From Octopus vulgaris (lineage: Eukaryota): DNA of 64,000 bases. The notes beneath the pieces were generated by a model, which had not been told where the DNA came from, searched no databases, and worked only from the letters and a program-made list of their open reading frames with translations. Every line of letters starts with the position of its first letter. Positions within the stretch are counted from its first letter, which is position 1. A program made the translations under genes and the position numbers. Location: the NCBI GenBank assembly GCA_951406725.2, contig OX597821.1:39308001-39372000 (forward strand). The letters run 5' to 3'. Positions 1 through 64,000 of this stretch are shown piece after piece.

Positions 1-947
1 TCAATTTTTATTTCTAATGATTCACGTGAATAATCTAAATTAGAAGAAAAGTAAATTACCAAAGCAACTGCCTGGTTCTAAGATTAAAAACATTATAAAA
101 CTAGAAAATAATTGTGCCAATACCATTTATTTTTAAACTTTTGGTTATATATATGTGTGTGTGTTCACACATATATACATACATTATATATATATATATG
201 TGTGTATGGATGTATATATATATATATATATATATATCTTCCTCCTACTAACATGGAATGAAAACTTCTAATGATAGCCTGAAATAATTTCTTAGTCATG
301 ATTAGTACTTGTGAAACTGGTTGACTATGTAAATATTTTATCTCATAAAAACAATATATTTTGTCCATTGTAAAATTTCTGTGTATTGTGCTTCCTTTTA
401 TTTTTTCACTACAGTTAACCATGTGGAAATATATATATTTTTATCTATTTTTTTTTCACTATGTGTGTGTACATGTGTGCATACATGCGTGTGTGTTATT
501 TTAAAATGTCTGTATACAATATATGGCTATAATATGTGCCAGTGCATAGTATATGGTTTTAATTTGCTCTACTCAGATATGCTCTTCCTATACTAAACTC
601 TACAGGTTTTGGCAAACCATTTTTGCGATCCATTACAAACCTTTAAAACTCCATAATTTTATTCATTGTTTCATTATTCAGCCATGATGTCTTATAATTT
701 TAACAGTATTTTAGATTTGTTAAACATTATTTTGTCTTCTCTTTCTTCCAAAATTATAGAAATAGGATAAACTCTGTGGTTTAAAATCCTGAGAGAAAAT
801 ATATTAAGATTTTAGGCAGTGACATTGTTCCAACTTCAAATCTAATTACAATCTTTGTGATTTCTCTAAACAAAACAACATATAGTTGTCTCAGGTGACC
901 TTAAGAGAAAATGTAACTAAGATTTTTACCTGGCACTAGAGTTACTT

Positions 948-994
<47 letters not shown>

Positions 995-2726
995 TTCATT
1001 TATTTAGTTATTTATTTTGTAATTTGTGAAGAATAACCTCACTAGCTCCAGGAATCCAAAGAGACAATCAGTAATTCACCGAATTTCTGATGATGTTGAG
1101 GGTGACGAAGGAACATCTTTCACCAGATGATTAAAGGTCACAGGATTTTCCCTGATGTTAATAGCCTTTGCCAACTGACAGAGAAAGGTATATGCATGGA
1201 TCTTCCTTTCAATCGCTCCTCCTTCTCCTCCCCCTCCTCTCATCATCACTTTTGTTTCTCCATGCTTGCATGGGGCATACGGATCTTGTCCAAAAGTGCA
1301 TCCATCTACTTGTCACATTCCTTTGTGAGGTTGACCATCCAGAGACCCACTTCCTATGCTTTTTCCTGTGTCTTTCTTTGAATATATATTCTGTGGATAT
1401 ATGTCTGGCCATGGAGGAATTTCCTTTTGCTTGGAAACAAGTAAGACTTAGTGACAGCTGTAGAAATCTGCCTCATCAAACTCCATTTAACCTGTGCAAG
1501 CATGGAAAAAGGGGATGTTAAAAGGATAATGATCACGTATCATTTGACTATAATGTGTCCTTATTTTCTTTCAGGTGGTACTCTCACCTTCAGCTGAGAG
1601 GTCCTTGTCTCCACTGGTGCTGGTGTCACATAAAAAAAAAGCACCCATACTAGTGTCATGTTAAAAGCTCTTGTGCTGGGTCACATGAAAAGCACCCATG
1701 TTGAAGCCATGTAAAATGTACCTGTGTTGGTGCCACATGAACAGCACTCGGTACCCTTTGTAAAATGGTTGGCATTAGGAAGGGCCTCCAGCCATAGAAA
1801 CCATGCCAAGATGGACAATTGGATCCTGGTGTCAAAATGTCCAACCCATATCAGCATGGGAAATGGATGTTAAATGATGATGATAGTAGCGTTTGATTTG
1901 GTTTCTATTTGTATCAAATTGAGTAAGTATATGCGTTCTCTTTCATTTGTTGCAGAAAGAAATAACCTCGACATCATTTTGCCAGAAAGAATGTTCAAAG
2001 AGAAGAATAAACGAAATTGTTGAAATGGATAACCAACTGGTGTACTCAGCGTGGATACCCAGGTCTGTTGAGAAGGTTTTAGTTATAAAAATAGATATTT
2101 CCTCATTATTTTCCTGTAAATCTAATTCACAAAATATTATCAAATGTGTTTTATAGATTTAACTGAATTTTCATTTTGTTTTTTTCCACCTGAGATTATA
2201 TAAAACCTTCTGAGATAAAAATCAGCTAAGTAAGTGGTGGTGGTGGTGGTGGGAGGCGGGGTGGCAGTGGCAGGGGTGGTGGTGGTAAGAAAATGGATGT
2301 TAAAGTCACTGAATTAAATTCTGATGCTGATTGTGATGCTTATGATGATTGTGATGATGATGATGATGAAATGATAAATCTTGACAATGGTCACTGTTTC
2401 CATAGTGTGTAGTATATCTTTTCCCTAATAGCTGAGTGACATATTGCATAGGTTCCTGTAAGAAGAATTAATCAAACGTTTATAAATTGCTACATTTCAC
2501 AAGATTAATCATTTGTATTGTTCTTGAAATACTTTGCAAATATATCAGCAGAAACACAGACAGAACTGTTGAACTTTGAAGATTTACTTCCCAATTTCAA
2601 GAAAAAAATTACAACAACAACAACAATAATAATGTCATTTTATTTTAAATATAAAACAAGCAAACCAAGTTTTGCTAGATTTTTGTGTGCATTATTTGTG
2701 TATTGTGTTTGTTTGTGTGTGTGTGT

Positions 2727-2763
<37 letters not shown>

Positions 2764-3435
2764 GTTTATGTGTGTGTGTGGGGGTATATAAGAGTTGAGT
2801 TGAATAATAAAAAGTAAACTATTTTTCAGGATACTAAGATAAATTGTTTTGAATATTTTAGTCTAATATTAATGAAGGGACAATGATAAAAATCAATTTA
2901 TTTTCTTGGTTTCAGATAGATAAACATTTTAGAATATTTTTACAATTTCTTTTCACAATCATCATCATCATCGTCGTCGTCACCACCATCATCGTCATCA
3001 TCATCATCACCATCAGTATCGATACTATATGATAACCACATCAGACTACCAACAACACATAAAATGTCATATATAGTAGTAAGCAAAGTCACTTTACCTT
3101 CTAAGTTCAAATCCCTGCAGGTCTGATCAAATTTGTACTCTTTACCAAAATATGTCATTTGGCACCCCAAATACACCCTGGCTCTCACACTCAGGCAATA
3201 CACTCCATATATGCACCACATGAAAGCCAGTTGGGTTTTTCTGTAACACATAACTGAGACAAATGATGAAACTCAGCCATATCAATGGGGGGAAAAAAAG
3301 AATTTTAAGCATGATGATGATGATGATGAGGTTTTTTAATACAAAATAAAGAGCAGCAGACTAATTCTGTACTTATTTGGGTTTGTTCCTCTATATTGGT
3401 CAACTAAGTTGATTTTGTCTCTGTCAATATACATG

Positions 3436-3475
<40 letters not shown>

Positions 3476-3477
<2 letters not shown>

Positions 3478-3711
3478 GGGTGGCCCAAAAGTGGGTTTAC
3501 AGTTATCATGTAGGCACTTTAAATTTATTTTAAAACATTTTATTACATTTAAATTTCTATCTTACAAACTGAAATGGGAGCTTGACAAAGTTAACTAATT
3601 TAGCATAGAATAATGGTTTCATTTTTTTTTTTTAATTAAGATCTACACTGTTAATATATGAATGTGAAAGAGATATTTGAATAACTGTAAACCTAGTTTT
3701 GGGCCACCCTG
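3476..3711. mobile_element. Tc1/mariner-type MITE
   Basis: About 31-bp TIRs CAGGGTGGCCCAAAA.T.GGTTTACAGTTAT; TA flanks. Confidence 0.88.
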
Positions 3712-3759
3712 TATGTATATATATATATATTATATTATATTGTATTATATTATATATAT

Positions 3760-3925
3760 AAATAGTTGAAATTTACAGAAAAACAAAAGGCAAAGTCAGG
3801 TGTATAAACAACAAACAGGTGTATTAGTTTGACACTCAGGAAGGTGAGAAAGTCTTTTACGTCTGGAGTCTACACTCTTCAACAGAAAGGAACATGAGGA
3901 AATGAACAGAGAATAAAATAAGAGA

Positions 3926-3928
<3 letters not shown>
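3760..3928 (-). mobile_element. Diverged copy of the ~180-bp TA-associated element
   Basis: Similar to 11250-11400 (tattag...ctcaggaa...aaagtcttttacgt...ctcttc..cagaaagg); (TA)n on both sides. Confidence 0.7.
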
Positions 3929-4006
<78 letters not shown>

Positions 4007-5309
4007 GCGAGCTGGCAATACACATACACTCACACACACACATACACACCTGTGTGAATCTCCTGCCAGATAAGTCTATGTTTTCTGTTTTGTTCAATCA
4101 CTAAAATGTAACTCCTCGTCATTTGTTTTACACCTCTCTCTCCCTCTCTCTCCTTCTCTCTCTCTCTCTCCATCACTCTCTCTCCTTCTCTCTCTCCCTC
4201 TGTCCTTACCTAATGGATTCTCCTGTTGGCTTTAATTTCCCATCCGATATATTATATAGATTAGCCACATTATGAAGCTTTGCACTCATTCTCTCCATCA
4301 AGTATTCCCTGCAATTCTTAGTCCTAACACCTATTCCTCCATCACTCCTCTGTCTATGGCACCACTCAGCTCCTGTTATTCCTTAAGAGCAGAATTAGTA
4401 TTACATTCCCCAGCCCTTTCTGTACACTATTAGTTCCCTCCTCCTTCCCTTGAATGACTTCCATCCTTCATCAGTATCATTCCTTCCCACACTATTTTCT
4501 CCAAGTACCTCCCACCATCCTTTTTTGTGCCTTCAGTAATCCTCCTTTCTCTTCTGCTATGCCTCATCTTTAACACCTCTCATATTTGCTATCAGTTTCA
4601 CCGCTCTCTCAAATCCACTTACTACAGTCACCCTTATGTACCTCTACATCTCCCTTCTCACCACTCTTATTAAACCTTGCACACCATCCTCCTACTTTCT
4701 GATCTATCCTCCCTCCCGAGTCACTTCTGTCTCTCTCACCTTATCAATTCTCTATGCTGATATATCCCATCACCTCCACCCTTACCCATCACTCACTACA
4801 TTTACCTCTAATCCCATCTCTAACTACCTGTTGCTCTCCTCTGGTCGACTATCTGCATCCTCTCTTATGCTTACCTTTTTGTACATTGAGACTTCACTGT
4901 GGCATCCCACCATTACCATTTTTATCATCTTCCCAGCTACTCTCACCTACCCTAATAAAATTCAGGGTAGCCATGTATCTTTTCCATATAAAAGTACCTA
5001 TACTTATACTTCTATCATATTTTTAACTTCTCAAGACCTGGCATAAAGCCTCCTTTAAATCTTACTACCACCTGCCACAAGCTTAGTCAAGGGGGCTTTT
5101 TACTTTTCTTTCCTTGTCTTAGTGTTCTCATTGTGTTGGAGTCCTGAAAATAATACCCAGTACACACTGTAAAATGTTTGGGATTAGGAAGGGGATTTAG
5201 CTTTAGAAATCATGCCAGAACAGACACTGGAGCTTGATGTAGCTCTGTGGCATTGCCAGGTCTTGTCAAACCAACCAACCCATGCCTGCATGGAAAACAT
5301 GCATGCACT

Positions 5310-6110
5310 TATTTCGACGTTGATATCACCTGAACAAATTTTCTCACCATCCACTTCCAACTCTTAGACACTCTTCATTGATTCACACAAACATTGCCAG
5401 GCTCAGAATCCTGTAACATCACACATTAGGGAACTGTTGCTGCTTTTGATACCACCAGAGAGCAGAATTAGGAAGAGGCGAATAACCAGGTTTAATCCAT
5501 TCTACAACCTAGAAGTTACTACAGACCTAACAAAGAATTTCTTGATTATTATGACATTATTTCCCACTCACACACAGATACCATTATAGTTATTTAAACC
5601 ACACAAAATTAAGATATTCTTGTACATAGCTTCCCTGATCAAAGCCTACCACCACAAATACACCTATATGCAATGACCATTGCATCAGTTAACCAGTTGC
5701 TGTCAAGTCCATTCATGTAAATAGATTTTTGATAGTGGTTCCATCCTCTTTAAAAGCCATATTCTAACAAATGTAACATCTTCAGATGATATTGCAAGGA
5801 ATATTATGGGTTTAATAGAGGACACTTTGAAGGGTTACTTCCTCCAACATGTAAATGTTATATTGAAAAAAACCTGGAAAAAATTCCATGTCTGTCTTAA
5901 AACATCTGGAAACTCAATGACAAGAGTCTAACATAGTACATTGATAAGGGGGGAGAGGGGGAGGGCAAGTCATATTTTAAAGGCATGGAACAGCAGACCA
6001 AACTTAACTGATAAATTTCAAATCATGAAGCATCCTGAGACATCTTTTAACTGGTAAAAAAGTGTTTGGGTGTTGCCAGAGGAAGAGAATTTATTTCTCT
6101 GACACACTGA
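5310..6110 (+). mobile_element. Decayed Penelope-like element, linker / GIY-YIG endonuclease region
   Basis: From 5470 translates RKRRITRFNPFYNLEVTTDLTKNFLIIMTLFP, resembling the PLE motif RKRNIIWFNPPYS..VKTNIGK.FL..HFP; later NIMGLIEDTLKGYFLQH resembles YIG.TE..FK.R..QH. Many stops and frameshifts. Confidence 0.6.
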
Positions 6111-6162
6111 AATCAATGCTAAAACATGGCATCTAAAAATCAGCTCCTCCAAGTGATTGCCT

Positions 6163-6390
6163 TTAACCCTTTAGCATTGAAGCCGGCCATATCCGGCCTA
6201 AATATTTTACCTCCTTTTTGTTCAAACCCAGTCAGATCCAGCCTCTTACTCTATCCTACAATATTATTCCCAAAGTAAAGAGTCACATCGCAGAAATCTC
6301 ACAGCTATGAGATAATGCATGATTAATTCAATGCAATGTGAATAAACAAGCATCACATTTGGTAGAATAATGTGAATACTAATGAGTTAT
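6163..6390. mobile_element. TTAA-type (piggyBac-like) MITE
   Basis: Starts TTAACCCTTTAGCATT; ends AATACTAATGAGTTA, an imperfect reverse complement. Confidence 0.55.
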
Positions 6391-7529
6391 AGATAACTGC
6401 GAGTCATTGGCCATTGCAGCACACTAATTCAAACAATAGTAGCCTTTTGGATCACAATAAGCTTGATAAATGAGGCCAACCTTACATGTACACCAATGAA
6501 CATTACAGCTTCCATCGACACTCAAAATATCATTGGAAAGATCACATGAGTAACTTAGTAACTTACTGAATCTATTCCAATTGTTATAAACTCTGCTTCA
6601 TATAATGAGTGCTTTCTTCCATTTGTACACAAAAACAAGAGTACTCACATGCACACACATATATATATATACACAAACATGTGTATTTGTGTATGTGGTT
6701 ACACATAAACATATGTATCCTGTTGCTGATTAGACAAAGACAAATAGATTTTTAATTGTTGATAAAGGAAATGTTTGATAAACATGTCTAACCACGACAC
6801 AAAATCTCAAATAGGTGTTTAAAAAGTGTCATATTATATTCAAGCGTATGACGACAACATCTTTTAAAACAATCTTGCTTTTAAACACATTTCACTGAGG
6901 TTTTTTTGTTTCTATTGTCACTACTGCTGTGTATTATTAGTGTCATTATTTCAACAAAATATTAAGAATATATCAAACTAGTGAAAAAAAAAATAGTTTA
7001 GAAGAAAAATAAAAAATATAATGAAATAAAACAGCTAAAAATATGTACTTAAATTATGTTTTTACATTTAATTTTGCTGTCAGCAGCAAGAATGACATTA
7101 AATTTTATATAAAACCACAAAAATTTTTCAAACATATTACCAAGCAGCAATAAATATTCTAGTGACAACTGTGATGGAATGGTAGTTGTTTGTGTTATTA
7201 CAATGAAACGCCTGATATTTGTTCGTTAGCTGTAATTATTGTTTAGATCGTATAAATACTATTATCATTATAATCTATCTCACTAACACACTGTTTATAT
7301 ATTTGTTGTTGTCACAGCCAGTGTTTGCTCTAATATCTTTGTTCACTCCCTTCCTCCTATTGATGATGCTGGTGATGGGCAATATTATTATTATTATTAA
7401 TTCTTCTCCCAGCTGAATTCTGATGAGAAGCTTGTTTATGTGAATGTATGTGTGTAACCATGTGTACGTTTGATTGGAAACTAAATTGCTTAGTATGTTT
7501 CTCATATATTTGTGTTTATATAAGTTACA

Positions 7530-8070
7530 TTTTCATATGGTCAGTCTTAAGACACACCTCTTCATGTCTCTTGCCCATCCACTGGCATTTAAAATTTCCA
7601 TAGAAGTGGAAGCTAGGCACCAAATATAACAGTGGAAGAGATATCTATGATGTATAAACTGGCTCACCAGTTTCGACATACTTTTTCAAGTTTAGATCAC
7701 ATAAGTTTTTCATATGGTCAGTCTGAAGACACACCTCTTCATGTCTCTTGCCCATCCGTTGGCATTTAAAATTTCCATAGAAGTGGAAGCTAGGCACCAA
7801 ATATAACAGCGGAAGAGATATCTATGATGTATGAACTGGCTCACCAGTTTAGACATACTTTTTCAAGTTTAGATCACATAAGTTTTTCATATGGTCAGTC
7901 TGAAGACACACCTCTTCATGTCTCTTGCCCATCCTCTGGCATTTAAAATTTCCATAGAAGTGGAAGCTAGGCACCAAATATAACAGTGGAAGAGATATCT
8001 ATAATGTATGAACTGGCTCACCAGTGTCTTAGACATACTTTTTCAAGTTTAGATCACATAAGTTTTTCAT
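7530..8070. repeat. Tandem repeat, 177-bp unit x3
   Basis: catatggtcagtc at 7534, 7711 and 7888; copies about 97% identical. Confidence 0.95.
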
Positions 8071-8623
8071 TTCGGTGCAGTATATATATATTACATTATA
8101 CAGATGTGGAATAATTTAGCCTGGTGTGGTCCTTCTCTTTCTAAACTTCACATTTTCAAAGGATCACAAAGTTATGAAGTGTTCATCATATTTATGGTAG
8201 TAATCTTTATGACAATGGGATTTAGCACTTTATAATACTTATTTACAATGTGGTCAATAACATTAGTGAAGTTTGGGGTTAAAGATCTGAATTTAGGGCA
8301 CAAAATCAACATAAAAAAAGCCTCTCTCTCTCATATATATATATATGAGGAGTGTCTATTAAATTCACTCACAGGACTTTGGTTGACCTGGGGCTTAAAG
8401 GGAAGACATTGGACCAATATGCTGTGCCATGGGATTGAACCATGACTGAAATCATGTGACTGGATAGAAAACATCTTAACCACACAGTTATGTCTGCACC
8501 TATGGCTCTGTGTGTATGTGTGTGTGTGTGTGTGCCTATGTGTGTATATATGTATGTGTGTTTTTATATATATATATATGTGCATATGTATGTAATACAT
8601 GCAAGCACACACACACAAGCATG

Positions 8624-8654
<31 letters not shown>

Positions 8655-9464
8655 GTATGTATGAATATGTAAACTCATATTAAATTAGAACTTCAAAATA
8701 GTAAATCTTTAAAAATACCATGTAATCTACAAGGATTAATATAATAGAATACAATAAAAAACTGCGATAAAAATAATATTAGCTTTCATTTCTCTAAAGA
8801 TCAAACATTTAAGTTTGAATGAATGTAAAAGCCTGGTAAATTTGTATCATATTTTATAATGAATATAATGAATTAATTAAATAAAATCTGGAAGCTAGCC
8901 ATAACCTTTGTATTCTGGTCTTGGCTGCTACTCTCTCTTTGTGCTACATCACTTCACTCAGTCGAGTCGGGCCGTTTTGTGAAATTTTATTATGATGACT
9001 TGAAATCACCCGTTTTAAACAGAAATATCTGTTGATTTAGATTTAGTGATGTATGTTTTAATATTTTGTTTTTTTTTGTTCTATGATTCTTGTTTAGAAT
9101 GGTTGAGTGGTAGGAATCCCTGCAGCAGTTTTTATTTAATAACTACATCCGCCTACATTCTGAGTTCAAATCTACGTAGAACTGACTTTGTCTTTTATCT
9201 TTCCAGTCGTTTTTTTCCAAAAGACAGTTCTTTATTCAAATAACTACATCCTTCCACTAAATTTGCTGTATTAAATAATCTAAATATGTTTATTGTATGC
9301 ATCATCTTTTTTCTTAATTTCAAATTCAACCTTCTAATCCCTTCAAATATTATGTAGAAATGATTATCTCCCTTGCACTAACTAATCAACAGGTTGCAAT
9401 ACAAATTGTTTTAATGTCTGTTTTTTTGTTATAATGTTACGGGTTATATATTTCTACTGCTTAA

Positions 9465-9695
9465 AGGCAGCAAGCTGGCAGACACATTAGCACGCTGGGC
9501 AAAATGCTTAGTGGTATTTCGTCTGCCATTACATTCTGAGTTCAAATTCCGCCGAGGTCGACTTTGCCTTTCATCCTTTCGGGGTCAATAAATAAAGTAC
9601 CAGTTTCGCACTGGGGTCGATGTAATCAACTTAATCTGTTTGTCTGTCCTTGTTTGTCCCCTATATTTTTAGCCCCTTGTGGGCAATAAAGAAAT
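9465..9695 (+). mobile_element. SINE family A (tRNA-like head; core ggtcgactttgcctttcatcctttcggggtc)
   Basis: B-box gagttcaaattcc; about 16-bp imperfect TSD (atatttctactgctta / atacttctcctgctta). Further degenerate copies near 26190, 33420, 38365, 55810, 62470, 62650 and 62900. Confidence 0.85.
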
Positions 9696-10065
9696 ATATA
9701 TACTTCTCCTGCTTATGCACTACAACATCTAACTCCAACTGTAAGATTTGACCATTTGGGCTTATAATTGCATTCCATGCCTGAATATCCTTTTTCACAC
9801 ATTTCTCACTAACTGCATATATCAAAATTTCTCAAAAAATATACGCAGTATGCTGGTATTTCTAGGTGTGTGACTTTACAAAAGTTAATGAAGAGGTAAA
9901 ATTTCAGATCCTAATGTCTTCATCTGAGTCAGTTGTATTCTCGCAATTCCATAAAGCTTAATATTATTGAATCACAGGGTTTGTATCCAATAGTGAGCTC
10001 TACTGAGATAATTAAGGTATTCAATCTGAGGTTGAATATTGGAGCAAAGTTTGGACTACTTTCTC

Positions 10066-10321
10066 AATGTCCTACAGAAAAATTAAACTAACAAACATTT
10101 ACTAATTACAGCTATTAATTACAAACAATTACAAACTATTCTTGTTTGTAGTTGTACTTTACTATTGTACCTATTTACAGTGAGATATACTGAGCCAGAA
10201 TGTCCTACAGAAAAATTAAACTAACAAACATTTACTAATTACAGCTATTAATTACAAACTATTCTTGTTTGTCGTTGTACTTTACCATTGTACCTATTTA
10301 CAATGAGATATACTAAGCCAG
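10066..10321. repeat. Tandem duplication, ~125-133 bp x2
   Basis: aatgtcctacagaaaaattaaactaac... occurs at about 10066 and about 10199. Confidence 0.92.
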
Positions 10322-10988
10322 CAAATCTTGGTCATAGTCAAGAGTGCAAATCAGATAACTAAACCCGAACCAGTGACTGTTAGCCTGTTAGTCACCCATT
10401 TTACAGTATCAACCAATTTTATCTCCAATCTTGAAATAAATATGCATAAGTAATTAAAATGTGATATTGTAAAAACACTTCAAAAATATGTCTTAATGAC
10501 ACTAATTAGATTTTTCTTTACTAAAAGATTTCCAGGTAATCAATTTATTTGTTATATTTTAGATTCTTATTTCACTTGAAGTGATTATCAAGTGTTATTC
10601 CAACAGTAAACATCTCCAAATATTTGATGAACATTTGACAGGCTCTTTTTGTTTGCTTAATTTTTATTTTTGCTTGAATCTTTAAAACAATCAATTGAAA
10701 TTAAGCTCAACAAATGATTCTGTTTGATAATTAATATGAAGAGAAATATGAAATAGATTTTAAAATAGTCTGTCATGTTTCACAAGCAATAAGAAATTCT
10801 GTACAGAAAGAGGTGATTTAATAACTACCTTGATGTGTGTGTGTGTGTCTGGTGGTGGCAGCGAGTATAAAGCCATAGCTGTGAATTTTACAAACAGTTT
10901 TGGAAGGTGAGAACAGAATGCTTTTAGATTTTGAGGTAACAAACATTGAAGAAAACATTGCTCTATCTCTCTCTCTCTCTTTCTCTCT

Positions 10989-11196
10989 CGATCGTTAGCC
11001 ACTACACACATTTTTTTTCTCTCCTTGTTTTCTGTGTCCCTTTCTGTAGAAGAGCGTAGGCTTGAAACGTAAAAGACTTTCTATTCCTGAGCATTATACT
11101 AATACATCTGTTTGTTTTGTACACCACCTGTCTTCGTCTTTTGTTGTTTTTTTTGTAAATCCTCCCTATGTATATATATATATGTGTGTGTGTGTG

Positions 11197-11251
<55 letters not shown>

Positions 11252-11420
11252 AGAGTTTACGAAAAAACAAAAGACAAAGACAGGTGGTGTACAAAACAAA
11301 CAGATGTATTAGTATAACGCTCAGGAATAGAAAAAGTCTTTTATGTTTCGAGCCTATGCTCTTCGACAGAAAGGGACACAGAAAAAAAACAAGGAGAGAA
11401 AAAATGTGTGTAGTGGCTAG
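10989..11420. mobile_element. Tail-to-tail inverted pair of a ~180-bp microsatellite-associated element with a hammerhead-like motif
   Basis: About 10995-11170 (+) and about 11245-11420 (-) are near reverse complements around a (TA)n/(TG)n tract. Motif CTTT-CTGTAGA-A-GAGCgtagGCTT-GAAA-CG-TA-AAAG at 11040-11075. Confidence 0.75.
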
Positions 11421-11426
11421 TGCAAA

Positions 11427-11739
11427 TTGAGGGAGTGGAATGGGTAAAATCCAGGCTACAAATGTCTCTTAGCTAGCTGATCTTTTGATATAACAATTAC
11501 TCCATGAGACATGCTCAGTTGAGCAAATATCAGGTTGAAAATGCCCTAATTATATGAAAGTTACATTGTTGCTTGGAATTCCGAGTTAACTCACTGTAGA
11601 TGTGAGTTGAAGCAACAATGCAGCCTTCATGTAATGAAGGTATTCTTGGCCCCTGATGATTAGATCTGTTGGGCTCCCATTCCAGAGGCTCGGCTAAGAA
11701 ACCTATGCAGCCTGGATTTCACCCGTTACACTTCTTTAA
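11427..11739. mobile_element. MITE with ~50-bp imperfect TIRs (Kolobok-like ends)
   Basis: agtggaatgggtaaaatccaggctaca versus the reverse complement of tgcagcctggatttcacccgttacact; TTAA at the right end. Confidence 0.55.
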
Positions 11740-11987
11740 TTTGGATTTTTATTTGCATTCATAGCAACTCTGGTTGCTAATTGTGTGGTATACAGAAACA
11801 TTCAGCTCATCAAATTCCCTCATAACTTTGACCTTGTTTGAGGCCCCACCATGAAGGGTTCTAGTGGAACAACTTGATGCCAGGACTTATTTTTTTAAAG
11901 TCTGCTCCTCATTTTATCGCTCTCTTCCACTGAACCACTAAGTTATGGGAATAGAAACAGACCAACATAAGTTGTCAAGTAATGCAC

Positions 11988-12130
11988 AAACAAACAAATG
12001 TATTAGTATAACGCTCAGGAATAGAAAAAGTCTTTTACGTTGCAAGCCTACGCTCTTCTACAGAAAGGGACACAGAAAAAACAAGGAGAGAAAAAAAATG
12101 TGTGTAGTAGCTAACGATCTATCATGGCAT
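11988..12130 (-). mobile_element. Copy of the ~180-bp TA-associated element
   Basis: Near-identical to 11295-11420. Confidence 0.75.
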
Positions 12131-12154
12131 CTCATACATATACATACATACATA

Positions 12155-12192
<38 letters not shown>

Positions 12193-12193
<1 letters not shown>

Positions 12194-12410
12194 GAGAGGG
12201 TGCTGAAAATTTCCTGACTTTGGGTAAAAGAAACTAGAGGAGGATCAATTAATTATGATTTTAGTAAACATATTCCCCTCTCAGATTTACACACTTATTG
12301 CAGCTGTCCTTCTGTTTTTCTAAGCCTTGTAAAAGAATTCAGAAGGTTGAGCCTCCAACCAGGCTTTTTACAATACCCTTAAAGCCAGCAACTTACCAAC
12401 ACCTTCTTGT
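12193..12410. mobile_element. Degenerate mariner-type MITE
   Basis: Left end tgagagggtgctgaaaatttcctgacttt; right end aaagccagcaacttaccaacaccttcttg; a related end occurs at 35238-35270. Confidence 0.55.
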
Positions 12411-13836
12411 GTATATTCATATATGTGTGCTTGGTTCTACAGCGTTCTACATAGTTTCTGTCTCCTAATTTAACTCACTGGTCATTGGTCAACCTGCAAT
12501 AAAAGTAGACAGTAACTTGACCAATTTTGTGTACCCTGCGACTGAACTTGAAACCACATAGTTGCAAACTTAACCTCTTAAACACACAGCCTTACCCGTG
12601 CTCACACACATGTGCACACAACACAAAAATATATCTTTTATCTATTACTTGTTTCAGTCTTTACGTTGCAGCCATGATGATTTTTATCCCATGTCCCTTA
12701 AATTATTCCTCTATTCTTCACTGCCTCTCCCGCGAAGGTTTCTCTCAGTATCTCTCTTCTTGCTCATCTATCTTCTGCCATCTTATTGACTACATCCTAA
12801 ACAAGGTTTCCATCTCATTCATAAATGTCTCCAAACCACTCTATCATGACAATCTTATAAAATTATCAATCAGTGTCACATTTACAATCTCTCTCTCTTT
12901 TTCTCTCTCTCTCTCTTTCTCCCTCTCTCTCTCCCATTCCCCATCATTGGTCACATGAGCTTCACACATGGTTTCTAATATTCCACAAGGCTTTCGGTTC
13001 AAAAGCAACATAGTTACCATCAGATACAGGGTTCTTGAAGTATATACAGTGTGATTCTTAAACTCTTTTGATATTAATATAAACCAGCTAAGAACTGAGG
13101 TTAGTTAAGCTTTATTAAAGTGTATCTAACTCCTACTGTCTTTCTGTCCATTCTTTACGCCTCCACAAATTCCAGTAAAATATGTTGTCAGCAACCTATT
13201 GAAACAATGTTTTGCACAAACTTAAAAATGGAAAAATTCCTGGCATTCATGCTATTCTGGCAGAAGTGCCAAAATTAGAGGAAACAGAATGCTAGGTCTT
13301 CTGTTGCACAGTGTTTGATATAATTTGGGAGGACTTGGTCCAATTTTTCAAGATTTGAGGAATGCATTGCAGAACGTGCTTTGCAAAGGAAAAAGTGGTA
13401 AAATCATGGAATAATGTTTGAGGCATTTCCTTCTTCAGTGTTGTAGGGACACTATGGAGCACAATTAAGACAAATTTCCAAATACTATCTATTCTTTCAT
13501 GATTTCAGGAAGAACATGCTCTGTAATTGTTGGAGAATACCAAAAGCTCCCTTTTAATTAGTGTTTGTGGTGATGTCAAACAAGACGCTATAATGGATCC
13601 TACTTCATTTTCAAGACATTTCACAATAATGATTTTCAATGACCTTCAATGACTGCCGTAAAGGTAGATACCACAACTCAAGTGGAAAGCTATCTCACTC
13701 AATATACTTCTGAATGAAGTGTATTAGTTGGGAACAGAGTAGTAATAAGAAAAGAGATGACAAAGGAATAACTGTTTGTTCCTTTCTCATTTCTTTCCTT
13801 ATAATACATACACACGCACACATACACACATATGTA

Positions 13837-13885
<49 letters not shown>

Positions 13886-13980
13886 CATTTTTTCATAATG
13901 AGATAAAAAACCAAGGCAGTGTAGCTCACTGACACCATTACCTCTCACGACCTATATATACGACACTCCTGTTACAACCT

Positions 13981-14024
13981 GGGACCTTGAAGACTGCTAT
14001 AATGCAAGAAAGTATACTAGTCCC
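13981..14024 (+). ncRNA. Degenerate minimal type I hammerhead motif in a TA-embedded element (about 13884-14088)
   Basis: GGGAC-CTTGAAGA-cTGCtataatGCAa-GAAA-GtataC-TA-GTCCC: 5-bp stem I, palindromic AGTATACT, one extra base in the core. Confidence 0.6.
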
Positions 14025-14613
14025 TTAATATTTTATATTCAGCATTTCATCTATTCAATAAGACAATCCATACTTCATTTCATTTTACTATATATATATA
14101 TATTATTTATACTATATATTCTATATTCTACATTAATATTATAAAGAATATAAATAAAACATAAAAAACAGGCAGAGTTGGAATTTCTTTGAATAATATA
14201 TATATATATATATATATGTATGTATATACACACACAGATATATATATAACATTTGTGGCTGTATGTGTGTGTATCTGTTTGCAAAGATTCATTTACACAA
14301 ACAACATAATGATGAGTTTCTGCTTTGATGACATGGCTTGTCAAATTAATTATACCACTTTAAATGCTAATAAAGACAATTCTATCTTAATAAAGCTACT
14401 TGAAGTTTTATGACTGTGCTTTCTCAAAGTCAGCTTATCTTCTTTCAAGTTTAAATCCCTGAACAAATATTTCATAAACGTCCTAAAAAGTTTGGAAATA
14501 TTAAATAAAGAAAATTATACATAACACCAAATGCACACAAACAGTCAGGCAGACACATACACAAACATAACATGTATTAGTAGTGTGCGTGTGTATATGT
14601 GTGTTTGTGTCTA

Positions 14614-14664
<51 letters not shown>

Positions 14665-15871
14665 ATACAAATATACATATATATATATACATATGCAAAT
14701 TTATGTGTGTACTTATATGTGTATGTGTGTGTGTAAATTTATGTATGTGTATAAGGGTAGGATTCTTTTAGTTTGAGTTTATTTTTTTTTAGTTTTTTTG
14801 AGCAATAAAAACTTATTGTTTAATTTTTCTAACTAATTCAGTTGAATTTACCAAATAAATGCATGTTGTTTTGATTTTCATAAATTTTTCTCTCAAATTT
14901 CCCTTGTATTACAGTTTTTTCACAAAATTATTATTTTTTTGCTGAAACTTAAGACTTTAAACTGAAATGACTTTTCATACTTTTATTATTATTTATGTGG
15001 GTTTTTATTTATTTTTTATTATATATTTCCTTCTTAAATGATTTTTTTTTTAACTTTCATTTCACCCTTTCTTCTGCTTAAACTGTCTTATCAGATTTTA
15101 CATATTTTTTGTCAACATTACAATGTTTCATGTGAATTGCTATTGTTTTAATTCATATACTGTCATGGCTTAACAATTTTTTTCTTCTATACCTACTAAA
15201 ATTATATTTCTGAACAGTTATTTTTATTTACCATCCAATTTTATTTCTATATTTATTTTTTATTTTGAAACAAGTAAGAAATCTTTCTCCAAAAAAAAAA
15301 AAAAGAAGAAAAATTCCCCAAAAAACAAAGTTTTAAACTATGAAACTTATAGAGCCATAAATAATTTTAAAATGAAATTGTCTGTGCATTGTATTTTATT
15401 TGATGGTATGGCATAGATTTGTTATTTTGCTTTGTATAAATATTTACAATGATACTTTTTTTGGTTTAATAGTTATACATGTAGATAATATAGCATGATA
15501 GTATATTTCACACACAGAAACACACGCACACATGCACATATAAAGAGATAGATAAGTAGACAGACAGACAGACGAGTAGATAGATAGATAAATACAGGAA
15601 TGGATGGATAGACTGACAGACAGATAGGTAGACAAACAGACTGACAGACATATAGCTAGACAGATAGATAGACAGATAGGTAGATAGACAGAGGTACTGG
15701 CATGGCTTCACTATGAAGTTTGCTTTACAGCCATATGGTTTTTAGTTCATTCCTACTGTATGGAATTTGGGTGAGTATCATTTATTATAGCCCTGGGCCA
15801 ACTAATGCTTTGGGAACAAATCTGGCTGGCAAAAACTACACAACACCTATCATATATATATATATATATGA

Positions 15872-16170
15872 AAGTGCGTGGCTTAGTGGTTAGGGGCATT
15901 CGGCTCATGGTCATAAGGTTGTGAGTTCAATTCCCAGTGGCGTGTTGTGTCCTTGAGCAAGACACTTTATTTCACATTGCTCCAGTCCACTCAACTGGCA
16001 AAAAAGAGCCAGCCTTGATACACACTATGTCACGCCGAATCTCCCTGAGAACTACGTTAAGGGTACACGTGTATGTGGATTGCTCAGCCACTTACATGTT
16101 AATTTCATGAGCAAGCTGTTCCGTTGATCATATCAGCTGGGACCCTCGTCGTCGCAACCAATAGAGTGCT
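15872..16170 (+). mobile_element. tRNA-derived SINE sharing the family C tail
   Basis: tggcttagtggttagg...gagttcaattccc...gtgtccttgagcaagacactt; tail matches 32085-32240 reverse-complemented. Confidence 0.8.
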
Positions 16171-16171
16171 C

Positions 16172-16206
<35 letters not shown>

Positions 16207-16493
16207 TAACAATAAAGGGTGAAATTAATTAATTTGGAATAATTATTAATTACACCAAGTAGATTTCGGCATGTAAAAGCCTCATTCGAGGAAAATTTAA
16301 GTAATACTAAGCAATTAAGGGTTTAGCAATGAATTGCCTCACCACACACCGAATTTAGAAATAGCAGTCAAAGAGTTATAGCTATTCTTTCTACTAAAAG
16401 GGAGATCTCAGTAAAAACACAGCACTTGAAAGGCAAACACAGACAGGTAAGAGAGAATGAAATGACGGCAATCTATCATACAATTTTAAGTCA

Positions 16494-16584
16494 CCTACGG
16501 ACGTACGTTTCGAAATCAAGTTTTAGGAAAGCATAAGAATTAGATAATTCTACCTTACCCAACTTCTTTTCTCATCAGCGTAGG
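16494..16584 (-). ncRNA. Type I hammerhead ribozyme (inverted identical copy)
   Basis: Reverse complement of 17072-17162. Confidence 0.9.
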
Positions 16585-17071
16585 ATACTACAATTATGAA
16601 TAATTGTATATTAAATTTTGAGATACTAGAAGGCATCATCTCAACTCAGTGTCAGAGCGAGCTAAAGCATTACCAGTACCACGAAAGAATAGCTATAACT
16701 ATTTGACTGCTATTTCTAAATTCGGTGTGTGGTGAGGCAATTCGTTGCTAAACCCTTAATTGCTTAGTATTACTTAAATTTTCCTCGAATGAGGCTTTTA
16801 CATGCCGAAATCTACTTGGTGTAATTAATAATTATTCCAAATTAATTAATTTCACCCTTTATTGTTACTGATAACCATATTTTATCCCAGTAAATGACCA
16901 CAGCATCTTGTCTTGGCTACACGCGGGTGGAAAGGGGCTGGGGACACAAACTTTCATTCACACTTTGAATTTCGTGGTACTGGTAATGCTTTAGCTCGCT
17001 CTGACACTGAGTTGAGATGATGCCTTCTAGTATCTCAAAATTTAATATACAATTATTCATAATTGTAGTAT

Positions 17072-17162
17072 CCTACGCTGATGAGAAAAGAAGTTGGGTA
17101 AGGTAGAATTATCTAATTCTTATGCTTTCCTAAAACTTGATTTCGAAACGTACGTCCGTAGG
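17072..17162 (+). ncRNA. Type I hammerhead ribozyme (intact core)
   Basis: Stem I CCTACG (17072-77) / CGTAGG (17157-62); core CTGATGA (17078-84); long stem II G17085...C17144; GAAA (17145-48); stem III within palindrome ACGTACGT; GTC triplet, predicted cleavage after C17156. Confidence 0.9.
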
Positions 17163-17349
17163 TGACTTAAAATTGTATGATAGATTGCCGTCATTTCATT
17201 CTCTCTTACCTGTCTGTGTTTGCCTTTCAAGTGCTGTGTTTTTACTGAGATCTCCCTTTTAGTAGAAAGAATAGCTATAACTCTTTGACTGCTATTTCTA
17301 AATTCGGTGTGTGGTGAGGCAATTCGTTGCTAAACCCTTAATTGCTTAG

Positions 17350-17387
<38 letters not shown>

Positions 17388-17404
17388 TATATTCATATAT
17401 ACTG

Positions 17405-17437
<33 letters not shown>

Positions 17438-17964
17438 GCATATATACATACATACATAAATACATACATGCATACATACATATATATGTTCACACATATA
17501 TGATGTATGTGTATAAGTTTCTACTGAACATTTCCTGTATAATTTGATGTTGTGCCTTTCCAAACAGCCTTACTCTATCCTAAATATACTCTTTGTTTTT
17601 CCATTCCACTGCACAATAACAAGCACTCTCCATGCTTTTGGAAGTTGTCAGTGGATTTTCATAATCTGGATATCACATATCAAAATGAATTTCTGACCAA
17701 ACTCTTTCCGTTTTGTCTTGGACTTTCATGTACATGTATCTCTTGTTAAAAAAAAACAAAAACAAGGAGAAAAAAACAAAGAAGCATGCAATTGATTTAA
17801 AATATAGTTTCATTCTAGTATAGTTACAAGCTTAACCATGATATGGGTGTGTTTGCCAGTGGCAGTAGCTGCACAGGAGATGCTAAACTTGAGTTATGTG
17901 TCACTTGGTTACTTGCAATCTATTTTCCATGTTATACATCTCAAAGAATCAAATAACTTTGAAG

Positions 17965-18190
17965 ATAGGAAATAAAGCAAATGGATGCATGGTTGGATTC
18001 TAAAAATCTTTACATCAATCGTTTGAGAGATATTAATCTCATTTTATAAATCCCTTGTAAGAAGTCACTTAGAATACCGTCATCCCTTTCGGTTTCCATA
18101 GCAACACTTCAGAATATACAAAAATGTAGCATTAAATTCAAGCGTATGATGTGAAAAAAAGTCAAACTATTAAAACAGCTTTCAAATTTG
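17965..18190 (+). mobile_element. Old CR1-group LINE C-terminal fragment
   Basis: FYKSLVRSHLEY resembles LYKSLVRPHLEY; preceded by a KAN..GWI-like segment. Confidence 0.6.
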
Positions 18191-18745
18191 GAATTTCAAA
18201 AATTTTCAAAGAATAAAAAGTTAATGAGAAGGGAAAAGGGAAAAAAGAAAGGATGATGTTTCATCTTATATTTTCTAAAGAGTTCGCTACTTCATTCAGT
18301 TTTAATATTAGATTTACAAAATTTTAAAACCTTAATATTTGTCCTAAAAACACAGAAGAGATAGCATTAAATATATTCTAAAGTCTTCCATGAAATGCTT
18401 CCTAAATGCTCAAGGAATAATGTATATTCCTTTAGATGCTTCTGATTGAAACAGCACATTAAATGGTCAAACTATTACTTTTAATTTTCCTTTTTTTTAT
18501 ACTGAGTTAGTCTCGTAATATCTTCCCGTCTGTCTCTTGACTAGACCAAATTTATTCTGTTTAATAACTTTTCATGAATTGAGACACCATTAGATGTTAA
18601 CATGAATAAAATTTTAGGTCATCGAAAATTCCCTGTTAACTATGAGCAACTTTGAGATTCAAAAAACATTTTAACTTTTTATTTATTTTAAGGATAACAA
18701 AATGAAGAGGAGGACCACACAAATCTTCATCTTTTTGTTGTTGTA

Positions 18746-19065
18746 TCATCATCATCATCCTTTAATGTCTGTTTTCCATGCTAGCATGGGTTGGACGGTT
18801 CGACCGGGGTCTGGGAAGCCAGGAAGCTGCACCAGGCTCCAGTCTGATCTGGCAGTGTTTCTACAGCTGGGTGCCCTTCCTAATGCCAACCACTCCATGA
18901 GTGTAGTGGGTGCTTTTTACGTGCCACCGGCACAGGGGCCAGAGGAGTCTGGCAAATGGCCACGATCAGTTGGTGCTTTTATGTGTCACTGACACGGACG
19001 CCAGTCAAGTGGCACTGGCATCTGCCACGTTAGGACGGTGCTTTTAATGTGTCACCGGCATGGGT
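18746..19065 (-). mobile_element. RTE 3'-end repeat (family D)
   Basis: Reverse complement of the RTE tail; near-identical to 24332-24642. Confidence 0.85.
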
Positions 19066-19559
19066 ATCTTAACTACAATTTCCATTGATTTTCATTTTGA
19101 TGTTGGTGTTAAAGAGCATAGAAGATTACATTCCTCATCATCATTGATTAGTTTTGACTATCACAGGTGTGAAGTGTGATTAAATAAAATAGAACAATCA
19201 GGAAGTAAAAAAGACTTTGGTTAAGTCTAAATTTATTGGTAGCTTATCACCATTTGAAATGTTTACAAAAAACGAAACCAAAAACAAAACAAAAGTTTAT
19301 TTTCATTGTTCTCAGAAATATTTGTTGGTTTGTCTGATGGTTTTAACTGAACTCTCCAATCATTAAATTCATGTGAAAGCTGCTGGGTATTCCACAGACA
19401 ATTTCTAAGCCGAATGAGTGAGACACAATGTGGTAATTTTCACTTACAGCACTTATCAACCCATTTGATTGCCTTCCACAATTTCTATCCACCAATTTTT
19501 GCACAACACATCTTCTGGTTTCATTATATCATCACATCTATATCTAATAACGGGCTCTC

Positions 19560-19935
19560 TCAAAATCACCTGGATCTTTTTCAAGATGGTATTTATTGGT
19601 GACGTCTGATACCACTTGATAGCAGACACCATCTTATTCTGGTTCCTATAAAACCCTCCCATCCAACTTCTACAGGAAAGTGTCCGGCATTCCAATTTGT
19701 ATCTACATAGTCTCCCAGTTAAATCTCATAAAACTTCTTTCCTAACCTGAGCTGCATCTATATTGTCTTCAGGTGGAACAGTTAATTCAACAAGGTGTAC
19801 AATCCTCATACCTATTTCCATATCAGGCTTCTCCCATGTTGGTACTGGAAAGCCACATTCACACACTACACGATCTGCTGCAACCCTAACCCAAACTCCA
19901 TCCCAGTTCTCATCATTCAAAGCTTTCTCCTTCTG
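19560..19935 (-). mobile_element. Decayed restriction-like-endonuclease (RLE) non-LTR retrotransposon fragment (Hero/NeSL-like)
   Basis: KPDMEIGMRIVHLVELTVPPEDNIDAAQVRK followed by HFPVEVGWEGFIG matches the PD...ELTVPWE...A.ERK..KY...PVEVG.RGF RLE signature. Confidence 0.75.
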
Positions 19936-20611
19936 TTTCTGACCTTGATGATCACTATTTACTGCCAGCCTTTTGCAATATCTTGCCACCATTGATCCAG
20001 CTGACAAAACACTGGGCATTAAGATGGGCTTCCAGCCCTAGAAACCATGCAAAAATTGGCATTGGAGCTTGATACAGTCCTGCAGCACTTCAGTCAGAAT
20101 GTTCAACCTATGCCATCATGGAAAAGCGATGTTAACTGCAGTTTACATCAGACAACTGACTTTTTCTTAAACCCAACCATCCTCCTCATCCTTCTGATCT
20201 CATTGCTTTGTGTTCGAATCTTCTCTTCGATCATCTCAGCAAATGTACCTCTCAGTAAGAAATGACTCAGACTCTGACAACCCATCTAACCCATGCCAGC
20301 ATAGAAAGGAAATGTAAAGTGACAATGAGATGATATATTTATCTATTTACACACATGCACCCTCCCTACACACAGATGCACACACACACATACATATATA
20401 TAAGAGATAATGGTGTCATTGAGACCCAAAGGTTTCAGGTAATGCTGAATAAGTGCTATAGACAGACCATAGTTAAGTTCCAAATTCGGTAATATTGCGA
20501 ATAAAGGGTTCAACGTTGGTTCTAAGTCAGTGTGTATATATAAGATCTTTTTGCATAATAAGATAAAAAAAAACAAGGCTGTGTAGATATTAGAGCATTT
20601 ATAGATAGAAG

Positions 20612-20659
20612 GTCTTACAGCTGTTTCTAGGATATTAATAATATCCCTTCATTGGAGAC
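20612..20659 (-). ncRNA. Degenerate minimal type I hammerhead motif in a TA-flanked ~590-bp element (about 20402-20990)
   Basis: Minus strand reads GTCT-CCAATGA-agGGATATTattAATATCCta-GAAA-CagctG-TA-AGAC; palindromic ACAGCTGT; core has 2 substitutions relative to CTGATGA. Confidence 0.6.
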
Positions 20660-21249
20660 GGTGTGAGAGGAAAGCTAAGTCATAGTTAGTTTCGATGTGA
20701 TACAAAATAGAGAGTGAGGTGGAGGAAAGAAAATAGATGCAACATATGTATGGGTATTGAAGTTGTAAATCCATCTTTTAGTCATAATGGTATATATGCT
20801 ATATTCCAATATCCTATGAGTAAAGTCCAAAAGTCCAACAGAGATTAAAATGAGTCCATCCAAATATAGAGTTTATAAGCAATGTAAGATTCCCTTATGA
20901 GTGAGATACAGCAGATTTTTAAACTTGGTCATTCCCTGTAGAGAATTTATATACAGTGTTGCAGAGTCAAAGGTTTTTTTTTAAAGTGACCTATACATAT
21001 ATACAATTGTATGTATGTATGTATATGTATATGTACAAATGTATACATATACTTTATTTGTAGATTAATACGGCTACCAATAGTTTCATGAAGAGAGGAA
21101 TTTCTTAACAATTATGAAGTCTTCTATCTGGGAATGTTGGTACTCATCCGTTTTGGATGAGAATATATATGTGTGTTTATATATATGTACATAAAAATAA
21201 TTGTGTGTGTGTGTGTATCTATATCTATCTATCTATCTATATATCTATC

Positions 21250-21282
<33 letters not shown>

Positions 21283-22390
21283 GTACAAAACATGCTCTCA
21301 CTCAGTTTCTGTCCACCAATTTCCCTCACAAGGCACTTGTCAGCTCATGGCTATCATTGAAGTGACTTGTACAAGATGGTATGCAGTGATACAGAACCCA
21401 AGACCACATGGTTGCTAAGCAAGCTTGTTAATTACACTACCACACCTATAATGAGCAAAATATAAAATAAAATATTTGAGTGTGTGTGTGTACATGTATA
21501 TATATAATATTCTTTGTTTAGTATTGTTTATTGACCTGTTAATGATAACTGACTAATCAGTGACTAGAAGAATTATTGTTTCCAAATAACATGACTTTAG
21601 GGCCAATTTGTTGAAAATGGTGTCTTATGGGAATATGTAAAGAATTTTTATCTTACAACATTGTAGATTGCCATTTGGTTTGCATTCAAGTATTCTTTAA
21701 AACAGTTGATAAAAACTGTTTACTTTGTATTGATTTATTAAAACACATTGACAGCTGCATTTTTACCGTTTTATCAAAATTTATGAAATGTGAGCCATAT
21801 ACTATTTCTTGATCATTAAATTAAAAATTATTGTGGAACTTAAATTATATAGATTTATGATTGTATTAAAATATACATTAATAATGTTTTCCAAAATACA
21901 GTGGAACATTTATGGTGTAGTTCTAAGAGCCTAGAACTATATTTTAGTTATCATAAAATACCCAACTCTTATTGTTTGGCCAACAAAATATTCATGACAA
22001 AATTTTGTGTTTAAATATAACTACAAAATTATTTTATTCCATGAAATTGGAAATATCTTTCATGAACTAAGGACAATAATTCTAATATTCTTTCTGTAGA
22101 TTTAAAGAATATTTTAAAGTTTTCTCATTGTGGGGATCCTCTTAGGCACATTGCATAATTAGAAGAAATTTGACCATTTGGTTCCAAGCTATTACCTTTT
22201 TGCTTTTCCTACACCATCTTCAACATCACCATCACTGTCACCACCACCATCATCATTATTATTGTCATTGGTCTTAATGCTTACTTTCTCATGCTTGCAT
22301 GGGTCAGAGGGGATCTGAACAGTATAAAGTGGACATCCCAATTATTCTGCGAAGAATTGCTCTATTATTCTGCCAATGTTCTAATAAAGA

Positions 22391-22554
22391 CTTTCTCATT
22401 GACCCACTGATGGTAATGTCAGTAACAGAGAGGGTGAAAGAATTGAAAGAATAATTATCCAGAGTTAAGAACTCTTTACCAGTTCTTAACTCTGGATAAT
22501 TATTCTTTCGCCCTCTCTCTTACTGACATTACCATCAGTGGGACAATGAGAAAG
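22391..22554. repeat. Near-perfect inverted repeat (~75-bp arms, 7-nt loop)
   Basis: ctttctcattg...ccagagttaagaact-ctttacc-agttcttaactctgg...caatgagaaag. Confidence 0.92.
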
Positions 22555-22824
22555 CCTTTATGTGATCATTTGACCTGCTAGAAAGAGAGACTAATTATCT
22601 CTTGTATCATATATGTCATTTAAAAAGGTTGTCTCGAACAATATTTTCTAATGTAGCTCTAGGCTATCCTGTACCTGCAAAAATAAAAAAATAAGGTCAT
22701 GGCTGGATTGTCTTTGATCACAAGTCTACTCCCAGGGTTGACTTGGGGGAAAACTGTTATAAATTGCCACCATGTGGCGTAGTGTATGTTTCCAGTAGAC
22801 ACATTTTCATATTTCTAACTTGAT

Positions 22825-23229
22825 TCTCTTTTACTTGTTTCAGTCATTTGACTGCAGCCATGCTGGAGCACCGCCTTTAGTCGAGCAAATCGACCCCAGG
22901 ACTTATTCTTTGTAAGCTTAGTACTTATTCTATCGGTCTCTTTTGCCGAACTGCTATGTTATGGGTACATAAACACACCAGCTGCGGTCGTCAAGTGATG
23001 TTGGGGGGACAAACACAGACACACAAACATATATACACATACATATATATATATATACATATATATGATGAGCTTCCTTCAGTTTCCATCAACCAAATCC
23101 ACTCACAAGGCTTTGGTCGGCTTGAGGCTATAATAGAAGATACTTGCCCAAGATGCCACGCAGTGGGAATGAACCTGGAACCATGTGGTTGGGAAGCAAG
23201 CTACTTACCACACAGCCACTCCTGCACCT
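22825..23229 (-). mobile_element. SINE family B
   Basis: Reverse complement of 46679-47080. Confidence 0.85.
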
Positions 23230-24331
23230 ATAATGAATATATTTTTGTTCTTTGTGTTTAATAAGATACATGATTTTAAGATGTAGATTGCTCTGTTGTC
23301 ACATCAGCTCTATAAACACTTAAGAAAGGGGAAACTGAAACTGGAACTCTTGAGCAACACTCAGCAGAGACATTAACAGGCTCGGATAAATTGGACTAAC
23401 TACATCTATGTATCCAAAACAGATGCCACACATGTCATAATACAGCTGCTCATACTAACTATTTCCAGAGACTCGGAAATTCTCCAGTTGTTTAGAGCAA
23501 GATTTCAGTCCTTCGTTTAAAGCTAACGAGGCAATTATCAATTATCATTGTTTCCATTGTTTAGATAAGTGGCAAAGACATTTCAAAATATTTAATAAAC
23601 ACCTGGGCTTACAATAGTCGTTTCTTCTATGTTTTTCAATCCATACTTTCCTCTTATATGCTTTTGAAATTTAGCAAAGTAATTAAAAAGCATGTTAAAT
23701 TCCTAATTCAATAATCACGGAAGAAACACAAGTTAATTCTATTTGTAGTTTGTATCAAACCTTATCACCAAAAATCGAACTTCAGTAGCCAGATTAAATG
23801 TTTTTTTCTGTTAGGATTAAAGGATTCTGTTGATAGTATTGAAAGCTAATTATGGCAAAGAATTCAACATGTATTCATCTGTAAGAAAATAATTGCTGTG
23901 TTACTTTCAAAAGTATCATGGTAACAATTTTATCACCTGTAACCAGTGATTATTATTCTATTGAGGGGAGGTTTTTATTTGAACAAGCTGAATTTTAAGA
24001 TTTTTGTCTGTTTAATATGTTAAACAGTTTCATGGGCTATTAATTGAGATGTCAGAAACTCAAATGCTCTACTCAGTAGCTAAATGCTGAAGAAAGTCGG
24101 AATATGGTAATTTTGACTGGCAAAGAAAGTTAATTGCTTTAACTATATTTTTATACTCTGTAGAGTATAGAGTTAAAATCTCACATCTGTTTTGCTTTTC
24201 ATCTCTTGTCCTTTGACAGGTTAAAATAGATAGCAGGACTACATAAAAGTTTTGAGCTGAAAGTGAAAGCTAAACTACATTTTGTGATTCTTTCGGTTAT
24301 GGTAATGCCAAATGAATTAGTAAAGTAAGGA

Positions 24332-24642
24332 TCATTATCATCATCATCATCATTTAACATCCGTTTTCCATGTTAGCATGGGTTGGACGGTTCAACCAGT
24401 GTCTGGGAAGCTAGGAGGCTGCACCAGGCTCCAGTCTGATCTGGCAGTGTTTCTACAGCTGGATGCCCTTCCTAATGCCAACCACTCTGAGAGTGTAGTG
24501 GGTGCTTTTTACGTGCCACCGGCACAGGGGCCAGAAGAGGCTGGCAAACGACCATGATTGGTTTGTGCTTTTATGTGTCACTGACATGGATGCCAGTCAG
24601 GTGGCACTGGCATCTGCCACTTCGGACGGTGCTTTTAACGTG
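24332..24642 (-). mobile_element. RTE 3'-end repeat (family D)
   Basis: Near-identical to 18746-19065. Confidence 0.85.
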
Positions 24643-27583
24643 TCTCCATATAAAAGAATAACACATTCCTAGAGACTAGAAACAAACTTGGTCAGGCTTG
24701 AGATAGGGAGACGGCGAAACCTATGTTACTCATTCCCAAAGTTAGTTTTACTCTGTAACAAAAATTCACTTATAAGCTTGTAAGAGGTTTATATTTCACC
24801 ACTGATTTCTGATGATATGTTTGTTATTCTTGCCTGACAATAAGTGTAAACATAATATACTTATGTCTAAAGAAATTTAGTGTAAACATAATATATTTAT
24901 GTCTAAAGAAATTTCAGTTTCACAAATGTTTAATTGAGAGTTTAACTCTCAATATGTAGAATATTCAACTATTTCTAATATTTAATCAGTTACCATTCTG
25001 ATATATTGAGGTAGTAATACATAGAAATGGTAAAATAGTAAAAATAGTAATTTTTCTTGAAGAATTTTCTTATTTTCTATTTAAGTAAGTTGAATTTCAA
25101 TGATAGAGTTAAATGCATTTTAGAAGGAAGCATTCAATTTCGGAATTATGCAAGACAACCACAATCAGTAATCCTGGCTTGTGTTAAAAAGAAAAAATAC
25201 CATTTAATAGTTTTGCAATGAATTGTATGAAATGAGTGAAGTAGATTCAACATTTGAAAATTTACTTCTTAATACAGAGGAAGGTGGATTTAGTTGGAAG
25301 ACACTTTCTGAAAAGACTTATTAATAAATCTACTTTGTCATATATTTTATAGATAGATTTGTGTTTAACAGACTTAGCAGAAGCATTCAGCAGAGACTGA
25401 GAGAAATAACGGAGAAAAGAAATTTTTGTTAACTAATTCTAAACATTCCAACATGGTCCACACTGTAGTAAGTTGGAACATATTTTGGAGTATGTTGAAA
25501 TATACCAGTAATTACAGCACAAACCAGAAATGATAGTGATGTCTTTTCAATTTTTATAATTCCATATTAGGTAGCTTCAACTATAGATAAAGGTTTATTG
25601 GTCAACACAACCTCCATTTTACTCTGACTTGTAGATGACACATCAATAGGAAACTCAATTTCTACTTCTGAAAGCTTGTTTCTTCACTGTATTATGAAGC
25701 AGTCACAATAAATATGAGGATGAAATATGTACACATTCAAGTGTGTATGTGTCAGCTTTACTTGAAACACATTTCAAGATATTCATTGGTACCTCATCAC
25801 CTTCATTCATTTCATCAACCACTGAAATATAATAATGTGCCTTTTGCTTCTCTGTAAAATACAAAAGGCTACAGCCACCTTCCTCCATTTGAAGGATCTT
25901 CCTCCATTTGAATGGTCTCTACAGTTATGTTCTTGTGTTTCTTAAGATAATGATGCAACTAAGTTTTACCGGCACCACTTTTATTCTCCACTCAAGATTG
26001 GGGTATCTTCAAACAAAATTAACCCACATATTGAAATACCAAAGCCTTGACCCCTTTTTAGAGTGTTAGTGCTACAACATGTGCTGGTGTACCTTGTGAT
26101 AATGAGGTTATTTCAAACATGCTCCATCTAACCCTACTCATCAAATTCCAGCTAGCTCCATGTAATAATGACCTCAGTGTATCCTTTCTACACAAGACCT
26201 GAATTTTTTGTGGGGTCGGGATTAGTCGATTTCATCAACCTCCAGTACTCACAGGTACCTATTTCGTTGACCCTGGAAGGGTGAAAGACACAGCCAACCT
26301 CAACAACATTTGAACTCAGAACATAAAGATGGCCGAAATGCCACTATATAGGGAAATATATGAAAAATCACACAGCACAAATCAGAACAGACAAATCACT
26401 TCCTGCTCCATTTCAATTACTTTCCCTTAAACCATCAGCAGAGAAATATTTATTTCTGATGCTGGTATTTTCTAAACAGACTAAATATTCCTAAAGTGGG
26501 AACATCTAACTTTCAGATATGAAAAGTAGGAAATCTTTTTGTAAGCTTGAGAAAGCTTCTGCAGCAACTTAAAACCAAAATAGTCCAAAAGTAGTGTAAA
26601 AGATTCTAAAATGGCAGCTCAGTCCTTACCAGGTTTTTGTTTTAACTGAGAAAGGTGTGATTCAACTTTTACCGTGGTTTGCCAAACTCCTTCTACCCCT
26701 ACTCTTGCTTCTTTCTGCTGGCTAAGGCCATGCTGTTATATTTTGATATTCACATTGACTAAGTCTATCAAATTGATGTATTTTAGATAAAAATATATAT
26801 TACTTAGAAAATTCTGACTTAGAAATTTCAAAATGTTAAAAAAAAAAAAGCATTAAATACTAAAAAATGCAGACAAAAAGCTGTGCTGTGAATATTTTCA
26901 AACTGAAATTTAATAAAACCAAAATTCAAAATGAATTTTCAATTTTTAAGTTCCTTACCCATTTTTCAATCTATGAAAATATCATGGTTTTATCAATTTG
27001 AATTATATTCTCCAGCATCACAGAAAAAATAGAAAGGAAAAATAAAAACATATTTCTTGTTATAAAACATAATTCAGAACCATTTCTGGTTTAAAATATT
27101 AAATTTTGGGTGAATAACTTGAAGCCATTGAAACATTATAAGTCTGTAACTTGTAAATAAATATTTCAAAATCACATCTGACTCACTTCATTAAATACAG
27201 TTTTTGAAGGCATGTGTTTATTTTTCAACTGAGTTCTCTTCTCTCCACTAATATAAGCTTTCACAAATATTAAACTCATCATCTGTAATTGTGTCGTTAC
27301 TATATGTCAGTTAATATGTTCTCAGACCGAATTTCAAGATATATATTTCAACATAAAAGTTTTGTTTCTGACACTATCAATCTTAAGTGGAGGAAAAAAA
27401 CAGGTTGTAGTTGTCATCGAACTCAAGTACACCTAAGTATACATGTATATACTTATTTACACAAATATATATTATATGTATATATCATCATCATCATCAT
27501 CATCATCACTTAACGTTTGCCTTCCATGCTGGCATGGGTTAGACAGGTTGACTAAACGTGATAAGCCAGAGGGTTGCACCAAG

Positions 27584-27881
27584 CAGTGATGGACTGGCCA
27601 GGTTGCCAGCTTGCCTGATGACAAGTGGGCCTCTGTGCCATTAGAATCCATATATGAGGGTCCATATTAGTATCTAAGGGGCCCGCCCATCCCTTCAAGT
27701 TTGAGAGTTCTTTATTCACTCCTGGAAGAATGCATTAATTATTTCAGCCTGGCTGTGTTTGTAGATAGTTGAAAAAAATACTTTTAACAAAAAAAAAAAA
27801 ATAATAATAATTAAACTGTAGTTGCAGGTGGGCCTCCTTAGTCTCCTGGCAACCAATATTTTTAGACCCAGTCCACCACTG
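27584..27881. mobile_element. hAT-type MITE inserted into an RTE-tail repeat
   Basis: TIRs CAGTGATGGACTGG / CCAGTCCACCACTG; 8-bp TSD GCACCAAG / GCACCAGG. Confidence 0.85.
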
Positions 27882-28097
27882 GCACCAGGTTCCAGGAAGT
27901 TAAAAGTTAACTTTCTAAAAATTTGCTGCTCTAATACTTTAGAGTGTGCTTCTTTCTCAGACATGTCTCTGCATTGGTGTGTGTATGTGTGTGTGTATCT
28001 AACAGTGTGTATAAGTACATACGTATTTGTATAGTTTCTGTAGTGTATGTGGGTCTTAATTCTCCATAACCTCATGTTTCTTTCTTGTCATCATCAG

Positions 28098-29329
28098 TAT
28101 TGGTGTGAGCACTGAAATGTTCTTTGGATCTGGTGGAAGTCTTGTGACTGGAATGTCACCACAGGTGACACCATGGCTCACACGTGCCACACCTGATTAT
28201 ATTGGTTCTTGGTCCCCTCGTATTGGAAGTGAAATGACACTTGGTGGTGCTGGCTTTTCACCATCAGCTGCAAGTGAAAGTGGTTGCAGTCCTGGCTACA
28301 ACACATACTAGTCTTCTCTCAGTGGATCTCTGTCATTGCCAGGCAGTGCTTACATTCCAAGCCCTGCTGGAGCACTGTCTCCAAGTTATTTACCTAAATC
28401 TCTTGTTTATGTACCTGTGTCACCAGATATGACACCAAACAGCCCAAGCTATTCTCCATCTTCACTAAGCTGTAGCCCAACATCACCATCTTACTCATCT
28501 ATCTGTCCTTCTTATAGCCCAACTTCACCCTCATTCTCCAACCAGCCCTTCCTACTCCCCAACTAGTACATCATACTCTCCTACCAATCCTAGTTTTAAT
28601 CCTACTACCCCCTTGTTATCTCCAACTAGTCCTAGCTACAGCCCCACTTCTTCTAACTCTCCAACCAGTCCTTCTTATTCCCCAATAAGTCCATCTTATT
28701 CTCCAACTAGCCATAGTTATAGTCCAGCAAGCCCCATTTACTCGCCTTCCTCTCCTAATTACAGTGCTACCAGCCCTCCATATTCTCCAACTAGCCCATC
28801 TTATTCTCCTACTAGTCCTTCATACTCTCCCACCAGCCTCAACTATAGTCCTAGCAGTCTGAGTTCCCCCCACCAGCAGTCTGAAACACAGCCCTACATC
28901 ACCATCTTACTCTCCAACTTCTCCTTCTTACTCCCCTATTTCTCAGTATTCTCTTTCTTCTCTGAAATTTTCTCCTACAAGCCCTGTATACTCTCCCATC
29001 AGTCCAAAATACACACATCAACTTATTCTCCTGCTTCACCAACATACAGCCTTACTTCTCCTGAGTGCAGCTCAACGTCTCCTCAATATAGTTTAACTTC
29101 TAGATACTCACGAACCAGTCTTACTTTCAGCTCAACCAGCCTCAGATATTGCCTGACCAGTCTAAGATCAAGTCCCAAATACTCTCCTACTAGCCCTACA
29201 TACAGCTCCACAAGTCCTAAATATTCTCCATTCAGTCCTACATATTCTCCTAGTTTACCAAAACCTTTTCCAGCCAGTCCGATTTACAACTCAACTGATG
29301 ATGAAAAACTCAGGCTTATGGAGAATTAG
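28098..29329 (+). pseudogene. POLR2A: RNA polymerase II largest subunit C-terminal fragment (linker + about 40 degenerate YSPTSPS heptads), disrupted
   Basis: [20 protein letters not shown]...[31 protein letters not shown] matches the metazoan RPB1 linker ([20 protein letters not shown]...[17 protein letters not shown]), followed by [13 protein letters not shown] and heptads. In-frame TAG at 28309-28311 where W is expected; frameshifts near 28540, 28866 and 29017. Confidence 0.93.
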
Positions 29330-29613
29330 AACCAACATCATCATCATTATCATCATCGTCAGTGTTGCTGTTTGACATCTGCTTTCCATGCTGGCATGGG
29401 TCAGAGGGTTTGACTGAGGGCTAGCAACGCAGAAGGCTGTACCAGGCTCCAATCTGATCCAGCAAAATTTCTACACTTGGATGCTCTTGCTAACGTCAAC
29501 CACTCTGCGAGTGTAGCGAGTGCTTTTTACATGCCATACACTACAGAAAATATACATATACATATATACTTATACACCCAACAAGACATTCATTATATAC
29601 ACTATTAGATATA

Positions 29614-29653
<40 letters not shown>

Positions 29654-30277
29654 CACACATACACACCATTGAACAGACATGTCTGCTCTAATTGATCATT
29701 GATATAATTTGTTTGGATATGCATATATATTTATAAATAAATTACCATGCTGCCCTTTTATGTTGGCTGGGTTTTATAATTATCTTTTCCAGATATATGA
29801 ACTGCTAACAATGACAGATATATATATGTATATATATATATATATCATCACCATTTAACATCTGTTTTTCATATTAGCATGAGTTGGACAGTTTGACAGA
29901 ATCTGATGAATTTGATGTGTGTGTGTGTGCTAGTAATCTTACTGCTTGGCAAGAGGTGTTAGTTTCTTTACATCCCAATAACTTAGCAATTTGACAAATG
30001 AGTTCAATAAAATAACTTCTTCAATAAGTACTGGCATTGGTCTGACCAGCTAACCCCACTCCACCAAGGCAGCATGTCATCTTGACCACAATCCAATGAC
30101 TAATATAAGTGAAAGAATAAGATAGACACCTATATTGAATACACCTATATTGGAGCAGTTTTCTGCTCATCACGAAATAATATTTACATATTTGATTCCT
30201 AAATTTTTCTGATATGTTACGTCTAATTTTTCTTTGAATTCTTTATTCATTTCATTTCACTCATTTAGTAAATTTAT

Positions 30278-31070
30278 GGTATAACTGCAGAACTCTGCTC
30301 CACCAAATTTGTTCCCACATAACTTTTTAAAAAATGGATATTTATTTATGAAAATTTCTACAAATTTGTTCCAGATAGTGTAAATTAATATTAAATTGGA
30401 ATTTGTGCTTAAAAGCTTTCGAAGAGAAGAGCTTTGGATAATTCACATGCCTTGATTTTATTTCCTGATAACTTTCAGGAAATCTTTTTGGTTTTACTGA
30501 AATTTTCTACAGTTAACTTTCAGGTACATTAGATTATGGTTAGGGTAAGGAATTTCATGTCAGAAAAATGGGGAGGGAAATGAGTATTTTGTGTATCTCT
30601 GTTTCATGATCATTTTAATGATTTGATTACAAGCATGTTGAAAAAAAATTACTAACTCTAGCCCTTTTGACAACCCTGTGATCCCTACTATTTCTAGCAT
30701 ACTAAATGACCATACAAAGGACAGATCACTTTTGAGTTTGTTTAAAAGAGAGAAATTAAGATTGCAGAAAAATAATGAAAATAATATTTATAGAAAGAGT
30801 TCTTCCAAAAATATTTTTGGAAAAGGGTAGATTGTCCCTAAAATTGATTTTTTCCAACTTAATTTTAATGAACTCATCAAAATTTCTGAAGAGAACAAAA
30901 CTGATAGGCATGAAATATCCTCCTCCCCATTTCTTGCCATTAAATTCTGATATAATTTTAATCTGTGCGAGAGGTGTTTGCAGAAAATTTTATTAAAATA
31001 TTCTTAATTTTCTGAAAGTTATGTGGAAACAAAATTGGAATCGGAGGGGTGCCATTCTGTAATTATGTCC
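30278..31070. mobile_element. Old non-autonomous DNA transposon with long imperfect TIRs
   Basis: aatttgttcccacataactttt near the left end versus aaagttatgtggaaacaaaatt near the right end, with further degenerate terminal similarity. Confidence 0.5.
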
Positions 31071-32080
31071 AGTTGGTGCAAATTAAAACCATTTTTCTTA
31101 TCCAGTTTTCTGTTTCTTTAACATCACTCTATAAATATGAAAGGACACTGGGATTAACATAATCTGGTTGATGCTGTATTAAACTCATAATTTGTAAAAA
31201 GTAATTTTTCAAATATTTGGGTAACCATGATATTTTCCAGATGTCTCCATTATCCTTCAGATTCGCTTTTGGCATTGTTTTTATTGCTAGATGCCATTCC
31301 ATCACTGTTGGGAAACACTTTATGTTATGGAGATAATGATAATGGAACACCCCTTCCATGTGCTGAGTGGTATGTGATAGTCATTACAAATACTGTAATG
31401 GAAGTCGAGAGAGTGTCGGTCATCTATAATTGTGTCTTACTTGTGTAACTAATGGCACTGTTATAGCAGAGTGGGCGTTATAACAGTCTGATGCTTGGAT
31501 TACAACACTTTATAACTTGCCAGGTTAAGGACCTAAAAATGAAGGAGAATTGAAGAGACTGTAGGAAAGGATTCTAGGTAGATGGATAAGTGAGAATAAG
31601 TAGAAGAGAAGATGTAAAAGGAGTATAGTAGGGAAGAAGAAAGAGAGAAGAGACTAGCGAGAGAAACAAAGATGGATGGAGTTGGAAGATGTGTGACTTG
31701 GTGGAATTTCAGAGATCTCTCAAGCAGATTTTTTTTATTATGTACTGGCTTTGTTATTGAAATGAATTTTATATCTTCTTTCAAGAAAAATGTTTTTTTC
31801 TAAATCACATAAGCCAAATGTCTCTATTGAAAATAATACGTTTTTTTTTCCTTTTTTATCCGTTTGTCTCTGTTTTCTTAAACAAATCATATTCAAGTTT
31901 ACTTACATCACAAATGATATTCATGTGGATTACTTTGAGGAAATACTCTTACTTTTACAATTTTGTGAAATTAGATTTGTTTGAATATTTCAAATATTTA
32001 ATGGGTTCTTTTTTCCTCTGTGCCACTGACCATCTAGTATCAATTGGTAAACGTTAGGGGTGCCAGATGGGGACAAAGGA

Positions 32081-32453
32081 TCGTGGCACTCCGTTGGTTA
32101 TGACAGCAAGGGTTCCAGTTGATCCGATCAACAGAACAGCCTGCTTGTGAAATTAACGTGCAAGTGGCTGAGCACTCCACAGACATGTGTACCCTTAATG
32201 CAGTTCTTGAAGGAGGTTCAACGTGATGCAGAGTGTGACAAGGCTGCCCCTTTGAAATACAGGTACAAGAGAAACAGGAAGAAAGAGTGAGAGGAAGTTG
32301 TGGTGAAAGAGTACAGCAGGGTTTGCCACCACCTCCTGCCAGGGTCTCGTGGAGCTTTAGGTGTTTTCGCTCATTAACACTTACAACACCTGGTCTGGGA
32401 ATCGAAACCGTGATCCTATGACAGCAAGTCTGCTTCCCTAACCACTGGGCCAT
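32081..32453 (-). mobile_element. SINE family C with a long tail
   Basis: Same head and body as 62041; tail shared with 15872-16170. Confidence 0.82.
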
Positions 32454-33651
32454 GGGAGGAGAGAACTAGAAAGGGTTAATGGGGCAGGTAATAATCAATG
32501 TAATAGCAGATGGAGAACATATGGAAATATAGGTTAAAATCAGATTTAAGAAGCTGAGCCTCATAGAATTAGCAACACAAAATGAAGACAAATGGAAATG
32601 TTCTGCTGTTGCTAACTTCTCCACCTCATAGCAACGAAGAGTCATAAAAACGGTGATGGTGATAATGATCTCTATTTAGCTTTTCATTTTGTCATTAGTT
32701 GTGTACTAAAATAGAATGCCTGCTGTAAGGAAGCTGAAGTATGTGACTAAGCTTTATGTGTTAGTGAGTTCAGCCCATTTTGCATACATATCAACAAATT
32801 GATGTGAAAGAAAATGAAATTGAAGAGATTCTTTTTAATTTCATTACATTTCCATCTGTAATAGCCTGCTCAAGAGATATTTGGATTTTCAGCTTATGGC
32901 TTCTTTAGCTTCTCTTCTGATATGTTACATTTAGATATCTCATTAGTGATCGTAATGGCTCCGAATGAGAAGGCCATATCAGTGCTTTATCATATATTTT
33001 AGGAATGGCTTCAAATACCACTGAGTGCTGCCCAAATTAAGATGCTAATCATCATATGCAGTTCTTACAACGTAATCTTGTGTTGTGATGCAAATAAAAA
33101 TTCCACACATCTTTTGTTGGATTATCAGAATTTATTTTCAAGGGAAATATTTGGAAACAGTATTCAAAGAATTAAGGTTGTCACATTGGAAAACCTAAAT
33201 ACCTGGCTTAAAACATGCTATACATACAATGTTGATATAGATTTGGATGGGTAGACATAAGCACACAAAATATATAGAATTTAATGGTCATCATCATCAT
33301 CATCGTTATTGTTTAACATCCACTTGTCCATGCTTGCATGGGTCAGACAAACGTTGACGTGGCAGCTTTTATTGGGCAGATGCTCTTCGTGTTGCCAAAT
33401 CTCACCAATTTCAACCCTTTCTAATAAAGGCCTGAAATTTTGCAGGAGGAGACTTGTCAATTACAATGACATCCCCTCCAGTATTTCACTGGTACTTAAT
33501 TTATTGACCCTGAAAGGATGAAAAGCAAAGTCGACCTTGGTGGAATTTGAACTCAGAACATAAAGTCAGACTAAGCTACTAAGCATTTTGCCTGGCATGC
33601 TAATGACTCTGCCAGCTTGCCATCTTATAACTAACAACAACAACAATAATG

Positions 33652-33692
<41 letters not shown>

Positions 33693-34089
33693 TTGGTGTA
33701 CATATGAGGTAACAGTGTATTTATATAGAAAAGTTTAGATATTGCATACAATACGTAATATATCAAAATGTACAAATATTTCATGTTTATATCCACAGAC
33801 TATCTCATTTACATAAATAATCTGTCAATGAGTGTATTCAATTATGGACTAATTTGAAGTGTGAACAGGTAAATAATTTAATGTGTTAGTGATTTGTGCT
33901 GTGTAAGAATCCTGCAGATTAGGTGACTCTACTTTGTTTTGATGATGTTTGAGTCAGTGAAATATCAAAGTGACTGATTATAAACATACATTCAAATATA
34001 CAATAATACACACAAACACTCAAAATCTAACATCTACACAAGCACACACACACACAAGCTAACATCTATACACACACATACAATGCACA

Positions 34090-34203
34090 AGATTGGCTGT
34101 GCAGTAAGTAGCTTGCTTAACAACCACATGGTTCCAGGTCCAGTCCTACTGTGTGGCCCCTTGTGAGTGGATTTGGTAGACAGAAACTGAAAGAAGCTTG
34201 TTG

Positions 34204-34257
<54 letters not shown>

Positions 34258-34477
34258 TATATGTGTGTGTTTGTGTATCTGTGTTTGTCCTCCCACCATC
34301 ACTTAACAACCGATGCTGGTGTGTTTATGTCCCCGTAACTTAGCAATTTTGCAAAAAAGGCTGATAGAATAAGTACTAGGCTTACAAAGAATAAGTCCTG
34401 GGGTTGATTTGCTTGACTGAAGGTGGTGCTCCAGCATGGCTGCAGTCAAATGACTGAAACTAATAAAAGAATAAAGA
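34090..34477 (+). mobile_element. SINE family B
   Basis: Consensus match with an internal deletion. Confidence 0.82.
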
Positions 34478-35356
34478 CTAATATTTAAAGATATACACAC
34501 ACACATACATACACACAGATAACCATCTATTGATATACATGCTCATATACTCAAACTAACAGCTATATTTACACACACATAGGCTTACAAATGTATGAAA
34601 TTCGGCAGTCATGTCAAGAAAGAAACATCTAAGTTGTTTGATCTGCTAAAAATAACAGCTAAGTCTACTCCAAATTCAAGTCTACCAACTAATAACAAAA
34701 ATCATATAATGCTATCATAAATGTTTTATGTTTGAGAAACAGGGGAGATAGTCATGGCTAGAATGCCTTCATCCAAAGATCTACTCATCCCGGTTGACCT
34801 AGGGTTAAACATCAAAGTAAAAGAAATGGACCGATCTTTTCTATTTGGCTGCTACTTTACAGTTTCTTTCATTTCTGTTCCAATTGATTTCATATTGGGT
34901 GTAATGATGTAGTTTTGTGTGCTAATCCCTGACATGAAATTCATTTGCACCATAAACCAATAAAAACAGAGCTAATAGCTTTTAAAGTTTGCAAATTTTT
35001 GGTTGATTTTAGCCAATCATAAACCACAGACACATTCATGTCTGTTTCCATAGTAACAAACCATGCTGTTACTGAGCTATTTACTCATGCGGTCATTTTT
35101 TTACTTACTAAACAGTGGTTTTGAGATGTGTTAAATTGTTTGATTAAGACCCTCAAGGCAGTGCTCCAGCATGGTCGCAGTCAGATGACTGTAACAAGTA
35201 AAATCATAAAAGAATAAAAGAACATGTATATATATGTATGAAGGGGTGTTGAAAAATTCCTGGCTTTAAGGATCCAATGAAAGGGTAGAGTTGTTAATTT
35301 TACAGGAAAGGTTGGACAACTATTTAGAAGGTATGTGAAAAATCACGATGGTATAC

Positions 35357-35580
35357 AGCTGGCAGAAACGTTAGCATGCCGGACAAAATGCTTAGTGGTA
35401 TTTCGTCTGTTTTTACATTCTGTGTTCACATTCCGCCAAGGTCGACTTTGCCTTTCATCCTTTCGGTGTCGATAAATTAAATACCAGTTACGCACTTGGG
35501 TCGATATAATCGACTTAATCCATTTGTCTGTCCTTGTTTGTCCTCTCTGTGTTTAGCCCCTTATGGGTAGTAAAGAAATA
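35357..35580 (+). mobile_element. SINE family A, 5'-truncated
   Basis: Same consensus; TSD GGTATACAG at 35350-58 and 35581-89. Confidence 0.88.
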
Positions 35581-35654
35581 GGTATACAGTATGTCTTCAG
35601 CCCCTACAGCAGATTTTGGCAAAATTAAAACAGGGGTGGTCATGAAATTGTTGA

Positions 35655-36590
35655 ACGACCATGACTACGGTGTACAGGTGTCATTTACATGGAACCAGCA
35701 GAGATCACGAGGATTCATTGTTGCTATTTGCATGGAACCCGCAACATGTACAGCTCATGCAAACCATTTACATGGCACTACCAACAACCATGATTACCGA
35801 GTGCCAATGTACATAGCACCATCTATGACCACAACTATGATGCACAGGTGTCATTTAGATGGCACCGGTAGTGAAAGACCTTGATTGATTAAGAGGTAGC
35901 ATCTAAGGTGGCGAGCTGGCAGAAATGTTAGCACGCCGGGCGAAATGCTCAGCAGTATTTCGTCTGTCGCTACATTCTGAGTTCAAATTCTGCCAAGGTC
36001 GACTTTGCCTTTCATCCTTTCAGGGACGATTAAATAAGTACCAGTTACACACTGGGGTCGATATAATCGACTTAATCCATTTGTCTGTCCTTGTTTGTCC
36101 TTTCTGTGTTTAGCCCCTTTTGGGTAGTAAAGAAATAGGTACCATTTACATGGCACTGGCAACGACCATGACTAAGATGCATGGGTACCATTCACATGGT
36201 GCCAGCTACAATTACAATTGCATTTGGCCTGATCAGTCTTCTCCCACACAACATATTGCCAGAGCTTTTGGTCACTTGTCATCACTTGCATGAAGCCCAT
36301 ATCTTCCTGGGTCTACCTCTTCTACAGATTACCCCCACAAGTTAGATATCGGCACTTCTTAACACAGCTGTCCTCATCCATATGCATCACATGACCATAC
36401 CAGTGCATTCGTCTCTCTCGCACACCACATCTGATGCCTCTTGTGCCCAGCTTTTCTCTCGAGATGCTGACACTCTGTCATACATGGACACTGACTTTGC
36501 ACATCCAGCAAAGCATACTGGCTTCATTTCATTCAAGCCTATGCATGTCCTAGCAGTTACAGCCCATGTTTCACTGTCATGTAGCATAAC
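35655..36590 (-). mobile_element. RTE LINE 3' portion (C-terminus + ~40-bp subrepeat 3' UTR) interrupted by a SINE
   Basis: MLHDSETWAVTA and ctggtatggtcatgtgatgcatatggatgagg on the minus strand; degenerate acgaccatgact...catttacatggcac repeats at 35655-35870 and 36140-36210. Confidence 0.75.
35906..36137 (+). mobile_element. SINE family A nested in an RTE 3' UTR
   Basis: Full-length consensus match. Confidence 0.85.
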
Positions 36591-36619
36591 TATACACACA
36601 CATACACACACACTCATAT

Positions 36620-36938
36620 AGGTGCAGGAGTGGCTGTGTGGTAAGAAGTATGTTTCCAAAACCTTGTGAGTGAATTTGGTCGACAGAAACTGGAAGAAGC
36701 TCGTTGTATCTATAGATATGTATATATTTGTGTGTGTGAGTGTTTGTGTTTGTCCCCCCGCCATCGCATAGCAACTGATGCTGGTGCATTTATTTCCCTG
36801 TAATTTATCAGTTTGGCAAAAGAGACCAATGGAATAGAACCAGGCTTGCAAAGAATAAGTCCTGGTGTTGATTTCTTTAACTAATGCCCTTTAAGGCGAT
36901 GCTCCAGCATGGCCGCAGTCAGATGACTGAAACAATTA
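36620..36938 (+). mobile_element. SINE family B
   Basis: Consensus match with an internal deletion. Confidence 0.8.
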
Positions 36939-37266
36939 AAAAAAGAAACAGAATATAGATAGGTAGGTAGGTAGGGAGAGAGAGAGAGATAACGTCAGTG
37001 ACAACAAAACACACAACAATGCAAAATAAATTCGGCTCATGACAGAAAATTTCCCTGAATTCAATTGTTTTTCACTGAGATTCATAGATTTGTGTGGGAA
37101 TTGACAAAGCAAACACACGTCACATGAAACACATGTCATATGTGTCAAACCTCAGTTCAGTTCCATGTTTGCATTGAAGAAATTAATCTGATGGTAGTGC
37201 TATGTCCATTTGTGGGACTGTCTCCATTTGGATAAGAGTGAACTAAACCACCCTGCAATAGTGATG

Positions 37267-37380
37267 CCTTTGCTGTGAAGGATATCTAGTGAAGCTCTTT
37301 ACTGCAAAGGCACTTTGCTGTGAAAGAAGTCTAGTGAAAACCTTTACTGCAAAGGCACTTTGCTGTGAAAGAAATCTTGT
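37267..37380. repeat. 45-bp tandem repeat, ~2.5 copies, with an internal palindrome
   Basis: ctttactgcaaaggcactttgctgtgaaagaa repeated with period 45. Confidence 0.85.
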
Positions 37381-38139
37381 CAACTCCAGCGACAGGGAAT
37401 TTGGAATCAACAATAACTGATTATACAAATGTATTTTGTTGAAAATTTGGAATCACTAATTTAGCAAGTTTTACATTTCTTCAACAATCTTAGCAACAGA
37501 ATCCAAACAAACAATATTTCTTCTACCATTAGAATAACATGTTTCTCTGAGCTTGTAAACACCATAGCTGCTTCCTTCAGACTTTCTTGAGACACCCGTT
37601 CCTCCTCCCCTCATCAAATCTGCTCTTTATCATCCTGTTACAAATGTTATATTAAACACTACAGCATCTGTCATAAATAATTATGACATTTCAGTAACAC
37701 AGCATTAATGAAACGATTTATTGGAATGAAACAAAGATAAATGACAAAGTAATGGTCAAATAGACAAATACTGTCAGGTGTTGTTTTGTCTTTGGTCAGC
37801 TTTGATTGAGTAGACCAAAGTCCAGTGACATTACAACATAACTGTCTGGTTTTTTTCTTGGACATTATGTATCTAGGACTACATTATCCAATGCATTCCC
37901 ACTAGTCAAATTTATTGAGTGTCATTTGAAGGTGAGTTTTGCAGAACTGAAGTAATACAGCAACTGTCCATTTGATGGCTTGAATACTGACCAGTGGTTA
38001 CTGACTATCATTAAAATATTAACATTCATAACTATCAATAACAATAACAACAACAGTGCCACTCTAAGACCTAAGGTAATGAAAATGGTTAAAAAACTCA
38101 GTTGATGTCTTCAATGTAAAATGGTTTTATTTGTTAAGG

Positions 38140-38358
38140 CAGTGGTTTTCAACCAGGGTTCCGCGGAATCTTAGGGTTCCGCCAGTACAGTCTAGGGGTT
38201 CTGCAAGAAGTTACAAAAATGCTAAAATCGACAGTAATTTTTAATTCTCCTGTGCAGATATGTGTGCATAAGACAATTAAATTATAGCACAGGGGTTCCT
38301 TGAGCCAGTGGAATGTTTCCTTGGGGTTCCGCTTCAGCAAAAAGTTTGAAAAGCACTG
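38140..38358. mobile_element. hAT (Charlie-like) MITE
   Basis: TIRs CAGTGGTTTTCAA / TTGAAAAGCACTG; perfect 8-bp TSD TGTTAAGG; internal GGGTTCC repeats. Confidence 0.9.
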
Positions 38359-38668
38359 TGTTAAGGTGTTGAACTGGCAGAATCATAAGCACTTTGGTCA
38401 AAATGCTTAGCTTTCATATTCTGAGTTCTAATTCCAGTGTGGTTGACTTTGGCTTTCATCCTTCTGGCATTGATAATATAATAAGTTCCAGTTGAACACT
38501 GCAGTCGATGTAATCAACTTTTTCCCTTCCTCAGAACTTGCTAGCTTTATGCCAAAATTGCAGACCAATATGGTTCCATTTGTTTTGTTTAATTTTAGAT
38601 CAAAATTCAACATGATAGATCAACTTATATCTTATGTATCTCAGACACCAGTAGTATTCTTCATTCAA

Positions 38669-38858
38669 AAGGTTGCGAGCTGGCAGAAACATTAGCACGC
38701 CGGGCGAAATGCTTAGCAGTATTTTGTCTGTCTTTATGTTCTAAGTTCAAATTCCACTGAGGTCGACTTTGTCTTTCATCCAGTTGCATACTGGGGTTGA
38801 TTTAATTGATTGGCCCCCTCCCCAAAATTTTGAACCTTGTGGCTAGAGTAGATAAGAA
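38669..38858 (+). mobile_element. SINE family A variant
   Basis: Head match; 12-bp TSD TATTCTTCATTC. Confidence 0.8.
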
Positions 38859-39716
38859 TATTCTTCATTCCTATCATCCATGAACAGAATTGGATTTATG
38901 CCTAAAAATACAACAATTTAATTTCCTTTTTCTTTTTAAGCTGGCTGAGAATCCTTATATCCGAGCATGAAATTTTCTTTGGAAACACAATTTCGTTGTT
39001 TAGGAAAGCTTACCACTCCATGAGTTTCATTTATGCTAATGAATTGTAATTTATGGTAATTCAAGGTGAACTGTGCAAAATTGGGGTAATTCTTTGCAAT
39101 ATATTCCGTTAAAAACACTTAAATACTTTTCAAATTAAAACAAATTAAATAAAACAAAATAAGTATGATATAAATTAATTTTGGTAAAGCAATTATTTTG
39201 TCATGTTCAGTTATACTTAAAAATAATTTTGAAAGTACTATATTTTCAATGAATGAGACATGAATAAAATTTGCAATTCATCCGATTTCAATTTTAAATT
39301 TTGATGCTCCGAAATATTCTGAACTTGAAGAATTTTGCATAAAATTTTCTGAAATTCCTACAATTTAGAAATTATACATGTGTATGCTTGTGTATGCACA
39401 CATAAATACATGTGTGTGTGTGTGTATTTATATATATATATATGCACACATATGTAAATATATGTATACACACACACACACTCACATATATGTATTTATA
39501 ATATGTTGTATCTTCCAGTTTTACAATAGGTACACAATACGCATGCATGTCATAAGAAGTAACAAAAAGGGCTGATTTCAAGAGACAAATCTAGCCTCTA
39601 AGCCCCAACCACTAATCCTATTTAAATTCAAAGTGACTAAAAAACAATCAATGACAATAGTGACAATCTCTTTTTCTCTCTTCACAAAGATTTATGTGCA
39701 TAAACGTGTACATGTG

Positions 39717-39802
<86 letters not shown>

Positions 39803-39804
<2 letters not shown>

Positions 39805-39965
39805 GAGGCGCAATGGCCCAGTGGTTAGGGCATCGGACTCGCGGTCATGGGATCACAGTTTCGATTCCCAGACCGGGCGTTGTGAGTGTTTATTGAGAGA
39901 AAACACCTAAAGCTGCACGAGGCTTCCACAGGGGGGGGGCGATCCCTGCTGTACTCTTTCACCTA
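39803..39965 (+). mobile_element. SINE family C, 3'-truncated
   Basis: ggaggcgcaatggcccagtggttagggc...ttcgattcccagacc. Confidence 0.82.
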
Positions 39966-40680
39966 CACTGACATTGCATGTCCAGCAAAGCATACTGGTT
40001 TCATTTTTTTCAGCCTACACATGTACACATGTCCTCAGCAATTACAGTCCATATTTCACTGCTAACTACCATAGCTATTTGCACAGAAGCATCATACAGC
40101 CTGCATTTTACTCTGAGAGAGAGGCCCAACAGAGGCAGGAGCTCTCTGAACTTTGCCCAGCCTAAACTTATTCTCAAGGCTACACACTTGGAGCATCCAC
40201 CTCTGCTACTGTCTTGGTCACCTAGATAAAGAAAGCTATCAACTACTTCTAGATATCTCCCTTGGTATTTGCTTCAGTTACATCTGCCATACACAAGAAC
40301 TATTTTCCCTGTTAATCTTCCTCTGATATTGCTTCACTTCTTATGTGTCCATAGCTTGCACTGGGTACATCTCATGGAGTTTATACCTATGCCTTTGCTA
40401 CTTATTAAGCCGGACCATCTACCTGAAAGCATTTGTGATTTGTCTGCTTTTCTACTTACTAAGGCTTTGCTTTTTGCTAAGTTAACTCTAAGGCATTTCC
40501 ATTCTAGACCTTGCTTCCATGCCTGAAATTACTTCTCTAGTTCTGGCAGTAATTCACTATAAGAACAAGGTCTTCAGCATAGAGGAGCTCCCAAGGACAG
40601 CCTGTCTTAAATTCCTCTGTTATTGTCTGGAGGACTATGAGGGAGCTGAGGACTGATCTTTGGTGAACCTTACTTGTACC
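39966..40680 (-). mobile_element. Decayed RTE LINE fragment
   Basis: Reverse-complement similarity to 59500-59930 and 50370-50560 (e.g. tttctttatctaggtgaccaag, gcatggaagcaaggtctag). Confidence 0.75.
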
Positions 40681-40685
40681 CTTCA

Positions 40686-40732
<47 letters not shown>

Positions 40733-40851
40733 TAAATAAAAGTCGAACGAAGATGTTAGCAAAATTCCTTTACTCTCGACATATGTATCGGTTCATCAAA
40801 TTTTCCATGCTGACAGTAAACATAGGATAATTCATTCACCTATCGAAATAT

Positions 40852-41135
40852 CATCAGATGTTGTTACACATCGCTGGTCACAATGCTTTCACATTGTTTT
40901 AGCCTTTGAATGACGCCACCCTGCTGGCTAAGCGAGCAGGCCAACAGAAGAAAGAGTGGGAGAAAGAGTGGTGAAAGAGTAGAGCAGGGATCACCCCCCC
41001 CCCCCCGCTTGCTGGAGCTTCGTGGAGCTTTTTAGGTGTTTTCGCTCAATAAACACTCAATGCCTGGCCTGGGAATCGAAACCTCGATCCTACGACCGCA
41101 AGTCCACTGCCCTAACCACTGGGCCATTGCGCCTC
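40852..41135 (-). mobile_element. SINE family C (tRNA-derived head ggaggcgcaatggcccagtggttagggc)
   Basis: A and B boxes; 15-bp TSD CACCTATCGAAATAT at 40837-51 and 41136-50. Confidence 0.88.
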
Positions 41136-41146
41136 CACCTATCGAA

Positions 41147-41206
<60 letters not shown>

Positions 41207-43996
41207 ATAGATAGATATGAGATTTATAAGCCAAGAAGATGGAATGAACAGGCTTTAATCACAAATCACAACAATTGTTTCTGTACAATGGTAACAACTG
41301 TTAATTGCTGAGTTTTCCATATTCTACTCATCATTATACAGATATTATATAAATTTTATATAAATATGATCCAGCAGTAGGTGTGTACTTGCACATCAGC
41401 AGGTGAGTAGCTTTGAGAGCACACACACACACACATGCGTATGTGTGTGTGTTTCTGTTTATATGTGTGTACAAAAGATTTAACACAGAGAAATCTTGGT
41501 CAGAATACGGAGTAGATGTATCATACTCAAGTATCAAAAGTATGTATCTGCACTTGCAAACCCCTGGAAACAAAGACATTGAAGATGGCATCTGCAACAA
41601 CATCTAAAGACACTTGCAGTCTTTCATAGTTTGTGGCTGAGAATTTCTGCCTGCTTAGTGAATACTTTTAAGGGCAGTTGCTAATTCTGTTAGCAGACTG
41701 ATGGTGTTGTGTTTTACACCTGGTTGGTGAAAAGTAATTATTTTATTGATAGGATTGCAGTTTTAGAAGTGGAAGTTATGTTACTGATGTCTGCCAGTGG
41801 GGAAAACATCTTTATGATGCTGAATCATGATAGAAGCAGAGATGCGATAAATGAGACATATTGCTTACAGTGCACAGTTTAAATTTCAAGTGATAGAATT
41901 TATTGAAAAAGAGGAACAATTATGTAGCTTTAGAAATTTGAGGTTGTTAAGAGTAGTTTTAAAGTAAAGGAGAAAGATGACTACACAGTCAGTGAGAATG
42001 TCAATCAGTAATCGATGTCTGTTGGGGAAGCTGTCACAGTTTGCAAAATTGGGGAAGGGAAGTAAGTGAAGGAGGGAAAGACAAGAGAAAGCTGGATGTA
42101 TTGTAATAACACTAAATGTAAGAGTCAAAACTACTGAAAAGGTTGCAAGACGGAACGAAAATTTTAGGAAAATAAAAATAAGAAAAAAGTGGAAATTTTA
42201 CCGGTGAGTGTGTTACAATATAAGGCACAAAAAGAAAATTACTCACCCCAGACACAACAGAATATGCTTCAACACACGAACTCATATAAAGAATCTTGCA
42301 AACCAAATTCAAAAACGAAACTAAATGTAAAATTATGAGGAAAGGAAAACTAAATCAAGACGGATTCGTGGTTGTTATTTCAAGGATTAGCTGTTGAATA
42401 TGATTCTGTTTCTGAGTGATAAACTCAGTTTATGAACAATGACCTGAACTTTTGCTCTCTCACTTATAAGTAAAAGTGAAGGAGCAAAGCTAGAATTTAT
42501 TCTAGTTGTAGCATTTTTGCTTTATGCTGTTGGTTTCATCAAATATATAAATAACAATGGCTGTAGTCATAGCATAATCTAAGGAGACATAACTGATTTT
42601 CAGCTACAAAACGAGGTGACCACATTCTAGCTGAGTCTGCATAGCATTTGAGTAAACATGGTTGTTAAAATTTCCCCTGGGTTAACATTAATACAATACC
42701 AAACATATTCTGGTTAATACAATCAACTATGTTCACTTGTCTACAAAATTGGTTTTCTACTAAGTCAAAAGAAATCATTATTAATGTGAAAACATTGAAT
42801 ACAATGTAAAAACATAAATGATGAGTGCAATGTCACAGCCAATTAAGGAAATGAATAGCATTTTTAACTAGCAACCTGTCTATGGTTTGAGTCTTCTTGC
42901 AAGTATTTTGTTATGTATGAATGGAAGAATTTATTCCAGATGCTTTGCTTCACCTGGATGTTGGAAATAGATGTTAGCTTCCCAAAATCCATGCTTTCAG
43001 GTTCTGTCTTAATGTGCAGCTCTTTTGCTAAGTATCTTCTTTGTACTATGGGCCAACAAATCTCTTATAAATTTGGTAGATGGAAAGTGTGTGGAAGCCC
43101 ATCTTATAAAGTGTGTATTTCCATCCCATCACTGCTTCACAACTGGTGTAAGTTTGTTTACATCCCAGTAACTTAATGATTCAGGAAAAAGAAACCAATA
43201 ATATAAATACCAGATTTAAAATGAGTACTGGAATCAATTTGTTCACCTAAACCCTTCAAAGCAGTGCCCCAGCATGGCCAATGTTCAATGATTGAAAAGA
43301 GTTAAAGAATTGAAGAAAATTAAAGAATTTCATAATTTCCAAATGAAAACTTATCCCTGATTGTTTTTATGTGATGATGAAATCAGAGTTAAGTCCCAGC
43401 AGGTTAGGTTGGAGTCCCTTAAATTCCTCAAGGCTTTCATCTTTCTCTGTGTATATGTTGTATGGTGTTGGGCCTTCTGTGTTCAACCAAATTTATAGAA
43501 TTGTACAATATTAAAGAACTGACATCAACAGGAACTATGATACTTCCTTCATGTCTACAATGTTCTGTGGTATTTTAATCTAAATGACTCTCTCTATGTA
43601 ATACATTCATATTTACACACTTTGGTGACCCTTAAATCTGACACTAGCCAGGTTTTATTCATATTTGCATTTTTTAGTGGTTCCTGAAGTAAATATTTCT
43701 GGCTAGTTAACATATTCACACTAACACCATTTTAGTGGTACTTCTTTGCCTATTAATACTTCAGATTTCTTTCACTCTTTGTTTGGCATCTTGGTGTATT
43801 CCTTTCAATGGATATGGGAAATTCCATTTAGCATTATACAAAGTAAAATAAATCTTCTTTATTGCAATGAGAATCAGCCAACTTCATTTAGCTTTTAGCT
43901 TCAAGAGTTAAGATGCTAAATACAAATAGTAAAATATATAACAAATAAAACTAATAAACAAGAACAAAAATAAGTGATAGTATGTAAGAATATATA

Positions 43997-44395
43997 TCGT
44001 TGCCAGAGCAATAAGCTGGCCTTCGTGCCGATGGTACATTAAACACACCATTCGAGCATGATCGTTACCGCATCGCCTTACTAGCACTTGTGTTGGTGGC
44101 ATGTGAAACATTCGAGTGCCACTGGACTCGCTCCTGTGCAGGTGGCACATAAAAAGCACCATTTGGGCATGGCCATTGCCAGTACTACCAAACTGGCCCT
44201 CGTGCCGGTGACATGTAAAAGCACCCACTACACTCTTGGAGTGGTTGGCATTAGGAAGGGCATCCAGCTGTAGAAACTCTGCCAGATCAAGATTGGAGCC
44301 TGGTGCAGCCGTCTGGTTCGCCAGCCCTCAGTCAAATCGTCCAACCCATGCTAGTATGGAAAGCGGACATTAAATGAAATGATGATGATGATGAT
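43997..44395 (+). mobile_element. RTE 3'-end repeat (family D)
   Basis: Matches 60420-60800 and ends in (GAT)n. Shorter copies near 1613, 5150, 20015, 27484, 29337, 33290 and 52360. Confidence 0.85.
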
Positions 44396-45601
44396 AGGAA
44401 GAGAACTAGAGTGTGTCTGTTTCGGTTGTGATGTTGCTTGATTTTATATTGTGTTGTTGTTGTTGTAAATGCCAAACATTCTAATCTTGTTTCTGTCATT
44501 CTCGTCAATGTCCACCCCTATCAACCAATTCTGTTAGTCTTCTCTCCTTCAATAACATAAAATATCTCTCCACTCCCACTTACCATATATTCCACAATAT
44601 GTCTTATAACCAGACAATTGCCATATATGTTACAGATTTACCTAATGGTTCTCTAAAATACTGACCCCTAACTGCAGAGAAAATGAAATCTATAAATTAG
44701 ATTCTGTATATATTTCAGTTTCATCTACTTTAGTTAATTAGTTACATTATTTATTAATCCATGTATTCATCGTTTCTATACACTGAAGCCAAATTTTGAT
44801 TTCTAAAGGTTTTTCTCATATCATAGTTATTAATTAACTTATTGGCCTTCATATTTTCTTTTGCAGATTTTGGTTCCTTGCCATATTTCCCACTCAATTC
44901 TCAGTAAGTCACTTAATATTAACAAGAATATATTAAATACGAGAAAAAGAAATGTACTTTAAATTGTTTATTCTGTAAGTTGTTCAAGTTCAATACTTTT
45001 GCTTGCAATAGAAATGAAATATATGTCTAAATTATTTTTTCTTCTTATGCTTATTGTTATTTTCTTACCCACCCTTTTGACAGGCAGAATCTAGAGAATG
45101 GTGCATTTTTATGATTATGATAAGAACACTTCCAGAACCAAGATTTTATCTTCATACTGTTGACATACAGAATTGCTTTACAATTTTTCAATTGGAAGTG
45201 TATAAGTTTCATCTGATTAATATCCCACATTTATAGGCAAAGTTCAATAAGCATAAAGTGTAACCATTCCAAACCGAAATCTAACAAGTTGGATAACATT
45301 GAAGAATTATGGCAATGGTTGATAGATCAATCCACAAGTATCCATTTTCCTAAACGATCGTAAATTGATTGGAAATGAATGAACTCAGTATTAAACGGGC
45401 AACACTTACAATGGAATAAATTCAAATTATTTTATATCTCACTCTTCAGCCTCTCAAATATATTTAGCACCAGAATCAAAAAAGATGTTTACTATGTCTT
45501 CTTCCATATTTTTTCTTCTTTGTACTAGAATTCTTCTGACATATCAATATTCACAAGATAAACATATATTTGATCTAAATCCATCTGCTGCTAGAGGGGA
45601 A

Positions 45602-45827
45602 AATAATAATAATAATGATAATAATAATAATAATGATAATAATAATAATAATGATAATAATGATAATAATGATAATAATAATAATAATGATAATAATAAT
45701 AATGATAATAATAATGATAATAATAATAATAATAATAGTAATAATAATAATAATGATGATGATAATAATGATAATAATAATAATAATAATAGTAATAATA
45801 ATAATGATGATAATAATAATAATGATG

Positions 45828-45863
<36 letters not shown>

Positions 45864-46040
45864 GTAATAATAATGATGATGATGATGATGATAATAATAA
45901 TAATAATAGTAATAATAATAATGATGATGATAATAATAATAATAATAGTAATAATAATAATGATGATGATAATAATAATAGTAATAATAATAATGATGAT
46001 GATAATAATAATACTGATAATGATGATGACGACGACGATG
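45602..46040. repeat. Compound (AAT)n/(GAT)n microsatellite
   Basis: Visible directly; source of the poly-N and poly-I ORFs. Confidence 0.97.
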
Positions 46041-46678
46041 ACAGGAAAGATTTCTATAACAAATTCACACTAAGAACTTGTCAACAATTTAGTTGTGTCT
46101 TAACTCTTCCTCCTATATTCCACTCCACCCATTAACTCAGAAATTCTATATATTTTTGCTATTCATTAACCTGCAACATTTTGCCATGTATTATTCTCTG
46201 CTCTGTTGTTTAAAATATTTTTTGTAAATCTCCATTTCCCAGAAGGATTATTTAGCCACTGTATACCATGGAGTATAAACCACATCTTGTAGACTCAGTC
46301 ATATATATCTGTGAGCTTTCTTGGACGTTTACTAAGCAAGTTGTTGTTGTTTGGTTTCAGATCAACTACGACTGAACAGACCTTTGAGCAAAGATATTCC
46401 AGCCATGACCATCCAGTTGTAGTTTTTGGTATCTATGACTGAACTATCTCATGTGTCTCTTCCCCTTTCTGAAGACAGTGGAATGTGATTTGGAATAAAC
46501 ATTGACTGCTATTTCTAACAAGTTGAGTGACTACATAAAGGTTTTCTAGCTACAGTTTCCAAAATTAAAGGCTACTTGACTGAATAGTAAGAAATCCTTT
46601 ACAAATACACCCCAACCCCTAACCCTTGTCTCAGAGTTAGAAATTGAAGTGTATTGGCAAAACTACATATAATTAACA

Positions 46679-47080
46679 TAGGAGTGGCTGTGTGGTAAGT
46701 AGCTTGCTTACCAACCACATGGTTCCAGGTTCAGTCCCACTGTGTTGCACTTTGGGCAAGTGTCTTCTACTATAGTCACGGGCCAACCAAAGCCTTGTGA
46801 GTGGATTTGGTAGACGGAAACTGAAAGAAGCCCATCGTATTTATTTATGTATGTGTGTGTATATGTTTGTGCATCCGTGTTTGTCCCCCCCAACATCACT
46901 TGACAACCGATGCTGGTGTGTTTACGTCCCTGTAACTTAGCAGTTCGGCAAAAGAGACCGATAGAATAAGCACTAGGCTTACAAAGAACAAGTCCTGGGG
47001 TCGATTTGTTCGACTAAAGGCAGTGCTCCAGCATGGCCACAGTGAAATGACTGAAACAAGTAAAAGAGTAAAAAAGAGTA
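46679..47080 (+). mobile_element. SINE family B (tRNA head, CORE-like ttgggcaagtgtctt, internal (TA)/(TG), tail ...atgactgaaacaagtaaaaga)
   Basis: A-box tggctgtgtggt and B-box ggttcagtccc. Other copies near 8340, 12440, 15710, 21290, 42960, 51810, 60880 and 63232. Confidence 0.85.
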
Positions 47081-48161
47081 AATATCGAGATGATGAAGAA
47101 GATAATGATGATGGTGGTGGTGGTGGTGGTGGAGATAATGATGATGATGACAACAATGACGACAGTGGTGATGTTGATGATGAGGGTGATGATGCTAGAA
47201 CAAATACAGTAATGTTAATTATGAATATGCTTCTCTGAAGAGGTTTAATAAGATCAAAACTTGTCTCTTACTTTCACCAATGAGTTTTAAAGACTAAATC
47301 CCTAAATCCGCTCTAATCTGTATTGACTGAAAATTTTGATTAATTGATTTTATAACAATTATTTACCTTGATTTAAAAAAAAAAATTTAAAACACTCCAA
47401 GATACTCTTGTCTAATAACGGCTTGGACAATCTGAATTGATCAAGAATTTTCAATACACTATGTTACAAATATTACATATCACATATTAGATCTGAGAAA
47501 CGCTACTTTATTTCCATTTAGTTAAGCTGAATGCTTGCCCCAGCTGCGTCCCCTCAGGCATATTGTTGCTATATATAGCAAACGTGCGTGCAGTTTCACT
47601 TCTTTTCTCCACGGATAAGCAGACATACAAAACATTAATTAATACCTGGTTCTATTTTAATTAAATATTTATGCTTAATATCTGCTTGTATAGTAGATAA
47701 TATGAATACTTAATTACTTGTATAGATTTTGTTGTTCCGTAGCATATCTGAATGTATAACAGCATCTTTTATTTGCCGAGTTCCATGAGTAACTTGACTG
47801 TTGAAACATGGAGCACTCTCTCTCTCTCTCGTAGCAAAATCGCTTTACAATCATTTTTAAATAAGAAAAGATATAAAGATGTATGAAATACAGTTATATA
47901 TATGTGTATGTGTGTGTACAACATACACATGCATACATATGTAAATACATCCATCCATCCATCCATACATACATACATACATACACGCAAACATGCACAC
48001 ACATGTATGGGTTCACAGTACATATACAGGCAAGCACACACACACCTACGTTTTGTGTTGTACATTTTGAGTCATATCTATTCATACATCTATCTGTCTG
48101 TCTGTTTGTCCATCCGGCTGTTTGTTTATCTGTTTGTCAGTATCTCTCTCTCTCTCTCCCT

Positions 48162-48295
<134 letters not shown>

Positions 48296-48362
48296 TTACC
48301 TACCAACTTACCTACCTATCTATCTATTTACTTGTCTGTCTGTCTATATGTATGTATGCAAG

Positions 48363-48404
<42 letters not shown>

Positions 48405-49339
48405 TGCATGCATGTGTGTGTATGTATGTATTGTATGTATGTATGTATGTATGTATGTGTGCATGCATGTATGTGTGTATGTATCTCCTCATCTTATCTT
48501 AGTGATTTTTCTTCCAGAGAAATACCTCCTCTCCTCTCCTTGTCTCCTTGTTGGCGTTGTTGTTTAAAATGTTAATTTTTCTCAAGAACAGTCTTTTAGA
48601 ATTTAGCTTCTGGCATTTTTTAATTAACATAACACTAATGATGAAACAAATGCATCCGACTGAATAAGTTTGTCTATTTCTCCAGGTGGAGTTTTGTTGA
48701 TTTCTATCTTAACTGCAATACAAAGCAGCACACCAGCCTATTGTTTTGTTCCCAGAGCTTAATCCTAGCCAAAATGCTAGCAATGGTTGGGATTCTGATA
48801 ATGGTACTCAAGAACAATAAGGCAGAGTTAGGTTCACTGTCAGATTAATTGTAGGACACACTGACATTGCTGTCATTTGCCCTGTCAAAAGAGATCCACT
48901 GGCTTTGCACCTTTCATTAGACACCTCTTGCTTTAAGAACAGGTAAGTGCTAATGTTTGTGTGTGTGTATATATGTCTTGTGTGCCTGTGTCTGTGTTAC
49001 ACTGATATTGTGTTACACTTACATATGAGTTACATGAATTACAATGTCTTACACTAAGATAACAACCCTTGTTATGTTAATATGTCCCATCACTTTGCAA
49101 TTCAACAAATAAGTTTCATTTAGAAGTAAGTAATGGAGTTGATTTAATCAATTAAAATCCCTGAAGATGGTCATAATCTAATGACTGAACTGTACATCAT
49201 GGAGCCACATTCATGGTTTTTGTACTGTTTGTCTTTCCACATGGAATCACATTAATAACATGGTTTTTGTAATGTTTGTCTTTCCATTAGAAGATATCAG
49301 AACAATTCTTTTTCCTTAATTGGTCTTTAATCTTCAGTC

Positions 49340-49858
49340 TTATCTCTACATGTTTAAAGTTTCTATTTCTACTTTTAATGTAGCCAACAAATGCATGATA
49401 TCTGTAATTTTAGGTTGCAAAACCGTTTTTTTTTTAAAATTATTGAAAAGGTTTTCCTTCTTTGCTTTCAAGGGCTTTGATCCTCTTTGTAATTTTATAC
49501 TGTGCTCTGTATTACAACCATTCTTCTCAATACAATCAGTTTCTAGGTTTCTTACCATTTCTAGCCCATTTCTTACAATTTCTACAGGAGTCAGTGAGTA
49601 TGCTTCATCAACATCACCGCCAATGCCACACATTCACCATTTAGTAATAAGGTGATGATATCAATAAAATCTTTTTCCAACTCCTGTTCCTCAAACAGTT
49701 TATAAATTTCTTTGTCAACAAAACTAATCAATCCTGCTGAATGAGCAATATTAATTATTTCTGAGTCCAGATTTTTTTTGCTTTGGTTCCAGTATCACAC
49801 CCATTCAGCTCTAATCTAGACAAAATAACCTTCCAATACACATTTAACTTCATTAAAT
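49340..49858 (-). mobile_element. Decayed pogo/Tigger-like transposase C-terminus
   Basis: LNVYWKVIL, EIINIAHSAG..., acidic tract, ending KKKTVLQPKITD, typical of Tigger/TIGD C-termini. Confidence 0.55.
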
Positions 49859-49859
49859 G

Positions 49860-50026
49860 ACTTTCATTACCTGGTCCAGCAATTTGATACACCTGTAATT
49901 ACTTTGGTCTCAGATAAATTTAATATTTTTCATTGGGGGGAGACAAATGTAGTAGAAAAATATTAAATTTATCTGAGACCAAAGTAATTACAGGTGTATC
50001 AAATTGCTGGACCAGGTCATGAAAGT
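49860..50026. repeat. Inverted repeat, 72-bp arms, 23-nt loop, at the RTE 5' junction
   Basis: 49860-49931 is the reverse complement of 49955-50026 with one mismatch. Confidence 0.92.
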
Positions 50027-51110
50027 TACAGAAAAGATTATTGGTTCACAGTTTGGGAAAAGAGTCAACCTAGATGAGATAAAGCTTGGTTTTGTGCTGG
50101 GGAGAAGCACCACTGATGCTATATTCCTGGTGAGGCAATTGCAGGAGAAGCATTTAGCCAAAAAATAAATTACTGTACTTGGCATTTGTCAACAAGGAGA
50201 CTTGACAGGGTCCCTTGCTCCCACATCTAGTGGTCAATGCAGAATCTAAGGATAGATGAGTGGCTAGTGAGAGCCATATACAGGGATGCTGTCAATAAAG
50301 TGAAAGTCAGCAATGCATATAGCAACAAGTTTAGTGCGCTAGTAGGATTTCACCAAGGATTGGTTCACAGCCCTCCCTTGTTTATCAAAATCTTCCAGGA
50401 CATAACAAAAGAATTTAAAACTGGTTGCCAATGGGACCTCCTCTATGATGCTGATATTGTTCTTATAGCTGAATCTCTGGTAAGAATTTGAGAAATTTCA
50501 TGTGTAGAAGCAAGGCCTCAAATCAAAGGACCTTAGAGTTAATTTACCAAAGTAAAAGTAAGCAGGAAAATTGAGAAATTACTAATCCCTTCTGGGAAAT
50601 GGCCCTGCCTGATATGTAGTGAAAGTTATGGACACGTAAGAGGTACAGTGGTATGACAGGAAGATTAACTGGGATTGTAGTCTTTTGTGTGTATCAGATG
50701 TGCAGGAACAATAAATAATATGAATACACCAAAAATAGCCTTCTTCAAACACCCAGGGGTATCCCTAGAGATAGTAGAGAGTTTCCATTTCCTAGGTGGC
50801 CAAATTAGTAATGGGGGCGGAAGCTCTGAAAGCATAGTTGTAAGAATCAGAACTATCCAGGCAAGGTTCAGAAACTGTTACCTTTCTGAATAGTAATGGA
50901 CCTTTCTCTCACTGTGAAAAGCAGATTTGTATGATGCTTGTGTACAAACAGCTACATGCAAGTGGATTGTGAGCTTTGATTGTGGAGGTCATGCAAAAGC
51001 TTGAAAGAAATGAAGCCAGCATGTTCCCCTGGATGTGCAATGTCTGTGTGGCAGTGCACAACAAAGGTTCAGTATTTTGAGCAAATAATTGGGTATAAAA
51101 GGCGTGTCCA
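49985..51110 (+). mobile_element. Decayed RTE LINE reverse-transcriptase fragment
   Basis: GIKLLDQVMKV, GFVLGRSTTDAIFLVRQLQEK, GFHQGLVHSPPLF and LLYDADIVLIAES (degenerate YADD). Confidence 0.88.
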
Positions 51111-51259
51111 TGTCATTGCACACATTCCATTCCCTGACAACCCCCGCCCACATACACATCCACTCTACCTACTCCTCCCCTTCCTCCACCTCTGATCACC
51201 ACTCACTGTATTCTCTTCCCCTTTATCTCACCTCCCTCTCTCTCTCTCATGAAACTACC

Positions 51260-51491
51260 TATTTCTTTACTACCCACAAGGGGCTAAATACAGAGAGGAT
51301 AAACAAGGACAGACAAACGGATTAAGTAAATTACATCGACCCCAGTGAGTGACTGGTACTTAATTTATCGACCCTGAAAGGATGAAAGGCAAAGTCGACT
51401 TTGACGGAATTTGAACTCAGAACGTAACGGCAGACGAAATACCGCTAAGCATTTCGTCCAGTGTGCTAACGTTTCTGCCAGCTTGCCGCCT
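51260..51491 (-). mobile_element. SINE family A
   Basis: Reverse complement of the 9465/35906 consensus. Confidence 0.85.
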
Positions 51492-51964
51492 GCACACAAT
51501 GTGTCCCTACTGAATCTCTTCCCCCACAACACACCCTCCCCACCCTCCCCCCACTCACTACACTCCCTTCTTCACCATCTCCCACTCTCCTTTCACAATC
51601 TTGTAAACTTACCCACCCACCCACTCACCCCATCCAATCCTCTCTTTCCATGCCCTTCCTCATAAAACATTCTTCTTTCTGTGCACAGCAGCATCGTCCA
51701 GTGTTTTTTTAGGCAAAATTTCAACACAGTTTGCCTTAAAATCCCTTTAATGGCTGGGTGTTCTGAACCAGAAGGATGTGATGGAGCGTTTGATTTTGTT
51801 AGGCTTGGGCATGGCTAAGCGGCTAAGAAGTTAGCTTCCAAGTTATATGGTTTCAGGTTCTGTCCCACTGTGTACCCCTTGGGCAAGCATCTTCTGCTAA
51901 AGCCCTAAGCTGACCAAAGACTTGAGAGTGGATTCAGTAGACAGAAATGCTAGAGAAGACTGTC

Positions 51965-52270
51965 ATGTGTGTGTGTGCGAGAGTGTGTGTGTATGTGTAT
52001 GTGTGTGTGTATGTATGTGTGTGAATGTATGTATGTGTGCATGTATGTATGTGTGCATGTATTTGTGTATGTATGTGTGTGCGAGAGTGTGTATGTGTGT
52101 ATGTATGTGTGTGAATGTATGTATGTGTGCATGTATTTGTGTATGTATGTGTTGGTATGTATGTATGTGTGTGTACGTGGGTATGTATGTGCATGTATGT
52201 GTGTATGTATGTGTATGTCTGTGTGTGTATGTGTGTGTGTATGTATGTATGTGTGTGCGCATGTGTGTCC
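51965..52270. repeat. Compound (TG)/(TATG) microsatellite
   Basis: Visible directly. Confidence 0.95.
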
Positions 52271-54067
52271 TTGTCTGATAGTTGTAAACGAATGTTACTG
52301 CTGTAAAAGCAGATTCATTCACCTTCATTACCTTGCAACAACATGTCTGGCCATGGGGAAATGAAGGTTGGTGGCAAGGAGGGCAACCATCTGTAGAAAA
52401 TCTGCCTCAGTAAAACTCTAATCTATGCAATCATGGAAACGTTTACATTAAGATGATGATGACAGTGGTGGTGGTGGTTGCGATGGCAGTGGTGGAGAGG
52501 AAGGGGAGGAGGGGGGAAGATAAATTACAACTTGAGGAGCAAAGATTTGATAAACCCAATTTTGGAATTTTGCAATATCTCTCCAAAACGTTTCAGAGTA
52601 TTTTTATTCAGTTCACTCATGGATTAAGAGCTTGATTAACTGATAATTAGCTTCATGCTGCAATCACTGAATGCATTACAGCTGTGTTTCCCAACCCCAT
52701 TTCCCCCCAGGATCCACTGCAACTTTCCAGAAAATTGTATGCACTAACTGTTGTTGGAGAAAAGGAAAAAATACTTCATTTTTAATATTTTATCACAATC
52801 ATTTAATACAACAGAATCTAACAGTAATTCATTTATTAAGTACTGAGTACAAAAAAACAAGTACATTAATGACTCAGCAAAAAAAGTGAATCTCTTTAAT
52901 GAGGAACTAGTGCCTGGGTGATTTTGGCAAATTTCCTTGATTTGAAGAGACAATTTCCAGCCCTAAATCACCGTGTTTCAAATCTGCTTCTTTTGGCTCG
53001 AAGCACTAAAGTGACACTAAACCAAGTGAAACAGGGAGAAACAAATCAAAAGTTCCTTTGCTGAAATGGCAGTGTTTGGCTGTTTCCTTTCATCTTCATC
53101 ACATAACCACATTTTGGAACCTTTCATTTTGAACAAAGTATTCACTGATTCTTTTGTATTAAAGAATGGGTCCCAGGCCCCACCAACATATTGAGAATTG
53201 ATCTTTAGATGCTTTGAGTCTGCAAAACATTTTAGACACTTACGTTTATGTATTTGTTTTGCAAGATTCTTGATGTGAAGTCGTGTGTTGAAACATATTT
53301 TTGTATTTAAGAACGGTCATTTTGCCAGTTTAGCCAATAAAATTTTAGACACTATTCTTGATATAAAGATTCTTTTTTTGGCATTTTCGTCTATAAGAAA
53401 TCAGTTTCATGCATTAAATGCTTATTTAAAAAAATAGGAACCTTCTTCAATTATTGTAACTTAGTGTAACACAAAGTCTTTGGCACTTTTCTTATAGTTT
53501 ATGAAACTTTTTCCAAAATCTTTTGATCATACTGACTGATTATCTCTGTCGTATAATTTGATTCGTTCAACTGTTGCTGCATAGCTTTTGTCAGTATGTT
53601 TCTATCTTAAAATTGATTTCATTTCCTAATTTTTTCATTTCCAGACAAATCAACTTTCTCATCCTTTTCTGTTTTGATATTAGAAACCTTGCTTTCCAAT
53701 CTTGAAAATATGTAACAAAATATTTAAAAGAATAAAACTTAAATCTGACATAAGTGTTAGTTTAGCATAGAATCTTCCGCACGATTGAAGTATGGAAAGG
53801 AAAAACAATAAGAAAACTGAAATGGATCCAACTAAATAAAGTCTCTGGATATGTAAAGGGAACCAGGAAAAAAAATTGAACTCAAACCAGAAACATGTTA
53901 AAGTGAAACCATTCAAACCAAGTAATGTGTAAACTAAGAGACAACTTTATATGTGTATGTATATATGTATATGTATATATGTGTATGCATATATATATAT
54001 ATTTATACATATATACATATGTAGATGTACTTATATATATACATGCATATATACATATATATGTATA

Positions 54068-54119
<52 letters not shown>

Positions 54120-57100
54120 TACATACACACGATGCACACACATACACACACACATATACACATACCCATAGGGAATATATTTTGTTAATTTTTTTCCCTC
54201 TCCCTGCAATATTGATATTACATTATCAGAAAGCAATTTCAACATCTCCATGCAGCTACTTCTTCTCTCATTTTTCTTATCCATCATCCCTCCATATTGT
54301 TGTAAATCTTTACTTACAACAACCAACTTCTTACTTTTCTTCAATAACATTTCTTTTATAATCTCACTCTTCTCAATCCCACTTTTACTCTTGCTTTATC
54401 GTTTCAATCTCATTTGCTTTTGCTTATAGTGTTTTCTCTCTGAAAGAACTTACTGAAGATAATAGTCTTGATAATGCCAACTGTTTAAAATACATTATCT
54501 ATCAAGGTTTTATAAAAAGAAAACTTTCTTCACTCAAATTCCTTTTGATAGTTTTTATTATCTCTTTAACGAAATTCCTATCCTTTTTCTCCAATTGATA
54601 TCTACTATATTTACACCTGATGTAGTAATTGAATCACACCAGACACTAAAGTCCCTTTAACGCTTGCTTTATGCTTTTACCAAATCAACTGTGGAATCCC
54701 CTTTATTCTGTATTTTATATTCATTTCAAAACAATTGAGTTGAATGGCTCTTTATGCGCTGACTCAATCTGCCAGAATTCTTTGCTAAATCTCTCTTGGA
54801 ATACAATCCACCATCTTAATACAAATAAGATAGACTACATAATGATGTATTTTGTTCTCATTCTCTTGGTTAAATTATGACAGGAAAACAAACAGAGGTG
54901 GCAAAAGTAAAAGCAACAGACAGGGTGGTTGGCTGAGGAATATTGACAGAGGAAGCACTTTGCAGTGACACAGACAGGTCAGCAGCATCATCATCGGCAA
55001 CAGCAGAACTATGTCTGATTGAAAGTCAGAGGTGATGATTCTGTACAAAACAAAGAAAATATTCAGCAGATAACAGCAACTCCAACAAAAGACGAGGCAT
55101 AAAAACATTCATATCAATAAAACTAATTCAAAATTACAAATCAAGAATAACAAAGAAAATCTCCTTCATTAAGTTTCTGCAGAAAATGCTAGGTGCCACC
55201 CAAACATCAGTTTTACCATTCTTGTTAAACGTTTCAACAGCAAATGTACAAAGTGCACCAGTCAAAGCCATGCTGGTAACTGAAGGAAAAAGAAAAAAAA
55301 CGGTTAAACCTTAGCTGAATGCTGACATTATTAGCATCTGCTTAACTTCACTAATATCACACGTGGGTTTAAAATATGGGAAATGTTTCTGTCACATCCT
55401 GAATAATGAAGTATCTGGTTGAGGGTGATTAAGGGTTAAAGAATCCAGTGCAGGCATTCAACAGAATTATTATAGACTCTTTTAGAAACCATATCCCATA
55501 AGGCAACATTTTAAACATAATGCCACTGACCCTCCCAAAACTAGACACCAATATCTAAGCATTGCCCAACCTTAATTAGGTTACCTAAGAAGAAAACCAA
55601 ACACTTGCAAAGTAAGCGACCCCAGGAAAATATGAATCTACAAACACTTCCATTTGCTGAGCCAGGGGACACCCTCTAATTCGATTCACCAAAAACCTTG
55701 CAATATTTTACAAGTTAATATCAATCCAGCTGAAGCAGCATCACAGGGACCAATCACTCTCCTTATGCATACCTTAAACCCTTGAAACACACATCCTTTA
55801 CAATATTGGCTCCAAAGTTTGGCATAAAGCCAGAAATTTCAGGGGAAGGGGTCAGTCAGTGTTCAACTGGTACTTATATTTTATTGACCCTGAAGAGATG
55901 AAAGGCAACATCAACCTTGGTGGAAATTGATCTCTGATCATAATGGTAGATGAAATGCTGCTAAGCGTTTTGCCCAGCATGCAAATGATTCTACCATTCC
56001 ATCACCTTCATGTCCGTAACAACATTGACTCATATATTTCTCTCTCTAATAACTCACAGTGAATCATGGAGATTGAAATACTAAGAATCACATGACCCAA
56101 TGAGGCAGTGCTACCATAGTTGCTTATCCTAATAAAAACAGCAGCTGAATCTCTCTCAGATTACTTTCTAATGTCTTAAAAAACAACAACACACAAACAA
56201 AATAAGGTCACATTGATAATGTAGTCCTCAATACACAATGCCTAAATTAAAAGCAGACCGCTCCTGGGGCACCTGTGATCATGGGTCTGACTGGTCAAGA
56301 ATGAATTACAGCTAACTATTACAATACACATGCAAGATAGCAAAGAGATGTAGAAATATTGTTAGGGCTTTGAAAAGGGTCCAAATTGTCAAACAAGCAG
56401 AAATAGCATCTATTGTTATATTTTGGGACAGTTATTTGTTTGTATTTGTTCTTTACTTGTCTATTTCTGCTCTTATTTTATGTCCATTGTCTGGAACCCT
56501 TTCATGACACTCCTGTGACCTCTTCAGCAACACACCATCCCACGTATGTTCTGTTTGTTCCATTCTGTCTTTCTATGATGCGGATTCTTATCTGTGCATG
56601 CGGTTGTGTCTGCATATGTATGTGTGTGTGTGTGTCTATGTGTTTTTGTATGTTTGTTTTGTGTGTGTATATGGCTTTACTTACTATACTATTTGTATCG
56701 ATGTCCTTTATATATTTATTTAATTTTTAAATATTTATTTACTTACCTCTCTATTTCATCTTAAGTATGTGTATGAGTGTCTTTTGTGTGTGTGTGTGTG
56801 TGTATTGGTTTATGTATTATAGTGTTTGTATGTGTGTTTTTTCCTCCTATTCTGTCTTTAACCATCATGTTGTGTAGTGTAGTGGTGGTGGGTGTTATTG
56901 TTCTGTTTGTACTTTCTGTTGAGGCTCTATCTGTTTATGATAATAGACATCTTGGATATGAGTCTTATCTGGGTCTCTGATTTCTCCACAACAAACTATG
57001 ATGATGATGATGATGGTAGTGTCTGGTAGACTAAGAAAGATGGTTTGTTTATTGTGATCAAAAGTTTGTGCTGTATATTAGCTCACTCACTCTATGAAAT

Positions 57101-57863
57101 CGATGTTGCCTGAACAAAGGCACAGTGTGCCACATGTCATGATGTCAAAGTGACTGTGATACAACAGGAGGTGAAGTTTTTTTCTTTTAAGAACTCAATG
57201 AATCACCCAGTCCAGGAACTGAAACCATGATCTTGCAATTCTGAACGCAAAACTTGAACCACTGGGCCATGTGCCCTCACCACAACAAACTATATCAAAT
57301 AGCAAAGCACCAAAAACTGGTGCATATCACATCGTCACATTTAAATACCAATATACCATCTACACAATCAGGGGAACCCAGGAACTTCTATCCTGTCATG
57401 GGACCTGCTAGAAATAGCAGCTGCATGTCCTTTAAATAAGGCCCTACCATCATGAAATAGGAAGAACAAATTGGATAGTGTTATATTAGATAATGACAAG
57501 ATGGTCATGGATGGAACATCTCTGGTCAAAGTCATGTTCAATCAGAGCTGACTTGAGACCAAATGACAACAGCTACAAAAAACATGCTAAATATGAGAGA
57601 CTACCTACGTATACAGGGGCACAGTTCTGCAGTAGGGTCCTACCAACATAATTGTCCTCATTGTTGGTACCATTAGCCTTCAGTACCCAAACACCTGTAC
57701 AAATACCACAAATGCTACAACTGGATGGGGCTCCTATGCAACTACTTAACTTGCTAAATATAGCAGTCAGATCAGATAAGCTTCAAATCACAACTTGGTG
57801 TCTTAAACAAATTGTCATATTTGACATTGAAACCATATAAATAAAATAAAAGAAAGTAAAATG

Positions 57864-58240
57864 AACAAGAAAACTCAGAGAGTGCAAACCTCTACCAAGA
57901 CAACACCAACATCCTTTTGATGATTAGCTAGAGAGGATTTTTTAAAACGAGAATATCTGAAATACACTCGACTGCTCTCACAAATGAGAATACTAAAGAT
58001 GAACATGACCATTTTCAAAAATTAATTTAAAAAAAAAACAGGAAAAATAATCCAGAATCCTTGACCGGTACTGGATCAGTCAGTCCCAAAATCTAATCAG
58101 TTTCGTGCCAATCACAAGGCCAAACATTCCAAAAAGTTTCATCAGAATCCATCCAACGGTTCTTGAGATATCTTGACTATGGACAAACAAACAAACGCTA
58201 CCGAAAACAATACCTCCGAGGTCGCTAAGGCAGAGGTAAT
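57864..58240 (+). mobile_element. Helentron/HINE-like non-autonomous element
   Basis: 5' acctctaccaag versus 3' taaggcagaggt subterminal repeats, 3' hairpin, internal (CAAA)n, aaagtttcatcagaatccatcc core. Confidence 0.55.
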
Positions 58241-59364
58241 AATATAAAAATAGGATACTCGTGGTTTGAATGTCTTTAATCATAGGTCTGATAGATGAAG
58301 GCTGACCCAGGGAGGCTCAACTACAACATTCTTAAGGTCTTTACCTGATTTGAATAATTGTATCAACTTACCTAATAAACTGGTTTACATCTTTCTTATA
58401 TTTACTTTGTATCAATTACTAGCCACTCACTTCACTTATTTCATATTTATATTTATATAGATTTATATCAAGTATTAATCTTTCTCATTACTGCTCTCAT
58501 ATTGACACTATATTAACTATTAAACTCTCTCTCTCTCATAACCAATATCATATTTACTCTATATCAAACTATTAAACTTCCTTGCTATCAATTTCATATT
58601 TACGGTGTATCAACAATTAAACTTTCTCCCATTACTGCTCTGATATTTACCCTATATAGACAACTAACAAGACTCTTTCATCATCTCTTTTATCAATTAC
58701 ATGAAACTTTATATTCAAGAAGGCTTTTTCTGAATGGTCTTTACATTTCTAATTAACTTTCGTTGGGAATTTTAGTAAGTGATCAATCTCGCTGAAAGTT
58801 GTTGCAGTACATTGAAAAATAATCTACTTCATTCATTCATTCCATTTTTGTGTCTGCGTCTTTCGTTTTCTTCCTTCAGCTTCTTCTTTTTTTTCTTCGT
58901 TTATTGGTAAATTATGTCACTCAGCAGTCATTGTTTTGTTTGTATAACAAAACAGAATGAGGATAATATTTGTTGAAACAAGTCAACAAAAGAATGCAAA
59001 ATATCGAATTCTCTCCCGATTTCTATGGCTATTTCTCTTTTGTTTTCTTGTCCTGTAGCATTGTCATTTCATTCATTTATTTACTTGGTAATGGAGAAAA
59101 TATTGTTGCAAATGATGTCTTCAAATTACACACAAAAAAACAAAAACTGTCTTACTGTCTTTAACAAATATATTTTGCCAAATATGGCCATGTGGCTGGT
59201 AGTTTACTTTGCTATCACTAGCTTCGGAGGATCAAGTCTGCTCTACCATATCTTCAGGGGTGACCAAAATTTTGTCAGAATCAATGAAAAACCCCATCAT
59301 ATGTGTATAATTACTTTCAATCAGATTTGATTTTCATATGATGAGGACGATGATGATAATGATG

Positions 59365-60801
59365 CTTTTGCAGCACATGTTTTTCCTGTCTTTTGCATGT
59401 ATTCAGGTGTTAAGCGTTCAGGTGTTAAGCACCATTTCTGTAAATGTGGTGCTGTTCTCTCACTATGTTGCATGTACCATGGATTGCATTCAGATGCCCT
59501 CAGCTCTTGCAAGGTTTCACAATTTACTAGTGTGTGCAGCAATATCAAAGGAAGGCTAATTGGGAAGATAGTTTTTGTATGTGGCAGATACTCAGGAGCA
59601 ATAAACACTGAAAATGTGCAGAGAACAACTTCTACATTCCAGGGAGAAAAACTACAAGTAATTGACAGCTTCGTTACCTTGGTGACCAAGTCAGTAGATG
59701 GGGTGGATGCTCTGAAAGTGTAGCTGCTAGAATAAGAATAGCCTGGGCATATTTCAGAGAGCTCCTACCTCTACTGGTGACAAAGGGCCTCTCGGTAGAC
59801 TGTATGATGCATGTGTACGAACAGCCATGCTACATAACAGTGAAACATGGGCTGTGACTGCTAAAGACATGCGTAAGCTTGCAAGGAATGAAGCCAGTAT
59901 GCTCCACTGGATGTATAATGTCAATGTGCATACATGACAGAGTGTAAGTGCCTTGAAAGAAAAGTTGGACCTAAGAAGCATCAGATGTGGTGTGCAAGAG
60001 AGACATCTGTGCTGGTATGGTCATGTGGGGAGAATGGATGAGGATAGTTGTGTCAAAACGTGCCATGCCCTAGCAGTTGAGGGAACCTTTGGAAGAGTTA
60101 GACCCAGGAAGACCTGGGATGAGGTGGTGAAGAATGACCGTTGAACATTAGGCTTCACTGAGGCAATGACTAGTGATCGAAACCTTTGGAAATATGCTGT
60201 GCTTGAGAAGACCTGGCAAGCCAAGTGAGACCATAACCCGTGGCCTATACCAGGGGTGTAACCAGCCCACTTATGCATACCTCTCTTTCATTGGACACTA
60301 AACTCTGCTTCTGAAGACCTGTTGAGGCAAGTGAAATCGAAATCAAATTCACAGATGTGGCCGATGACAGCACTACCATGCTAGTAAAACGTTAAGAACA
60401 CCAAGTGTGATCATTACTAGGGCTACTGACTGGCTCCGGTGCCAGTGGCACGTAAAAAGCACCATTCGAGTGTGATCGTTACCAGCATCACCTTACTGTC
60501 ACTGTGCAGGTGCCATGTAAAAATAATCATTTGAGCATGGCTATTGCCCGTACCACCTGACTATTGCCCGTACCACCTGACTATTGCCCATACCACCTGA
60601 CTGGCCCTCATGCTGGTGGCACGTAAAAGCACTACACTCTCAGAGTGGTTGGCATTAGGAAGAGAATCCAACTGTAGAAACTCTGCCAAATCAGATTGGA
60701 GCCCGGTGCAGCCATCTGGCTCACCAGTCCTCAGTCAAACCATCCAACCCATGCCAGCATGGAAAGCAGACGTTAAACGATGATGATGATGATGATGATG
60801 A
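59365..60801 (+). mobile_element. 5'-truncated RTE-clade LINE (end of RT/C-terminal region, 3' UTR with internal subrepeats, (GAT)n tail)
   Basis: Peptides ARIRIAWAYFRELLPLL, LYDACVRTAMLHNSETWAVT and WYGHVGRMDEDS...GRVRPRKTWDEVVKND; ends ...gacgttaaacgatgatgat. Confidence 0.9.
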
Positions 60802-61252
60802 TACATGCATGCATGCATTCATTCATTCATGCATGCATACATACATACATACATACATACATACATACATACATACATACATGATGGGCTTCTTTCAGTT
60901 CCTTTCTACCAAATCCACTCCCAAGCATTTGGTTGGCTCAAGGCTATAGTAGAAGACAGTTGCCCAAGGTGCCATGCAGTGGAACTGAACTCTGAACCAT
61001 ATGGAGAAAAGAAGCTTATTTCCATGCAGGAAAGATTATAGGAGAGTTGCTTTTATGTGTTGAAAATGACTTCAGTCTTAAAACGAATTGTAGTCTTATA
61101 TTTGTTTAACAAATTTATGAAAATACCTTACTGGTTTCAACAATTTCTTTGTTTTCCAATGGCAAATATTACATGTGTATATATAAATTAATAAGTAATA
61201 AGTAAATCAAGAAAAAAAAAAAAATATATATAAAAATGTGTGTGTGTATATA

Positions 61253-61286
<34 letters not shown>

Positions 61287-61310
61287 CTCACATATAGATA
61301 CATATATATA

Positions 61311-61458
61311 CATGATAGATCGCTAGCCACTAAGCCTTTTTCTATTTTCTCTTCCTGTTTATTTCTGTGTTCCTTTCTGTCAAAGAGCATAGGCTCAAAA
61401 CGTAAAAGACTTTCTCACTCCTTAATACATCTTTTGTTTTTTCATAAATTCTCACTAT
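61311..61458 (+). mobile_element. Copy of the ~180-bp TA-associated element (internal deletion)
   Basis: catgatagatcgctagccact...cctttctgtcaaagagcataggctcaaaacgtaaaagactttc; microsatellites on both sides. Confidence 0.7.
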
Positions 61459-61480
61459 ATATATATGTGTGTGTGTATAT

Positions 61481-61517
<37 letters not shown>

Positions 61518-62040
61518 AGTATGCAATGACAGAATTGGTGCAGAGCAGGAAACAAAAGTATTTTGCAGTGTTTGACTATTGATAAATGTTATCTGACCAG
61601 CTTCAAGATCAATAAAATAATAACAAATCACTGGAGTCAATATAAGCAGCAAAAACCTTTGAAAGCAATGTCCCTGTATGGTTGTAGTCTATTTTAGGCA
61701 TAACTGCTATTAAATGATGCCAAGAAGAGGAATAAATAGTTACCAGAGTATGATATCTTCAAATCTAAAGGACACAGTCTTAAGGCAGTAACAAGGATGT
61801 CATACATTACTACAACTTTATGGGTAACTTTTGGGGATTTTTTTTTTACAAAAATCATCAGTTTATTGATCCCCAATATATGCCTGGTATTAATTCAGTT
61901 GATCCTGGGTCCAGTTTATCCTCTGCAGAAGCCAAACTATGAATGTTGAAAGTTGAAATTAAATATTCTAGGCTTATAACCTGACACTTCCATTTCCTTT
62001 GCTCTTTCACAACAACAACGGCAAGAACGGCAGCAACAGT

Positions 62041-62408
62041 GGAAGCGCAATGGCCCAGTGGTTAGAGCAGCGGACTCATGGTCGGAGGATCACGGTTTCG
62101 ATTCCCAGACCGGGCATTGTGTGTGTTTATTGAGCGAAAACACCTAAAGCTCCATGAGGCTCCGGCAGGGTGTGGTGGCGACCCCTGTTGTACTCTTTCG
62201 CCCCAACTTTCTCTCACTCTTTCTTCCTGTTTCTTGTCCCCGACTTCCTATGCAACCGCTGAGCCTGGATGTGCATTCATCCATCCGTTGATGCTCTCGG
62301 TGTCAGGGGTTGACCTACTTTTTCTTCTGCGGGTCTTACGAATAGCAAAGGACCATGTTTCAGACTTCTAGGATGAAGACCTCTTCGCTCAACAAACAAA
62401 CAAACAAA
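62041..62408 (+). mobile_element. SINE family C with an alternative tail ending in (CAAA)n
   Basis: Head and body match; unique 3' part at 62236-62390. Confidence 0.82.
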
Positions 62409-64000
62409 CAGCAACAACAACAACAACAGATAATAATAATGATTTTATTTATTTGCCAGTTTATGATTTTAACACAAGGTCAGCAGATTTGATGGGTGGA
62501 GATTAGTTGATCCCGTATAGCCTGGTTCTTGAATGGTACTTTATTTTACCAACACCAAAGAGATGAAAGGCAAATATGACCTCAGCAGTATTTGAACCCA
62601 GTACATAAAGATAACCAACCAAACAATGCATAATTTTAAATTTAATTAAAGCAACGAGCTGGCCAAATTGTTAGTACACCAGGCAAAATGCTTAGTGGTA
62701 TTTAGTCAGGCTTTATGTTCTAAGTTCAAATTCTGCTGAAGTTGTGCTTCCCTTTCGTCAGAGTTGATAAAAATAAGTACCAGTTGCATAAGGGGGGAGT
62801 CAATGTAATCAACTTAACCCTTCCTCCAGAACCTTTGGCTTTGTGTCAAAATCTGAAACTAATGTTTCATCCAATTCTCTTTCGTTCTGTTTTATTAATA
62901 AGCCTTTCTACTAAAAGGCACAATGCCTGATATTTGGGGGCTGAGGGTAAGTTCACTAACCCCTGTGCTCAACTGGTACTTATTTTTTCAATGCCAAGAA
63001 GGACGAAGGGCAAAGTTAACCTTCTTTGAATTTGAATTCAGAATATGTAAAGAAAGATTAAATGCTCACATTTTGCCTGGCATGGAAACGATTCTGCCAG
63101 CACACCCACTTTGTTATCAGAAATATGGAAGGAGAGAGGAAGCATAATTGACATTTCATTGATTTTGGATGAATGAAAGATATTTAGCTTTAGCTGGATT
63201 GGAAATCTTTTATCTTCACCTTTTACTTAGACTCTGGCCAGAGGCGCCACCTTGAGGAGTTTTAGTTGACTGAAACAAACAAGTATTTTTTTAAAATCCT
63301 GGTTCTTATTTTATTGGTCTCTATTGCCGAACAGTAAAGTTATGGAGACATAAACATACAAAAATGGCTGTTGAACAATAGTGGGAGATTAAACACACAC
63401 ACACACGGTATGCTTCTTTCAGTTTCCATCTACCATATCCACTCACAAGCCTTTGGTTGACCTGAGGCTATAGCACAAAACACTCACACAAGGTGCCGAG
63501 CAGGGGGATTGAACCTGGAACCATGTGGTTAGGAAGCAAACTTTCTACCAAACAGTCACTGATTAGGAAATTTTTATATAAATACTCTGTAACACATTTT
63601 ATGGAAAGCAGAAGTAATTTCTTATCTTTTTGGATAAATCCAAATGAAGACATTCTCCTTCACAGTCTTAAGAGTCATCCCTGAGAATTCTATTGTTCCC
63701 AGTATATAGCTGGTATGTTTTTTTAATTGGTCCTAGAAGAATCGAAAATAAAGTTGACATTCAAGTGTCATAGGGAAGATGGCACGAGACTGTAAAACAC
63801 GAGAGGATATTTGAACTTATTGTAAGCAGATCTATTCTATGCCATTGATGATAATAAACGGATTTTATTCTGTTAATGTTTTATGACCTTGAGGCTAAAT
63901 TTACTCTTCTCTTCTGATCATCTCCACGGAAGAACATAAAGCTAGCTTTAAAAAATGCATATTGTATTAGTTGTGTTAGTATCGTCGTCATAATATAACT

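Follow-up and report, generated by a model that had tools for sequence, protein, structure and literature searches.

A locus of the Octopus vulgaris genome, contained in the 64,000-nucleotide stretch that we analyzed (hereafter the window, to whose first letter coordinates refer), very probably represents a young insertion of a non-coding hammerhead repeat family that was copied into (TA)n by the reverse transcriptase (RT)–endonuclease of a Penelope-like element (PLE) acting in trans. By the criteria tested, the family classifies as a non-LTR retrozyme that behaves like a PLE terminus, and an autonomous PLE is excluded by the absence of an RT/GIY-YIG open reading frame (ORF).

Anatomy of the insertion and its hammerhead motifs

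The locus is flanked by (TA)n on both sides, between which an inverted arm (16201-16686) is followed by a forward arm (16683-17352). The arms, 486 nt and 670 nt in total length, respectively, meet head-to-head with a 4-nt overlap (16683-16686). With the unit numbered from u1 = 16683, the following features were delineated.

16683..17264, plus strand: non-coding unit of 582 nt (u1-u582) that forms the first pass of the right arm and begins where this arm is 5'-truncated
17265..17352, plus strand: second pass of the right arm (u1-88), whose short 3' end (S site, u88) abuts (TA)n
16201..16686, minus strand: left inverted arm (u288-582 + u1-191), whose long 3' end (L site, u191) abuts (TA)n
16771..16873, plus strand: 103-nt 'tail' between the S and L sites
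16683..16873, plus strand: conserved end module of ~190 nt with four predicted helices and both 3'-end sites, common to the sister families
17072..17162, plus strand: type I hammerhead motif with a minimal palindromic helix III, predicted to be cut after C17156 (u474)
16494..16584, minus strand: mirror hammerhead in the inverted arm, core at 16578, predicted to be cut after position 16500
16175..16203, no strand: (TA)n target, left side
17350..17372, no strand: right-hand (TA)n target, continuing into (CA)n

A previous sequence-only reading had described a non-coding 582-nt unit in tandem together with a 486-nt inverted copy, the copies differing at about two positions, and the aligned arms agree with this description. 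The second pass (17265-17352) departs from u1-88 only at u19, whereas the reverse complement of 16204-16686 matches u288-582 plus u1-188 without gaps and with two substitutions (u19, u62); blastn extended the left arm to 16201 (u191). Position u19 is A only in the first forward pass and C in 125/132 aligned pieces, and the u62 difference is a CpG change located in the inverted arm. The longest stop-free frame across the unit junction spans 69 aa, and the GC content of the unit is 36%. At the 3' joints of the window copy with (TA)n, TAT or ATA is common to both sides, and no target-site duplication is discernible at this insertion. The 'tandem junction' of the earlier reading is indeed crossed by the inverted arm at u582|u1, but it is merely the 5' truncation point of the right arm, as the fixed points are the two 3' ends.

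In the surroundings, a dispersed repeat at 15870-16175 ends inside the (TA)n tract that the retrozyme entered; it gave 27 blastn matches in 23 of about 220 records, with a second window copy at 32086-32253. It resembles a tRNA-derived SINE, but ARAGORN found no tRNA between 15000 and 18500. At 7530-8070 of the window a 177-bp unit is repeated three times in tandem, with 96% matched.

The window copy carries one hammerhead per arm. In the forward arm, helix I is formed by CCUACG/CGUAGG (17072-77/17157-62) and the core by CUGAUGA (17078-84) and GAAA (17145-48), with UC directly preceding the predicted cut at C17156. The helix II region of 60 nt is closed by GAAA/UUUC, and helix III consists of a single C-G pair with a palindromic GUAC loop (C-GUAC-G). 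A type I descriptor matched the window exactly twice, once in each arm, and had no match in 200 pair-shuffles. The earlier claim of a perfect type I hammerhead in each orientation therefore stands for the motif and its intact core, but 'perfect' was too strong in view of the one-pair helix III, the long helix II region, a hammerhead fold (-17.2) that lies 4.5 kcal/mol above the minimum free energy (MFE) structure (-21.7), and the outcome of the Rfam search that the same reading had proposed, which returned no hammerhead match either at the gathering score or at E<=10. Between two copies, the helix III palindrome is predicted to form a duplex of -11.2 kcal/mol, and such intermolecular pairing suggests a dimer mode of cleavage. 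The hammerhead is intact in 71/89 pieces.

Genomic family, the two 3' ends and their pairing

Searching the genome assembly (2.8 Gb, 227 contigs) with an exact 21-mer over the cut site, corresponding to the 3' half of the hammerhead, yielded 549 matches compared with 0 for the control; a first look with the unit gave 2379 candidates, of which the best 40 were scored. Two sets of insertions were sampled. Set 1 contains 67 distinct insertions from best-hit searches and is biased towards long and young copies. For set 2, the first 100 listed 21-mer sites were followed by position, and 60 loci not yet sampled were drawn from them; this set has no end-type bias, but each of its loci crosses the cut site by construction. 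Identity to the window unit in set 2 ranged from 75 to 99.7% with a mean of 92%, indicating a family that is old yet still recently active, so that 'very young', as the locus had been called, is apt for its recent mobility but not for the family as a whole.

The 3' ends were classified as short (u60-100, mode u88) or long (u175-200, mode u191). Of the set 1 insertions, 35 had two arms placed head-to-head, 30 of them long+short and 5 including an odd arm. The remaining 32 had one arm, which ended short in 21 cases, long in 8 and elsewhere in 3. For set 2 the corresponding numbers were 29 (22 long+short, 1 short+short, 6 with an odd arm) and 31 (25 short, 4 long, 2 other), the second arm of the nominal short+short pair being just a 32-nt piece. 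Two-armed insertions thus make up 64/127, of which 52/64 are long+short and none long+long. Mixed pairs account for 52/53 of those that can be classified, whereas independent site choice predicts at most half. The 3' ends adjoin TA-rich sequence in 98/102 (set 1) and 77/89 cases (set 2). Together with the 549 21-mer matches, the two fixed ends and the inverted arms support the earlier proposal of a recently mobile retrozyme, which is multi-copy and bears a Penelope-type insertion signature. The variable permutation points that it had also envisaged are not free, the 3' ends being fixed at two sites, neither of which is the ribozyme cut.

The 5' ends are variable, with only 2/94 in set 1 falling within u465-485, near the cut site. 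Linear cut monomers were considered as templates and rejected, as the expected pile-up of 5' ends at the cut site is absent. As a separate observation, 5' truncations in set 1 cluster at u555-u15 (17237-17264 plus 16683-16697; 27/94 arms compared to 6.9 expected); this cluster adjoins a 12-bp hairpin, is partly an effect of query choice and weaker in set 2, and possibly marks an RT pause or a transcript start.

The likeness between opposite arms of one insertion exceeds that between separate insertions about threefold. In set 1 opposite arms differ at 71/8365 columns (0.85%), compared with 2.5% between insertions, and are the closer pair in 30/31 cases; in set 2 the values are 1.4%, including one badly aligned locus, and 5.4%, with 20/20 closer. 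Rare variants were found in a single arm versus both arms 59 versus 28 times (set 1) and 53 versus 25 times (set 2), where the single-arm variants can be later mutations. In 14/30 (set 1) and 10/21 (set 2) long+short cases, the window locus included, neither arm is a substring of the other, implying that neither was copied from the other.

Seamless wrap-around beyond one unit (>582 nt) was found in 19/81 arms of set 2, and the cut site is crossed twice in 8/81 arms of this set and in 15/94 arms of set 1. The set 2 counts indicate either a circular template or a multimeric one that had not been cut. The circular or multimeric template claimed from the sequence alone is hence retained, but not for the reason given then, as an inverted arm across the junction is the normal Penelope layout and by itself no evidence for a circle. 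Tandem copies with consecutive hammerheads occur at L005 (2.5 units) and L032 (9.8 units). Sequencing runs containing the unit are indexed under five organism labels, none of them listed as RNA. Four runs under one label were compared with the unit, and contigs of three cover it and its wrap-around joint (30, 30 and 27 of 30 bins); that these three runs are RNA is a guess, and tandem DNA yields the same joint. Within the L032 array (L032:2298-8012), odd and even units alternate between variants in the manner of a dimeric higher-order repeat; a rolling-circle origin was considered for this array and is unsupported, the variants alternating imperfectly. At L031:1832-7089, a unit copy and a very long (TA)n tract are duplicated together with a 2.7-kb period.

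Related ends at 68–85% identity defined two sister families, B and C. Family B has a tandem unit of 561-562 nt and the same two ends as the window family, termed A. The full module was matched 281 times, in 12 clusters. The four module helices, as folded in the window copy, show 89% pairing across 12 sequences, compared to 36-44% for slid controls, and contain 5 pairs changed on both sides, a number reached by 11/500 shuffles; these predictions are suggestive of a conserved secondary structure. An ACCC motif closing a helix precedes each start site by about a dozen bases, and we infer that the ~190-nt end module is the element recognized by the RT. Family B carries CUGAUGA in 32/35 motifs (one being a family A copy) and helix I CUCUGAG/CUCGGG, and the distance from cut to short end, measured on one copy, is 196 nt, identical to family A. 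The strict hammerhead descriptor recovered only 2/30 family B loci and a relaxed one 21/30, the sole cause of the difference being another helix III loop in this family. In family C, UCGAUGA is found in 3/3 motifs.

Coding Penelope-like elements and alternative explanations

The genome contains several young coding PLE families, which we provisionally assign to the Hydra and Neptune types. The Hydra-type family PLE-A has at least 40 copies identical over 172 nt; its protein relatives are named from Argonauta and Octopus, and Pfam gave no match on two PLE-A frames. Like the retrozyme, the coding PLEs here have two end sites that meet (TA)n; as judged from their sequences, the tails measure about 148 and 70 nt for the Hydra type and about 37 nt for the Neptune type. 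The clade labels follow a comparison of motifs with those in the available text of PMC8557442 and are not tree-based; octopus Naiads are listed in the supplement of that paper. Among about 120 PLE loci from at least 7 families, we found no autonomous PLE with an end homologous to the unit, neither at 29 PLE-A loci, at 30 loci with GIY-YIG, most of which are Neptune-type and one of which is apparently a host gene, at 30 Hydra-type endonuclease loci nor at 29 of 30 Neptune-2 loci, those whose orientation could be assigned. These partner searches scored the best 40-150 of 1,000-20,000 candidates. Module matches at the sampled PLE loci are separate insertions in TA tracts.

Side by side with these, a Neptune-type family (L196, L201) shows many open frames of 781 aa and a 3' region in which ATTGGTC...TGATGACGT motifs recur, and the 3' region at L035, a Hydra-type PLE-A end, contains a hammerhead-like motif with UUGACGA for CUGAUGA and a ~148-nt tail. 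At L250:1737-3212, a unit arm stands head-to-head with a Hydra-type coding fragment, with a short TA run between them.

Two chimeras join the unit to coding PLEs. In the two-armed insertion L016:1310-3330 the unit is opposed by a Hydra-type PLE arm, each of the two having a long end, and the 5' end of the unit is joined by microhomology to a Hydra-type endonuclease piece. At L262:1450-3135, a candidate mixed partial tandem, the short end of the unit lies 4 nt upstream of a very young, 5'-truncated Neptune-type ORF; 20 other copies match this frame without any difference over 601 nt, and the unit arm is 99.7% identical to that of the window. The chimeras point to two different PLE clades, and either join could reflect a template switch or adjacent insertion into (TA)n targets that both use. 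Tail length (103 nt) and the (TA)n preference of Hydra elements tilt the choice of helper towards the Hydra type, which we consider slightly more probable than all others combined; a Neptune-type helper appears distinctly less probable and one of another kind least so. Coexisting PLE types have been reported without cross-mobilization (PMC3846280, in the text available).

The observations might also be explained if the unit were merely the pseudo-LTR (pLTR) of an autonomous Penelope outside the sampled loci, and its copies truncated ends and pLTR-pLTR tandems. All end features do match PLE termini (PMC8557442, PMC3846280), Xenopus retrozymes match PLE pLTRs (bioRxiv 10.64898/2026.07.22.740005), and the PLE searches reached only the best-scoring candidates noted above. 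We nevertheless judge this quite improbable. The sequence-only reading had named copies that are all termini of coding Penelopes as the case against itself, whereas 0/67 insertions of set 1 and 0/60 of set 2, hence 0/127, pass from the unit into shared sequence or into a coding sequence belonging to the insertion; the 5' flanks of 31 one-armed insertions have nothing in common, units A and B hold no coding remnant when compared to 145 PLE proteins and long frames, and the position-ordered arms that exceed one unit do so by seamless wrap-around. For head-to-head repeats of PLEs, a route to the inverted arm has been proposed that needs no second RNA-primed start, with the first cDNA or an antisense template serving for fold-back or self-priming (PMC3846280); short fold-back arms do occur, and one arm is contained in the other in 27/51 long+short cases. 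This route is unlikely, though a little less so than a plain pLTR, given that neither arm contains the other in the remaining 24/51 cases and that the outer ends fall at two fixed sites. Assemblies are known to have difficulties with the tandem and inverted structures of PLEs (PMC8557442), but an assembly artefact has a negligible chance of accounting for the inversion, as the window arms differ at two positions and the layout recurs at 64 loci with different inner junctions and rule-bound ends.

The most serious competitor, only somewhat short of an even chance, keeps the same element and helper, with the hammerhead as a passenger and uncut read-through tandem transcripts, in place of a circle, as templates. 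Uncut RNA is the main in vitro substrate of the anole PLE (PMC11167929), helix III is weak, the MFE structure is one other than the hammerhead fold, the L032 array alternates variants as DNA-level dimer amplification would, and family C spread despite its altered core. CCGAUGA replaces CUGAUGA in 14/89 (mostly from one array) and 9/59 hammerhead copies, which speaks against a circle as well. Against this reading, on the other hand, stand the core and helix I, which are mostly kept across copies while N7 varies (U/A/G), the functional-looking core of family B at identical 196-nt spacing, a circular fold of the unit more stable than its shuffles (z -3.7, 30 shuffles), and the many dispersed copies that are shorter than the arms they would have to template.

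Proposed mechanism and comparison with known systems

In the favored reading of trans-mobilization by a PLE, the PLE protein would bind the end module, the enzyme would nick both (TA)n strands, and reverse transcription would start internally at S (u88) on one strand and at L (u191) on the other. Both starts probably lie on one RNA, or on RNAs from one source copy; the likeness of opposite arms could alternatively stem from one source locus or from gene conversion. The cDNA crosses the ribozyme cut site and extends beyond a single unit, and two truncated cDNAs would then be joined 5' to 5', yielding head-to-head arms. An uncut tandem transcript and a cut-and-religated 582-nt circle appear about equally probable as template. 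In vitro, the anole PLE uses two adjacent internal RT start sites defining a tail, cleaves and extends both strands, has an RT predicted to be a dimer, and shows no reduced insertion with hammerhead mutants, so that cleavage is not needed there (PMC11167929); among Xenopus retrozymes, 8/9 were without cleavage (bioRxiv 10.64898/2026.07.22.740005). A more far-reaching scheme, tentative and on balance rather doubtful, is that a clan of ~560-600-nt ribozyme circles parasitizes Penelope RTs through a two-site landing module of which no autonomous homologue survives, with a dimeric RT priming both nicked (TA)n strands on one circle, one subunit per site, and the 196-nt spacing coupling ribozyme processing to priming. 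If so, each mirror-image insertion would record both subunits at work.

The octopus family shares with animal non-LTR retrozymes (PMC7229834; bioRxiv 10.64898/2026.07.22.740005) its non-coding, low-GC unit, the type I hammerhead, seamless tandems and a proposed mobilization by PLEs. Its one-pair palindromic helix III resembles that of axolotl HHR_Amex1 (PMC7229834), and its 582 nt fall within the 51-972 bp range of bioRxiv 10.64898/2026.07.22.740005 but above the 150-450 bp of the retrozymes in PMC7229834. Whereas the known animal retrozymes form arrays (PMC7229834; bioRxiv 10.64898/2026.07.22.740005), the octopus copies are mostly dispersed insertions of 0.5-2.5 units, with ends fixed at RT start sites, inverted arms and (TA)n targeting, none of which appears for retrozymes in the available portions of these two papers. 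The unit also differs from known animal retrozymes in having no matching autonomous pLTR at the sampled PLE loci.

Insertions of endonuclease-containing (EN+) PLEs show the same 5' truncation, head-to-head inverted arm, tail at one end and two internal start sites (PMC8557442, PMC3846280, PMC11167929), as well as a hammerhead near the 3' end and, for Hydra, Naiad and Neptune, a preference for (TA)n (PMC8557442). They encode, however, an RT/endonuclease ORF that the octopus unit lacks (PMC8557442), and their reported tails measure 30-40 nt rather than 103 nt (PMC8557442, PMC3846280, PMC11167929). The one-long-one-short rule was counted here over 64 octopus insertions, and the accessible text of the cited work holds no such count for PLEs. 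MRC1 and other non-autonomous Chlamys elements are likewise PLE parasites with multicopy head-to-tail insertions, but resemble their autonomous family at the 3' end and mostly lack hammerheads, in contrast to the octopus unit with its hammerhead and no similar-ended partner (PMC8557442, as far as its available text extends). The openly searchable literature, that is, outside Repbase, subscription papers and the supplements of the retrozyme papers, yielded no cephalopod retrozyme and no count of long+short pairing.

The element combines known features, as might be expected, in a host group that is new for them; its own contributions are a retrozyme with the footprint of the enzyme, a tail that is long and pairing that follows a strict rule. 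In the accessible text of PMC7229834 and bioRxiv 10.64898/2026.07.22.740005, the link between retrozymes and Penelope is argued from co-occurrence, shared hammerheads and pLTR homology; the octopus copies would bear the Penelope enzyme's own footprint, namely two internal start sites and an inverted arm. Both this link and the head-to-head repeats and tails of PLEs become testable in the existing in vitro assay, for which the family offers a non-coding substrate of 582 nt, its module of ~190 nt and natural products in the hundreds, and the genome several candidate RTs that are co-active.
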